DNA of 64,000 nucleotides, taken from positions 1 through 64,000 of IMG/VR virus record IMGVR_UViG_3300046331_000099; one strand, given 5' to 3'. The notes beneath the pieces were generated by a model, which did no database searches, was not told the origin of the DNA, and saw nothing but the letters and a program-made list of their open reading frames with translations. The DNA comes from a virus. A program made the position numbers and the translations under genes. Positions 1-64,000 of this stretch are shown here, piece after piece. The first letter of the stretch is position 1. Every line of letters starts with the position of its first letter.

Positions 1-449
1 TACACCATATTACCACATGTCTTATGGGATATACGGACTGGATCATAGCGGAATATCACTCCACGTTGCATACAGAAGGAATATCCTTTCCTCCAGACTG
101 GTCCATTGACGGTGCCGATATACTGGACGACTGCTCCCTTATGCATCTCTAGGATGGCTTGGTGGTAGTCAATCATCGTTTTCTCCCATAGATCCTATCC
201 AGTTCACGTTCGTATCGTTCATCTGATGCCCGATTAGCCAGTACAAACCAGACTGCTATGGCACAGAGTGCTTTCATTTGAATTCCTCGAGTTTGGTCCA
301 TGCACGTTCAGCGCAGAAAATAGCGTCTTCCACTGGTTGGTGGTTGTACGGTTCATTTGGATGACCATTCATACAGTCATCGTCGTAGTTCCCAGCCATG
401 TAGCTAGCCAAGAACGTGCACACGTAGTGGTCTATGAATTGTTCCTTGG

Positions 450-671
450 TCATACGTCTAGTCCAAATTTCTCTTGTAGATAACCTTCGATCTCTTCAAT
501 TGGAATACAATCATCTGGTGGGTACGACTCTCGGAGTCCACGGATAACCTCAAAGATCAAATTCTCAGCGAAACAGTGCATGTCATCCATAGAGAGCAGA
601 GCGATGGGTACACCACCGATGGTCTCTTCGAATACGATATCCGAGTCTTTCATTACTTCATTGATAATCAT
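450..671 (-). CDS. hypothetical protein
   Basis: ORF track; packed with neighbours, same strand. Confidence 0.6.
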   Translation of the reverse strand: MIINEVMKDSDIVFEETIGGVPIALLSMDDMHCFAENLIFEVIRGLRESYPPDDCIPIEEIEGYLQEKFGLDV

Positions 672-680
672 GGTGCTTCC

Positions 681-980
681 TTAGATTGTGCTGCCGAATT
701 GGATTGTGAAGTATGGACGAACAGTCTCGCCATCTTTGTAGATGCCGTCAAAGTCCACGTCGATACCTTCAACGTAGCTGGCATAACCACTGGTGTTCTC
801 ACGAACAGAGAATTCTACCTTATACTTCTCGCACATGGCAGCAAACTCTTCCTGAAACTCGATGGCAACTTGTTCTGCCACAGTGCGTTGTCGAGCAGTT
901 TCTTCCTTGCTCACGTATGAACTTGGGTACATTTTGATAGTCATTTTATATCCTACATTGCTGCTTCTTCGAGCAAACAC
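681..980 (-). CDS. hypothetical protein (start probably at an internal Met near 944)
   Basis: ORF track; acidic composition typical of phage early proteins. Confidence 0.55.
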   Translation of the reverse strand: MFARRSSNVGYKMTIKMYPSSYVSKEETARQRTVAEQVAIEFQEEFAAMCEKYKVEFSVRENTSGYASYVEGIDVDFDGIYKDGETVRPYFTIQFGSTI

Positions 981-1280
981 AGTTTAGCTTCCAATTGGTC
1001 GATTGTCATGGTTTCTAGGCTCTTCATAAGCAAGTCAGAGTATACTGCTTGTTCGATAGAGTGGACCAAAATCAGTTCGATGATGTCGTTACGGTTCATA
1101 TTATATCCTTAGACAGTGCAGTTATCAAGCTGACCAATGTAAAATGTACGATTAACCGAGATCATCAAAGCAGTCCGAGTGGACTTTTTCACGTAAGTGT
1201 TACCATTACAGTTAAACAACTCACCAACACGAACCAAACGGAAAGTAACACGCATTCTATTCTCCTAATCAACTGTAGTT

Positions 1281-1368
1281 ATTATACAGCGAATCTGCAA
1301 ATACGACAAGCACTAAATGACAAAACCCCACACTCGGTGGGGTTATTATATGGAAAACTAAAGTATTA
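1281..1368 (-). promoter_or_regulatory. early promoter module: TTGTCG-17-TATAAT with upstream ACCCCAC-N5-GTGGGGT inverted repeat
   Basis: Similar module repeated at ~11009, ~15013 and ~44210. Confidence 0.75.
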
Positions 1369-1707
1369 CACTCGATGGACGTGGACTCGCAACCCCTTCT
1401 TAGTGGCAGTCTCGATCATGTTCTTAGTGCCACGTGACTGCCCATCCCAGATAGCAATTAGTGCTTCTGCATTCTCTGCCATCTTACGGTTACGAATTGG
1501 ACCAGCAGCACGACCATGCGTCTCCCAGTCAGCGTTGAACACGTTGAGTTCTTTGTTCATCTCTTCAGCGTATCGTTCTCCAAGAGCATCAACACCCACG
1601 GCACCACCAGACACGACAGTTGTGATATCGAACTGAGCTTCCTTGATTGCTTCTAGGAGAGTTTCGTATTCATGGTAGTCACGACCACCAGCAATGATTA
1701 CCTTCAT
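1366..1707 (-). CDS. SLOG-family protein (DUF2493/YspA-like)
   Basis: MKVIIAGGRDY, VVSGGAVGVDALGE, AAGPIRNRKMA motifs. Confidence 0.85.
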   Translation of the reverse strand: MKVIIAGGRDYHEYETLLEAIKEAQFDITTVVSGGAVGVDALGERYAEEMNKELNVFNADWETHGRAAGPIRNRKMAENAEALIAIWDGQSRGTKNMIETATKKGLRVHVHRV

Positions 1708-1876
1708 TTTGCAGCAAGCCTTTGAATCTCATTCCAAACATCATCTGCAGCACGAGCAGCTGCAGTACCAGAAAAGTCTTCACGGAATGATGCACGAGTC
1801 AACACCCATTGAATCAGGAATTCTTCCTTAGTTAGTTTCTTATGTCGAACTGGAATTGGTTTAGTTTTTGGTTGCA

Positions 1877-2500
1877 TTAATATTTCCCCGATGCTAGTAC
1901 GATCTTACAAATATGCTCTAGACGTTCAATATGTTCATATGCACGCCATGGGCTAGTGTCGATAGCGACAACTCCATGACCTTTGATTCCTACAATATCA
2001 TAAGCGATATTACCGTGTTGGTCTAATTGTAGATTCTTATGACACTCATCTGCCAGTTCTTGAGAGATTGGAGCGACATCGCCTACATTACGTGCTACCC
2101 TAGTATAACGATTCAACTCAGGGAATGCATCAGAGATAGTAGAGAGATCAATACCAGCATGCATGGCAGCAATACAGTATGTTGGATGAACGTGAACCAC
2201 TACACGAACGTCACCACTATGCTGACCCATATTCTTTTGTAAGCCAAAGTGTAGTGGAATCTCTCCACTAGGCTTTAGGTTAGCAGAGATGTCAGTATAG
2301 TATTCTTCTTGCCACATTAGAGCAGAGACAATACGAATCTTTTTAAACTGATCAGGCTGCATGGTTTGCTTGCGAGCGCCACTAGGTGTAATGTAAAAGT
2401 GGTCACGATCGTGGTGACGAATACTTACATTACCATCACGTGACGTAATCCAATTGCGCTTGTACGCATCTACCATAATATCGCAAATTGTTTCTAGCAT
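1877..2500 (-). CDS. class II aldolase/adducin family protein
   Basis: DGNVS, YITPSG, PSGEIPLH, HVHPTY, GHGVV motifs; start moved to MLETICDIM. Confidence 0.85.
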   Translation of the reverse strand: MLETICDIMVDAYKRNWITSRDGNVSIRHHDRDHFYITPSGARKQTMQPDQFKKIRIVSALMWQEEYYTDISANLKPSGEIPLHFGLQKNMGQHSGDVRVVVHVHPTYCIAAMHAGIDLSTISDAFPELNRYTRVARNVGDVAPISQELADECHKNLQLDQHGNIAYDIVGIKGHGVVAIDTSPWRAYEHIERLEHICKIVLASGKY

Positions 2501-2501
2501 T

Positions 2502-2690
2502 TTATGCTCCGTAATAATGAGTTTGTTTGTCTCGCTTAGACAGTTCTGGTGTATTCCAAACGTTGCGAGCATTCCACTCTTTTAGTTTTTGTAATCGTTC
2601 AGCATCAGTTAGTTCATAACAACGAGGGTTTCGATCTGGTTGTCGCAAGGCTTCTACGCCACGTTTAAGTAAGTTCATTGATCTTCTCAA
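2502..2690 (-). CDS. hypothetical protein
   Basis: ORF track; operon packing. Confidence 0.45.
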   Translation of the reverse strand: MRRSMNLLKRGVEALRQPDRNPRCYELTDAERLQKLKEWNARNVWNTPELSKRDKQTHYYGA

Positions 2691-2919
2691 GAATAGTAAT
2701 CATCTCAGGAATGGCTTTCTTGTCAATATGCAAGAAGATTCCACGTTGGTAGATGTCGTCATAGTGATGTAGACGTAGACTGACAGTTGTTTCACGATCA
2801 GCAATAGAAAGGTATGGACGATCGTTTGGACCCATGATAGTATGTAGTGGAATCTCTACATAGTTCTTGTCGTCATCACCTTGTTGGTCGGCACCAGCCA
2901 GTATATTATCTTTGTTCAT
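2665..2919 (-). CDS. hypothetical protein
   Basis: ORF track; 4-bp overlap with upstream gene. Confidence 0.55.
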   Translation of the reverse strand: MNKDNILAGADQQGDDDKNYVEIPLHTIMGPNDRPYLSIADRETTVSLRLHHYDDIYQRGIFLHIDKKAIPEMITILEKINELT

Positions 2920-3215
2920 ACTTTAATAGTGGATCGAATAATCTTAACTTGAGAGTCTGGAGCCAGATAAGCACGACAAGCAACCATCTTATCACCAGTG
3001 GCTATGTCGTCTTGGTAAGTAAACTCCACCAGCTTATTCTTTAGCATATAGTCTGCCATCTGATGGATTAACTCAGCCTTCAGCTTATCTCTGGCGTCTG
3101 GATCTCCATCTTCCAATAGAGTCTTCCATTCATAAGACATTCTGGCACGACCAACTACCATCTTACCACCGATGGCATATTCGTATACGTCGAACCTTAT
3201 ATCACTTGTCAGCAT
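2916..3215 (-). CDS. hypothetical protein
   Basis: ORF track; operon packing. Confidence 0.6.
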   Translation of the reverse strand: MLTSDIRFDVYEYAIGGKMVVGRARMSYEWKTLLEDGDPDARDKLKAELIHQMADYMLKNKLVEFTYQDDIATGDKMVACRAYLAPDSQVKIIRSTIKV

Positions 3216-3419
3216 CTACTTTGTACCAGTAACAGTAAGAATCAGGCTCATCTTCAAAGTCTGATTGTTGCTTTGCATGGTGTTCGCAGTATGGATGGTC
3301 ACCAGCAAATTGTGTAGAGCGAACCCACACTGCAGGTTCAGTGCACTCACAGCACGTTAGTGTTATTGTCATTTTTCATCTCCTCGAGATAGCCTCTGAT
3401 AATCTCAGAGAGTAATTGT

Positions 3420-3740
3420 CTAAACATTAGTGTCTCCTGTGGTCTGTGCAACAATCGGACTAGTCAGTGTCATCTCTTGTACTGTGCCATCTGCAGTCTT
3501 ACACCAGATAGTGTATGGTGGCTCCCAAGGATACGCTGGACCATATGGATTCTTTGGTTGAATCGGTTGGTAAGGCATCGATGGATTCCAAGGTGTATTT
3601 GGCACTGGTGGATTCACTGGTCCTAGAGATGGAGTTGCCTCAGTGAATGTACCATCATCGTAGAATGTAATAATCTTAGTAATTTTCTTCATAGTCATCC
3701 TTGTCCCACTTACGATTGATGTAATACTCTTGAACAGCAA
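3420..3740 (-). CDS. Pro-rich hypothetical protein (true start probably near 3692)
   Basis: ORF track. Confidence 0.5.
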   Translation of the reverse strand: MLFKSITSIVSGTRMTMKKITKIITFYDDGTFTEATPSLGPVNPPVPNTPWNPSMPYQPIQPKNPYGPAYPWEPPYTIWCKTADGTVQEMTLTSPIVAQTTGDTNV

Positions 3741-4008
3741 GAATGGCTTCTCTCAGATAACGAAAACGTTCATTATCTTCAAAGATACCATCGCCATCAG
3801 GATCTGCTTGATAAACGATTTCACCACCATGGTCTGGTACTGCAGCATAGAAGTGTCCATGGCGTAAACGAAAGTAAGCAACTTGTTCTTCACCAGCGTA
3901 TACGTCGTACTGCTCTGGACAAGCAGAGCAAGTTTGTTGCAGACGATAGCCATGAATAAGAACTGGCTTCTTCCACATCTTTACGGTTTCAGGGGTAACA
4001 TCGTCCAT
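3676..4008 (-). CDS. hypothetical phage protein (CSACPEQYD motif)
   Basis: ORF track; operon packing. Confidence 0.65.
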   Translation of the reverse strand: MDDVTPETVKMWKKPVLIHGYRLQQTCSACPEQYDVYAGEEQVAYFRLRHGHFYAAVPDHGGEIVYQADPDGDGIFEDNERFRYLREAILAVQEYYINRKWDKDDYEENY

Positions 4009-4406
4009 TGTTTCGATTCTTTCATCGCTATGTTTAATACTTCTTTATCAATCTCTTTGGCAAGCATAGCAGCTGCTGCATTCACTGCTTCTTCTGGTTT
4101 TAGTCTTGGAGTTGGTCTCCTAGGCAGAGGTGTCTCTCGAAGCATCCGATTAAGTACTTTGTTCTCACCAGTCCAAGAAAGAGCCAAAGTTTGGATAATA
4201 TCGTAGATGTCCAGTCTATCTTTCCAAGTGCCGATGAATACACCATGTGGATCACGGATACCTTTAAGATGTCTTACATCTGTCACGGCAAGATAGTTTG
4301 GCATCAACAGTGGAGGTTCACCAGACCGAAGATACTCTGATCTCTTTTTAGAGATGTACTGTCTGGCTTGGTCAAACGTGCCAGCGATTACGAACACATG
4401 ACTCAT
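3981..4406 (-). CDS. hypothetical protein
   Basis: ORF track; start moved to MSHVFVIAG, overlapping the upstream stop. Confidence 0.55.
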   Translation of the reverse strand: MSHVFVIAGTFDQARQYISKKRSEYLRSGEPPLLMPNYLAVTDVRHLKGIRDPHGVFIGTWKDRLDIYDIIQTLALSWTGENKVLNRMLRETPLPRRPTPRLKPEEAVNAAAAMLAKEIDKEVLNIAMKESKQWTMLPLKP

Positions 4407-4768
4407 ACTGTTACCAGAGCAACCAAGCCAACGTAAGTCATAGCATGCAGGAATTGATCCAAACCAAGCAACCACCAGAACTGTTCATGAGTGTTGGCAC
4501 CCCAACCCATCTTGGCATTCAGATTCATCTTAGCCCAGTCGATGTGATAGTGGATAACCATATCGATGAACGACAGATAGATCGCAGCTTCTGGTGCATA
4601 CCAAACAAAACAAACCCAAGTACCCATGCCATGGAACGCAGCATGAAGGATACCACCCACATGTCCATACGTACCTTTGTTACTCCACTGAAACTTAGTC
4701 TGCAGTGGAAAGTCCACCACAAAGTGTTTAGTGAATAGCAGAGCAATAAGGATCAATGTATCATTCAT
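4403..4768 (-). CDS. DUF3307-family membrane protein
   Basis: HFVVDFPLQ, HAAFH, HYHIDWAK, GLDQFLH motifs. Confidence 0.85.
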   Translation of the reverse strand: MNDTLILIALLFTKHFVVDFPLQTKFQWSNKGTYGHVGGILHAAFHGMGTWVCFVWYAPEAAIYLSFIDMVIHYHIDWAKMNLNAKMGWGANTHEQFWWLLGLDQFLHAMTYVGLVALVTV

Positions 4769-5153
4769 AATATGCTTCCCAAACAGTTGTGTAGTGGTCT
4801 TTCAAATACTTTCGTTGGAACACTCTGAACTTGGCACCACCATAATATACAGCTTCTTCCAGTTTAGATGCACGCATTATGTACCAGCAATTTTCCAGAG
4901 TCATATCTGGAAAAAGAGATTCATCAACTTCGATATACTCTTCCAGACTAGAATTGTTTTCGTTCTGCGTTATCCTTGTACGAATCTTAAATGGACCAGA
5001 GTCATAATGGTGCAAGTCCTGTTGCGCCATTTCTTTCTTTAGTTCTTCTACTGAGAAACCATACAATTCAGTTTCTGTAGTAGTTTTAAGATATGCATTA
5101 GCCGTGAGAGTTGGTTCTTTCTTGGCTAGATGCTGGATATGCATCACAATCAT
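4761..5153 (-). CDS. hypothetical protein
   Basis: ORF track; 4-bp overlap with upstream gene. Confidence 0.55.
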   Translation of the reverse strand: MIVMHIQHLAKKEPTLTANAYLKTTTETELYGFSVEELKKEMAQQDLHHYDSGPFKIRTRITQNENNSSLEEYIEVDESLFPDMTLENCWYIMRASKLEEAVYYGGAKFRVFQRKYLKDHYTTVWEAYYE

Positions 5154-5644
5154 TTGTTTGCTGGAGTAAACTGTGGATCTAGTGGAGCAACATGCAGGTG
5201 GTCAAACACCAACTGAAACTTTGGTAGTGGCAGATTTGCAGGGTCGATATCCTGAGTAATATTGTATGCCAGAGTAACGTGCGGTTTGTACGAATCGTAG
5301 TCACTTGTGGCACCCATTGCACCAAGAGTGTTATTTAACGCACGAGCATCAGCAGACTCAACTCGCATAACCAAACACTTACCACCATCCTTAGTGTCGA
5401 ACATTTCATAGCCAACAGCAGTGGCACTCACATTGTAATTACGAGAGAGTTTCTCTGCATCAGGCACTGGTGTGCGAGAGTAGATTACAGTGATGTGATA
5501 CGAATTCTTAGTGACACGTTCATCAAGACCAAGATTAGCCTCAACAAAGTGATCCAGCAGATCCATTGTCGTTTCACTCATCTCTAGAGCAACGTAAGTG
5601 CCATCCTTATGCTTGGCGTATTCTGATAGGGTTGCTAACTTCAT
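5150..5644 (-). CDS. 2H phosphoesterase, T4 gp57B/Acb1-like (anti-CBASS candidate)
   Basis: Two HxT motifs (YHITVIYSR, YKPHVTLAY) and GTYVA N-terminus as in 57B-like proteins. Confidence 0.8.
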   Translation of the reverse strand: MKLATLSEYAKHKDGTYVALEMSETTMDLLDHFVEANLGLDERVTKNSYHITVIYSRTPVPDAEKLSRNYNVSATAVGYEMFDTKDGGKCLVMRVESADARALNNTLGAMGATSDYDSYKPHVTLAYNITQDIDPANLPLPKFQLVFDHLHVAPLDPQFTPANK

Positions 5645-6066
5645 TTAGTCTTCTTCCTTGTTGTGGAGCCAGTCGAACTCTTCGGCTTCGCTGGAGAGGA
5701 TGGCGTCGTTTTTCTTATACTCTTCGTAGCAGTCTTTGCAGACGCTTTTGTAGGCAACGGCTTTACACCAACCTTCTTCGTTGATGGTCCACTCTTTCGT
5801 GGCTGCTTCGTAGCACTCTTCGGTGTCTTGGACTTTGTGTCCACAGGTAAGGGTGATAGACATTCGTCTGGATCTCCAAGCATTAAGTGATTGTAAATTC
5901 GTTCGTTGATTTCCTCAACTTCGTATGTACCACCCAGTCTGTCTTCAAATGCCTTCCATGACTTTAGATTGTATCCACGGCACGGTACTTTGATTTCAAA
6001 ACCAGAAGGTAACGTGACGTGGAGTACAAAGAAGGCATCTCTAAGGTTTATTGCAGACCCCACCAC
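5641..6066 (-). CDS. hypothetical protein with K/S/T/P-rich C-terminal tail
   Basis: ORF track; tail fully overlaps ORF 5645-5863. Confidence 0.5.
   Translation of the reverse strand: MVGSAINLRDAFFVLHVTLPSGFEIKVPCRGYNLKSWKAFEDRLGGTYEVEEINERIYNHLMLGDPDECLSPLPVDTKSKTPKSATKQPRKSGPSTKKVGVKPLPTKASAKTATKSIRKTTPSSPAKPKSSTGSTTRKKTK
5645..5863 (-). CDS. small Cys-containing protein (CGH...CKDC), nested in another frame
   Basis: Protein-like composition; stop abuts the next start codon. Confidence 0.55.
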   Translation of the reverse strand: MSITLTCGHKVQDTEECYEAATKEWTINEEGWCKAVAYKSVCKDCYEEYKKNDAILSSEAEEFDWLHNKEED

Positions 6067-6398
6067 TTGCCAGCACCATCTTCATAGATGTCGTCAGTTG
6101 TGTTCAAGAATACTTTATCGTTATCCACTGGGTCAATAACGAATGGTGTAGTACCTTCGAACTGACGTTGGATCATACCAACAATCGGGAACCCATTAAT
6201 ATTCAGACCCATTGTTTGCTGAGCAGCGACAGGTGCAGCGACAGGTGTGTCAACAACAGTAGTGGTTGTAGTAGTTGTAGTTGTGGTAACTTCGTCTTCG
6301 TAAGAGTCGAAAGGGTGGTACATAGAAGAATTCCTAATAAGTGCAACGATGATAACAGTGATCAACAGAACAAAAAAGATAACAAGTAGAGTAGACAT
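6048..6398 (-). CDS. membrane-anchored protein with poly-Thr linker
   Basis: N-terminal hydrophobic helix, Thr run. Confidence 0.6.
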   Translation of the reverse strand: MSTLLVIFFVLLITVIIVALIRNSSMYHPFDSYEDEVTTTTTTTTTTVVDTPVAAPVAAQQTMGLNINGFPIVGMIQRQFEGTTPFVIDPVDNDKVFLNTTDDIYEDGAGKWWGLQ

Positions 6399-7090
6399 TA
6401 TAGCATTCCAATCAAAATAATAACAAGGAGAACAATCATGACACCAAGCAGTATCATACCAATAATTTCACCAGCAGATGGTCCAGTTTTCTGAATGATC
6501 ACGGGCTGTGCAACTTGCGGAGCATGATTCAACGCATCAGCTGGAGCACGTTGCGCAACCATACCACCGTTCACTGAATTAAACTGACCATTCTGGTATG
6601 TACCAACTTGGTAGCCTTGTTGGTTCACAACACGACCATCAGGATACAAGAGCGCATTGCCACTGTAACCACCACCATTATAGACAACAGTATTGTGCGG
6701 GTGCATCATATTACCGATAATCAAACCAGTCAATAGACCGTTGGTGTAACCAAAGCCCATGCCCATACCACCGTACATCATACCACCACCAACCATACCA
6801 CCACCAGCAGTGCGAGTTGTAGTCGTAGATGTAGTAGTTGTAGTTCGTGTCTGTGGAGCAGCAGGTGCAGGTGCAGTAGCTGGAGCAGCCGACGGACGAG
6901 ATGGAGCAGTGGCAACGTTCGGACGAGAGCCACCAGAACCAGATGACGAGAAGCCACCACTGGAACGACCTCCACCGCCGCCACCGCCATGCCCACCAGA
7001 AGAGCCACCACCTTTGGCATCAGCATAACCAGCAACAAGCATCATACTAATTGCAAGAACAGAAAGAATTTTCTTCATAAAAATTTCCAA
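6398..7090 (-). CDS. Gly-rich exported/membrane protein
   Basis: Signal peptide (ADA), Gly/Ser-rich region, C-terminal TM helix. Confidence 0.7.
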   Translation of the reverse strand: MEIFMKKILSVLAISMMLVAGYADAKGGGSSGGHGGGGGGGRSSGGFSSSGSGGSRPNVATAPSRPSAAPATAPAPAAPQTRTTTTTSTTTTRTAGGGMVGGGMMYGGMGMGFGYTNGLLTGLIIGNMMHPHNTVVYNGGGYSGNALLYPDGRVVNQQGYQVGTYQNGQFNSVNGGMVAQRAPADALNHAPQVAQPVIIQKTGPSAGEIIGMILLGVMIVLLVIILIGML

Positions 7091-7142
7091 GTTTAGATAA
7101 GTTAATTATACCCCAAGCCTCATTGCAAGGCAAGGGTATTTA

Positions 7143-8195
7143 TCACAGAGCCAAGTAGTTGTAGCCAGCACTTTTGTTACGTGTTACAACACAGATAGCG
7201 TTGTCCATTTCGTAGATGAAGCGTCCTTCACTTGCATCGACCTTTACAATGTGGTTGGGTGTAAAGGTCAAGTCTTTCCACTCAGAGTCGTCGTTCTCTG
7301 GTTCTGGATCCCACTCAAAGTAGATAGTACCAGTCAGTGGGTTGCCTTTCCAAGAACCCTTGGCTGCATCTTTAACTTCCTCACCATCAACAATCAGCTT
7401 GCAAGAGAACTCACCAACATTGTTGAACTCTGGTTTAGCGTTCAGCATGGTCAATGCATCTTGTGGTGATTCGTTGTAGCGATTCATTTCTTCCACTAAT
7501 GCCTTCAGCATGTCAAAGTTGAATTGCTCGAACAGAGCAGCGATTTCCACGATCTTTTCGATGTATTCTTTATTGTCCAAACGTTCATCGCAGTACTCAC
7601 GAATGAAACCAGAGTCTAAACCTTTGAAGTCGATCATGTAGTAGATACGACCTGGACGGTTACGCATGTGCTCATTGACACGCCACTTGTCGTTACAAGT
7701 CAGGATGAACAACTTGCGAGAAGGGAACACACCATCCAACAAGGTCAGTGCAGCTTCTTGTTGATCGTTATCATAAACCTTTTCGAACTCATCAAACAAG
7801 ATGATACATTGCTGCTCGATGTCCTGCATGAACTTGTTGAATGCATCACCAGTCCATGGAGCATTGATGATGATAGTTGGTACACCAACCTTTGCAGCCT
7901 CGATGGACAGAGTCTTGGCAAGCAATGTCTTGCCAGAACCCTTCTCACCATTCAGCATAATGCCAGTAGAGTTAGGACGATCGAAGAATGTATTCAAGAT
8001 ACGATCTGCGTGTCGAGTTGTATTGCCATACAACTTTGGAACTTGAGGGAACGAATCCACCATTTCCAAGAAGAACTGACCAGTCATCTCGTTGCGTTTG
8101 ACGGTGTAATTACCGACAGGCAACGTTGGCTGCAGATCCATTGCTTCCTCTGACACGACAGAGTACATATTACCATTACGAATAAAGTGAGACAT
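7143..8195 (-). CDS. AAA+ ATPase
   Basis: Walker A GEKGSGKT, Walker B ILFDEFEK, NRPGR arginine finger. Confidence 0.9.
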   Translation of the reverse strand: MSHFIRNGNMYSVVSEEAMDLQPTLPVGNYTVKRNEMTGQFFLEMVDSFPQVPKLYGNTTRHADRILNTFFDRPNSTGIMLNGEKGSGKTLLAKTLSIEAAKVGVPTIIINAPWTGDAFNKFMQDIEQQCIILFDEFEKVYDNDQQEAALTLLDGVFPSRKLFILTCNDKWRVNEHMRNRPGRIYYMIDFKGLDSGFIREYCDERLDNKEYIEKIVEIAALFEQFNFDMLKALVEEMNRYNESPQDALTMLNAKPEFNNVGEFSCKLIVDGEEVKDAAKGSWKGNPLTGTIYFEWDPEPENDDSEWKDLTFTPNHIVKVDASEGRFIYEMDNAICVVTRNKSAGYNYLAL

Positions 8196-8245
8196 TCAAA
8201 ATCCTTAAAACAGCTTCAACAAGTACCTATTGAAAATAGGATTTT

Positions 8246-8253
8246 TATAAATA
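8246..8253 (+). promoter_or_regulatory. T4-type late promoter TATAAATA for the GIY-YIG gene
   Basis: Exact consensus about 40 nt upstream of ATG 8291. Confidence 0.65.
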
Positions 8254-8290
8254 CAATTATACAACAAAATTCTTTGCAAGGCAACTAAAG

Positions 8291-8968
8291 ATGACCATTT
8301 ATCTCTACATTAAAACCCACAACGTTACAGGGCTGGAGTATTTCGGTAAAACAACCAAAAAAGACCCACATAAGTACACTGGCTCTGGTAAGTATTGGAA
8401 ACGACACCTAAAGAAGCACGGCTCAGATTTCACGACTGAGATTATCGCAACTTTTCAAGATGACGATTCATGTAAAGAATTCGCATTAAATTTCTCCAAA
8501 GAAAATGACATCGTTGACTCTCCTAACTGGGCAAACCTACAAGAAGAAAATGGTCTTGATGGAGCACCAGTAGGACACGAGGGACACAAGTTCACTCAAG
8601 AACAGTTACAAAAGATTTCAGAATCATCTAAACAACGATGGGCAGACCCAGAATTTAAAAAGATGATGGTTAAAAATCAGACATCAAGTTGGACGGAACA
8701 AAGAAAACAAGAACAGACCGAAAGATTAACTGGAATAAAAAGACCAGAACATTCTGAAAAGATGCGTGGTCGAAATTTTCTAACTGACGATCATCCGTTC
8801 TATGCTACACATAAGACAGAAGAACACAAACAGAAAATCAAAGAGGCTCTGTCAGATAAACCGAAATCACAAGAACATAAAGACAAGTTAAAGGTACCAA
8901 AACTTCGATGCTGTAGATTATCAGACAGAAAAGAAGTTTCGGTAAATTCACTAGCAAGATATCCTTAA
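8291..8968 (+). mobile_element. free-standing GIY-YIG homing endonuclease (Seg-like)
   Basis: IYLYIK...YFGKT, YTGSG motifs; basic NUMOD3-like C-terminus; opposite strand to neighbours. Confidence 0.85.
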
Positions 8969-10005
8969 TCTTTCTGATTGCACAGGTAAGAATTTGATAT
9001 CGCTTTGAAGCTCATACCACCATCGACTTGCTTGAATACGATACCTTCACGCTCAGTATCACCAAGCAGAGACTTACCTTCAGCGAATGCAAGCAGTTGT
9101 GGAATATCAGTCAGACCAAGAGTGTCGTACATATCAGCAGTGTATGCAAGAACAGGCACATGCTTCAGTCCCATCTGCTCGATCAGACGACGACGGTCTT
9201 GTGGCAGCAGGTATTCACCAGCACGGATGTTGTACACATCAAACACACGGAACTCGCATTCCTTGAGATTGTAGATGTTGCCTTGAATTCCTGGTCCAAT
9301 CAATTCGCCTTGGATAGCAAAGTCCCAGAACTCATCGACAGCCATCATCTTTTCTTGGATACCTTCCTTGCGAGCAGTAGCCCAGAAAGAGTTACCTTCG
9401 GTTTCTTTCAGATCCATGTTACGAGAGCAGACACCGAACTCACCCTTGATCTGGTACACAGTCATTGAAGATCCTTCCAGCTTCTCAGTGATTTCGAACT
9501 TCAAACCAGCCTCGTTCGCAGCAACAATTTCTTTCTTTAGGTTTTGAGCACGTTCTTGATCAGTCTTTGGAATCAGAGAAGGAAAGTTACCTTTACACAC
9601 ACCAGCAAGTTGTGCGTTCAATGGCTTTTCCCACTTCTTGATGCCAAGAATTTCAGTCAGGTCATCACCTTCAACGAAGGCATCCATCTGAAAATCTGTT
9701 TTGATCTCACGCAGAGGCATCAGCAAACCCTGAGACAATTGGCCACGCAGCTTGATAGTCTTTAGACGTTCACCCTTAACACCTTCAAACTCACGAGGCT
9801 CTTTACCTTTAGACAGGAATGGAGCAAGTTCAGTCGGGATCCAAGAGTCGATCTCGAAGTACACAGCCAAGTCGCCGACATTATAGAGACCCTTCTGAGC
9901 CACTACCTTCCAACCACCGACAACGGCACACTCAATGGCATCTGCACCTTCGATGGGGTTCAGTTCATCAATTCGAACAATTTTAGCAAGTTTACGCATT
10001 TTCAA
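8965..10005 (-). CDS. RNA ligase, DRB0094 family
   Basis: N-terminal OB domain (PIEGADAIE, LRGQLSQGL); ligase motifs TEKLEGSS, QGELIG, FDVY, EGIVFK, FKAISN. Confidence 0.9.
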   Translation of the reverse strand: MKMRKLAKIVRIDELNPIEGADAIECAVVGGWKVVAQKGLYNVGDLAVYFEIDSWIPTELAPFLSKGKEPREFEGVKGERLKTIKLRGQLSQGLLMPLREIKTDFQMDAFVEGDDLTEILGIKKWEKPLNAQLAGVCKGNFPSLIPKTDQERAQNLKKEIVAANEAGLKFEITEKLEGSSMTVYQIKGEFGVCSRNMDLKETEGNSFWATARKEGIQEKMMAVDEFWDFAIQGELIGPGIQGNIYNLKECEFRVFDVYNIRAGEYLLPQDRRRLIEQMGLKHVPVLAYTADMYDTLGLTDIPQLLAFAEGKSLLGDTEREGIVFKQVDGGMSFKAISNSYLCNQKD

Positions 10006-10348
10006 TTTCCTTCATAACAAATAAGTTTTGTGGTACTGGACCAAACAACGAATACAATTGTCTACTTGATGTAGACGCCACCGCAAGTTTCATACTTTTC
10101 TTGGCAGCTTGTGTCTTGTAATAGGCACGGGCGATTCGGTTACGAACAGCACCACGACTATTGTTACACTGATAACATGCAGCGACTAGGTTAGACGAAC
10201 ATTCGATCTTATGGTGTTTCGGGCTAGACCATTTATCAACCAAGTGTTCAATTGTCGCTTGGCTTGGAGACTTATTAGTCTGGTTCATTTCGCAGTTACA
10301 GTAATAGCACTTATTACCCTGCCGTGAAATTAAACTAAAGAGAGTCAT
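9992..10348 (-). CDS. HNH endonuclease
   Basis: CYYC...TIEHL...NLVAACYQCN. Confidence 0.8.
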   Translation of the reverse strand: MTLFSLISRQGNKCYYCNCEMNQTNKSPSQATIEHLVDKWSSPKHHKIECSSNLVAACYQCNNSRGAVRNRIARAYYKTQAAKKSMKLAVASTSSRQLYSLFGPVPQNLFVMKEIENA

Positions 10349-10566
10349 TAGTAAGCCACACCGTAGGCATAGAATTTACCATTATCGTATTGACCAGTTT
10401 CCCAGCTGACACGACGATTACCACAGTCACAACGACGATCCACTCCATCCCAACCATCGCAGACTACGTCTTCATCGTAGTCCATACAGTTTTGACCTTC
10501 AAACTCATCCACACCACCAGCATCAATGCCAGCTTGGATAGCTTCTTCAGCAGTGTTATAGCTCAT
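10348..10566 (-). CDS. hypothetical protein
   Basis: ORF track; CDGWDG..RRCDCGNRR motif. Confidence 0.65.
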   Translation of the reverse strand: MSYNTAEEAIQAGIDAGGVDEFEGQNCMDYDEDVVCDGWDGVDRRCDCGNRRVSWETGQYDNGKFYAYGVAY

Positions 10567-10575
10567 GATAACTCC

Positions 10576-10977
10576 TTAGTTCTTGTACAAGATAGCAGAT
10601 TTTGGATAAACTTGACCAGTCTGAGCAGGGAGGATCACTGGGTTGCCGTTTACTGTGTAGACCACGTACATCATGTGAACATCAACTCTACGTGTGCTCT
10701 TACCAGAAGTGCGTGATTCGTTGTAGCCTTCGGGCTGATATCCTTGGAACTCAGCTGTGACTTTCTCGTTAGCAAAGGTCTTTGGAGTTTGGTTAGTCCA
10801 GTGATAACTCACACCGTAGGCAAAACCTGCAACGACCACAGCAAAAAAGAAGTAAACAAAGAACGATTCACGCTCAACGAACAAGCAAATGATCAGGGCA
10901 ATTATGCAGAAAGTAACTACAATACCAAAGCCTGTGTGATCAACTGGAATGAGTGCGAGAGGGTGGAACGTATACAT
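10576..10977 (-). CDS. membrane protein, two TM helices
   Basis: Hydrophobic segments; first gene after promoter module. Confidence 0.7.
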   Translation of the reverse strand: MYTFHPLALIPVDHTGFGIVVTFCIIALIICLFVERESFFVYFFFAVVVAGFAYGVSYHWTNQTPKTFANEKVTAEFQGYQPEGYNESRTSGKSTRRVDVHMMYVVYTVNGNPVILPAQTGQVYPKSAILYKN

Positions 10978-11008
10978 TTGGGTCTTTCTTTCCTAATCAA
11001 CTGTAGTT

Positions 11009-11097
11009 ATTATACAGTGGATCTGCAAAAGTGTCAACAACTAAATTGAAAGACCCCACTTAGTGTGGGGTCTTTCTAAGTAAACTTTAAGTTTACT
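11009..11097 (-). promoter_or_regulatory. early promoter module: TTGACA-17-TATAAT with inverted repeat
   Basis: Shares leader AACTACAGTTGATTAGGA and upstream inverted repeat with the 1281 module. Confidence 0.8.
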
Positions 11098-12493
11098 TTT
11101 TAGTGTTGGCTCGAACCGTTGCAAAGTCAATTTCGTTGAACAGTGCACCATTCATGTAGACGGTCTTCATAGCCTCTGTCCAACCTCCTACACCCTTGTC
11201 TGACCAACCAGTTGGAGCAGTCACACCAGAAGCGAACTCGCCTCCTGAGTTGGTCCAAAGTTTAACACGACCACCTTTAGAACGCTTTCCAGAGTCGGTT
11301 ACAGGGTCTTTTACAACATCCTGCCACACGCCATTGATCTGGATAGACGAACACTTCATGGCGAATCGTTGAGTGTCTCGGTTGACGATTTGGAGCAGAG
11401 CACCGCCCATACCGAAGGCAATGTTGTCAGCTGACCATCCCATTGCCATGAATGCACCAAGGATAGAACGGATGGACAACTCATTGACCCCATCCCCTTG
11501 GATAAGTCGGACATTGTTAAGGACTTTGAAACCCTTGGCGTTTGTGGTGTATCCAAATTTTGCTCCTAAAATTTCAATCAGCTTACGGTTAACTACAACA
11601 GGATCACCAGAGTCAGGACGAATCACGACAGTGGCACCAGAAGCGACCACTTCGTCACGCAGTTCTTCACCCCAGAGTTTCTCTGCAGCATTGTAGATGT
11701 CATAGCTATCACTAACAACAGCAAGGATAGAACCTTCACGACCGAATTGCTTCAGCATGTTGCGGTATGCATCTACTTCACCCTCACGACCCCAAGAAGT
11801 GATAGTACTGTGTTCGGCAGCTGGAATTGAAAAGCCAGCGATGCCAGCATTGTAATATTCACGAGCGTACAGTACACCAGTAATAGTGTCGGAACCCATA
11901 AAGTTAACCAAGTGGGCAGCGCCACCAATTCCCGCAGACTCCATTGAAGAGACACCACGAGCACCAAAGTCATGCAACTTAAAATCAATAGCAGTAGGGT
12001 CACCAGTTTTCTCCAAGTATTCAGCAATCACTTGCTTGATTGTATAAGACTGGGTTGCCACAGTTGTACCATACCATACGGCACGGAGCACTGCAGTTTC
12101 CAGATAAGTCGTCAGCCAGAAACATTCTGGGTCTGTGTTTTCGACAGTCGCCAGAACATTCGAGACAGGCACCACAGTGCCTTCAGGTACAGCACGAATG
12201 ACCAAAGGTAAGTAACCTTCGTGCTTATCAAGGATGTATTGCCAGCCCTCACGATTAAATGGTTCGCCGTGGGCTGTAAGAATCTCATCTGCAACATCAA
12301 TGTCGGCTTGTGTGATGGGGTCAAGTAAATACTCCTTAATGAACGCTTGAAGACCGAACATCAATGTACGATCGTATTGACCACCACGAGATTCGATGTA
12401 AGAATAAACGCCAGTTGTGCCAGCAGGATATTGTTTGAACATGCTTGTCTTGTACGAGTCAGTGTTCAGGATAAGGTTTTTTGCGAGTTTCAT
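11093..12493 (-). CDS. nadV: nicotinamide phosphoribosyltransferase (NAMPT)
   Basis: TDSYK, LHDFGARG, PAAEHS, VSDSYD, IRPDSGDP, IQGDG, FGMGGALLQ. Confidence 0.95.
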   Translation of the reverse strand: MKLAKNLILNTDSYKTSMFKQYPAGTTGVYSYIESRGGQYDRTLMFGLQAFIKEYLLDPITQADIDVADEILTAHGEPFNREGWQYILDKHEGYLPLVIRAVPEGTVVPVSNVLATVENTDPECFWLTTYLETAVLRAVWYGTTVATQSYTIKQVIAEYLEKTGDPTAIDFKLHDFGARGVSSMESAGIGGAAHLVNFMGSDTITGVLYAREYYNAGIAGFSIPAAEHSTITSWGREGEVDAYRNMLKQFGREGSILAVVSDSYDIYNAAEKLWGEELRDEVVASGATVVIRPDSGDPVVVNRKLIEILGAKFGYTTNAKGFKVLNNVRLIQGDGVNELSIRSILGAFMAMGWSADNIAFGMGGALLQIVNRDTQRFAMKCSSIQINGVWQDVVKDPVTDSGKRSKGGRVKLWTNSGGEFASGVTAPTGWSDKGVGGWTEAMKTVYMNGALFNEIDFATVRANTKK

Positions 12494-12509
12494 GATTAGC
12501 TCCTAATCT

Positions 12510-13484
12510 TTACAGTTTTGAAAATGCTGGCATTGGGTTAACACCAGTTACTTTTGACAAGATGTCTTTGTGGTCGTCATACATCTGAATTGTATTCAGT
12601 GCATCAGTGAGTGGCACCCACTTACACAAAGCAGCATCGTCTGCACCATTGGCACGTGGCAACGAGAAATCAGGATTTGGGTTGATTCTCATGTACACAG
12701 CCATAGTGTTTCGGGGAATACCGAATGAACGACTTGGATCGTCGAACAGTTCAGTCTTCACGATAGAGCCACGGAGAACTTTCTCTGGAACTCTAACATT
12801 GGTTTCTTCGATCAGTTCACGGATGGCACAATCGAGGAATGTTTCACGTTGGTTGCGGAAACCGCCTGGAAGTGCCCATGCACCACGACCTGGAGCAAAT
12901 TTGCGTTGTATGAGAAGAACGTGACCTTGGCACTCGAGTATCGCATCACTGCAGTTGAAGTTAAGGGTTTCAGGGAATGGGTAGTTAGCAAAAGTTACCT
13001 TCTCTTTCTGATAGAATGCGTAGTCGTCTTGAACAGTTGATGGCATGTCTGGATCTTTCAGATCGAACATGCGTTGGCGAACAGCTGTGGCGTTCACGTT
13101 GTACTGTGACTCAATACTCTTGAATGGCCAATCTGGGAACCATGTAAGATAGTTGTTACCTTCTTTCATGTGTCCAAACAAGGTTGGTACACCCATGTCG
13201 TAGTGTTCAACAGTGGCACGCACATCAGACATCCATTGAGAATCTGAGTAGCGATAGTCGTTTAGTGGGAGAATTTCGTAGTTGGAGATATTTGCAGTAC
13301 GCAATTTGTTACGCAACATCTGTACACGCTCTTGGAATGTCCAAGGGTTTTTGATTGATCGACATTGATTCGCAGAACCAACGAGGATGTAGAGTTTCTC
13401 TACTTGAGAAGCGGCAATGCCCAGTGCGTGGACATGTCCTTGGTGGACGGGTTGAAAACGTCCGATGAAGATTCCTGATTTCAT
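12510..13484 (-). CDS. bifunctional NMN adenylyltransferase / Nudix ADP-ribose hydrolase (NadM-Nudix)
   Basis: GRFQPVHQGH; Nudix box GGF..RELIEET; DDAA; adjacent to NAMPT. Confidence 0.92.
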   Translation of the reverse strand: MKSGIFIGRFQPVHQGHVHALGIAASQVEKLYILVGSANQCRSIKNPWTFQERVQMLRNKLRTANISNYEILPLNDYRYSDSQWMSDVRATVEHYDMGVPTLFGHMKEGNNYLTWFPDWPFKSIESQYNVNATAVRQRMFDLKDPDMPSTVQDDYAFYQKEKVTFANYPFPETLNFNCSDAILECQGHVLLIQRKFAPGRGAWALPGGFRNQRETFLDCAIRELIEETNVRVPEKVLRGSIVKTELFDDPSRSFGIPRNTMAVYMRINPNPDFSLPRANGADDAALCKWVPLTDALNTIQMYDDHKDILSKVTGVNPMPAFSKL

Positions 13485-13555
13485 TTTCTTAGCTCCTAAG
13501 AATTCATTGTAGAGTCTGACTACCAGACTCTTTGTTTATATATCTTATTCTAAAC

Positions 13556-14005
13556 TCACTTGCAAGTCAAGCGATCTTTGATCTCAGTATAGAACATTTG
13601 GTACTTAGCGATTCGAGCGATGTCTTTCTCAGTCACACCCTTCAACCGACGGATATCGGTATTGTGTCGCAAGTCAGCCATCTTAACACGCATGGCGTCT
13701 TCGCTGGAGAACACAGCAGCTTTGTACTCTTCGTAAGTCTGGCCACGTTGCTTTGTGAGACACTGGAGACCTTTGATAACTCGCTCAGAGATGCCAGCGT
13801 CACGTAGATCTTGGTAAGTAACGTCAGTGTCTTCAATCACGTCATGACCAAGAGCCATACACATCAGTTCTTCGTCGTCAGACTTTAGGTAGTGCATCAC
13901 TTTTAGAGGATGGAGAATGTAGGGATTTCCACCCTTGTCGAATTGACCATGGTGTGCATTAACAGCGATGTTAAGCATTTTGTCGAGCATTTCGCCTTTT
14001 CTCAT
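13556..14005 (-). CDS. HD-domain (p)ppGpp hydrolase-like protein (small alarmone hydrolase/Mesh1-like)
   Basis: AHHGQ, PYILHP, HDVIEDT, VKMADLRHN. Confidence 0.85.
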   Translation of the reverse strand: MRKGEMLDKMLNIAVNAHHGQFDKGGNPYILHPLKVMHYLKSDDEELMCMALGHDVIEDTDVTYQDLRDAGISERVIKGLQCLTKQRGQTYEEYKAAVFSSEDAMRVKMADLRHNTDIRRLKGVTEKDIARIAKYQMFYTEIKDRLTCK

Positions 14006-14031
14006 AATCTCTTCTCCTAATCAGTAACTTT

Positions 14032-14060
14032 ATTATACCACAGTTCTTAGAGAAAGACAA
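14032..14060 (-). promoter_or_regulatory. sigma70 promoter TTGTCT-17-TATAAT with extended -10
   Basis: Consensus match upstream of the HD gene. Confidence 0.65.
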
Positions 14061-14159
14061 CCACGCAGATTAAACCCATGATGACAATAAGGGCAATAGA
14101 GTCAGCCAGATCCTCTCCAGAACTAATACTTTTGGTTGACTTTAAGTAATCGTACCACT

Positions 14160-14654
14160 TCATTCCCAGTCTCCTACAGGCACTACAATGCCACCAGTTG
14201 TTACGACACCGTTCACCACTTGGGATGGCTCATCGGAGTCGTAAGTCAAGCCCAGAACCTTCATCATCTTGTGCTTGACAAGCATGTTCGGGATTCGGAG
14301 TCGTTCAGTAGCCGTAAAGCCCATCATTGTAGCCACTTCGGTCACAGCACCACTACGACAGATACCAGCGTGACAATGGACGACTACGTTCATTGAGTTA
14401 TCCAGTGCGTATTGGAGCAAGTCGACTAATTCCTGAGCGTCTGCATCACTGATGAGACATTCTTCTGGGAAACTACCATCATTCTCGGCATCTAGGAACT
14501 CAAAGTGACGGGACACCACTTTGAATGGGAACTTTGGTGTAGGGAACGTGGACGCTGGGTCTCCAATCTGGATCAGCATGGCGTTTGGACCAGCATCAAA
14601 GTGGTGTCCATTACGCACAGCGTCCTTACTTACGTTCTCGATCCAGCGAATCAT
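14160..14654 (-). CDS. dual-specificity/Tyr phosphatase-family protein
   Basis: CX5R loop VVHCHAGICRS. Confidence 0.85.
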   Translation of the reverse strand: MIRWIENVSKDAVRNGHHFDAGPNAMLIQIGDPASTFPTPKFPFKVVSRHFEFLDAENDGSFPEECLISDADAQELVDLLQYALDNSMNVVVHCHAGICRSGAVTEVATMMGFTATERLRIPNMLVKHKMMKVLGLTYDSDEPSQVVNGVVTTGGIVVPVGDWE

Positions 14655-14866
14655 TTTGTTACCTTTGAAATTTGTACGTCGAAAGTCGACTTGTTCATTT
14701 TGTTGTCGTAGAAGTTAAATGTTCTACCCAAACCAAGACTGTCGCCCATTTCTTCAGCACAGAGACGGACAGCTGCATTTACTGCGATAGAATCACCCAC
14801 GCCACGTTTGATGGCAGTAGCTGTTGAATAGAACGACACACCATTAACAATCACACGATACTTCAT
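14651..14866 (-). CDS. hypothetical protein
   Basis: ORF track; 4-bp overlaps. Confidence 0.6.
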   Translation of the reverse strand: MKYRVIVNGVSFYSTATAIKRGVGDSIAVNAAVRLCAEEMGDSLGLGRTFNFYDNKMNKSTFDVQISKVTK

Positions 14867-14988
14867 ACCATTTCCTCGATTTCTTCACAACAAATAACTC
14901 CACCATTGATGGAGAGATACAATTCGGCAACAGCCTTAACGTAGAAACACATCACTCGACCAGTCTTTGTAATCAGCACGTATTTCAT
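14863..14988 (-). CDS. 41-aa early protein (MKYVLITKTGRVMCF...) absent from the ORF track
   Basis: AGGAG SD, first ORF after promoter, ATGA overlap with next gene. Confidence 0.6.
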   Translation of the reverse strand: MKYVLITKTGRVMCFYVKAVAELYLSINGGVICCEEIEEMV

Positions 14989-15012
14989 TCGTTCTCCTAA
15001 GCAGATGACTCT

Positions 15013-15100
15013 ATTATACAGTAACTATGCAAGATGTCAACAACTAAATTGAGAAAACCCTACACTTGGTAGGGTTATTTCTGGAAAACGAAAGTATTAC
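15013..15100 (-). promoter_or_regulatory. early promoter module: TTGACA-16-TATAAT with inverted repeat
   Basis: Same architecture as 1281 and 11009. Confidence 0.75.
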
Positions 15101-15294
15101 CCTCCTCGAGAGGCTCCTCGACTTGTTGGTCGGGCTGCGATTCGGTTCACTGACTGTTTTACCATCTTAGTTGCTTCGCCTTTGCTCAATCCCCTTGCTT
15201 GAAGTTGCTTACGAGCCTTCTTCTTGGATTTCTTAAGAAGTTTCTCTGCGTGCCACTTGTCGGCGAATGTCATTGGTTTGATTTCTTCTGTCAT
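15097..15294 (-). CDS. small basic protein
   Basis: ORF track; K/R-rich. Confidence 0.6.
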   Translation of the reverse strand: MTEEIKPMTFADKWHAEKLLKKSKKKARKQLQARGLSKGEATKMVKQSVNRIAARPTSRGASRGG

Positions 15295-15295
15295 T

Positions 15296-15940
15296 TTATT
15301 TTCCTGTATCTACTATGTTAATGTTAAGGATAACTCTTCTATTACTATTCACTGGATGCCCTGCAGTATGATACTGCATACCATCAAATATAAGTAAACG
15401 ATTAGCCTTTGGTGGGATAGAATGCTCTATTGTGAACCCACTACGGGTGAAGTTGCTCGCATAATTAGTCTTTTCTTCTTCTGTAGAATCTTTACAAAGT
15501 GGAGTGCAATTAATCGGTTTTTGTATCTGGTGGAATAATCTTGTATCACCATCACTATCATTTAAATACAATATGGCAGTTTTATGGGCTGCTGGTGAAT
15601 CGATATGTGGTATATTATAGGTTTCTGCTCCAACGCCAATCTTTGGCCATTTCATCGCAGCACGTACCCTTAATAAGTTTTCTTGCGGATATCCTAACTT
15701 TATCATCATGTTATAGAAATACTCCTCAAGAATACCATATTCTTCGCTAATATAATTTCTTGGACGATCGAACAGTAAACACTGCAAGGCATCTGTTTCT
15801 ACTGCTAGTGGGTCTTCTACCTTTAACCAATCTGGAACAGATATATTTGGAATATAATACCATGGCATGGCTGGTCCAAGAATTAGATCTTGTAATTCTT
15901 TGAATTTATCTTCTGGAAAAAAGTTATCAATTATTTGCAT
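15296..15940 (-). CDS. 2OG-Fe(II) oxygenase
   Basis: PHID, ILYLNDSDGDT, HTA...RRVILNIN. Confidence 0.85.
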   Translation of the reverse strand: MQIIDNFFPEDKFKELQDLILGPAMPWYYIPNISVPDWLKVEDPLAVETDALQCLLFDRPRNYISEEYGILEEYFYNMMIKLGYPQENLLRVRAAMKWPKIGVGAETYNIPHIDSPAAHKTAILYLNDSDGDTRLFHQIQKPINCTPLCKDSTEEEKTNYASNFTRSGFTIEHSIPPKANRLLIFDGMQYHTAGHPVNSNRRVILNINIVDTGK

Positions 15941-16538
15941 AGGCTTCGAACACGAAATTTAATATGATTCTATCTTTATGTATCACTGGATTAGAAGAGG
16001 CGTGATATCTGTTCGACTGGAATATGACAGCACGATTCTTTTTAGGTTTTATTCTCTGATTAACAGTTAGTTTATTTGGGTGCGGTTCACCCATAGTAAA
16101 GAACTCATTAAATAAAAATGTATCACCATCACTATCTTGTGTATAATAAATCATAGAATAACATTTATCTGAACCATCATGATGTGGAATATTATAATGG
16201 GTATCAGGTAAGTTCTGTTTAGTTAAAATATTAGACTTGATTCTGCAGATACCAGTAATGCTAAATTCTGGAACTTTATCTTCTAATGAGTAAATTAGTG
16301 GTTTAATATACTCAAAGTAGAATGGATGGCAGTGATTAACTTCAGCATCAAATATTGGTGAAGAAAACTGCCCACAGTCCATTACATTATTATCAGAGTA
16401 AAGTTCTCCTAGATACTCACCATATTTTAAATCAGTTGAAGTATGTCTTAAATACGAATATTGTAATGTATCAACCATATCTCTTTCGATAGCATCGGCA
16501 TATCTTGGAGTGATTAAGTTATCAATAATCTTAATCAC
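15927..16538 (-). CDS. 2OG-Fe(II) oxygenase
   Basis: PHHD, DSDGDT, YHASSNP...RIILNF. Confidence 0.85.
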   Translation of the reverse strand: MIKIIDNLITPRYADAIERDMVDTLQYSYLRHTSTDLKYGEYLGELYSDNNVMDCGQFSSPIFDAEVNHCHPFYFEYIKPLIYSLEDKVPEFSITGICRIKSNILTKQNLPDTHYNIPHHDGSDKCYSMIYYTQDSDGDTFLFNEFFTMGEPHPNKLTVNQRIKPKKNRAVIFQSNRYHASSNPVIHKDRIILNFVFEAYANN

Positions 16539-17221
16539 GTTTCGCTGCCACCCATATTCTTGATCATCTTTTCATTATCTGCATTTTTTAATACATTAAC
16601 CCAATCTTCGTACATTCTGTGGATGTTTGACACAATAAGAATACGCTCTTGATAAACTGGCTTGTGGTAATCAGTAGGTTCAATAAAGTGAATCAAATAA
16701 CCTGGACTCACAACCAACATACCTTCTTCTAATCGCAGACGTTTGAATGGACTAAACTGGTTGTTATAATTAACTCCGCCACGTGGATCGATAAAAACCA
16801 TGTTCCCTGGATTATCATTATTAAGATTAATATAGAATACACCAACACCTAAAGTAGAACCATGGTGATGTGGAGTGATTCTATACTCCACATCGGCGTG
16901 GATGTGTCTGAAATAACCTTTGGCAATGCGCATTGGTGGTAATGGCATCTCAGAATGCAGAGTCAATGTCTTCTCAGCTAATTCTAATTTCTTTTTCTGA
17001 ACTTCTAACATAGTGTCTGGCAAGTCAGGTAAACTCCAAACATCAACACTATTCTTTTGTGCTCTTGGTAGGACATACTTACGCACGTCATCTTTCAATT
17101 GTTCAATAAAATCCTGAGAGAATGGACGAGAGACACCAATTGGTGTTGACCATAACTCATGTATTGTTTCTTGTCCATTATTAACAAGGACGGTTTTCTT
17201 ACCGTTGTCTGTCATACTCAT
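16535..17221 (-). CDS. 2OG-Fe(II) oxygenase (TIGR02466-like)
   Basis: PHHH, GVFYI, FIDPR, LIHFIEP...RILIVSN. Confidence 0.8.
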   Translation of the reverse strand: MSMTDNGKKTVLVNNGQETIHELWSTPIGVSRPFSQDFIEQLKDDVRKYVLPRAQKNSVDVWSLPDLPDTMLEVQKKKLELAEKTLTLHSEMPLPPMRIAKGYFRHIHADVEYRITPHHHGSTLGVGVFYINLNNDNPGNMVFIDPRGGVNYNNQFSPFKRLRLEEGMLVVSPGYLIHFIEPTDYHKPVYQERILIVSNIHRMYEDWVNVLKNADNEKMIKNMGGSET

Positions 17222-17235
17222 ATGTTGGGGTTCCG

Positions 17236-17964
17236 TTATACTTCTCTAACTCTGAAAACTACAGCATAGCGCATTTGATCTGCCCATGGTGCAGTAGGCT
17301 TTGTTGTATGTAAAGCTCTTCCATCATATACAATAACTCTGCCTGCAACTGGCGATACTATTGCATATGGATAACCAACTCCAAATTCTCTTGATTGCCC
17401 ATAACCTCTTTGAAATTGTTGATTATCACCCGTTGTGTCATCATCACTATAAAACACATTCTCTGCCATCCAAGTTGGATACCACTGAAGATTAGCTATG
17501 TATAAAATTGTATGATGTTTGGTATTGCTTAAATCAATTGTATCTCTATGTATTGCATGAGAACGTTTAATAGTTTCATTCGGTTGTGCATTTACATAGC
17601 AAAGAGAATATGCATTAGGTCTTAGCTTTGGGTCAGCCATTCCTTCTGTATCACCATCAATAACATATTTGTTTCCAAGTTTAGAGTTGATATCATTCCA
17701 CAACTCTTGGATAACAGGATGACCTTCACCACGTAATCCAAAGACGCAACGATGCATGTATTGGTTATTGATAGAAGGTATAGTATCGTCAAGATACTCT
17801 TTTTTGTTGTCGATTGGTTTGTAGTAGATTACAGATCCAGGTTCTGGATATGAGACATCCTTGCGAGTTGCATGGAAAGTTTGTCGTTGGATGTAATCCC
17901 AGACTCTCCAACGGAGATCATCTGGGATTAAATCGTCGAATGATTGTACGCTATAAGTTTTCAT
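17236..17964 (-). CDS. 2OG-Fe(II) oxygenase
   Basis: IHRD, YDGRALHTT, RYAVVF; start moved to MKTYSV downstream of TATAAATA (17970-17977). Confidence 0.8.
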   Translation of the reverse strand: MKTYSVQSFDDLIPDDLRWRVWDYIQRQTFHATRKDVSYPEPGSVIYYKPIDNKKEYLDDTIPSINNQYMHRCVFGLRGEGHPVIQELWNDINSKLGNKYVIDGDTEGMADPKLRPNAYSLCYVNAQPNETIKRSHAIHRDTIDLSNTKHHTILYIANLQWYPTWMAENVFYSDDDTTGDNQQFQRGYGQSREFGVGYPYAIVSPVAGRVIVYDGRALHTTKPTAPWADQMRYAVVFRVREV

Positions 17965-17976
17965 AAATGTATTTAT

Positions 17977-18558
17977 ATCATATAGGAACACACTGCCAAT
18001 TATTCTAAACGTGCTAACAAATTTAGACTTTGTTTATCTGAAACGACTCGGAGTACGACTTCCAAGCTCAGTGTGCTGCTATATGATAGTTGGTAGAGAT
18101 AATCTAGGTTTCTCGTTTATCGCACCATGCTCGCCCTAGCGCCTAGGTAGACCAACTTACCATAATAAAACACATTCTGCTTTCTCGTTTTTCCTTTCGA
18201 AACTACTAGACGAGTACCCCTGCTATTCAACCTTGGGTGCTGGCGATTTGCGGCTCACTTAGATCAATCTGCAGATATCTCGTTTGTGATTGAATGTGTT
18301 TTATTATAGTGACTGTTTAGTCTGATAACAGTCAAAGAGTTGTTGTAAGTTTGTTCTAGACCAAGATTACATTTAGCTTTCGCAAGGCACTCCACGTTTG
18401 AGCCTTCTGGTTAGATACCATAATTCAATACACTCCCAGAAGAAGTCATCCTTCTGTAACCATTACACTTCTCTTGATTAGATCATGACCCTAACCTCAA
18501 AATGTCTTGACACGACTGGCTATGCCTGCTATTTGACTAAAAGTATATTGAATTATAG
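17977..18558 (-). ncRNA. cluster of three long-stem-enclosed structured RNAs (17977-18087, 18160-18309, 18418-18558)
   Basis: ORF-free region; ~16-18-bp closing stems such as ATAATAAAACACATTC/GAATGTGTTTTATTAT. Confidence 0.55.
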
Positions 18559-18609
18559 TGTCTGGTGATTACGCACACCAGACAATGCGCCCGCCCCTAA
18601 GCGACTAGG

Positions 18610-20037
18610 TTAAGCCAAGTCGTAACGTGGATTCATCAATGCCTTCAGCATGATGGCTTCTGGAGTGAATTGCTCAGTGTCTCCACCAAGAACCGCTACC
18701 ATGATAGCTGGGCTGAACCCAGATACCAAAGCCACACCACGTGTGTCGTACTTAACTGGGACGTTGTCCTTAGCGTTAAGATTCCAGAACACGATCTTTG
18801 GCAGTTCGTATCCTGCATCTTCGAACTTGCGAGACATCATCTTCATCGCAGTGTCGTCGAAACGAGCACAGTGATCGAATTGCATGTCTGACATGATCAG
18901 AAGCATTTCTGGCATTTCTTCTTGAGGAACATTACCATTCTTGGCAGTAGACAGGATCTTGTCCATAGCCTTAACCAAGTCAGTATTCATACCCCAGTTA
19001 GAAGATGACATTTGTTGACACTTCTCAACGATGTTACCCTTCAGGTGCAACAGTTCTGGTTCGCCAGAGAAAGTCAGGAATGTATCCTTGAACTTACCCT
19101 TGTTCTTGTCGGCAACGTACAATCCCAGAGAGATCGCAACGTCCATACAAGTAGTCACAGACTTGGAGTCAGCACCACCTGCACGGCAAGACATTGAACC
19201 AGAAACGTCCACCAATGGCAACACGTTAGCGTCACCGATGAAGTTTTCCATGGCTTCCCATTGCTTTTGCACAACTACCAATTCGTTTGCACTGAACTTG
19301 TTACGGTATGAACCGATAACACCCTTCAACACATCGTATGGGAATACTGCACCAGCATTTACCTTCACCTTTGGGTCATCACCCTTTACCAACGCAGTCA
19401 CGTACTCAGCGTACTTTGAAGTGTTACGTCCAAAAGCCTTTTTGTAACGTGCGTGAGCAACAGATGGAACATGAGAGAAGTTGATTTCGTCCCATTCTTT
19501 GGCACACATGCTTTGTTCAACCACTTTAGTCATTTCGACCAAAGACTTACGGTAGAACTTAGGTGACATACCGAAGAACTCACGGATTTCTCGAGCAGTC
19601 TCACCTTTACGTGGAGTCCACTTTGCAGCCAGACCATTCTTCGCACGCAGAGCGTCACCAAGCATAGTGTAGGCTTGTGCCTTCAGAGGTTGAGTCTTGA
19701 AGACAAACAAGTCATCCCAACGACCAACTTCTGGCACTTTCGCCAGCAACTTTGCAGCTAGATCTGGACGAGTGTTTTCTAATTGAACCATGATTTGACG
19801 AAACAATTCACGTTCACCAGCACCACCACGTGCGTCACGTAGCCACAAAGCCAAGCGCAAGGCAAGGTCTTGATCTTCTACTAGAGCAGCAGTGAATTCT
19901 TTGGTGATGTTCTTGCCACGTGATGCGCCAGCTTTGAAGAACAGGTCTACAAGAGCATTGGCAGTGGACTTACGAGCAAGCATACCATTTTCGGTGCGTG
20001 CTTCTTGATTAACAACGGCATTAACAAAAGTGTTCAT
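18610..20037 (-). CDS. DUF2828-family protein (TROVE/Ro60-like helical domain plus vWA)
   Basis: TENG, RDARGGAGER, AAKWTPR; MIDAS DVSGSM, SDMQFD, IVFWNL; start at MNTFV. Confidence 0.8.
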   Translation of the reverse strand: MNTFVNAVVNQEARTENGMLARKSTANALVDLFFKAGASRGKNITKEFTAALVEDQDLALRLALWLRDARGGAGERELFRQIMVQLENTRPDLAAKLLAKVPEVGRWDDLFVFKTQPLKAQAYTMLGDALRAKNGLAAKWTPRKGETAREIREFFGMSPKFYRKSLVEMTKVVEQSMCAKEWDEINFSHVPSVAHARYKKAFGRNTSKYAEYVTALVKGDDPKVKVNAGAVFPYDVLKGVIGSYRNKFSANELVVVQKQWEAMENFIGDANVLPLVDVSGSMSCRAGGADSKSVTTCMDVAISLGLYVADKNKGKFKDTFLTFSGEPELLHLKGNIVEKCQQMSSSNWGMNTDLVKAMDKILSTAKNGNVPQEEMPEMLLIMSDMQFDHCARFDDTAMKMMSRKFEDAGYELPKIVFWNLNAKDNVPVKYDTRGVALVSGFSPAIMVAVLGGDTEQFTPEAIMLKALMNPRYDLA

Positions 20038-20080
20038 ATAAATTTCTTTCACATAACAGGCGAGATTTGCCTAAAAACAA

Positions 20081-20223
20081 CAGGTTAGTTTCCTACTTTT
20101 TTGTTTTTCATGAGAAAATCGAAAACTCATTAGACGGTGGGGGAGAGAGCGAACTCTCAGCGTATCCATCGTCAGTCCTTAGTGGATACGAGATCCTAAG
20201 AATTGTTTGCTGAACCTAACCTA
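20081..20223 (-). ncRNA. CAGCAA-stem RNA E1
   Basis: TAGGTTAG/CTAACCTG stem plus GTTCAGCAA; GAGAG-TTCG-CTCTC hairpin; own sigma70 promoter at ~20234-20262. Confidence 0.7.
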
Positions 20224-20271
20224 ACGAAACTCTATTATACTTCACACATACAATAAAGTCAACAAAAATAA

Positions 20272-20545
20272 CGGGATGAACGGGTAAATAATTTTGGTTA
20301 CTTAAACCATCGTGTTCCTTTCGGCTTAGCCCCACGAGAATCGTCCAGTTCACTGGTATAGCCTGACAAGTTCAGGCAACTTGGTACACATTCGGGTGTA
20401 ACTATCGAACTCCTAATAGGGGTTCCAAGGCATAAGAGCATGCAATAGTCTTTCCAGCCTAGTTTCAGTTATGACGCCTTACGACGTTTCCTCCTGTTGA
20501 AACTACTCTTTAGGCAGTATTGTTTAATATGCTGCAATCATCCCA
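20272..20545 (-). ncRNA. CAGCAA-stem RNA E2 (~275 nt)
   Basis: TGGGATGA/TCATCCCG stem plus TTGCAGCAT; promoter TTGACT-17-TATAAT at 20557-20585. Confidence 0.65.
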
Positions 20546-20590
20546 ATTCAAACTAAATTATACATCATCTAGTCTTGCAAGTCAAGCACT

Positions 20591-27998: not shown

Positions 27999-28145
27999 AA
28001 TTAGTGCACATCTATCAATTGGGACTCTTACCCCAGTGTTTCTCAGCATCCAGTTGCCCTTTGCTGACGCAGTATACACTGCAAAGACGACCGAGATGGC
28101 GGGATCGTCTACTGTTTACTTTTCGGTTAATTACTCCGACTAATT
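27999..28145 (-). ncRNA. multi-hairpin structured RNA
   Basis: AATTAGT/ACTAATT closing stem; AGACGA/TCGTCT, GCAGT/ACTGC, TCAGCA/TGCTGA helices. Confidence 0.5.
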
Positions 28146-28147
28146 CT

Positions 28148-28223
28148 TGGTCTCCGTAGAAGGATTCGAACCTTCACCCCACCGCCCCAAACGGCGAGTG
28201 CAACCTGATAACACTTTACAGAG
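28148..28223 (-). tRNA. tRNA-Pro(TGG), second divergent copy
   Basis: Loop TTTGGGG, C1-G72. Confidence 0.8.
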
Positions 28224-28228
28224 ATAAC

Positions 28229-28303
28229 TGGTACTGCGTACGGGTAACGATCCCGTCTAGTCAGCTTGAAAGGCTGATGACCTCACCTGAAGTCGAACGC
28301 AGT
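28229..28303 (-). tRNA. tRNA-Glu(TTC), second copy, T-loop ATCGTTA
   Basis: Loop CTTTCAA. Confidence 0.8.
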
Positions 28304-28311
28304 ATAAAAAT

Positions 28312-28402
28312 TGGTGGACAACAATGGGAATCTAACCCACTTCTTTCCCCTATGCTGTTAGGGAATTTCATGCCAGCAGCAGGCAATTGACACATCAAGT
28401 CC
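28312..28402 (-). ncRNA. tRNA-like RNA with CCA end and no canonical anticodon
   Basis: GGAC/GTCC-ACCA, TGGG-TTAGATT-CCCA arm, two internal hairpins. Confidence 0.55.
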
Positions 28403-28407
28403 ATAAT

Positions 28408-28482
28408 TGGTGGAGACCGAGGAAATCGAATCCTTCTAGACATCCTCCTTGCAAGGGAGAACCGTAGCCCACTACTGTCCCC
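28408..28482 (-). tRNA. tRNA-Ala(TGC), miniature D-arm
   Basis: G3:U70, A73, loop CTTGCAA; D-arm GTAG-TGGG-CTAC. Confidence 0.7.
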
Positions 28483-28565
28483 AAATTAGGGTTAGTTTCT
28501 ATAGCACCCATTGAAACTAACAAACGTTGAGTAACCATACATCAAAACAAGATTACTATTTGCTC

Positions 28566-28644
28566 TGGCTCCGTGTGTGAGGATCGAACTCACCTAATCA
28601 TTGATTAACAGTCAAGTCCTTGCACCATGCTTGGATTTCACGGA
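28566..28644 (-). tRNA. tRNA-Asn(GTT), second copy
   Basis: Loop CTGTTAA; anticodon arm identical to the 23544 copy. Confidence 0.8.
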
Positions 28645-28654
28645 ATAAAAATAA

Positions 28655-28722
28655 CAGGATGATTTTGACGAACATGTCAAATTATAAGTTTGGTGTTCTT
28701 GTTGATTGCAGAACTCATCCTA
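28655..28722 (-). ncRNA. CAGCAA-stem RNA E7 with possible anticodon stem-loop (UAU)
   Basis: TAGGATGA/TCATCCTG plus GTTCTGCAA; CAAA-CTTATAA-TTTG. Confidence 0.7.
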
Positions 28723-28726
28723 AAAC

Positions 28727-28800
28727 TGGCGACGCATGGGAGAATCGAACTCCCGTCTATGGATAGACAATCCACGATAATGCCATTATATGAATGCGCC
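28727..28800 (-). tRNA. tRNA-Asp(GTC), second copy with U37
   Basis: Loop TTGTCTA, G73. Confidence 0.8.
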
Positions 28801-28806
28801 GTAACT

Positions 28807-28881
28807 TGGTCCTCTCGAAAGGAATCGAACCTTAGGTCTATCGCTTATCAAGCGAGTGCTCTACCATTGAGCTACAAGAGG
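28807..28881 (-). tRNA. tRNA-Ile(GAT)
   Basis: Loop TTGATAA. Confidence 0.85.
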
Positions 28882-28889
28882 AAATACTT

Positions 28890-28965
28890 TGGTGCCTATG
28901 AGTGGACTCGAACCACTAACACATGGATTTTCAATCCACTGCTCTACCATTGGAGCTACACAGGC
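28890..28965 (-). tRNA. tRNA-Phe(GAA)
   Basis: Loop TTGAAAA. Confidence 0.9.
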
Positions 28966-28969
28966 AAAT

Positions 28970-29044
28970 TGGGGAGATGTACGAGAATCGAACTCGTGAT
29001 AACGGAATCACAACCCGTGGTTTTACCACTAAACTAACAACTCC
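28970..29044 (-). tRNA. tRNA-His(GTG)
   Basis: Loop TTGTGAT, G-1:C73. Confidence 0.9.
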
Positions 29045-29049
29045 ATAAA

Positions 29050-29133
29050 CCATATAGAAACACACTGGCTTGCAAGACTCCTACTAACCTTTCGATAGAT
29101 GTCGCAGTTAGTATTCAATGTGTTTTCATATGG
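29050..29133 (-). ncRNA. long-stem-enclosed element
   Basis: CCATATGAAAACACATTG/CAGTGTGTTTCTATATGG. Confidence 0.55.
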
Positions 29134-29205
29134 TAGGGGCACAGAGAATCGAACTCTGATTACATGGTTAAAAGCCACGTACTTTAGCCGTTAAGTTATA
29201 CCCCC
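29131..29205 (-). tRNA. tRNA-Lys(TTT)
   Basis: Loop CTTTTAA. Confidence 0.9.
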
Positions 29206-29208
29206 ATA

Positions 29209-29284
29209 TGGTCCACTCTCTGAGATTCGAACTCAGCCTTCATAGGTTAAGAGCCTAGTATGCTGCCAACAACATCTAGAGTGG
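29209..29284 (-). tRNA. tRNA-Lys(CTT)
   Basis: Loop CTCTTAA. Confidence 0.8.
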
Positions 29285-29293
29285 TTGTACGTA

Positions 29294-29368
29294 TTATTTT
29301 GATTTTACGTGCCAACTCAGACCATACGGGGGATCTGAGTGACACTAACGTTTACCTGAACGTTTCAT
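29294..29368 (-). CDS. mini-ORF MKRSGKR(UAG)CHSDPPYGLSWHVKSK(UAA)
   Basis: AAGGAG SD; 12-bp hairpin starting at the UAG. Confidence 0.5.
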
Positions 29369-29390
29369 GCTACTCTCCTTGTTAAACTTA

Positions 29391-29459
29391 CCAAATAAAA
29401 ACATACTACTCATCTGCTTATTAGGCAATTTGAATGTTCGGCAGTATGTTTTTATTTGG
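29391..29459 (-). ncRNA. long-stem-enclosed element
   Basis: Perfect 17-bp CCAAATAAAAACATACT/AGTATGTTTTTATTTGG. Confidence 0.6.
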
Positions 29460-29530
29460 CACCCGAGGTAAGAATCGAACTTACAATAACAGAGTCAAAG
29501 TCTGGTGTGTTACCACTACACTACTCGGGA
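29457..29530 (-). tRNA. tRNA-Gln(TTG)
   Basis: Loop CTTTGAC, G73. Confidence 0.9.
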
Positions 29531-29633
29531 ACATACGACTTAGGCAATACTAACAGGGCATTCGATATCGGCGTTAGCCAAAATCACTTACCCCGACTTT
29601 CTAACCTAAGTCGCAATAAAAACTGGTGCAGAT

Positions 29634-29644
29634 TGTTAAAGATC
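29634..29644 (-). promoter_or_regulatory. boxA-like antitermination site
   Basis: GATCTTTAACA vs rrn boxA GCTCTTTAACA, just downstream of a promoter. Confidence 0.6.
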
Positions 29645-29681
29645 TAAAGCTAATCAAGAGATCAAGATCAGCGAGGCATTT

Positions 29682-29918
29682 ATTATACATCAGCTAAGAT
29701 ATAAAGTCAACACCTTTTTGGATAACCTTACTAACCGTAGGGTCTTTCCAAGGTTTCATGGGAATCGCTTCTCATTCAACCTAAGACATAATCTTACATC
29801 ATGTCAGCGTTACTGTCAACAACTTTCTGAAAGACTTTACTGTTAGTAGGGTTTCTTTCATCATCGTTCTTCACACTAACTAAGCATTGATTATACAGCA
29901 CAAGTGCTTTACCGTCAA
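29682..29918 (-). promoter_or_regulatory. three tandem sigma70 promoters (29682-29710, 29791-29819, 29890-29918)
   Basis: TTGACT/TTGACA/TTGACG-17-TATAAT/TAAGAT at ~100-bp spacing. Confidence 0.8.
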
Positions 29919-29960
29919 CACCTTTCTTTAAAGACCCCACATCGTGGTAGACTATAAAGC

Positions 29961-29995
29961 AAAAAACCCTCGAGATTCACATCTTCGAGGGTTTT
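29961..29995 (-). terminator. intrinsic terminator of a putative attenuator
   Basis: AAAACCCTCGA-loop-TCGAGGGTTTTTT. Confidence 0.85.
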
Positions 29996-30014
29996 GGTAA
30001 AGAGACTTATTCTC

Positions 30015-30146
30015 TTACATCTTCTTACCAAAACCCTTCGTATCCTCAATCGCATAGCCAGAACCTTCTACAAATGATGGGCGTGTGCTTGTCCATCCGT
30101 TATTCAACGGTAGCTGTTTATGCATTTTGGAACAAGAGAGTAACAT
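30015..30146 (-). CDS. 43-aa leader peptide containing all 20 amino acids
   Basis: Manual translation; its 3' end carries the antiterminator arm; promoter TTGACA-17-TAAGAT at 30224-30252. Confidence 0.7.
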   Translation of the reverse strand: MLLSCSKMHKQLPLNNGWTSTRPSFVEGSGYAIEDTKGFGKKM

Positions 30147-30263
30147 AGTAGAAAGAATTCTATCCTAGAAGTTGATTGAAGTCAAGTGGTTTGTTCAACC
30201 ACCTGTAGATCTATTTAGACAATATCTTAGCTCAGTTTGAACTATTTGTCAAGTATTTTGAAA

Positions 30264-30824
30264 TTATTTTAGTAAGTCTGCCACACACTGTGGAACTACT
30301 GGCTCCAACATCCTCTCAGGATGCCAAACAATACCAAAGATTGGAAGATGTTCATGTCTGAACGCTTCGATGGTCTGATCAGCCTCATGCATTGCAATTG
30401 GAATCATCCCTTTACCAAGAGTCTTGATTGTCTGTCCGTGGTAACTATTTACAAGAACCTTCTTACCATCCATCACAACTTCATGATCTGTTTTATCATG
30501 AGTTGGCACCAAATTCCAATCAATGTCATTCTTACCACCAGTAAGATCATTGATTGCAAAAGCACCATGACACACACCAAGGATCGGCTTTTTATTCTGC
30601 ACGGCATGATAGAACAATGCGTTCTCTGTGTAGTTTCTAGCAACAGAATCAGTGCCACCAGAAAGAACTAAACAATCATACTCGATGTCAGGAACAAATC
30701 CAGTATTGGCTACTGGAATGAGATGATGACTGCTTAGAAAGGAGTACCAACTTCTCTCCAAGCAGTCAAACAAGAAATTATTTGGAGGGATCCGAAAATC
30801 CCTCTGTGAAATCAAAATTTTCAT
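30264..30824 (-). CDS. class I glutamine amidotransferase (peptidase C26 / PuuD-like)
   Basis: LSGG, GVCHG, VNSYHGQ, WHPE. Confidence 0.9.
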   Translation of the reverse strand: MKILISQRDFRIPPNNFLFDCLERSWYSFLSSHHLIPVANTGFVPDIEYDCLVLSGGTDSVARNYTENALFYHAVQNKKPILGVCHGAFAINDLTGGKNDIDWNLVPTHDKTDHEVVMDGKKVLVNSYHGQTIKTLGKGMIPIAMHEADQTIEAFRHEHLPIFGIVWHPERMLEPVVPQCVADLLK

Positions 30825-30841
30825 AACAAAGGGATTAGGTA

Positions 30842-31615
30842 TTAGACGCTAGCTTCTTTACCATTGAACGCAACACATAGGTCACGATGTGGTTCGCCAT
30901 ACGCTTCTAGCATGATTGCTTGAACTTCTGGAGAAGCAGTCTTGAAGTCACCCAAAGATGTGCAAGAACATTCGAACAAGTCCCAAACCATTTCTTTAAC
31001 ATGAGAAAGAGCTTGTGCTTGGGCTTCTGGAGTTGTTACCAACTTCTCGAGCATCAAACGACCAATGTTAGAGTGGAACTTCTCGTCACGAGCAACACGG
31101 TCATAACGCTTCTGGATGAACTCATCACCAGCGCATTGAGCCATTGTTTGCCATACTTTAGCAGCACGACCTTCAGCCATGTATTGGTACATGTGCATCA
31201 TGATTGGATTATCATGGGCTTCGTACTTCTGGATCAAAGATGCGCCCATACGAACGTCAACTTTACCATACTCTTTCCAGATTGCTTCTAGGTCTGGTGC
31301 TTCACCAGTCAAGTGCTCTAGAACTTCGTAAACGATACGGAAGTGTTCTGCTTCGTCCCATGCTTGCTTAGAAAGCAAACGGCATTCTTCTGGGTTAGTC
31401 AAAGCTGGTAGTTCGGAAACTTTCTTAGAAAGTTCGATCATGTTCATACGTTCGTTAGACAAACGGATGTGGAAGAAGTTAGCGAGCTTTTCTTTGTCGC
31501 CCTTTACTTCGTCGAAGAACTGACGTGTTTGGATCTCAGCCACTTTGTGTAGTGGCATGAAGGATTCCCACAGGTCGTCCAAGAATTCTTTTGCTGGTTT
31601 AGCAGTTGCTGTCAT
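30842..31615 (-). CDS. ferritin-like diiron protein
   Basis: NERMN, DEAEH, AEGRA, DEKFH; late promoter TATAAATA at 31685-31692. Confidence 0.8.
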   Translation of the reverse strand: MTATAKPAKEFLDDLWESFMPLHKVAEIQTRQFFDEVKGDKEKLANFFHIRLSNERMNMIELSKKVSELPALTNPEECRLLSKQAWDEAEHFRIVYEVLEHLTGEAPDLEAIWKEYGKVDVRMGASLIQKYEAHDNPIMMHMYQYMAEGRAAKVWQTMAQCAGDEFIQKRYDRVARDEKFHSNIGRLMLEKLVTTPEAQAQALSHVKEMVWDLFECSCTSLGDFKTASPEVQAIMLEAYGEPHRDLCVAFNGKEASV

Positions 31616-31704
31616 TTGAGTTTTCCTTTAAGTATAAAAGTTAAAGTGTTGTTGAAATAGAGGCACATCTTGTACCTCATATTCTATTTATAAGAGAAAT
31701 AGAC

Positions 31705-32661
31705 TCACTTTTGGTTATTTTTTGATAAAACTGTATCTACAAGAGGTTGCCACTGTTTTTCACGTGTTTTCACCCACAATTTCATGGCTTCTGGGTTTTG
31801 TAGAACCTTGTTTTGAACCAATAGGTTGTCATAGAAGATAGCCTTAACTTCATCAGAATTCAAAGCCTTAGTGAACTCTCGGTTGTACCATTCGATAACA
31901 TCTTTCGGTACACCAGCTGGAAGCATTAAAGCCCACATTCCAGATACATTGAAATTAGGAATAGCTGTATCCATAGTTTGGGCTTCTGGAATCTGAGCTA
32001 ATGGTATAATACCACTCAACGCTACAACTTGCACTCGTCCATCTCTATAGAATGGATTAGCCACTGCAGATGGGACGATAGCAAACCGTACATGACCACC
32101 AGCTACATCGTTCAATGCATCGTTTGGACCTTTGTGGTCTACACGAACAACATCAGAGAACTGAACTTTTGCAGCAATAGATTCATAGACCAGTCTAGCA
32201 CCACCGCTTGCAGCAATAGTTACCTTCTCGGTCTTAAGAGCCTGAACCAATTGTTTTGGAGTTTTTACTGGATCGCCAGACTTAGCCACGACAACGAATG
32301 GGCTAGTAGCAATATGAGTTGGATAGACAAAACTATCAACATTGTATGAACGACCATCACCTTGAACAGAAACCTTGTCCATAGCTGCAATCCCTGGAAC
32401 AGAGACGTTAGTTACAGAGTACCCATCAGCTGGACGCTTGCTCAATTCTTCAGTACCAATAACACCACCAGCACCTGGACGATTAGTGATAACAAATTTT
32501 GCACCAGTGTTTTGTTCAACTTGTTTAGCTAGGACACGGAATGAGAGTTCATTCACACTTCCAGGTGTCCATGCCATAATCGCTTCAATCGGTTTTGTCG
32601 GTTGCCACGCAAAAGCAGAAGCAGACATCACCATCAACAAACTAATTACGAGTTTTTTCAT
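31705..32661 (-). CDS. TctC/Bug tripartite tricarboxylate transporter substrate-binding protein
   Basis: Signal peptide, WQPTKPI, NRPGAGGVIG, ADGY. Confidence 0.9.
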   Translation of the reverse strand: MKKLVISLLMVMSASAFAWQPTKPIEAIMAWTPGSVNELSFRVLAKQVEQNTGAKFVITNRPGAGGVIGTEELSKRPADGYSVTNVSVPGIAAMDKVSVQGDGRSYNVDSFVYPTHIATSPFVVVAKSGDPVKTPKQLVQALKTEKVTIAASGGARLVYESIAAKVQFSDVVRVDHKGPNDALNDVAGGHVRFAIVPSAVANPFYRDGRVQVVALSGIIPLAQIPEAQTMDTAIPNFNVSGMWALMLPAGVPKDVIEWYNREFTKALNSDEVKAIFYDNLLVQNKVLQNPEAMKLWVKTREKQWQPLVDTVLSKNNQK

Positions 32662-32750
32662 ATTCTTTCATCATCCTATTCATAAAATCTTCATCAGATT
32701 CATAGTTAAAAGACCACTCCCAAAATTGTTTCAGGAGTGGTTTGGTTTCA

Positions 32751-33467
32751 TTAAGCAGCCATTTCAAATTTGTAATCATATGCTTCTTCAACGATCTTAG
32801 CAGCTTCTGGAAGGAATGTTGTTCCTTTTGCAGAGATAGCGTATAAGTCTTTGCGCATTTCATTAGCCAATTCAGTGGCACGTGCTTGGGCTTCTGGTGT
32901 AGTAACCAGTTGCTCTAATTTCCACTTACCGATGTTGGAGTGGAATCCTTCGTCACGAGCGATCTTAGCATAACGGTGGCTAATAAAGTCGTCTTCAATA
33001 GTCTCAGCCATTTGATTCCAAACTGCTTCGGCACGACCTTCGGCGATTGTTTGATACAATGCTAGTGCTAGATCGTCAGTTTGTGCTTCGTACTTGTCCA
33101 ATAGGCTAGCACCTTTATTCTTAATACGAGTTTCCCAAGATGCGGCTGCTGCTTCTAAGTCCACGGCTTCACCTGTGATGTGCTCAATAACTTCTTTTAC
33201 CATACGGTAGTGTTGGGCTTCGTCAAGTGCTTGTTTGCTCAGCAACTGAAGTTCTTCAGTACTGGTGTTTAGTGGCATTTCTGCAATTTTCTTGGAGATT
33301 TCAATTAGGTTCATACGTTCGTTAACCATACGACCAGTAAAGTGGTCTACAAGAGTTTCCTTGCTTGGGTTAGATTCGAAGTATGCCTTTACCTGCATTG
33401 CAGATGCTGTGAATAAAGGTTGATTGGCTGCAGCTAGTTCGCTGACAAATTCTTTTGCGGCTTTCAT
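32751..33467 (-). CDS. ferritin-like diiron protein (paralog of 30842)
   Basis: NERMN, DEAQH, AEGRA, DEGFH; late promoter TATAAATA at 33532-33539. Confidence 0.8.
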   Translation of the reverse strand: MKAAKEFVSELAAANQPLFTASAMQVKAYFESNPSKETLVDHFTGRMVNERMNLIEISKKIAEMPLNTSTEELQLLSKQALDEAQHYRMVKEVIEHITGEAVDLEAAAASWETRIKNKGASLLDKYEAQTDDLALALYQTIAEGRAEAVWNQMAETIEDDFISHRYAKIARDEGFHSNIGKWKLEQLVTTPEAQARATELANEMRKDLYAISAKGTTFLPEAAKIVEEAYDYKFEMAA

Positions 33468-33543
33468 CTTAAGTTCCTTTTGATTATTGACTGGTTAATC
33501 GCTGGGTTATTCAACGCTGGGATTTGTATTCTATTTATAATTC

Positions 33544-34509
33544 TTAATTCGGCTTGGGTAGGCTTTTAACGTAAGGAAGCCACTGTTTTTGTAGTTCTAC
33601 CATATCTTTACGAACACCCTTTGGGCCAACTGATTTTGGGTCTAAGAAGATGTAGTTCTCTTCCATAAACTTCTTGTATTCAGCTGTTTTTAAGGCTGGA
33701 ATGAAGTTCTTTTCGTACCAGTTGGCGATCTCTGGTGGGGTATTCGGAGGCAAAGCTACGTTCCAGCAACCATATACATTTAGTCCAGGAACTGAGTCTT
33801 TCATTAATAGCACTTCAGTAGGGATACCAGCAAGTTTAGTTTCACCTGCAATACCGATTAACTTAACCTTACCTGTAGAGACAAGTGTATTTGCGATAGC
33901 GATAGGCATAACACCAAACTCAGTGCCAGTTTTACCATCATATTGGGCTACGCTAGTAACTGCAGGCACTGGACCTTTGAAAATAATTGGTTGAACCTTC
34001 TCTTTGTTACCATTGACATTCTGCATAAAATATTCATATGCTAGGTAATGTGCAGAACCACCAACAGCAAAGTTGATCTCACGTCCAGATGTCACTTCTT
34101 TAACAAGTTCAGGAATACTATTTACATTGCTCTTAGAACTAGCAACAAACGCCATTGGGCTTTTACCGATGTTAGTCACTAGGGTTAGATCTAATGGACT
34201 GCGTGTGATTAGGTTAGAAAAGTGCACTTCTGAAAATAAGAAGCCACTCACACAAGAAGGAATACCAACAGTATAGCCATCTGGTTTGCTCTCTAGTAAT
34301 TGCTTGAGCATGATGTTACCATCTGCTCCAGGTTTATTCTGAAGAACAAAGTTAGCCTTACCTGTATTCTCAATGTAAGATGTGATCAATCGAGCAGTAA
34401 CCTCACCACCAGAACCCGCTGTAGTAGGTAGTAATACCGTGATTGGTTGTTTTGGTTCCCATGCATTGGCTAGTAGGGGGAACAATAGTACTAGTAAAAA
34501 CTTTTTCAA
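33544..34509 (-). CDS. TctC/Bug substrate-binding protein
   Basis: WEPKQPI, NKPGADGNI, PDGYT. Confidence 0.9.
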   Translation of the reverse strand: MKKFLLVLLFPLLANAWEPKQPITVLLPTTAGSGGEVTARLITSYIENTGKANFVLQNKPGADGNIMLKQLLESKPDGYTVGIPSCVSGFLFSEVHFSNLITRSPLDLTLVTNIGKSPMAFVASSKSNVNSIPELVKEVTSGREINFAVGGSAHYLAYEYFMQNVNGNKEKVQPIIFKGPVPAVTSVAQYDGKTGTEFGVMPIAIANTLVSTGKVKLIGIAGETKLAGIPTEVLLMKDSVPGLNVYGCWNVALPPNTPPEIANWYEKNFIPALKTAEYKKFMEENYIFLDPKSVGPKGVRKDMVELQKQWLPYVKSLPKPN

Positions 34510-34593
34510 TTTAATTTATTCCTGTGTTATTTGGACAATCATACATTTTTCTTAGGGTATTTATTTCTGAGAAAAATTGTTTAATGCGTTCGA

Positions 34594-35607
34594 TCATAGA
34601 AAATCTTTCATGTATAGTGAAGTTCCGTCGACCAAGTCCATGACCCAATAGTGATCAACGATATGATAATGAGATGTCTGAACTACTTTATTGGCAGCAT
34701 AGAAATCAAGCCCACAATCTTTTAGAAACTTCTTCGAAGCCCACTTGTATGTCTTTGGATCTGGTGATAGAAACTTCTCTTCGTATCTACCAATAGACCA
34801 TTTCTGAAAGTCTACTGTATCATAAAAGGCAAAGAATCTATCAGCGTTCGGCAGCGCACGTTGGCGGTTGACCTTACCCATCTGCCACTTAGAATTTAGT
34901 TCTATGAACGACAGATACTCTGGTACAGTTTTGATAGGAGCACCTGGAAAGTTTTCCATCATCAATCCCACCATCTCAACTTGATCTCTATCGAGATAGT
35001 CTTCCCATGCCATGGTAAACTCGTTTGGCTTTAATGTAAAGTATCTACCGTATAGTTGGTCACCAAGATAACCACTGACAATTATACCATCATCAAAGGT
35101 TGGAGTCAAAAGTGGTAGAGTAATATGACATTCAACATTTCTGGGAACAATATGTTTCTCCATCATATTAGCAGATTCAACAATGGAGCTAACGTTACAG
35201 AAAACCTTTAGTTGTTTTGGATCAGCAACTTCCATCAAAGCAAACAGTGCAGTTGTGCTGTCTAAACCACCAGACCACGAGATATTTATCTTCTTACCAG
35301 TAGCAACTAAACGCTCAGCAGTCTCTAGGCAGATCTGTTTGAATGGTTTGTTGAAAGAAGAATCATACTCAGGCAGTGGTTCGTACTCTGCCATCTTTAG
35401 ATAGTGTGGCAGTGTCCTAGTTCTATCTTGGAACATGTCCATATTACCCTGATGGATTCTACCATCACTCATGTCCCACTGTTCAAGATTCAACTTCTGA
35501 TAGATTGGTAGAACTTTATCAAAGTGTTCTGACTTGTAATGATCTAGCTTCGGAGATTCAATAATCTTATCAGCCCGCAGTCTGTGTATAATGCAGTTTC
35601 GAATCAT
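34594..35607 (-). CDS. PP-loop ATP pyrophosphatase (asparagine synthetase C-domain-like)
   Basis: SWSGGLDST, VSGYLGDQLYG. Confidence 0.7.
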   Translation of the reverse strand: MIRNCIIHRLRADKIIESPKLDHYKSEHFDKVLPIYQKLNLEQWDMSDGRIHQGNMDMFQDRTRTLPHYLKMAEYEPLPEYDSSFNKPFKQICLETAERLVATGKKINISWSGGLDSTTALFALMEVADPKQLKVFCNVSSIVESANMMEKHIVPRNVECHITLPLLTPTFDDGIIVSGYLGDQLYGRYFTLKPNEFTMAWEDYLDRDQVEMVGLMMENFPGAPIKTVPEYLSFIELNSKWQMGKVNRQRALPNADRFFAFYDTVDFQKWSIGRYEEKFLSPDPKTYKWASKKFLKDCGLDFYAANKVVQTSHYHIVDHYWVMDLVDGTSLYMKDFL

Positions 35608-35912
35608 TCTAATCTCAATCTAACAGGTAGGATGCCTTCACGAATACCCCAATTACCATTATGGTCAGTAACAATGACATAGTCTTTATTCTTAATGAAT
35701 TTATCTTTGTTATCTCGAACATATTTTATAACAGATGGTGGAGCAATAATCATAGACTCTGGCACTAATATTTCATAAGCATCAGTGAACTTGGTAAACT
35801 CATCTTCATTAGAAGAGTCATACCAGAATATTTCTTTTAGAGTTCTTACATTACTGCCAATACATGGGTAGAATGGAATGCTCCATATCCATCCTTTAAG
35901 AATCGGTTCCAT
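35604..35912 (-). CDS. hypothetical protein
   Basis: ORF track; operon packing. Confidence 0.55.
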   Translation of the reverse strand: MEPILKGWIWSIPFYPCIGSNVRTLKEIFWYDSSNEDEFTKFTDAYEILVPESMIIAPPSVIKYVRDNKDKFIKNKDYVIVTDHNGNWGIREGILPVRLRLE

Positions 35913-35913
35913 A

Positions 35914-36267
35914 TCATGTTATAAGATGTTGAGCAAGAACCATACAAGAGATCCAAGCCCACAGAGTGTTGAACGCCACAAGAGTTGGCAGCAGCTTCTT
36001 ATTGCTCGCCCAAATCAGAGTCACGCTTGTTGCAAGAGTCAAGAAGTACAACCACCAAATCTGGATACCAAAGATAAGTCCAGGGACGATGATAACTGCT
36101 TTAGCTGTCCAACTTGCAAACTCTACTATGTTATAGTCAGTCCAGTATTCTTTCGTGAACCACATCTTGTAACATTCAAGAATCTTGCGCCAGTTGCTAT
36201 GGAAGTATGATATACCAATAAGAACTGACCATACTGCTGTTGCTACTAAGATCTGCTCAAGTGTCAT
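35914..36267 (-). CDS. small multi-pass membrane protein
   Basis: 3-4 hydrophobic helices. Confidence 0.7.
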   Translation of the reverse strand: MTLEQILVATAVWSVLIGISYFHSNWRKILECYKMWFTKEYWTDYNIVEFASWTAKAVIIVPGLIFGIQIWWLYFLTLATSVTLIWASNKKLLPTLVAFNTLWAWISCMVLAQHLIT

Positions 36268-37139
36268 TTTGATTCCTCTATTTTCATTCGATACTTCTGT
36301 TGTAAATTTTTGACTGTGGTGACTGACTTAGTATAGAAATGTTCAACCGATTCGCTTGGCACTTTCATACCAGATACCTTGAAGATCTCTTCAGCACCAA
36401 CTTTTACCTGAGCATCGTTGAGAATAATAGCGATGGCTTTACGTCGGGTTTCGTCCATTGATTTTGGTGCAACTGTGATGTTGAAAACATAAGGAGCATC
36501 AATACCAATTTCATTTAGGGTCTTAACATTTGGTGCATTTGGAAGTCGAGTTGGACAAGAAGCAGCGAATGCTTGTAAGTTTGGATTCTTAGTCTTCATC
36601 GCTTCATATGATTCGTAGCGATCAACAACCATAAAGATTCCATTGTTGCCTGCCATGTTTACTAGAGCATCGTTATTTGATTTGAAGACAATGTACTTGA
36701 CATTGAATTTGTACTTCTCACCAAGAGCCAACGCAGTTAAGTGTGTAGCATTACCGAAACCTACACCACCGACAGTAAGTTCTTTATTGGCATTGATTGG
36801 CCCATTGGTAATAACAGCCCAACAAGCATCACCAAGAGCATGGATAGGAATATAATCAGATTCAACCAACTTACCAGAAGCAATGTTCTCAACAAACGCT
36901 GGTGCAATGATACCAAGACTATTTGAGTCCATAGATTTTAATGCGATCATCTGATTACCACCTGGACGGAACTCCAACACAAAGGTATAGATCTTCTGCG
37001 CTTTGTTAGCTTCATCGATGATCTTATACATTGCAGGTGTGCCAGAATGTGTTGGGCTATAAGGCGATAAGATCTTGATAGTTTCAGACGCAAAGGCAGA
37101 AGTACACAACATCATTAGAGCTGCTAGAAATTTCTTCAC
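36264..37139 (-). CDS. divergent TctC/Bug substrate-binding protein
   Basis: Signal peptide, RPGGN, LPNAPNVKTLNEIGID. Confidence 0.75.
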   Translation of the reverse strand: MKKFLAALMMLCTSAFASETIKILSPYSPTHSGTPAMYKIIDEANKAQKIYTFVLEFRPGGNQMIALKSMDSNSLGIIAPAFVENIASGKLVESDYIPIHALGDACWAVITNGPINANKELTVGGVGFGNATHLTALALGEKYKFNVKYIVFKSNNDALVNMAGNNGIFMVVDRYESYEAMKTKNPNLQAFAASCPTRLPNAPNVKTLNEIGIDAPYVFNITVAPKSMDETRRKAIAIILNDAQVKVGAEEIFKVSGMKVPSESVEHFYTKSVTTVKNLQQKYRMKIEESK

Positions 37140-37609
37140 ACTTTCTCCGTTTCAATATTACATTTAACTAAAAAATTCAACCCATCTTCATTACGGTATG
37201 AGTTGCGATAATACACATGCTTGATGCCAGCGCCGTAAATTAACTTAGCGCAGTCCACACAAGGAGCATGAGTAATAAAGATACTAGCACCTTCTCCTGA
37301 TTCAGAAGACTTTGCCAACTTAGAGATAGCGTTGGCTTCTGCGTGGATGACTTCTGGTTTAGTTACCAGTTTATATCTTTTCCAAGTGTCAGCGTCTTTG
37401 GGATACTGCTGTTCATAAACATCACCATCTTCACAGTAGACTTTATCTTCACAGTTGTTATCCCAACCAGCAGGTGTGCCATTATAACCAATAGATGTGA
37501 TACGGTTATCTTTAACAACAACCGCACCTACATGTAGTCGCCTTGAACTTGACAACTGAGCGAATCGCTCGGCTGTGTCCATAAATGCTTCAATCCACTT
37601 TTGTTTCAT
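37136..37609 (-). CDS. cd: dCMP deaminase
   Basis: GYNG, HAEANA, PCVDC; start at MKQKW. Confidence 0.92.
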   Translation of the reverse strand: MKQKWIEAFMDTAERFAQLSSSRRLHVGAVVVKDNRITSIGYNGTPAGWDNNCEDKVYCEDGDVYEQQYPKDADTWKRYKLVTKPEVIHAEANAISKLAKSSESGEGASIFITHAPCVDCAKLIYGAGIKHVYYRNSYRNEDGLNFLVKCNIETEKV

Positions 37610-38391
37610 TTTCCAAATCCAAATGGACACTTAGGGTCTTCCATAGCATCCATCGTTTCTTTTTCTTTCATCAATTTTTTATATCTAGTATTTCTAGAGC
37701 CTGAGCCAATTTCTGGAAACGATAATGGTATATTACCTTGTACTCCACACCACTCATCAAATGTAACTAAGTGGGTCTTCCATTCAATATCATTTTCTGT
37801 TATTGGTATCAAATGCATCATTGGTGTTCCAGCTAAAATAGTAAAGTCTGGAGAATCTTTTCTAACAAACATCTGTAAATTAGTCTGCGTTTGTAGATCA
37901 TAATATGACAGTGCTGGTGGGATAATAAAATTATTGTTAAAATTATTAAGATTATATGTGGCAGGAATAATTAGAACTTTAATACCAGTCTTTTCTTTGA
38001 TATGCCAGATTCCATGGAATTTAACATTAACAAAATCATCAAACATACCTGGAAATTGTAGCCTAGAATGTTCATGAACTTCTTGAGAAGAAACGCCCAA
38101 TCTAGATTTTTTCTCTACAATAGCTTTATTGGGTTGACAAATGTAATCATCCCAGAATGGAATTATAGCACCTTGTTTATATAAACCATTGATACCACTA
38201 CATAATTTCATAGTAGATGCTGGAACATCATTATTTGTTCTGGGGTCTGTCATAGTGACAGTTGGTGGCATCTGCTTGATGACTTCGGGGTAATACGGCA
38301 TAGACTTGCGAATAGGATATATGTCATGAGCAGCACGATCATGCGTAAAGCAGTCAAACACAACTTTCTTTTTCTTAAACCAAAACATCAT
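37606..38391 (-). CDS. hypothetical phage protein
   Basis: ORF track; TMKLCSG, AGTPMMHLIP, KCPF motifs. Confidence 0.7.
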   Translation of the reverse strand: MMFWFKKKKVVFDCFTHDRAAHDIYPIRKSMPYYPEVIKQMPPTVTMTDPRTNNDVPASTMKLCSGINGLYKQGAIIPFWDDYICQPNKAIVEKKSRLGVSSQEVHEHSRLQFPGMFDDFVNVKFHGIWHIKEKTGIKVLIIPATYNLNNFNNNFIIPPALSYYDLQTQTNLQMFVRKDSPDFTILAGTPMMHLIPITENDIEWKTHLVTFDEWCGVQGNIPLSFPEIGSGSRNTRYKKLMKEKETMDAMEDPKCPFGFGK

Positions 38392-38630
38392 AATTTCATA
38401 ATCCTATTGAGCACTTCATTGGCTTCTCTCATTCCATCTTCTTCCATCTCATCGTCAAACAATTCATCCTTGGCCATTTGGATCATAACCAAGACACGCA
38501 TTGCATCTTCTCTGGACATAGCGTTGAGCATCATCTCGAATTCATCTGCTTCGAGACTCAGTAAAAAGAGGAGGAATCCTCTGTCTTCATCTTCAAGGTG
38601 TTGCACGTTTCTGTTCGACTGGAGGAGCAA
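38388..38630 (-). CDS. hypothetical acidic protein
   Basis: ORF track. Confidence 0.55.
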   Translation of the reverse strand: MLLQSNRNVQHLEDEDRGFLLFLLSLEADEFEMMLNAMSREDAMRVLVMIQMAKDELFDDEMEEDGMREANEVLNRIMKL

Positions 38631-39018
38631 TAAAACCAGCTTCAGTTACAAGTTTAGCGGTAATCTTCTTATACAACTTGTGTAAGGCTTGATCTTTGAT
38701 AGCGATAAGTGCTGTGGCTTCTTCTGGATGCACACCTTCTAGCAAAGAGATGAATAATGATTCACGCTTTAGTGGTGTAAGGTCTGCTCGGCAGAACACA
38801 TACAAGCGACGCATCTCATTAAACAAGTTAGTCGGTGTCATACCCATAGGCTCAGCCGCTGGCTTAAATGGTGGTGTGCCTTCTGGAAGAATCATCTTCT
38901 TGGCTGGATCGAATGCATACTCGAAGGCTAGCTTTAGTACAGCATCACCCCTATAATTGTTAATAGCTTTTGGATCAGCATTGATCTCATCAAGCATTTG
39001 TGTCAGATATTTTCTCAT
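38593..39018 (-). CDS. conserved T4-like protein (DUF6433-like)
   Basis: LPEGTPPF, KRESLFISLLEGVHPEEA; follows rnh. Confidence 0.75.
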   Translation of the reverse strand: MRKYLTQMLDEINADPKAINNYRGDAVLKLAFEYAFDPAKKMILPEGTPPFKPAAEPMGMTPTNLFNEMRRLYVFCRADLTPLKRESLFISLLEGVHPEEATALIAIKDQALHKLYKKITAKLVTEAGFIAPPVEQKRATP

Positions 39019-39911
39019 TAAAAGTCCTCTAGGTCATCCAATAGTAGGCGACACTTATGTGTAATGAGATAGTTCATTATAGACATCTTGTCACCCTTCG
39101 GTTTGTTATTTAGATAGGTAACGATGACTTCTTCATCAACATCTGGTGGGATGTTATCGAATGCAACCAATACAGAGTTACGTTTCCAGTTACGTTTCTC
39201 TTCATCTGTGCGACAAGCATCGTAACCCAATTCAATAAACTCAGCAAGACGTTTAGCAGAGACTGGTTTCTGACGCTCACCTTTAACAAATACATCATCT
39301 TTGGAAAGAATGTTCGGGATACCATCGCCAGCATCACCCTTAACGATATGCTCAACCATAAAGTCTTGGATATCTTTCTTAGAAGCTGTGATAAACTTCT
39401 TGACCATCGGCGACCACTGATTCACATTTGAGTACAGTTGGAGTTGCTTGAAGTCTTTATCAGATGATAAGATCAAAACCTTCTGTGGTTCTTCAACAAG
39501 ACCTTCTTGAACCAGTTGGTTAGATTGAACCCAACGAGTTAAACAAGCGATAACATCATCAGCTTCTGCTCGGTCTACGTGAACAACACGATATGGAAAG
39601 TGAGTGGCAATGTCTTCTCGCAACTCAGTCAACGTATCAAAGATTAGTTTCCAGTCTAGGTCAGATGCATCACGGTTCTTTTTACGAGAGGCTTTGTAGA
39701 ATTCAAAGTATTCCTTGCGCCAGTACTTACGACCATCGCAAGCAATAACGATCTCTCCGTACTCTTTACCATACTTGCGTTTATACGACTTGATTGTGGA
39801 TAAGGTTACATGACGAATAAGGTTCTTAACCTCAGACTCAGTACCTTTGAGTTCTCGTTGGAACGTAAGGATAGTGCTTAGGGCAACTTGGCTGTAATCA
39901 ATTAAAATCAT
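39018..39911 (-). CDS. rnh: T4-type RNase H (5'-3' exonuclease)
   Basis: ILIDYSQ, YWRK, EADD, SSDKDF, GDAGDGIPN. Confidence 0.95.
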   Translation of the reverse strand: MILIDYSQVALSTILTFQRELKGTESEVKNLIRHVTLSTIKSYKRKYGKEYGEIVIACDGRKYWRKEYFEFYKASRKKNRDASDLDWKLIFDTLTELREDIATHFPYRVVHVDRAEADDVIACLTRWVQSNQLVQEGLVEEPQKVLILSSDKDFKQLQLYSNVNQWSPMVKKFITASKKDIQDFMVEHIVKGDAGDGIPNILSKDDVFVKGERQKPVSAKRLAEFIELGYDACRTDEEKRNWKRNSVLVAFDNIPPDVDEEVIVTYLNNKPKGDKMSIMNYLITHKCRLLLDDLEDF

Positions 39912-40561
39912 AATCTTGGGTCTTTTTTATTTAAGAAATGGGTGATACAAAACCTACCATCTCCTTTGTTGAAATCAAATTTATCGTTAGCTACCACAGG
40001 TGTCACACCATGCATGGTGCAACTTGGAAAAATAATAGCCCTATTTGGGATAGCTTCTATTGTTGCCTTTTTAGATTCATCTGCAGAGTAAAGAAAGACG
40101 TCTCCACCAGAAAACTTTTTATTATGTTTATTCTTAAATGCATAAACTAGAATAGTAAATATTGATGCATCTTTATGTTTATCATAATGGTCACCATCAC
40201 CATAGTAAGACAATAGAGTAGATGGGCTGTCCATATCTCTATAAATTTTATACATGGGGTTTAATTCTATTACTTTTTTATAGAATTCATCTGATGTAAA
40301 CTTAGAAAAGTTTATAGTAATAATTTTAGAAGTATTGGTGTTCTCAATAAAGATACCATGATTACTTTTAATAATACGAGAACCATCTTCAGATAATGCA
40401 CCTGCAGTTTTGTTTGGTGGCATCAAAGAAGGTATCAGAGATATCTGCTCATCTACAATAGATTTATACTCTTCTTCATAATAAACCCCATCAACAACAA
40501 TTGCATCTATACCTTCTGCAAGATAGTGGAATTCCATTAAAATGCTCCAAGCAAGATACAC
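39908..40561 (-). CDS. 2OG-Fe(II) oxygenase (prolyl-hydroxylase-like)
   Basis: YDKHKD, FSGG, FPS..MHGVTPV, GRF. Confidence 0.85.
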   Translation of the reverse strand: MYLAWSILMEFHYLAEGIDAIVVDGVYYEEEYKSIVDEQISLIPSLMPPNKTAGALSEDGSRIIKSNHGIFIENTNTSKIITINFSKFTSDEFYKKVIELNPMYKIYRDMDSPSTLLSYYGDGDHYDKHKDASIFTILVYAFKNKHNKKFSGGDVFLYSADESKKATIEAIPNRAIIFPSCTMHGVTPVVANDKFDFNKGDGRFCITHFLNKKDPRL

Positions 40562-41643
40562 TCTTCATTCACTCGCCCATTTGGCACTGAAGGTTTGGTT
40601 GTTAGTTTCTTAAACGCACCATTGATAGCACGTTTACCCATCGCAAGACCTTTGAAGAATTCTTCTGGCTTGCGCAGTGTCATAGTCTTGGACTCTTTGA
40701 TATCGAATCCGAGGATTGAAGTGCCTTTAACAGACAGAGTACCACCATCAGACTTATACACCGTCACCTTGCGGTACTTAGTATTATACACCCACAGTTC
40801 AGTGGCAGTCAAGATATCCTCTGCCTTACAAGACTTGAGATTAAGTTCAGCAAAGTCACGCATGAATTTCATCTTAGAAACCACTTTAGTTGGAGACACT
40901 GCCTTGCGTTTGCGTGGTGCACGATTAGCCTTAGCAGTCTGTACTTGTTGTTGGCAGTCAGAGATAATACCTTCTACAAATTCAGCAAAGCGTTTTAGTT
41001 CTCGCTTATTGAGATGGGAGTAACCTTCTACCAATTGTTCATCATTAGCTTCAATCGCTTCTCTAATTTCTTCGGCAGTACGCACAAAGATCTCTCCAAT
41101 GCGTTTAGCAATAGGTCCAGCCACTTGATTAGCCAAGAGATAATTCTTTGTCGAAAAGTCAGACTTGCACTTATTGAGAACAAAGTCGTCAATAGCACCT
41201 TCAATTTCACCAGCAAGATCATGTGCCTTTTCTTCCATGCGGTCTTGAATTGATACTGTCGCCACTGGGACAATAACGGTTTTATCTTCTTTAATCTTTT
41301 TAGGTAATGCTTCTTTGCGGATGATATGAGTAACCATATTGTCAATGGTCTTCATATGGTCATCGCTCAGTACATTTTCATTTGACACGAGACGACAGAG
41401 CACACCAAGTTGGCGAACATCATAGTCATCTGCTTTATTGATAGCAAGCACTTCTGTTTTCTTGCCGAGTTTTGCGAAGTATTCCAAAGCGAATTTGCGA
41501 ATCTTCTTTTCATCTACATTATCACGATACCAAACCAATGCGTTGGTCAGGGAAACATTGTAGTTGTCCTGATCCAACATTGGTTCGTCGATAGTCTTAC
41601 GCAGGGTTGCGTGTGCTTTTGCACGTTTTGCGGTAGTCGCCAT
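40537..41643 (-). CDS. conserved hypothetical protein of T4-like phages
   Basis: LWVYNTKYRK, TLRKPEE, PNGRVNE C-terminus; promoter at 41671-41699. Confidence 0.8.
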   Translation of the reverse strand: MATTAKRAKAHATLRKTIDEPMLDQDNYNVSLTNALVWYRDNVDEKKIRKFALEYFAKLGKKTEVLAINKADDYDVRQLGVLCRLVSNENVLSDDHMKTIDNMVTHIIRKEALPKKIKEDKTVIVPVATVSIQDRMEEKAHDLAGEIEGAIDDFVLNKCKSDFSTKNYLLANQVAGPIAKRIGEIFVRTAEEIREAIEANDEQLVEGYSHLNKRELKRFAEFVEGIISDCQQQVQTAKANRAPRKRKAVSPTKVVSKMKFMRDFAELNLKSCKAEDILTATELWVYNTKYRKVTVYKSDGGTLSVKGTSILGFDIKESKTMTLRKPEEFFKGLAMGKRAINGAFKKLTTKPSVPNGRVNEECILLGAF

Positions 41644-41695
41644 AGGTTCTTAGCCTCCAATTAATAATATATTATACCGCAAATCGGGTTAAGTG

Positions 41696-41956
41696 TCAAG
41701 CACTTTTTTGGACCCCTGTAACCTCCTCGTAGAGGGTCTCGAAGTCCTCGTGGTCTTGTTGCTCTTGTGTAAAGTTCTGCTTGTGGTAAGTCTTTGCAAT
41801 CTTATTGATGATTTTCTTTGGGAGTTGGAACTCAGCATTGAGTTCTTTCACGATCTCTCGAATCAAATCACTCTCTGCCTCTTTGCGAGTCATTGAGTTG
41901 CTAATCTCTTGGATAGCGTCTTTGAACTTTTTACGGTCTGCTGGGGATGAAATCAT
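41696..41956 (-). CDS. dsbA: dsDNA-binding protein, T4 DsbA-like
   Basis: EISNSMTR.EAE.D.I, AKTYHKQNF; near rnh. Confidence 0.75.
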   Translation of the reverse strand: MISSPADRKKFKDAIQEISNSMTRKEAESDLIREIVKELNAEFQLPKKIINKIAKTYHKQNFTQEQQDHEDFETLYEEVTGVQKSA

Positions 41957-41964
41957 ATATTTCC

Positions 41965-42468
41965 TTAATCACTAGATGAAGAGCCACTATCAGAAGAAGA
42001 ACTGTCCGAGTAGCTAGAAGAAGAATCGCTAGAACTGTAGCTTGAATAGCTAGATGAACTAGAAGATTCGTAAGAAGAAGATGGAGTTGGAGTGATAGTT
42101 GGTGTATCGTTATCCCAACGAACTGAACCAGATACAGTATCAGAAGAACTGTTCATTGCATTCTGAAGAATCATCATGGTCAACATATCACTGTTGTCAT
42201 CAACAGCAACAGGACGACGATCTGCATAACGATTTTGATGAGCACGAGTCTCAGTCACTTTAGTTGCAGATACTGGAGTTGTAGACCACTGAGACATCTT
42301 AGATCGACGTTCAGCACGGGCTTGGCGTAGTCGTTCGTTGTTTTCTTCAATCTCACGCATCACACGTTCATGGCGTTCTTTTTCAAGACGAACACTACGA
42401 CGATGCGCCCAGAAGATGCCAGCGCATAGAGCACCAAATGCTAATGCGAATGCAATTTCATATTCCAT
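41965..42468 (-). CDS. membrane-anchored protein with Ser-rich tail
   Basis: N-terminal TM helix, poly-Ser C-terminus. Confidence 0.65.
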   Translation of the reverse strand: MEYEIAFALAFGALCAGIFWAHRRSVRLEKERHERVMREIEENNERLRQARAERRSKMSQWSTTPVSATKVTETRAHQNRYADRRPVAVDDNSDMLTMMILQNAMNSSSDTVSGSVRWDNDTPTITPTPSSSYESSSSSSYSSYSSSDSSSSYSDSSSSDSGSSSSD

Positions 42469-42470
42469 AA

Positions 42471-42665
42471 TTAAGCCTTGAACTTAAGAGTACTTTCGCC
42501 TCGGAAGAACATACCCAATACAACCACAGCACACCAAGTATCAAACGACACTGGAATTGCAGCTGCTGGAATCAACATGTTCACTGACCAGATAACAGCC
42601 AAGGGGAACAAAACCACCACTGCAATAACCAACAACAAAATCAAAATTTTACTCATAATAATCAC
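42471..42665 (-). CDS. small membrane protein
   Basis: Hydrophobic ORF. Confidence 0.6.
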   Translation of the reverse strand: MIIMSKILILLLVIAVVVLFPLAVIWSVNMLIPAAAIPVSFDTWCAVVVLGMFFRGESTLKFKA

Positions 42666-42668
42666 CTT

Positions 42669-42944
42669 TTAGTAAGAAATAACTGAACTCAAACGGAAAG
42701 AGCGCCATTCGCTTTTTTCCATATCGAAAACTCGGATAGCGGATCCAACAGTGCTGCTAGTTTGCGCCTCTGTTGACTTTGGTCGCTTGTCTGCTGGAAT
42801 TTTAGACTCGACAAGGGTGCATCGCATGGTACGCTCTGTACCATCTGCTTTGGTAAACTTGACTGTGGCTTCATTAGTGCGCAATTTTTCAAGAAGATTT
42901 TCCTTTAGAAGATCAAGGTTGGTTTGTTCTAGGCTCATCATCAA
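42669..42944 (-). CDS. WYL_2/DUF2693-like SH3-fold protein
   Basis: FTKADGTERTMRCTL, VFD.EK.EWRSFR. Confidence 0.8.
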   Translation of the reverse strand: MMMSLEQTNLDLLKENLLEKLRTNEATVKFTKADGTERTMRCTLVESKIPADKRPKSTEAQTSSTVGSAIRVFDMEKSEWRSFRLSSVISY

Positions 42945-43170
42945 ATCTCTCTTTCATATTATATAAGAATGGTTTAAAAAACTCATCAAACTCACGGTTA
43001 GTGAATAACATCTGGTACTTGTTGTCCAAGATGTAATCACCAGTATCATCGGGCAGCTGTTTACGAAGCGTGACCTCAATGACATCATAGTCATGCTCAA
43101 TCACATCTACAGTAGTCATAAGACCACCACGAAACAACTCACCCTTGTAAAGAACTTTGCTCTCTTTCAT
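42913..43170 (-). CDS. hypothetical protein
   Basis: ORF track; start moved to MKESK. Confidence 0.55.
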   Translation of the reverse strand: MKESKVLYKGELFRGGLMTTVDVIEHDYDVIEVTLRKQLPDDTGDYILDNKYQMLFTNREFDEFFKPFLYNMKERFDDEPRTNQP

Positions 43171-43282
43171 AAGAATCTTTCTTGTGCTTAGGTTTGCGAT
43201 TGTACTTAACCTTGCTCTCAACTACACGCATGCGGTACTTGGGAGTTCGAAGGTCTTTTGCGACCAAGTCTCTAGGTTTCAT
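43139..43282 (-). CDS. 47-aa ArfA-like ribosome-rescue protein, leaderless
   Basis: LRTPKYRMRVVESK..YNRKPKH resembles the ArfA core; ATG 6 nt after TATAAT. Confidence 0.6.
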   Translation of the reverse strand: MKPRDLVAKDLRTPKYRMRVVESKVKYNRKPKHKKDSYEREQSSLQG

Positions 43283-43475
43283 ACTTTTATTATACGCCAT
43301 ATCTTCTTACAAAGCAACTTTCATTGTAGTGTCTCGTGGGTTGCAAACGGTGTCTTCTGGTCTGCAATTAGTTCAAACAATAATTCTTCTACTTCTTGTA
43401 GTTCTTCTATTGTCACATCAGTCGCAGGGAGTTCACCTTGCAACACTCTCATCATAACTGCCTGACGATCTTCTG

Positions 43476-43817
43476 TCATTCTTTCTCTCCAAAAATGTTG
43501 GACCACTTACGCAGTTTCTCATACTTTGCTGCCTTAGCTTGCAAGATGATATCATTACTAACAAACTGTCGATCAATAAGAATATCAATCATACAAAGCA
43601 AGTCACCTATTTCTTCTTCCAAGTGGGCTTGATTAGTCTTACCATTATGACTGTCTGCAACACCGAATCGAAAAACTTTACTGATAGCTTGAATAACCTC
43701 AGCACATTCTTCTTGAGTGATTAACAGAACCTCTTGGTTCCCTTCACTAAGTTCTTTCAATGATTGTTCCATCGTCACGCTTAATTCACTCATACAATTC
43801 TCCAATATCAAATTCAA
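43476..43817 (-). CDS. MazG-like NTP pyrophosphohydrolase
   Basis: QEECAEVIQAISK, LEEEIGDL. Confidence 0.8.
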   Translation of the reverse strand: MNLILENCMSELSVTMEQSLKELSEGNQEVLLITQEECAEVIQAISKVFRFGVADSHNGKTNQAHLEEEIGDLLCMIDILIDRQFVSNDIILQAKAAKYEKLRKWSNIFGEKE

Positions 43818-44178
43818 AACGCTCAGCCATTTGCTTTAGCTTTTCTTCAGGTACATTGTGGATGTTACCCCAGTTAGACTGACACACCATTACAGTTGGA
43901 ACAATACCAAACTCTTTTGCAAGATCAAAGTAAGGTTTTAATTCTTTCTTTGTAGTAAACGTATTCGACACTACTGGACTTTGGCCATGTGTCATCATCT
44001 CACGAGTCTTATCTAAACACCATTTGTGTGCTTCAGCTAGACGAGTATACTCGAATTTGTACTCACCGTCAACCATCCAAAATTGGTCAGTCTCTAGATG
44101 CCAGTACCAACCAATCAAGTTCTTAGCAAGAGTGGACTTACCAGAACCTGGAAGACCACGGATTAAAAGCAGTTTCAT
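43786..44178 (-). CDS. P-loop kinase (AAA_33 / polynucleotide-kinase-like)
   Basis: RGLPGSGKST, VSNTF, HNVP. Confidence 0.85.
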   Translation of the reverse strand: MKLLLIRGLPGSGKSTLAKNLIGWYWHLETDQFWMVDGEYKFEYTRLAEAHKWCLDKTREMMTHGQSPVVSNTFTTKKELKPYFDLAKEFGIVPTVMVCQSNWGNIHNVPEEKLKQMAERFEFDIGELYE

Positions 44179-44209
44179 ATTTATCTCTTTATAAACTCTA
44201 ACACAGTGA

Positions 44210-44300
44210 ATTATGCCCTAAGTCAAGTGTTTTGTCAAGGGATAAATGAAAACCCCTCTTTGCAGAGGGGTTATTCTAGTTAGAAAACTAAAGGATTACA
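44210..44300 (-). promoter_or_regulatory. early promoter module: TTGACA-17-CATAAT with inverted repeat
   Basis: Same upstream elements as 1281, 11009, 15013. Confidence 0.65.
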
Positions 44301-44856
44301 ATAGTTCTTTAAATGTAAAAGCCATCCATACGTCTAACTTGGTAGAGTTATCAACACGACGCATACATAATGTCAACATATTTGGTGTAGTACCACCATG
44401 CATAGTCGCAGGGGCTTCATCTCCACTTGTATTTTTACCAATCATCACACCACTATGTCGCATAACAGCACCATTAGGGGTAAAACTATTACCTGTGTTA
44501 GAACCATACTTATCTTGATATAATCGATATTGAATTTTTGTGCCAAGACTTGACCAAGATGGAATCGCTGTCCCAGAGATATTTAACTCACCTTCGTACC
44601 ATTCATAAACGATAGTTGATTGATTGGCATTATTATTACCAATTTCATATTCAATAATTTCTAATAAATCTGCAACAGTAGTGCCTGATGGATTAACTCG
44701 AAAACTCATCACTGGGCGCATAGTGTCATCCATAGTCCATCCACGGTTGACGTTTATAGAAGCATTATTATATGCAAATAAAGTTCCAGCTGATTCTGCA
44801 ACAACAGCATTTATATCATTAACAACATTCACGTAATAGTCTTGTTCGTGTGACAT
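44296..44856 (-). CDS. hypothetical protein
   Basis: ORF track. Confidence 0.6.
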   Translation of the reverse strand: MSHEQDYYVNVVNDINAVVAESAGTLFAYNNASINVNRGWTMDDTMRPVMSFRVNPSGTTVADLLEIIEYEIGNNNANQSTIVYEWYEGELNISGTAIPSWSSLGTKIQYRLYQDKYGSNTGNSFTPNGAVMRHSGVMIGKNTSGDEAPATMHGGTTPNMLTLCMRRVDNSTKLDVWMAFTFKELL

Positions 44857-44865
44857 TTAGTTTCC

Positions 44866-45402
44866 TTAGATCGGTAACCAAAGCCAGATGCCTTGGGTCA
44901 TTAGTAATAGGGCAAGAGCGCCCACTCCCCAAGAACCCCAATACATGCGAGTGTCAACTGCAATGATGGAGGCTGATAGTAATACGATAGCTAACTGGAA
45001 TAACATACCAGAGAATGTCAACCATGGGCTATGTAGCTTGGCTTCATTACGCATCTCTTTTAGATGAGTTGCTTTGGCAAGTAGTTCTTTCTTACCTTCC
45101 ATTGACTTTGGGTCAGACTCGTAACGGTCGATCTTCTTTTGTAAAGCAGCCTTACGTTCTGGAGACTTAGCTTCTTCTAATTGACCTTCAGCGATAGCTT
45201 GTTTGATAGACTTGGCTTGAAAGAAGCCATATGTATCACTGGCTTCGATCAAGTTGGTCATGGCAGTGCCACTAAATGAGTTAGAGTAGTAAGTGTTCAG
45301 CGCTAAGAACAACGCCATAACAACGATTACTAAACCTGCTTTGTCTTTGATCGCAGCTTCACGTTCGCTGCGTGTCGGTACTTTTTTGATTTCTTCTGCC
45401 AT
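44866..45402 (-). CDS. DUF4337-like membrane protein
   Basis: ASD.Y.FFQAKSIKQ, QLAIVLLSASI. Confidence 0.75.
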   Translation of the reverse strand: MAEEIKKVPTRSEREAAIKDKAGLVIVVMALFLALNTYYSNSFSGTAMTNLIEASDTYGFFQAKSIKQAIAEGQLEEAKSPERKAALQKKIDRYESDPKSMEGKKELLAKATHLKEMRNEAKLHSPWLTFSGMLFQLAIVLLSASIIAVDTRMYWGSWGVGALALLLMTQGIWLWLPI

Positions 45403-45572
45403 ATAATTCCTTTTCGTTTTGATTATTTATTACTTGATAAAAACTAGAACCTTGGATATAATTACGGCTATACCAACTACGCACATTAAAGCAACACCAC
45501 CTAGGATTATAATAAGCCCTGCAGCCATTGCAAGACTATATTCCATAAGGCTGTCCCATTTCTTTCTAATAG

Positions 45573-46355
45573 TCATCTTCCTGTCCAAACTTTTGGTGCA
45601 GCTTCTTTTCTTCGCTGCTCTTCTGTTTTAGGTATCCAATCAGTTCCAAGATGTGGATACTTTTGGATTCTATCATTAACGACATAAACAAAAATCATAC
45701 CAATAAATGAAGCAAATATTAAACCACAGATACCGATGGCGATTTCAGCACGCAGTTTTTCTAATCGGTGCTTTCTTCTTTTAGCTTCAAGATCTTGATT
45801 TCTCATTTGCTTGGCAACGAGAACACGTTGGGTCTGACCCATGTGCTTCATCATTGCTTCTACTTCAGTGTAAAGAGCGCCGAGTTCAGGTGGGGATTGG
45901 TAGACCATGAGTTCACGTAGATCCACAGACATCTGCTCTAGTTGCTTGCGCATTAGAACACGTTGTAGAGCACGTTTACCAAGAGAGGCTTCGCCAGTGT
46001 ACACTTCGTTCTCAGCACGGCGTTCTTCTTCTTCGAACACAGCCATGCACTTATAGAAGTTATCGTAGTAAGTACCTAGATGTTCACCGATTTCACGGTA
46101 GATACCATCGTGTTCACCAGCGTTGGCTTTCTTGTTTAACTCAATGACTTCGTTCTTTTCACGAATGTATTGGTTCTTCTGCTCTATGGTGGGTGGTTTC
46201 TCAGGTGGGTGTAATTTATGAAACTGTTCGTCAAGATCTTTGAGAACGTCTTTGACTTCGCCAGCAGCACTCTTGATGTCTTTATAGAGCTTGCACCCCT
46301 GCTTCACCGCTGCCACAGCGGAGTTGGCTAACATAAACAGGGTTAGCGGATCCAT
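45573..46355 (-). CDS. hypothetical membrane/coiled-coil protein
   Basis: MDPLT N-terminus, C-terminal TM helix. Confidence 0.7.
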   Translation of the reverse strand: MDPLTLFMLANSAVAAVKQGCKLYKDIKSAAGEVKDVLKDLDEQFHKLHPPEKPPTIEQKNQYIREKNEVIELNKKANAGEHDGIYREIGEHLGTYYDNFYKCMAVFEEEERRAENEVYTGEASLGKRALQRVLMRKQLEQMSVDLRELMVYQSPPELGALYTEVEAMMKHMGQTQRVLVAKQMRNQDLEAKRRKHRLEKLRAEIAIGICGLIFASFIGMIFVYVVNDRIQKYPHLGTDWIPKTEEQRRKEAAPKVWTGR

Positions 46356-46501
46356 ATCACTTCGCCTTGGTGATAGGATTAATGGTTTGGTGGAGGTTTA
46401 TCGAATCAGATTTGATTGATATAGACATAACAAAAAGACCACCACCGTGATCTTTTTTGCACATTGCAAGCCTTTATAGCTGTAAATTCATTACAACATA
46501 T

Positions 46502-47620
46502 TTAGGATTTAGCTTTTTGCAATTCGTCTACTTCTAATTCTATTGTTTTCACTTGAACTGCTGGAGCGCCCCTAACTTTATTCAAGAATGATTGAGCTTT
46601 GCCACCAATGACTTCATCAGTATTCTTAACTTGTTTTCTTGAATATAGCTCTGGTTCCCAGTCCTTAGATGGCTCTTCAACTGTTACATTGAGGTCATCT
46701 TCATTAGTTAGAGCGATGTTCTCTTGTGCTTCTTTAGCAGCTGCAGCCAACGATTTCTCTGGCTCTGGTAGGTCGACTTCTTCCGCAGTATCAACAGTAT
46801 CTTCGATATGAATTTCTATTGGAGCAGGTGGTTCTGGTAATTGGTAATCGTCTTCAGGCTCTGTATCTTTAACATCGTTTCTCTTTAGATTCCAGTTAGC
46901 TGCAATCAGTAAGAGGACTGCCAGTGGATCAAACACAGCAACAATCATCATAGTGACGAATCGAACTGCCTTTTCTAGGATGTCATCACCAAGTTTCTCA
47001 TCGTAGATTACAGCAGCAATGTACTTGATTGGACCTACTTCTGCTTCAACCTTGCGTACTTCAGAAGCGATGGGCGCACGGTGCTCTTGTAAGGCAGCAA
47101 GGTTAACCTGCGATTTGGATATGTCCGCAGCCAATTGACTACGTTCTTTCTGCTGCGATCTACGCAAAGATGCTGCTTTAGTGGCACCGTTTTCATTATC
47201 TGTGCGTGCCATTGTTTGGTCAACAGCCTCATCCATCTGTTTAAGAGCTTTGCGGTTGGCATCAATGTTATCCTTCTCAGTTCTAATCTTCTCATCAACA
47301 ATATTTAATTTAGCCATAACATCACCAGATGGAACAGCTTGATCCAAGTGTGCCTTCGATAAGAAACCGAAGATACCCATTGAAGTTAAGAACATCAGAA
47401 TTAGTAAGGAGATGGTGAAGTAGGTCTTCATTAGTAACGGGATTTCTTTCCAGTTACGATATAACCAAGATGCGATTACTAGTTTAGATGCTCCCAACAG
47501 TGCGCCCATAATAGCGATAGGAATTGGGGCTGAAGCAAAGATAGCCATCAGACCGACGATGGCGTACCATTCGGCGACTGTGGATAATCCTAATGCGATA
47601 GCGAAAAGTAGATATGTCAT
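46502..47620 (-). CDS. membrane coiled-coil protein
   Basis: TM helices, TSMGIFGFLSKAH, EVGPIKYIA, VFDPLAV. Confidence 0.75.
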   Translation of the reverse strand: MTYLLFAIALGLSTVAEWYAIVGLMAIFASAPIPIAIMGALLGASKLVIASWLYRNWKEIPLLMKTYFTISLLILMFLTSMGIFGFLSKAHLDQAVPSGDVMAKLNIVDEKIRTEKDNIDANRKALKQMDEAVDQTMARTDNENGATKAASLRRSQQKERSQLAADISKSQVNLAALQEHRAPIASEVRKVEAEVGPIKYIAAVIYDEKLGDDILEKAVRFVTMMIVAVFDPLAVLLLIAANWNLKRNDVKDTEPEDDYQLPEPPAPIEIHIEDTVDTAEEVDLPEPEKSLAAAAKEAQENIALTNEDDLNVTVEEPSKDWEPELYSRKQVKNTDEVIGGKAQSFLNKVRGAPAVQVKTIELEVDELQKAKS

Positions 47621-48042
47621 AATTTATTCTTGATATGAGAACCATGGACTCGGACAGAGATTTGCCCATTATAGTAGTCGTCTGATTCTAATACTCTCCT
47701 TGAAAATTGTTCTCTTGCTTCTATGTATGAGCACTCAGCTTTAGACTTACAAAAGAATAGAATTTCTCGGGTGAAGTTATCCTTCCCGAGAGTGTCTACG
47801 TCTTTATTTAGTTCTATACTTGAACCATAGTAGTCCATCCAGTCAGAGTCGATCTTGGACTTGATCTTCTTTTTCTTCTTTACACCATTCTTCTGAGTAA
47901 CCGTCTTGTAGGTTGTCTTAGAAAACTTGGCTAACTTCTTACCAACGTACATACGACTGCTGGCTTTGTTCGTAATTAAATAAACAAAGCCAACGCAGTC
48001 TTCGGGTAACTCTTCAACGATAATATTATTAAATGTCCACAT
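47617..48042 (-). CDS. GIY-YIG endonuclease
   Basis: GFVYLITN...YVGKK, YYGSS, YYNG. Confidence 0.85.
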   Translation of the reverse strand: MWTFNNIIVEELPEDCVGFVYLITNKASSRMYVGKKLAKFSKTTYKTVTQKNGVKKKKKIKSKIDSDWMDYYGSSIELNKDVDTLGKDNFTREILFFCKSKAECSYIEAREQFSRRVLESDDYYNGQISVRVHGSHIKNKL

Positions 48043-48055
48043 AGTGGACTATTTA

Positions 48056-48205
48056 TTAGTTCTCCTCGTCGAAGTCTTCCTCTTCATAAATGTCTGCTGA
48101 ACAAACTGGACAATAGACGATATCTGATAGATTGTGGTCGTCACCCTTTACAGTGATTTTACCTTCTGCCTCACAAGATTTACATTCATAGTGTTTTGTA
48201 ATCAT
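48056..48205 (-). CDS. 49-aa zinc-ribbon protein absent from the ORF track
   Basis: CKSC...CPVC; ATGA overlap with the nrdB stop. Confidence 0.65.
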   Translation of the reverse strand: MITKHYECKSCEAEGKITVKGDDHNLSDIVYCPVCSADIYEEEDFDEEN

Positions 48206-49194
48206 TTTGCCCTTCCCCATACATCGTCCCACGTACCACCAAGAGCACCCTTAGCATAGTCAGTAACACGGTTCTCAAAGAAGTTGCCGTGCACTGGTGC
48301 GTTGATCATCTCTTCTACCCATGGTAGTGGATTCTTCTTAACTTTAAAAATACCCTTCATTCCTAATGAGATTAGGCGACGGTCTGCGATATAACGAATG
48401 TATTGCTTAACTTCTGCTGCTGTTAGATCACGCATGTCTGCGCCAGCAAAAGAGAGATCGATGAACTTATCTTCAAGTTCAACCATTTTCTCTGCGATTG
48501 TATATATCTTTCCTTTAAGTTCATCATTCCAAATCTCAGGATTTTCTTTGACGAACTCTTTGAATAGACGAATCATATTCTCAGCATGCATCGTTTCATC
48601 AACGATAGACCATGTAACAATCTGCCCCATACCCTTCATCAAACCATGACGAGGAAAGTTCAATAACATAATGAATGATGAGAACAACTGCATACCTTCA
48701 GTGAAAGCAGAGAACACAGCGATGTGTTCGGCAGTTGACGCTAGTGTTCCATTACGAGAAGACAACTCAGTGACATAATCATGCTTATCTTTCATCTCTT
48801 GGTATTCCAAGAATTGACTATATGTTACTTCAGGAAGACCCAGCGTTTCAATCAAGTGAGAGTAAGCAGCCACGTGTAAACTTTCACGAGCAGCAAACCC
48901 TAGAAGCATCATCCTAATTTCAGGCTGAGGAAAATGGGGAAGGTAATTATTAACGTAACCACCAGCAACGTCAATGTCACCCTGAGTAAAGAATCTAAAA
49001 ATATTAGTAAGGAATGTCTTTTCTTCATTTGTTAGCTTCTTCTTCCAATCTTTAACGTCTTCCATCATTGGCACTTCAGTGTGTAACCAATGCGCCTGTT
49101 CATGTTTTAACCATGCATCATAAGCCCATGGATAGTTGAACGGCTTAAAGTGTGTGCGTTCATCCATCAATTTACTATTATTCTTCTTTACCAT
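48202..49194 (-). CDS. nrdB: ribonucleotide reductase class Ia beta subunit
   Basis: FFTQGD, ESLHVAAYS, EGMQLFSSF, DETMH, NFFE; start at MVKK. Confidence 0.95.
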   Translation of the reverse strand: MVKKNNSKLMDERTHFKPFNYPWAYDAWLKHEQAHWLHTEVPMMEDVKDWKKKLTNEEKTFLTNIFRFFTQGDIDVAGGYVNNYLPHFPQPEIRMMLLGFAARESLHVAAYSHLIETLGLPEVTYSQFLEYQEMKDKHDYVTELSSRNGTLASTAEHIAVFSAFTEGMQLFSSFIMLLNFPRHGLMKGMGQIVTWSIVDETMHAENMIRLFKEFVKENPEIWNDELKGKIYTIAEKMVELEDKFIDLSFAGADMRDLTAAEVKQYIRYIADRRLISLGMKGIFKVKKNPLPWVEEMINAPVHGNFFENRVTDYAKGALGGTWDDVWGRAK

Positions 49195-49384
49195 CGTCCA
49201 ACTCCAACATAATACCGAGTGTGGGATCCACACCGATAGATTTAACTTTTACTGCGCCCTTGTCTGTATAAACATAGACAGGAACGAGTATCTTTTCTTT
49301 ATTAGTCTCAGCTGCGTCTTGCCAATGGAGATATTCTTCTCCCCACAGTTTACGCATCTGAGTAGCTAGATCGTATGCATCCAT
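49178..49384 (-). CDS. hypothetical protein between nrdA and nrdB
   Basis: ORF track. Confidence 0.55.
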   Translation of the reverse strand: MDAYDLATQMRKLWGEEYLHWQDAAETNKEKILVPVYVYTDKGAVKVKSIGVDPTLGIMLELDDGKEE

Positions 49385-51181
49385 TTAACCCTCACAAGCT
49401 AAACATTCGTTGCCTTCTGTCAGTGCATGAAGGTCGATCTCTTTCATAACTTCACGTTCAATACGCTTGCTAACTTTATCAGCCTTAGCGATCTTATCAG
49501 AACGGCAGTAGTACATAGTCTTCAAACCTTGTTTCCACGCTTGGAAATGAACCGCATGGATGTACTTGATGTGAGAATCTGGACGGAAGAACACGTTCAG
49601 AGACTGGGCTTGATCTATAAATACTTGCCTGTCTGCGGCATGCTGGACGACCCAGCGCTGGTCGATTTCCATAGAAGTTTTGAAAACATCTTTTGTCCAG
49701 TCGTCCATCCAATCGATGTGCTGAACTGAACCATCATTCGCAATGATGCTCGACCATACTTCATCTGACCAACCCTCTTTATGATTGACTGCTTCTTTTT
49801 GGATGAGTTCATCTAAGTAGCGGTTCTTGTTTAGGTGAGAACCCGATAGAGTGTCTTGGCGATAAGCATTGGCACGATAAGGTTCAATAGAAGGACTAGT
49901 ATTGCCCATGAGAATGGAAGAAGAAGCATTGGGAGCAATAGCCATAAGATGACTAAAGCGATTCCCAGTACCCACTGCATCGGGCGCTTCACCTCTAAGT
50001 TTTCCCAACGATTGATTAGCTTCATCTAATTTCTCTCTCACGTATTTGAAGATCTGTTTATTCTTTCCTACTGCGATACTTGATTCCCATGGGAGGTTAT
50101 TTTTCTGCAAGAAGGCATGCCAACCCAACGCACCGATACCGATTGATCGTTCACGCATGGCGGAATACTTCGCTCTGGTAATTGAGTCAGGCGCATTATC
50201 AATAAAATACTGAAGAACATTATCAAGCATTTCTGCAATATCAAGAAGGAATAAACTATCGTGTTTCCACTCATCATAATACTCTAAGTTCAAAGAAGAC
50301 AAACAACAAACAGCAGTACGCTCTTCATTTGTTGGTAGAATAATCTCAGAGCAGAGATTGGACTGATGGATCTTTAAACCCAACGCCTTCAGGTGTTGTG
50401 GCATTTTACGATTTGATTCATCAATAAAGTGAATGTATGGCTCACCTGTTTGCATACGCATCTCAAGGATACGTTGCCATAGTTCTTTGGCAGATACACG
50501 CTCACGAACTTCATTAGAAGCTGGATCAACCAAGTCCCATCCATCGTCTGCATGATCATCAACCATAGCACGTTCGATGATTTCCATGAACGCATCAGGA
50601 ATGTTAATACCATGATGAAGATTCAGACAACGCATATTCTGGTCGCCTGTTGGCTTACGCATCTCTAGAAAGGAGATGATATCAGGATGGTCAATACTTA
50701 GGTAAGCAGCGTATGAACCACGACGAGTGCTACCTTGTTTATAAGCTAATGAACTAGCATCATAAGTTTTCAAGTGAGGCATAACACCAGTTGACTTATC
50801 ACTGGCAGAACGAATACCGAAACCGATACCAACACCACCGCCCATCATAGACAACCAACTTGTTTCGCTGAAGTTGTTAACTAATCCTTCAGCCGTGTCT
50901 TCAATGTAGTTGAGGAAACAGGAGATTGGCAGTCCACGCTTGGAGCGACCGAATGAGAGAATTGGAGTACTATACGACAACCAATGTTTACTTGAGTACT
51001 CGTACAGGCGCTGAGCATGGGCTGGGTTGCTACCAAAGGTAGAACTAACAAACGCAAAACGTTCTTGTGGAGATACTTCTCCATCTTTCATGTAACTTTC
51101 TTTTAATCTAATCTTACCTAATTCATCGAATAGACCATCACGTGTGTAGTCTACTGTAATCCCATGCACTAATTCTTGCAT
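49385..51181 (-). CDS. nrdA: ribonucleotide reductase class Ia alpha subunit
   Basis: ISCFL, SNLCSEI, AVCCLSS, APNASSS, YY, C-terminal CLACEG. Confidence 0.95.
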   Translation of the reverse strand: MQELVHGITVDYTRDGLFDELGKIRLKESYMKDGEVSPQERFAFVSSTFGSNPAHAQRLYEYSSKHWLSYSTPILSFGRSKRGLPISCFLNYIEDTAEGLVNNFSETSWLSMMGGGVGIGFGIRSASDKSTGVMPHLKTYDASSLAYKQGSTRRGSYAAYLSIDHPDIISFLEMRKPTGDQNMRCLNLHHGINIPDAFMEIIERAMVDDHADDGWDLVDPASNEVRERVSAKELWQRILEMRMQTGEPYIHFIDESNRKMPQHLKALGLKIHQSNLCSEIILPTNEERTAVCCLSSLNLEYYDEWKHDSLFLLDIAEMLDNVLQYFIDNAPDSITRAKYSAMRERSIGIGALGWHAFLQKNNLPWESSIAVGKNKQIFKYVREKLDEANQSLGKLRGEAPDAVGTGNRFSHLMAIAPNASSSILMGNTSPSIEPYRANAYRQDTLSGSHLNKNRYLDELIQKEAVNHKEGWSDEVWSSIIANDGSVQHIDWMDDWTKDVFKTSMEIDQRWVVQHAADRQVFIDQAQSLNVFFRPDSHIKYIHAVHFQAWKQGLKTMYYCRSDKIAKADKVSKRIEREVMKEIDLHALTEGNECLACEG

Positions 51182-51198
51182 AAAACCTCTTGTTATTC

Positions 51199-51867
51199 TT
51201 ATTCGTTTACAAACTCACCAGCCATAGGGAATACCTCGGCGATGACCTTAGCACATTCTCGTGCCACTTCCATGTGTTCCTTTTGTGTACCGTGCCCTGA
51301 ACGCAGTTCAATAAAGTGAATCCAACTACGTAATGTGCCGTTCATATACAAACGACTTACTGTGTTTCCCTCTGGGAGAATAGCACGAGCTTGTTCTTTT
51401 GCGATACCTTTATCGATCGCTTCAGCGTATGTTGCTTTCACATATTCAATTAGAAACTTTTGCTTCGCATCCCACCATGCTTTTAACTCAGCGTCTGACG
51501 TATCTACACTATTTTGACGATTCTTTGTATCTTGAAGACGGGCTTCCCTTAGAACAAAGTCTAAATCTTTTGTAGGGTCAGCATATCGCTGACTGAATTC
51601 TTGGAATGAAAAGGAGCGATGACGCAAAATTTGTCTTGCGATATCACGAGTTGTTTCGACTTCTAAGCATGCTGATACCATTTCCAATGGTGACCAGTGT
51701 TGATGCTTGATCAAGTAACGAATCAACTTTTCTGATGTCTCTGTGTTGAACTGATTGCTTGGGTTGGATACTCTAGCGCAAAAGCCAATCAACTCTTGCA
51801 CATCCACTAAACCCTCATCATACATCTCACGAGAGGGTTTGCTATAACTAATCATTCTAACGTTCAT
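51199..51867 (-). CDS. thyX: flavin-dependent thymidylate synthase
   Basis: RQILRHRSFSFQEFSQRY. Confidence 0.95.
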   Translation of the reverse strand: MNVRMISYSKPSREMYDEGLVDVQELIGFCARVSNPSNQFNTETSEKLIRYLIKHQHWSPLEMVSACLEVETTRDIARQILRHRSFSFQEFSQRYADPTKDLDFVLREARLQDTKNRQNSVDTSDAELKAWWDAKQKFLIEYVKATYAEAIDKGIAKEQARAILPEGNTVSRLYMNGTLRSWIHFIELRSGHGTQKEHMEVARECAKVIAEVFPMAGEFVNE

Positions 51868-52895
51868 ATTTTCTTCCATGTACTAAATCTAAGTGTCGCT
51901 TCAATTCCTGAAAAGGTATTTGTATTTATCGTTTCGAGAATCTCTTCGGCAGTGTGACCACCTTTAACGATCATATCATTGATATCTTTTTGCTCGATAT
52001 GTTCAGGAAACATACACACACTGTAACCAGCCTTGATGTTTTTACCAAGTAGTCTTACAATGTCCTTTGATCGAGGCTCATTGTCCATTACTAGCGTTGC
52101 ATTAGTAAGAAGGCTCCGCACAGTAGGGGTGTCAAAACTGCTTCCTGACACAGCAATGCAATTGGGGATGAAGAGAGAGTCGAGTGGACCTTCCACAACA
52201 TAGATTCGTTTGCTAAAATCAACTCGGTCGAGTCCATAAATTTTCTCCTCAGTCTCATCGACTTTAATGGTATAATACTTAGGCTGTTCATCTCCGAAGG
52301 CTCTGCCTTGAAAAGCAAAGCACTTACCAGCATTGGTAAAGAACGGGATGATCAGTCGTGGGTGCTCATCGACAATAGGCTCTTGAAACTTTGGTGTAAC
52401 TGAGTTAACAAACGCTTTGAACTTAGGAGCAAAGTAAAGAAGATTCCAAAACTCTCTTGGGATCTTCCTGTCGATTAGGGTCTTCATGGCAGGATGGTTC
52501 AGGGGCAACTTATCCATACGTGTAAGAGACTCGAGGATATCATCCTCAAGTAATTCTGTCTTTGGAGTTTCTAAGACGACCCGAGTATCCTCGATGTCTT
52601 TATGATCATGATAACGGGTAGCGCCAGCTTTGTAACGCTCAAGAACATACTCATCATATAAAGTTGCATCGACATACTTGATAAGATTGCCGATGTTAGA
52701 AGAATAACCACACTTGTGACACTTCACTAAAAGGTCTGCACGTGCACGATAGATGTATCCACGGGCTTTGTTTTTATTGCGCTTGCTGTCGCCACATACT
52801 GGACAACTGTAGTTCCAGAGGTAATCTTCTTTTTGTTTGAAATTTCTTAGGCGACCTCCTAAGATTAGTGCATACTTTGCGTCAATGTATAGCAT
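51864..52895 (-). CDS. T4-type DNA primase (gp61)
   Basis: CPVCGDS...CHKC, FQGR, EGPLDS, DNEPR, KDINDM. Confidence 0.95.
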   Translation of the reverse strand: MLYIDAKYALILGGRLRNFKQKEDYLWNYSCPVCGDSKRNKNKARGYIYRARADLLVKCHKCGYSSNIGNLIKYVDATLYDEYVLERYKAGATRYHDHKDIEDTRVVLETPKTELLEDDILESLTRMDKLPLNHPAMKTLIDRKIPREFWNLLYFAPKFKAFVNSVTPKFQEPIVDEHPRLIIPFFTNAGKCFAFQGRAFGDEQPKYYTIKVDETEEKIYGLDRVDFSKRIYVVEGPLDSLFIPNCIAVSGSSFDTPTVRSLLTNATLVMDNEPRSKDIVRLLGKNIKAGYSVCMFPEHIEQKDINDMIVKGGHTAEEILETINTNTFSGIEATLRFSTWKKI

Positions 52896-52952
52896 AATGA
52901 AAACTCCACGGTAAGGTATTATTATACCCTAACATGGAGTTGCAAGCAAACT

Positions 52953-53309
52953 TTATTTGCCGAAGAACTTGGAGAAGATCTCTAGGTGTCCAACAACATA
53001 TCCCACAGAGATTGCACCACCGACGATCATCCAGCGCCACTGCTCAAGTGTATCTACACGCTTTGCAATTTTTTGGATATCTACACGAAGTTCTTTTTGA
53101 ATCTCTTCGTGTTGTTCAGAAGACTTAGTAGAGTTAGCTGACATCTTTGCAGTCAAACTCTCGTTCATTGTGTCAATTTTCTCCATAATCTCTCTGTTGC
53201 CAGTAGTGATACGGGAGTGAACCTCTTTGACGTCAGCTTTAAGGTCTTTGACATCGTCTTTGATACCTTCTACTTGAGCTTCCAATTTGGCGATTCTTTC
53301 TGTTTCCAT
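52953..53309 (-). CDS. coiled-coil protein with C-terminal TM (lysis-region, XhlA/holin-like candidate)
   Basis: Heptads plus one TM helix, next to spanins. Confidence 0.6.
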   Translation of the reverse strand: METERIAKLEAQVEGIKDDVKDLKADVKEVHSRITTGNREIMEKIDTMNESLTAKMSANSTKSSEQHEEIQKELRVDIQKIAKRVDTLEQWRWMIVGGAISVGYVVGHLEIFSKFFGK

Positions 53310-53318
53310 CGGTGTAGA

Positions 53319-53909
53319 TCACTTATTATAGATTGATTGTTGATCTCTTACCCACTCTTGAAGTGACTTCAGTTGTGCACTTACTTGGTAGTAGAGGGTG
53401 TAGTTCTCTGCGACGGTTGTGGCGACTTCAGAGAGCTTAATTGAGGAGGTTCCTGCATCAACGACTCTGGTGGAGTCGGGAACTTCATTGCGACTGGCAC
53501 TGTCGTGGAGCAAGACGAAACCATTAGGGATAACGCACTGATCATCAGCAGTTTGGTTAATAAATTTTGGGATTTCTTTAATGATTGCATTACCATTCTC
53601 CTTAATCACTTCAACCTTTGTTACATACTTTGTCACTACTCTTGTAGTAGTATCGGCTGATGCAACATCTTTTTTAGCCATTTCTAACTTTGCTTCGGAA
53701 ACTTTGGCTTCCCATCGTTCTTGGTTGGAGATGCCACCTTCCATGTAAAGCCCGAATACCAACAAAAAAGCAGAACCAATTTTCACTGGTAGTAGATATT
53801 TATTAACCAGAGGAATTGAGCCCACGAAAAACGAAATGAACAATCCTACCACACCAACCAGTAAGGTTAAATGGAATATCCAAGATGGTAGGAATTCAAG
53901 TATCCACAT
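53319..53909 (-). CDS. inner-membrane spanin (Rz-like)
   Basis: N-terminal TMs, periplasmic helix, CVIPNGFVLLHD; contains a nested lipoprotein ORF. Confidence 0.7.
   Translation of the reverse strand: MWILEFLPSWIFHLTLLVGVVGLFISFFVGSIPLVNKYLLPVKIGSAFLLVFGLYMEGGISNQERWEAKVSEAKLEMAKKDVASADTTTRVVTKYVTKVEVIKENGNAIIKEIPKFINQTADDQCVIPNGFVLLHDSASRNEVPDSTRVVDAGTSSIKLSEVATTVAENYTLYYQVSAQLKSLQEWVRDQQSIYNK
53381..53596 (-). CDS. outer-membrane lipoprotein spanin (Rz1-like), fully embedded
   Basis: Lipobox VSSC, Pro-rich mature part. Confidence 0.7.
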   Translation of the reverse strand: MVMQSLKKSQNLLTKLLMISALSLMVSSCSTTVPVAMKFPTPPESLMQEPPQLSSLKSPQPSQRTTPSTTK

Positions 53910-53910
53910 A

Positions 53911-54435
53911 TTAACACTTCATTGAAGCACCACGGCGAGCCATGATTTGATACTTCTTGATGTTTTTCTTTTCGATCTTTGGTTCTTGAACAGATACTGG
54001 ACCACCAGTATTGTTTGTTGGTGCGCCTCCTTCACCATCTTCAGCTAAAACTTTGCTAACGATGATTTGTTCTTCAGCAAGAACAACATTACTATCGATG
54101 ATTCGCATAATGTGCTTATAGCGATCTTCCATTAGAGAGGTTGTGCGAGAACCACTCTCATAGTATTCTTTGACTAACCACAGAGCACCAACAAGAGACT
54201 TGGTGCGGTTCTCACCACCTGGAAGACGGTTGATGATTTTCTTCATGTTGAAGACTAGTCGGTTTAGATACGTGTAAGATGATCGTTCTGCATCAGTAGT
54301 AAGAGTGCTTGCTTTACGTAGATTATTGCCTTTATGATCAATGATTCCCATTTTGAACGCATCTGTGTCTTCAAAATTTTGAATAATCATTCTAACGATC
54401 TTTAGCGCTATTAAATTGTCTATCGTGCGACTCAT
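53911..54435 (-). CDS. conserved T4-like hypothetical protein
   Basis: AFKMGIID.KG, RLVFNMKKI. Confidence 0.75.
   Translation of the reverse strand: MSRTIDNLIALKIVRMIIQNFEDTDAFKMGIIDHKGNNLRKASTLTTDAERSSYTYLNRLVFNMKKIINRLPGGENRTKSLVGALWLVKEYYESGSRTTSLMEDRYKHIMRIIDSNVVLAEEQIIVSKVLAEDGEGGAPTNNTGGPVSVQEPKIEKKNIKKYQIMARRGASMKC

Positions 54436-64000: not shown

What the first reader, a model, noticed from the sequence alone, without database searches (positions are those of the whole stretch)
29961..30252. Codon-sampling leader peptide plus attenuator upstream of the tRNA array: candidate general tRNA-depletion sensor
Seen in sequence (minus strand): promoter TTGACA-17-TAAGAT (30224-30252), then a 43-codon ORF absent from the track (30146-30015), MLLSCSKMHKQLPLNNGWTSTRPSFVEGSGYAIEDTKGFGKKM. 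It contains all 20 amino acids, and its first 37 codons use 33 different codons (four Leu, four Ser, three Gly codons, plus CCG, GCG, ACG, CGC). Codons 37-41 contain AGGGTTTTGGTAA, a perfect 13-nt complement of TTACCAAAACCCT (30000-29988), which overlaps the 5' arm of the intrinsic terminator (29995-29961). Established: trp/his-type attenuators couple ribosome position on a leader to terminator choice, but each senses one or a few amino acids. Inference: a ribosome reaching the stop covers the antiterminator arm and transcription ends; stalling at any depleted or cleaved tRNA frees the arm and allows read-through towards an array that supplies all 20 tRNA types, e.g. against anticodon-nuclease defences. 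Caveat: three further promoters lie between the terminator and the tRNAs, so only read-through transcription would be controlled.
Basis: partly seen in the sequence, partly recalled or inferred. Interest (0 to 1): 0.92.

Follow-up and report, generated by a model that had tools for sequence, protein, structure and literature searches.

The report
All-amino-acid leader gating phage tRNAs
A tiny gene that is kept spelling all 20 amino acids sits with a switchable transcription stop right in front of this phage's full set of tRNA genes, so the phage probably makes extra tRNAs when ribosomes run slowly for want of any one of them.

Summary

Comparison with relatives makes it more than chance.
- The element occurs in 91 related uncultured-phage loci, giving 63 distinct peptides of 37-46 aa.
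- 53 of the 63 hold all 20 amino acids. The other 10 lack exactly one.
- His and Tyr occur exactly once in 63 of 63 peptides, but at 5 and 6 different alignment columns.
- Tree-aware simulations reach this in 0 of 1000 runs.
- In 80 of 87 loci the next gene is tRNA-Gln, the head of a same-strand array. The other 7 run out of DNA.
- In 23 of those 80 no promoter lies between the terminator and tRNA-Gln.

Best reading (about 0.6): a ribosome-mediated attenuator that senses overall aminoacyl-tRNA supply and gates the tRNA operon.

Weak points:
- The lower stem is invariant, so it gives no covariation.
- The hairpin covers only part of the terminator arm.
- The window itself has three promoters downstream.
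- Nothing is tested at the bench.

The mechanism class is known (amino-acid operon leaders, the mycobacterial whiB7 uORF). Its use on a phage tRNA operon was not found in print. This scan has noted the same kind on other DNA before.

The parts
30224..30252 (-). Promoter P1 (TTGACA-17-TAAGAT), 77 nt upstream of the ATG
   Evidence: A promoter at this place is found in most relatives.
30183..30218 (-). Conserved CTAAATAGA just after P1, followed by a hairpin of variable sequence whose 3' arm overlaps the -35 of P2
   Evidence: Sequence. The hairpin appears in the fold. Its role is unknown.
30157..30185 (-). Promoter P2 (TTGACT-17-TAGAAT). Its -10 box ends 10 nt before the ATG, so the mRNA is predicted to be leaderless or nearly so.
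   Evidence: In most relatives the -10 box ends 6-7 nt before the ATG. Two clades lack P2 and have AAGGA about 11 nt upstream instead. The transcription start is predicted, not mapped.
30015..30146 (-). Leader ORF, 43 codons plus TAA, holding all 20 amino acids
   Evidence: The frame is open in all 91 loci that hold it whole, indels are in frame, and one clade shows a Ser codon-family switch TCC to AGC. No Pfam or PHROG family matches.
30093..30113 (-). Local hairpin inside the ORF (codons L-P-L-N-N-G-W), kept in relatives with different sequences and registers
   Evidence: a hairpin of -5.7 to -11.9 kcal/mol is predicted at this place in all 23 coding sequences folded.
30076..30082 (-). Tentative segment 0 (GCCCATC, codons R-P-S) that can pair with the 5' end of segment 1
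   Evidence: RNAalifold on 24 sequences gives 6 pairs, 2 of them with compensatory changes. Not examined further.
30025..30037 (-). Segment 1: 5' arm of the anti-terminator hairpin, inside codons 37-41 (K-G-F-G-K)
29988..30000 (-). Segment 2: 3' arm of the hairpin. Its last 8 nt (AAAACCCT) are also the start of the terminator's 5' arm.
   Evidence: The TTACC part lies outside both the ORF and the terminator, yet it is conserved.
29961..29995 (-). Intrinsic terminator (11-bp stem including A:U pairs, 13-nt loop as drawn, then a run of 6 T)
   Evidence: 98.9% of cells paired, and 2 pairs with compensatory changes in 17 cells.
29682..29918 (-). Three further sigma70-type promoters (29918-29890, 29819-29791, 29710-29682) in roughly 100-nt repeated units
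   Evidence: They are absent in 23 of 80 related loci.
29632..29644 (-). boxA-like GATCTTTAACAAT in the leader of the tRNA array
   Evidence: A strict boxA-like pattern was found before tRNA-Gln in 36 of 80 loci. The lead came from scan notes.
21104..29530 (-). tRNA array that starts with tRNA-Gln(ttg) at 29530-29457
   Evidence: 31 genes at default threshold, 36 genes and 20 isotypes at -ps90.

Best explanation
This is a ribosome-mediated transcription attenuator that forms the 5' leader of the phage's tRNA operon.

Proposed mechanism:
1. A strong promoter starts a leaderless or nearly leaderless mRNA.
2. Its 37-46-codon ORF is kept by selection to contain every one of the 20 amino acids.
3. 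The last codons of the ORF form the 5' arm of a long hairpin. The stop codon lies inside the hairpin. The 3' arm overlaps the 5' arm of a strong intrinsic terminator.
4. If a ribosome keeps pace with RNA polymerase and reaches the stop codon, it holds the 5' arm open, the terminator forms and transcription ends.
5. If the ribosome is delayed at any codon for want of any charged tRNA, the hairpin holds part of the terminator arm. More polymerases then run on through a boxA-like element into the array, which encodes tRNAs for all 20 amino acids.

Shown here:
- the anatomy and its conservation;
- its fixed place at the head of the array;
- selection for a complete amino-acid set;
- the lack of any other promoter in part of the family.

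Inferred, not shown:
- translation of the ORF;
- the transcription start;
- the effect of the hairpin on termination;
- the physiological trigger.
For: 1. Family. The element is in 91 sources and gives 63 distinct peptides. The loci were collected through a neighbouring gene or through DNA motifs, never through composition.

2. Complete amino-acid set.
- 53 of 63 peptides of 37-46 aa hold all 20 amino acids, and the other 10 lack one.
- In the window's own proteins such windows are 0.4-1.2%.
- With the same tree and the same number of changes per column, simulations give a mean of 7.5-8.7 and a maximum of 31 of 63. 0 of 1000 runs reach 53.
- The earlier set gave 22 of 23, reached in 0 of 2000 runs.
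- His, Tyr and Asp occur exactly once in 63 of 63. His sits at 5 alignment columns and Tyr at 6. Cys occurs once in 59 of 63, at 6 columns.

3. Regulatory rather than protein-like evolution. Amino-acid identity is lower than in the adjacent enzyme in the four distant pairs, yet the same codon is kept at 115 of 143 identical residues, against 440 of 806 in that enzyme.

4. Position.
- In 80 of 87 loci the next gene is tRNA-Gln(ttg) on the same strand. The other 7 have at most 247 nt left. No locus has a tRNA upstream.
- In 23 of the 80 the gap is 49-53 nt with no promoter-like site.

5. The array matches the leader. 20 isotypes are found in the window at -ps90, and in 14 of 18 loci with more than 7 kb of DNA downstream.

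6. RNA structure.
- The nascent RNA up to segment 2 folds into the full hairpin in 13 of 13 representatives, at -15 to -27 kcal/mol, against -16 to -21 for the terminator.
- The hairpin interior folds better than its shuffles in 46 of 46 distinct interiors, median z -2.4.
- One upper-stem pair alternates AU (22 sequences) with GC (20).
- In a partition-function model of 64 RNAs, the base of the terminator stem forms with median probability 0.22 when naked, 0.31 with a ribosome mid-ORF and 0.97 with a ribosome at the stop.

7. Start of translation. The -10 box ends 6-10 nt before the ATG in most lineages. The two lineages without that promoter have an SD-like AAGGA.

8. RNA libraries. A 513-nt metatranscriptome contig, from a relative about 92% alike, spans the ORF, the terminator and 190 nt beyond. 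Its depth figure is 214, against 3.4 for the contig on the end of the upstream gene.
Against: 1. The 9-10-bp lower stem of the hairpin never varies, so it gives no covariation. In four sequences of the first set its T:A pair is replaced by an A.C mismatch.

2. The hairpin sequesters only AAAACCCT of the terminator arm, and the loop-proximal TCGA stays free. In the full-length MFE, 6 of 13 representatives, the window among them, show a shortened hairpin beside an intact 8-bp terminator stem.

3. For the window's own RNA the modelled switch is weak: 0.71 naked against 0.98 with a ribosome at the stop. Five of the 64 modelled RNAs were mis-indexed and are uninformative.

4. 57 of 80 loci, including the window with three, have 1-3 strong promoters after the terminator. 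There, read-through would add only part of array transcription.

5. Peptide motifs (S-R, K-Q/H-L-P-L, W, R-P, G-F-G-K) are conserved. A function of the peptide itself is not excluded.

6. The set is not perfect.
- 10 of 63 leaders lack one amino acid.
- L120 and L152 lack Val, although their arrays hold tRNA-Val. L094 lacks Cys, although its array holds tRNA-Cys.
- 13 of 63 have no internal Met, so elongator tRNA-Met would not be sampled there.

7. tRNA-Ala and tRNA-Asn of the window are seen only at a relaxed threshold.

8. The RNA evidence is from assembled contigs. These cannot show ends, strand or single molecules, and X3 and X5 hold no leader.

9. The transcription start is only predicted.
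Confidence: 0.6

Rival explanations
1. It is an ordinary small-protein gene with its own promoters and terminator. It only happens to sit beside the tRNA array. The hairpin stabilises the 3' end of its mRNA.
For: The ORF is open in all loci and indels are in frame. Motifs such as K-Q/H-L-P-L, W, R-P and G-F-G-K are conserved. 57 of 80 loci have separate promoters for the array. The gene order could simply be inherited.
Against: No protein function explains selection for a complete amino-acid set with rare residues that move about. Amino-acid identity is lower than in the neighbouring enzyme, while synonymous sites are more conserved. In 23 of 80 loci the array has no promoter of its own. The peptide matches no family, and only 5 related proteins were found in the 5.8-billion-sequence set, none of them named.
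Confidence: 0.12
2. The peptide itself is the output. It could be a trans-acting reporter of translation capacity, for example a regulator of the array's promoters whose synthesis falls when any tRNA is short. Or it could be an arrest peptide whose conserved W...R-P motif stalls the ribosome in response to a ligand.
For: This would explain both the complete amino-acid set and the conserved motifs. It would also fit the loci where the array has its own promoters.
Against: It does not explain why the stop codon always lies inside a hairpin that overlaps the terminator. It does not explain the promoter-less loci. No known arrest motif was tested or matched, and the resemblance is only recalled.
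Confidence: 0.15
3. It is a non-coding structured RNA, either a small RNA or a riboswitch-like leader that binds a ligand or tRNA directly. On this reading the ORF is incidental.
For: Synonymous sites are strongly conserved. Internal hairpins are conserved. The folding z-score of the 263-nt region is -4.2.
Against: The ORF is open in every locus, indels are in frame, and there is a Ser codon-family switch. Composition selection makes sense only if the ORF is translated. No Rfam family reaches threshold; the only hit in the region is a chance-level microRNA model at E = 0.66.
Confidence: 0.06
4. It is chance: a short ORF that happens to hold 20 amino acids next to an ordinary terminator.
For: For the window alone the composition is only a roughly 1% event. 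One other short ORF among 77 in the window also has all 20 amino acids.
Against: The element is conserved in 91 loci, with 53 of 63 complete sets, and 0 of 1000 simulations reach that.
Confidence: 0.01

Closest known systems
Leader-peptide attenuators of amino-acid operons (trpL, hisL, leuL, pheL; multivalent thrL and ilvL). Established knowledge, recalled here.
   Same: Both have a short translated leader ORF, an intrinsic terminator, a competing upstream hairpin whose formation depends on where the ribosome is, and read-through when charged tRNA is short.
   Different: Those leaders carry runs of one to three regulatory amino acids and control biosynthetic enzymes. This leader carries every amino acid, mostly once or twice, and heads a tRNA operon of a phage. 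The predicted mRNA is leaderless. The hairpin overlaps only part of the terminator arm.
whiB7 uORF attenuator of mycobacteria (PMC10274678; abstract and passages read)
   Same: Efficient translation of a diverse uORF gives a Rho-independent terminator, and translation stress gives an antiterminator and read-through. Which amino acids are sensed depends on which the uORF contains. [quoted passage not shown]
   Different: That uORF is Ala-rich, varies in length and content between species, and controls a transcription factor. The paper does not report selection for a complete set. Here completeness itself is conserved in a minimal 37-46 codons, and the regulated product is the tRNA set.
Anabaena trn operon, a long tRNA array induced by translational stress (PMC8421152, passages read; PMC10272220, abstract read)
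   Same: Both are an accessory array of many tRNA genes whose expression rises when translation is impaired.
   Different: Control there is at the promoter, through direct repeats bound by the repressor TrcR. The words leader, attenuat- and terminator do not occur in the main text of PMC8421152.
pyrBI leader of E. coli (recalled)
   Same: It is a leader ORF of about 44 codons in which the distance between ribosome and polymerase decides termination.
   Different: There the ORF runs through the terminator and the signal is UTP-dependent polymerase pausing, not tRNA supply.
T-box riboswitches
   Same: They sense tRNA charging and act through a terminator/antiterminator choice.
   Different: They bind tRNA directly, without translation. 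No T-box or any other Rfam family matches this region.
Earlier notes of this scan: leader-peptide attenuators gating phage tRNA arrays on other DNA (AI notes, unchecked)
   Same: They describe a short leader ORF written in the amino acids of the tRNAs that follow, plus a switchable terminator.
   Different: Those describe several blocks per phage, each with a partial amino-acid set. Here one leader with the full set heads one array with all 20 isotypes. I did not examine those loci.

Membership tests
Ribosome-mediated (leader-peptide) transcription attenuator | A short ORF in the 5' leader that is translated | tested here: inconclusive
   The ORF is conserved and open in 91 loci, with in-frame indels, a Ser codon-family switch and composition selection. 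It has either a leaderless promoter or an SD-like site. There are no ribosome or peptide data.
Ribosome-mediated (leader-peptide) transcription attenuator | An intrinsic terminator between the leader ORF and the regulated genes | tested here: met
   A GC-rich stem plus a run of 6-7 T is present in all loci with the region, with 2 covarying pairs.
Ribosome-mediated (leader-peptide) transcription attenuator | An alternative structure that excludes the terminator and is itself excluded by a ribosome at the end of the ORF | tested here: inconclusive
   The hairpin is conserved and the stop codon lies inside it. The model gives 0.22 naked against 0.97 with a ribosome at the stop. But the overlap is partial, the full-length MFE often keeps the terminator stem, and the lower stem is invariant.
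Ribosome-mediated (leader-peptide) transcription attenuator | Regulatory codons that match the regulated product | tested here: met
   The leader has all 20 amino acids in 53 of 63 peptides. The arrays have all 20 isotypes in the window and in 14 of 18 long loci, at -ps90.
Ribosome-mediated (leader-peptide) transcription attenuator | Downstream genes depend on read-through, with no promoter in between | tested here: inconclusive
   Met in 23 of 80 loci. Not met in 57 of 80, including the window with its three promoters.
Ribosome-mediated (leader-peptide) transcription attenuator | Read-through rises when the cognate charged tRNA is limiting | not testable with these tools
   This needs a reporter, an in-vitro coupled system or infection data.
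whiB7-type uORF sensor of general translation stress | A compositionally diverse uORF coupled to a terminator/antiterminator | tested here: met
   The description of the family comes from PMC10274678.
whiB7-type uORF sensor of general translation stress | It controls a WhiB-type transcription factor with positive feedback, in Actinobacteria | tested here: not met
   The gene downstream is tRNA-Gln, the head of a tRNA array, in a phage.
T-box riboswitch | Specifier loop and T-box sequence (Rfam model) | tested here: not met
   No Rfam match at E up to 1 in 29955-30260, apart from a chance-level microRNA model.
rrn-type antitermination leader | A boxA element downstream of the promoters and upstream of the stable-RNA genes | tested here: inconclusive
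   GATCTTTAACAAT lies at 29644-29632, but a match is expected by chance in 27 of 100 shuffles. A strict pattern is found before tRNA-Gln in 36 of 80 loci. The boxA consensus is recalled, not tested.

The most novel reading that the evidence does not exclude
The leader is a universal cis-acting gauge of aminoacyl-tRNA supply, a 'pangram' peptide kept at near-minimal length.
- With it the phage reads out, on one nascent transcript, whether all 20 decoding channels of the infected cell work.
- It switches on its private, complete tRNA set when any one fails, whether through starvation, codon-usage mismatch or host tRNA-cleaving defences.
- The leaderless start would lock the first ribosome to the polymerase, so that a delay at any codon counts.
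- Together with the earlier notes of this scan, this would make leader-peptide gating a general rule of large phage tRNA arrays.
Probability: 0.45. Interest if true: 0.9.

Novelty: new variant of a known kind. Interest (0 to 1): 0.85.

Why it matters
Why and when phages express their tRNA genes is an open question. Proposed answers include codon-usage compensation and replacement of tRNAs lost to host shut-off or to tRNA-cleaving defences. A built-in sensor at the head of the array would show that at least part of this expression is demand-driven, and the locus gives a direct handle for testing that.

The leader is also a natural example of selection on the set of amino acids in a peptide rather than on its sequence. 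It generalises the logic of the trp and his leaders, and of the whiB7 uORF, from one or a few amino acids to all twenty in about 40 codons.

As a part for engineering, a 190-nt cassette that reports the supply of every charged tRNA could be useful. The experiments are simple: twenty single-omission reactions in a reconstituted system.

Tried and rejected
Searches that led nowhere:
- blastn of 29500-30900 against the cultured-phage collection gave no match. tblastn of the neighbouring amidotransferase gave only distant hits. So no cultured relative is at hand.
- The peptide has no Pfam or PHROG family.
- Rfam gave nothing in the region.

Ideas I considered and dropped:
- A PqqA-like E-x3-Y motif in the peptide. 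Relatives delete the E.
- A link to the neighbouring diiron and amidotransferase genes as a peptide-modification cluster. I dropped it without a test, once the composition signal and the tRNA linkage appeared.
- That GGTAA:TTACC to GGAAA:TTTCC in distant relatives is compensatory. The pair count shows an A.C mismatch instead.
- That secondary HMM hits mark further copies of the hairpin. They are the opposite strand of the same palindromic site.
- That leaders lacking Val or Cys head arrays lacking those tRNAs. They do not.

Errors in my own scripts:
- The automatic ORF rule mis-framed L086 and L088. Their correct peptides are those, and they were corrected.
- In one search, five RNAs with a CCCC/GGGG terminator base were mis-indexed and read 0.00 throughout.

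Rows dropped:
- L011 was dropped because the contig ends inside the element.
- One search counts 87 of 91 loci, because in 4 no G-run plus T-run was found in the search window.

RNA runs: X3 and X5 showed no cover upstream of 29877. Absence in contigs proves nothing.

Searches behind 'not found in print'. The library lacks most subscription journals, and supplements are closed, so older phage T5 or T4 tRNA-region papers may have been missed.
Full report
**What is there.** The window is 64 kb of a 73-kb IMG/VR virus record rated 43% complete. Related contigs reach 164-174 kb. The minus strand carries an array of 31 tRNA genes from 29530 to 21104.
- promoter P1 at 30252-30224;
- a 43-codon ORF at 30146-30015;
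- AGGGTTTTGGTAA in codons 37-41 (30037-30025) and its perfect complement at 30000-29988;
- an intrinsic terminator at 29995-29961.

Its -10 box ends 10 nt before the ATG. The ORF has no Shine-Dalgarno sequence at a usable distance, so it would be read from a leaderless or nearly leaderless mRNA. The hairpin pattern occurs once in the window and never in shuffles. The 263-nt region folds with z = -4.2. No Rfam family matches it.

**Chance, for the window alone.** All 20 amino acids occur in 0.8% of 43-residue windows of the window's 50 long ORFs (95 of 11798). At least 33 distinct codons in 43 codons occurs in 1.0%. One other of 77 short ORFs in the window also has 20 amino acids. Taken alone, the window could be a lucky find in a large scan.

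**Relatives.** I collected related loci in three ways that do not look at composition:
- through the amidotransferase gene upstream;
- through the exact hairpin arms;
- through an 8-nt motif of the ORF plus the 5' arm, leaving the 3' arm free.

A profile of the element then found it in 92 sources, the window among them. In 91 the ORF is whole. L011 ends inside it. There are 63 distinct peptides of 37-46 residues. Every one is open. Length differences are in frame, for example 12 nt and 3 nt. One clade replaces the Ser-Arg codons TCC-AGA by AGC-AGA, which points to selection on the amino acid.

**The composition signal.**
- 53 of the 63 peptides contain all 20 amino acids. The other ten lack exactly one: Val six times, Cys three times, Trp once.
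- His, Tyr and Asp each occur exactly once in all 63 peptides. Yet His sits at five different alignment columns and Tyr at six.
- Cys occurs once in 59 of 63, at six columns.
- A typical peptide has eight amino-acid types present only once, so almost any substitution there should destroy the set.

I tested this with the element's own tree. I placed the observed number of parsimony changes of each column (317 in all) at random on the branches, starting from a complete set. New residues were drawn either from the proteome background or only from residues seen in that column. Complete sets survived in a mean of 7.5 or 8.7 leaves of 63, at most 31, and never 53, in 1000 runs each. The first, smaller set gave 22 of 23 observed, against at most 17 in 2000 runs. 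Beyond the amino-acid level, synonymous codon diversity is at or above expectation in all 23 sequences tested. Individually it is weak, with P from 0.003 to 0.47.

**Regulatory rather than protein-like evolution.** In the four most distant genome pairs the leader is 53-60% identical at the amino-acid level. The adjacent amidotransferase is 72-80% identical. Where residues are identical, however, the leader keeps the same codon in 115 of 143 cases, against 440 of 806 in the enzyme, summed over six pairs. A local hairpin spanning the codons L-P-L-x-x-G-W is predicted in all 23 coding sequences folded, with different sequences and two registers. The peptide matches no Pfam or PHROG family. It has five unnamed relatives among 5.8 billion proteins.

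**Position.** A terminator T-run could be located in 87 loci.
- In 80 of them the next gene is tRNA-Gln(ttg) on the same strand. The other seven have at most 247 nt of DNA left. No locus has a tRNA upstream.
- In 57 of the 80, one to three sigma70-type promoters lie between the terminator and tRNA-Gln. The window has three.
- In 23 of the 80, with 14 distinct gap sequences from several peptide lineages, the gap is only 49-53 nt. It holds a small hairpin and a boxA-like TTGTTCTTTAAAAATTTG, and no promoter-like site. In these phages the head of the array can only be reached by polymerases that pass the leader's terminator.

The arrays are complete sets. At a slightly relaxed ARAGORN threshold the window has tRNAs for all 20 amino acids. 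Ala and Asn are missed at default. The same holds for 14 of 18 loci with more than 7 kb of DNA downstream.

**The RNA switch.** The hairpin has three parts:
- an invariant lower stem, GGGTTTTGG with CCAAAACCC;
- one position that is T:A in the window's clade and A.C or C.A elsewhere;
- an upper stem that differs between three sequence types.

In every member the stop codon lies between the two arms of the hairpin.

Evidence for the hairpin:
- The TTACC part of the 3' arm is conserved although it lies outside both the ORF and the terminator.
- The interiors fold better than their shuffles in 46 of 46 distinct cases, median z -2.4, with 30 below -2.
- One upper-stem pair alternates AU (22 sequences) with GC (20).
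- The nascent RNA up to the 3' arm folds into the complete hairpin in 13 of 13 representatives.

Evidence that weakens it:
- The lower stem gives no covariation at all.
- The hairpin covers only the first 8 nt of the terminator's 5' arm.
- In the full-length minimum-energy fold, 6 of 13 representatives, the window among them, show a shortened hairpin next to an intact 8-bp terminator stem.

A partition-function model summarises this. The base of the terminator stem is formed with median probability 0.22 in naked RNA, 0.31 with a footprint in mid-ORF and 0.97 with a footprint at the stop codon (64 RNAs, five of them mis-indexed). For the window itself the figures are 0.71, 0.61 and 0.98, which is a weak switch. 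The terminator itself is well supported: 98.9% of cells are paired and two pairs have compensatory changes. RNAalifold also proposes that GCCCATC in codons R-P-S pairs with the start of the 5' arm, with two covarying pairs. That would give a trp-like four-segment layout. I did not pursue it.

**Expression.** Freshwater metatranscriptome assemblies hold parts of the stretch.
- In run X2 a 513-nt contig from a relative, with 34 differences, runs from 30191 to 29768. It spans the ORF, the terminator and 190 nt beyond. Its depth figure is 214, against 3.4 for the contig on the end of the upstream gene.
- In X1 a 127-nt contig ends at 29960, the end of the terminator's T-run.
- In X3 and X5 cover stops at 29868-29877, just downstream of the promoter at 29918-29890.

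These are contigs. They cannot show ends, strand or single molecules. I take them only as a sign that the leader is present in RNA libraries far above the neighbouring gene.

**Interpretation.** The element is a translated leader whose completeness is under selection. It is coupled to a terminator through a ribosome-sensitive hairpin, at the head of an operon that supplies tRNAs for all 20 amino acids. A ribosome that keeps pace and reaches the stop favours termination. A ribosome delayed anywhere, or absent, favours read-through. The predicted leaderless start would load the ribosome as soon as the 5' end emerges. That would make delay at any codon count, which may be why the whole ORF is used for sampling. 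Where promoters were inserted behind the terminator, as in the window, the attenuator can only modulate part of the flux.

I put this reading at 0.6. The rivals are:
- a small protein gene, 0.12;
- a peptide that acts in trans or arrests the ribosome, 0.15;
- a non-coding RNA, 0.06;
- chance, 0.01.

The rivals that deny translation or deny selection are poorly compatible. The trans-acting peptide is not excluded.

**Comparison with what is known.**
- The logic is that of the amino-acid operon leaders (recalled).
- Closer still is the whiB7 uORF of mycobacteria. There, efficient uORF translation gives a terminator, stress gives an antiterminator, and the amino acids sensed are those present in the uORF. 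The M. smegmatis uORF encodes all but cysteine (PMC10274678, abstract and passages).
- An accessory tRNA array induced by translational stress is known in Anabaena. It is controlled at the promoter by TrcR (PMC8421152 passages; PMC10272220 abstract).
- Five full-text searches found no leader-peptide control of tRNA genes. The library lacks most subscription journals.
- This scan has itself reported leader-peptide attenuators in front of phage tRNA arrays on other DNA. Those notes are unchecked, and I examined none of their loci.

I therefore rate this a new variant of a known kind. Within that, its unusual feature, measured here, is a minimal peptide kept complete for all 20 amino acids.

**A second family.** A more distant group (L015-L018, L110) has, between the same amidotransferase gene and a tRNA array that starts with tRNA-Tyr (in L110, tRNA-Ile):
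- a promoter whose -10 box ends 6 nt before an ATG;
- an ORF of 67 codons (49 in L110, from an internal ATG) that again holds all 20 amino acids;
- a terminator whose 5' arm can pair with codons near the end of the ORF.

With only two distinct sequences this is an anecdote.

Noticed in passing
L015:4860-5165 (also L106:1466-1770) and L110:1425-1725: A second, dissimilar leader upstream of another tRNA array. Its promoter's -10 box ends 6 nt before an ATG. The ORF has 67 codons (L015) or 49 codons (L110, from an internal ATG, because the first ATG is followed by a stop). Both ORFs hold all 20 amino acids. A terminator follows, whose 5' arm can pair with codons near the ORF end.
   Followed up: partly
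window 25473-25547 (-): A tRNA with anticodon CUA, which ARAGORN labels Pyl. It is a possible amber suppressor inside the array.
   Followed up: no
window 28408-28482, 28566-28644, 23544-23622 (-): Low-scoring tRNA-Ala(tgc) and two tRNA-Asn(gtt) that ARAGORN reports only at -ps90. They complete the set of 20 isotypes. Rfam also gives a sub-threshold tRNA-Sec-like hit at 27589-27677.
   Followed up: partly
window 29682-29950 (-): Roughly 100-nt repeated units, each with a near-consensus promoter followed about 60 nt later by a hairpin of the type CCCTAC-N4-6-GTAGGG TCTTT. Relatives have one to three such units, or none.
   Followed up: partly
window 29632-29644 (-); L003 and 22 other loci, 49-53 nt after the terminator: A boxA-like CTTTAACAA/CTTTAAAAA motif, preceded in the promoter-less loci by a small hairpin (GGGCATCGTCCC or GGCCATCGTGCC). 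This resembles the boxB-boxA leader of rRNA operons.
   Followed up: partly
window 30183-30218 (-): CTAAATAGA right after promoter P1 is conserved across relatives. It is followed by a hairpin of variable sequence whose 3' arm overlaps the -35 of P2. Its function is unknown. Transcripts from P1 would carry the ORF without a Shine-Dalgarno sequence.
   Followed up: no
window 30264-33467 (-): Upstream genes unusual for a phage: a class I glutamine amidotransferase / peptidase C26, two ferritin-like diiron proteins with only weak PaaA/AurF matches below cut-off, and a TctC/Bug-family solute-binding protein.
   Followed up: no
window 29400-30400, runs X1-X5: Freshwater metatranscriptome assemblies hold this locus or close relatives at high depth figures. 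Several strains with different post-terminator sequences co-occur in one run.
   Followed up: partly
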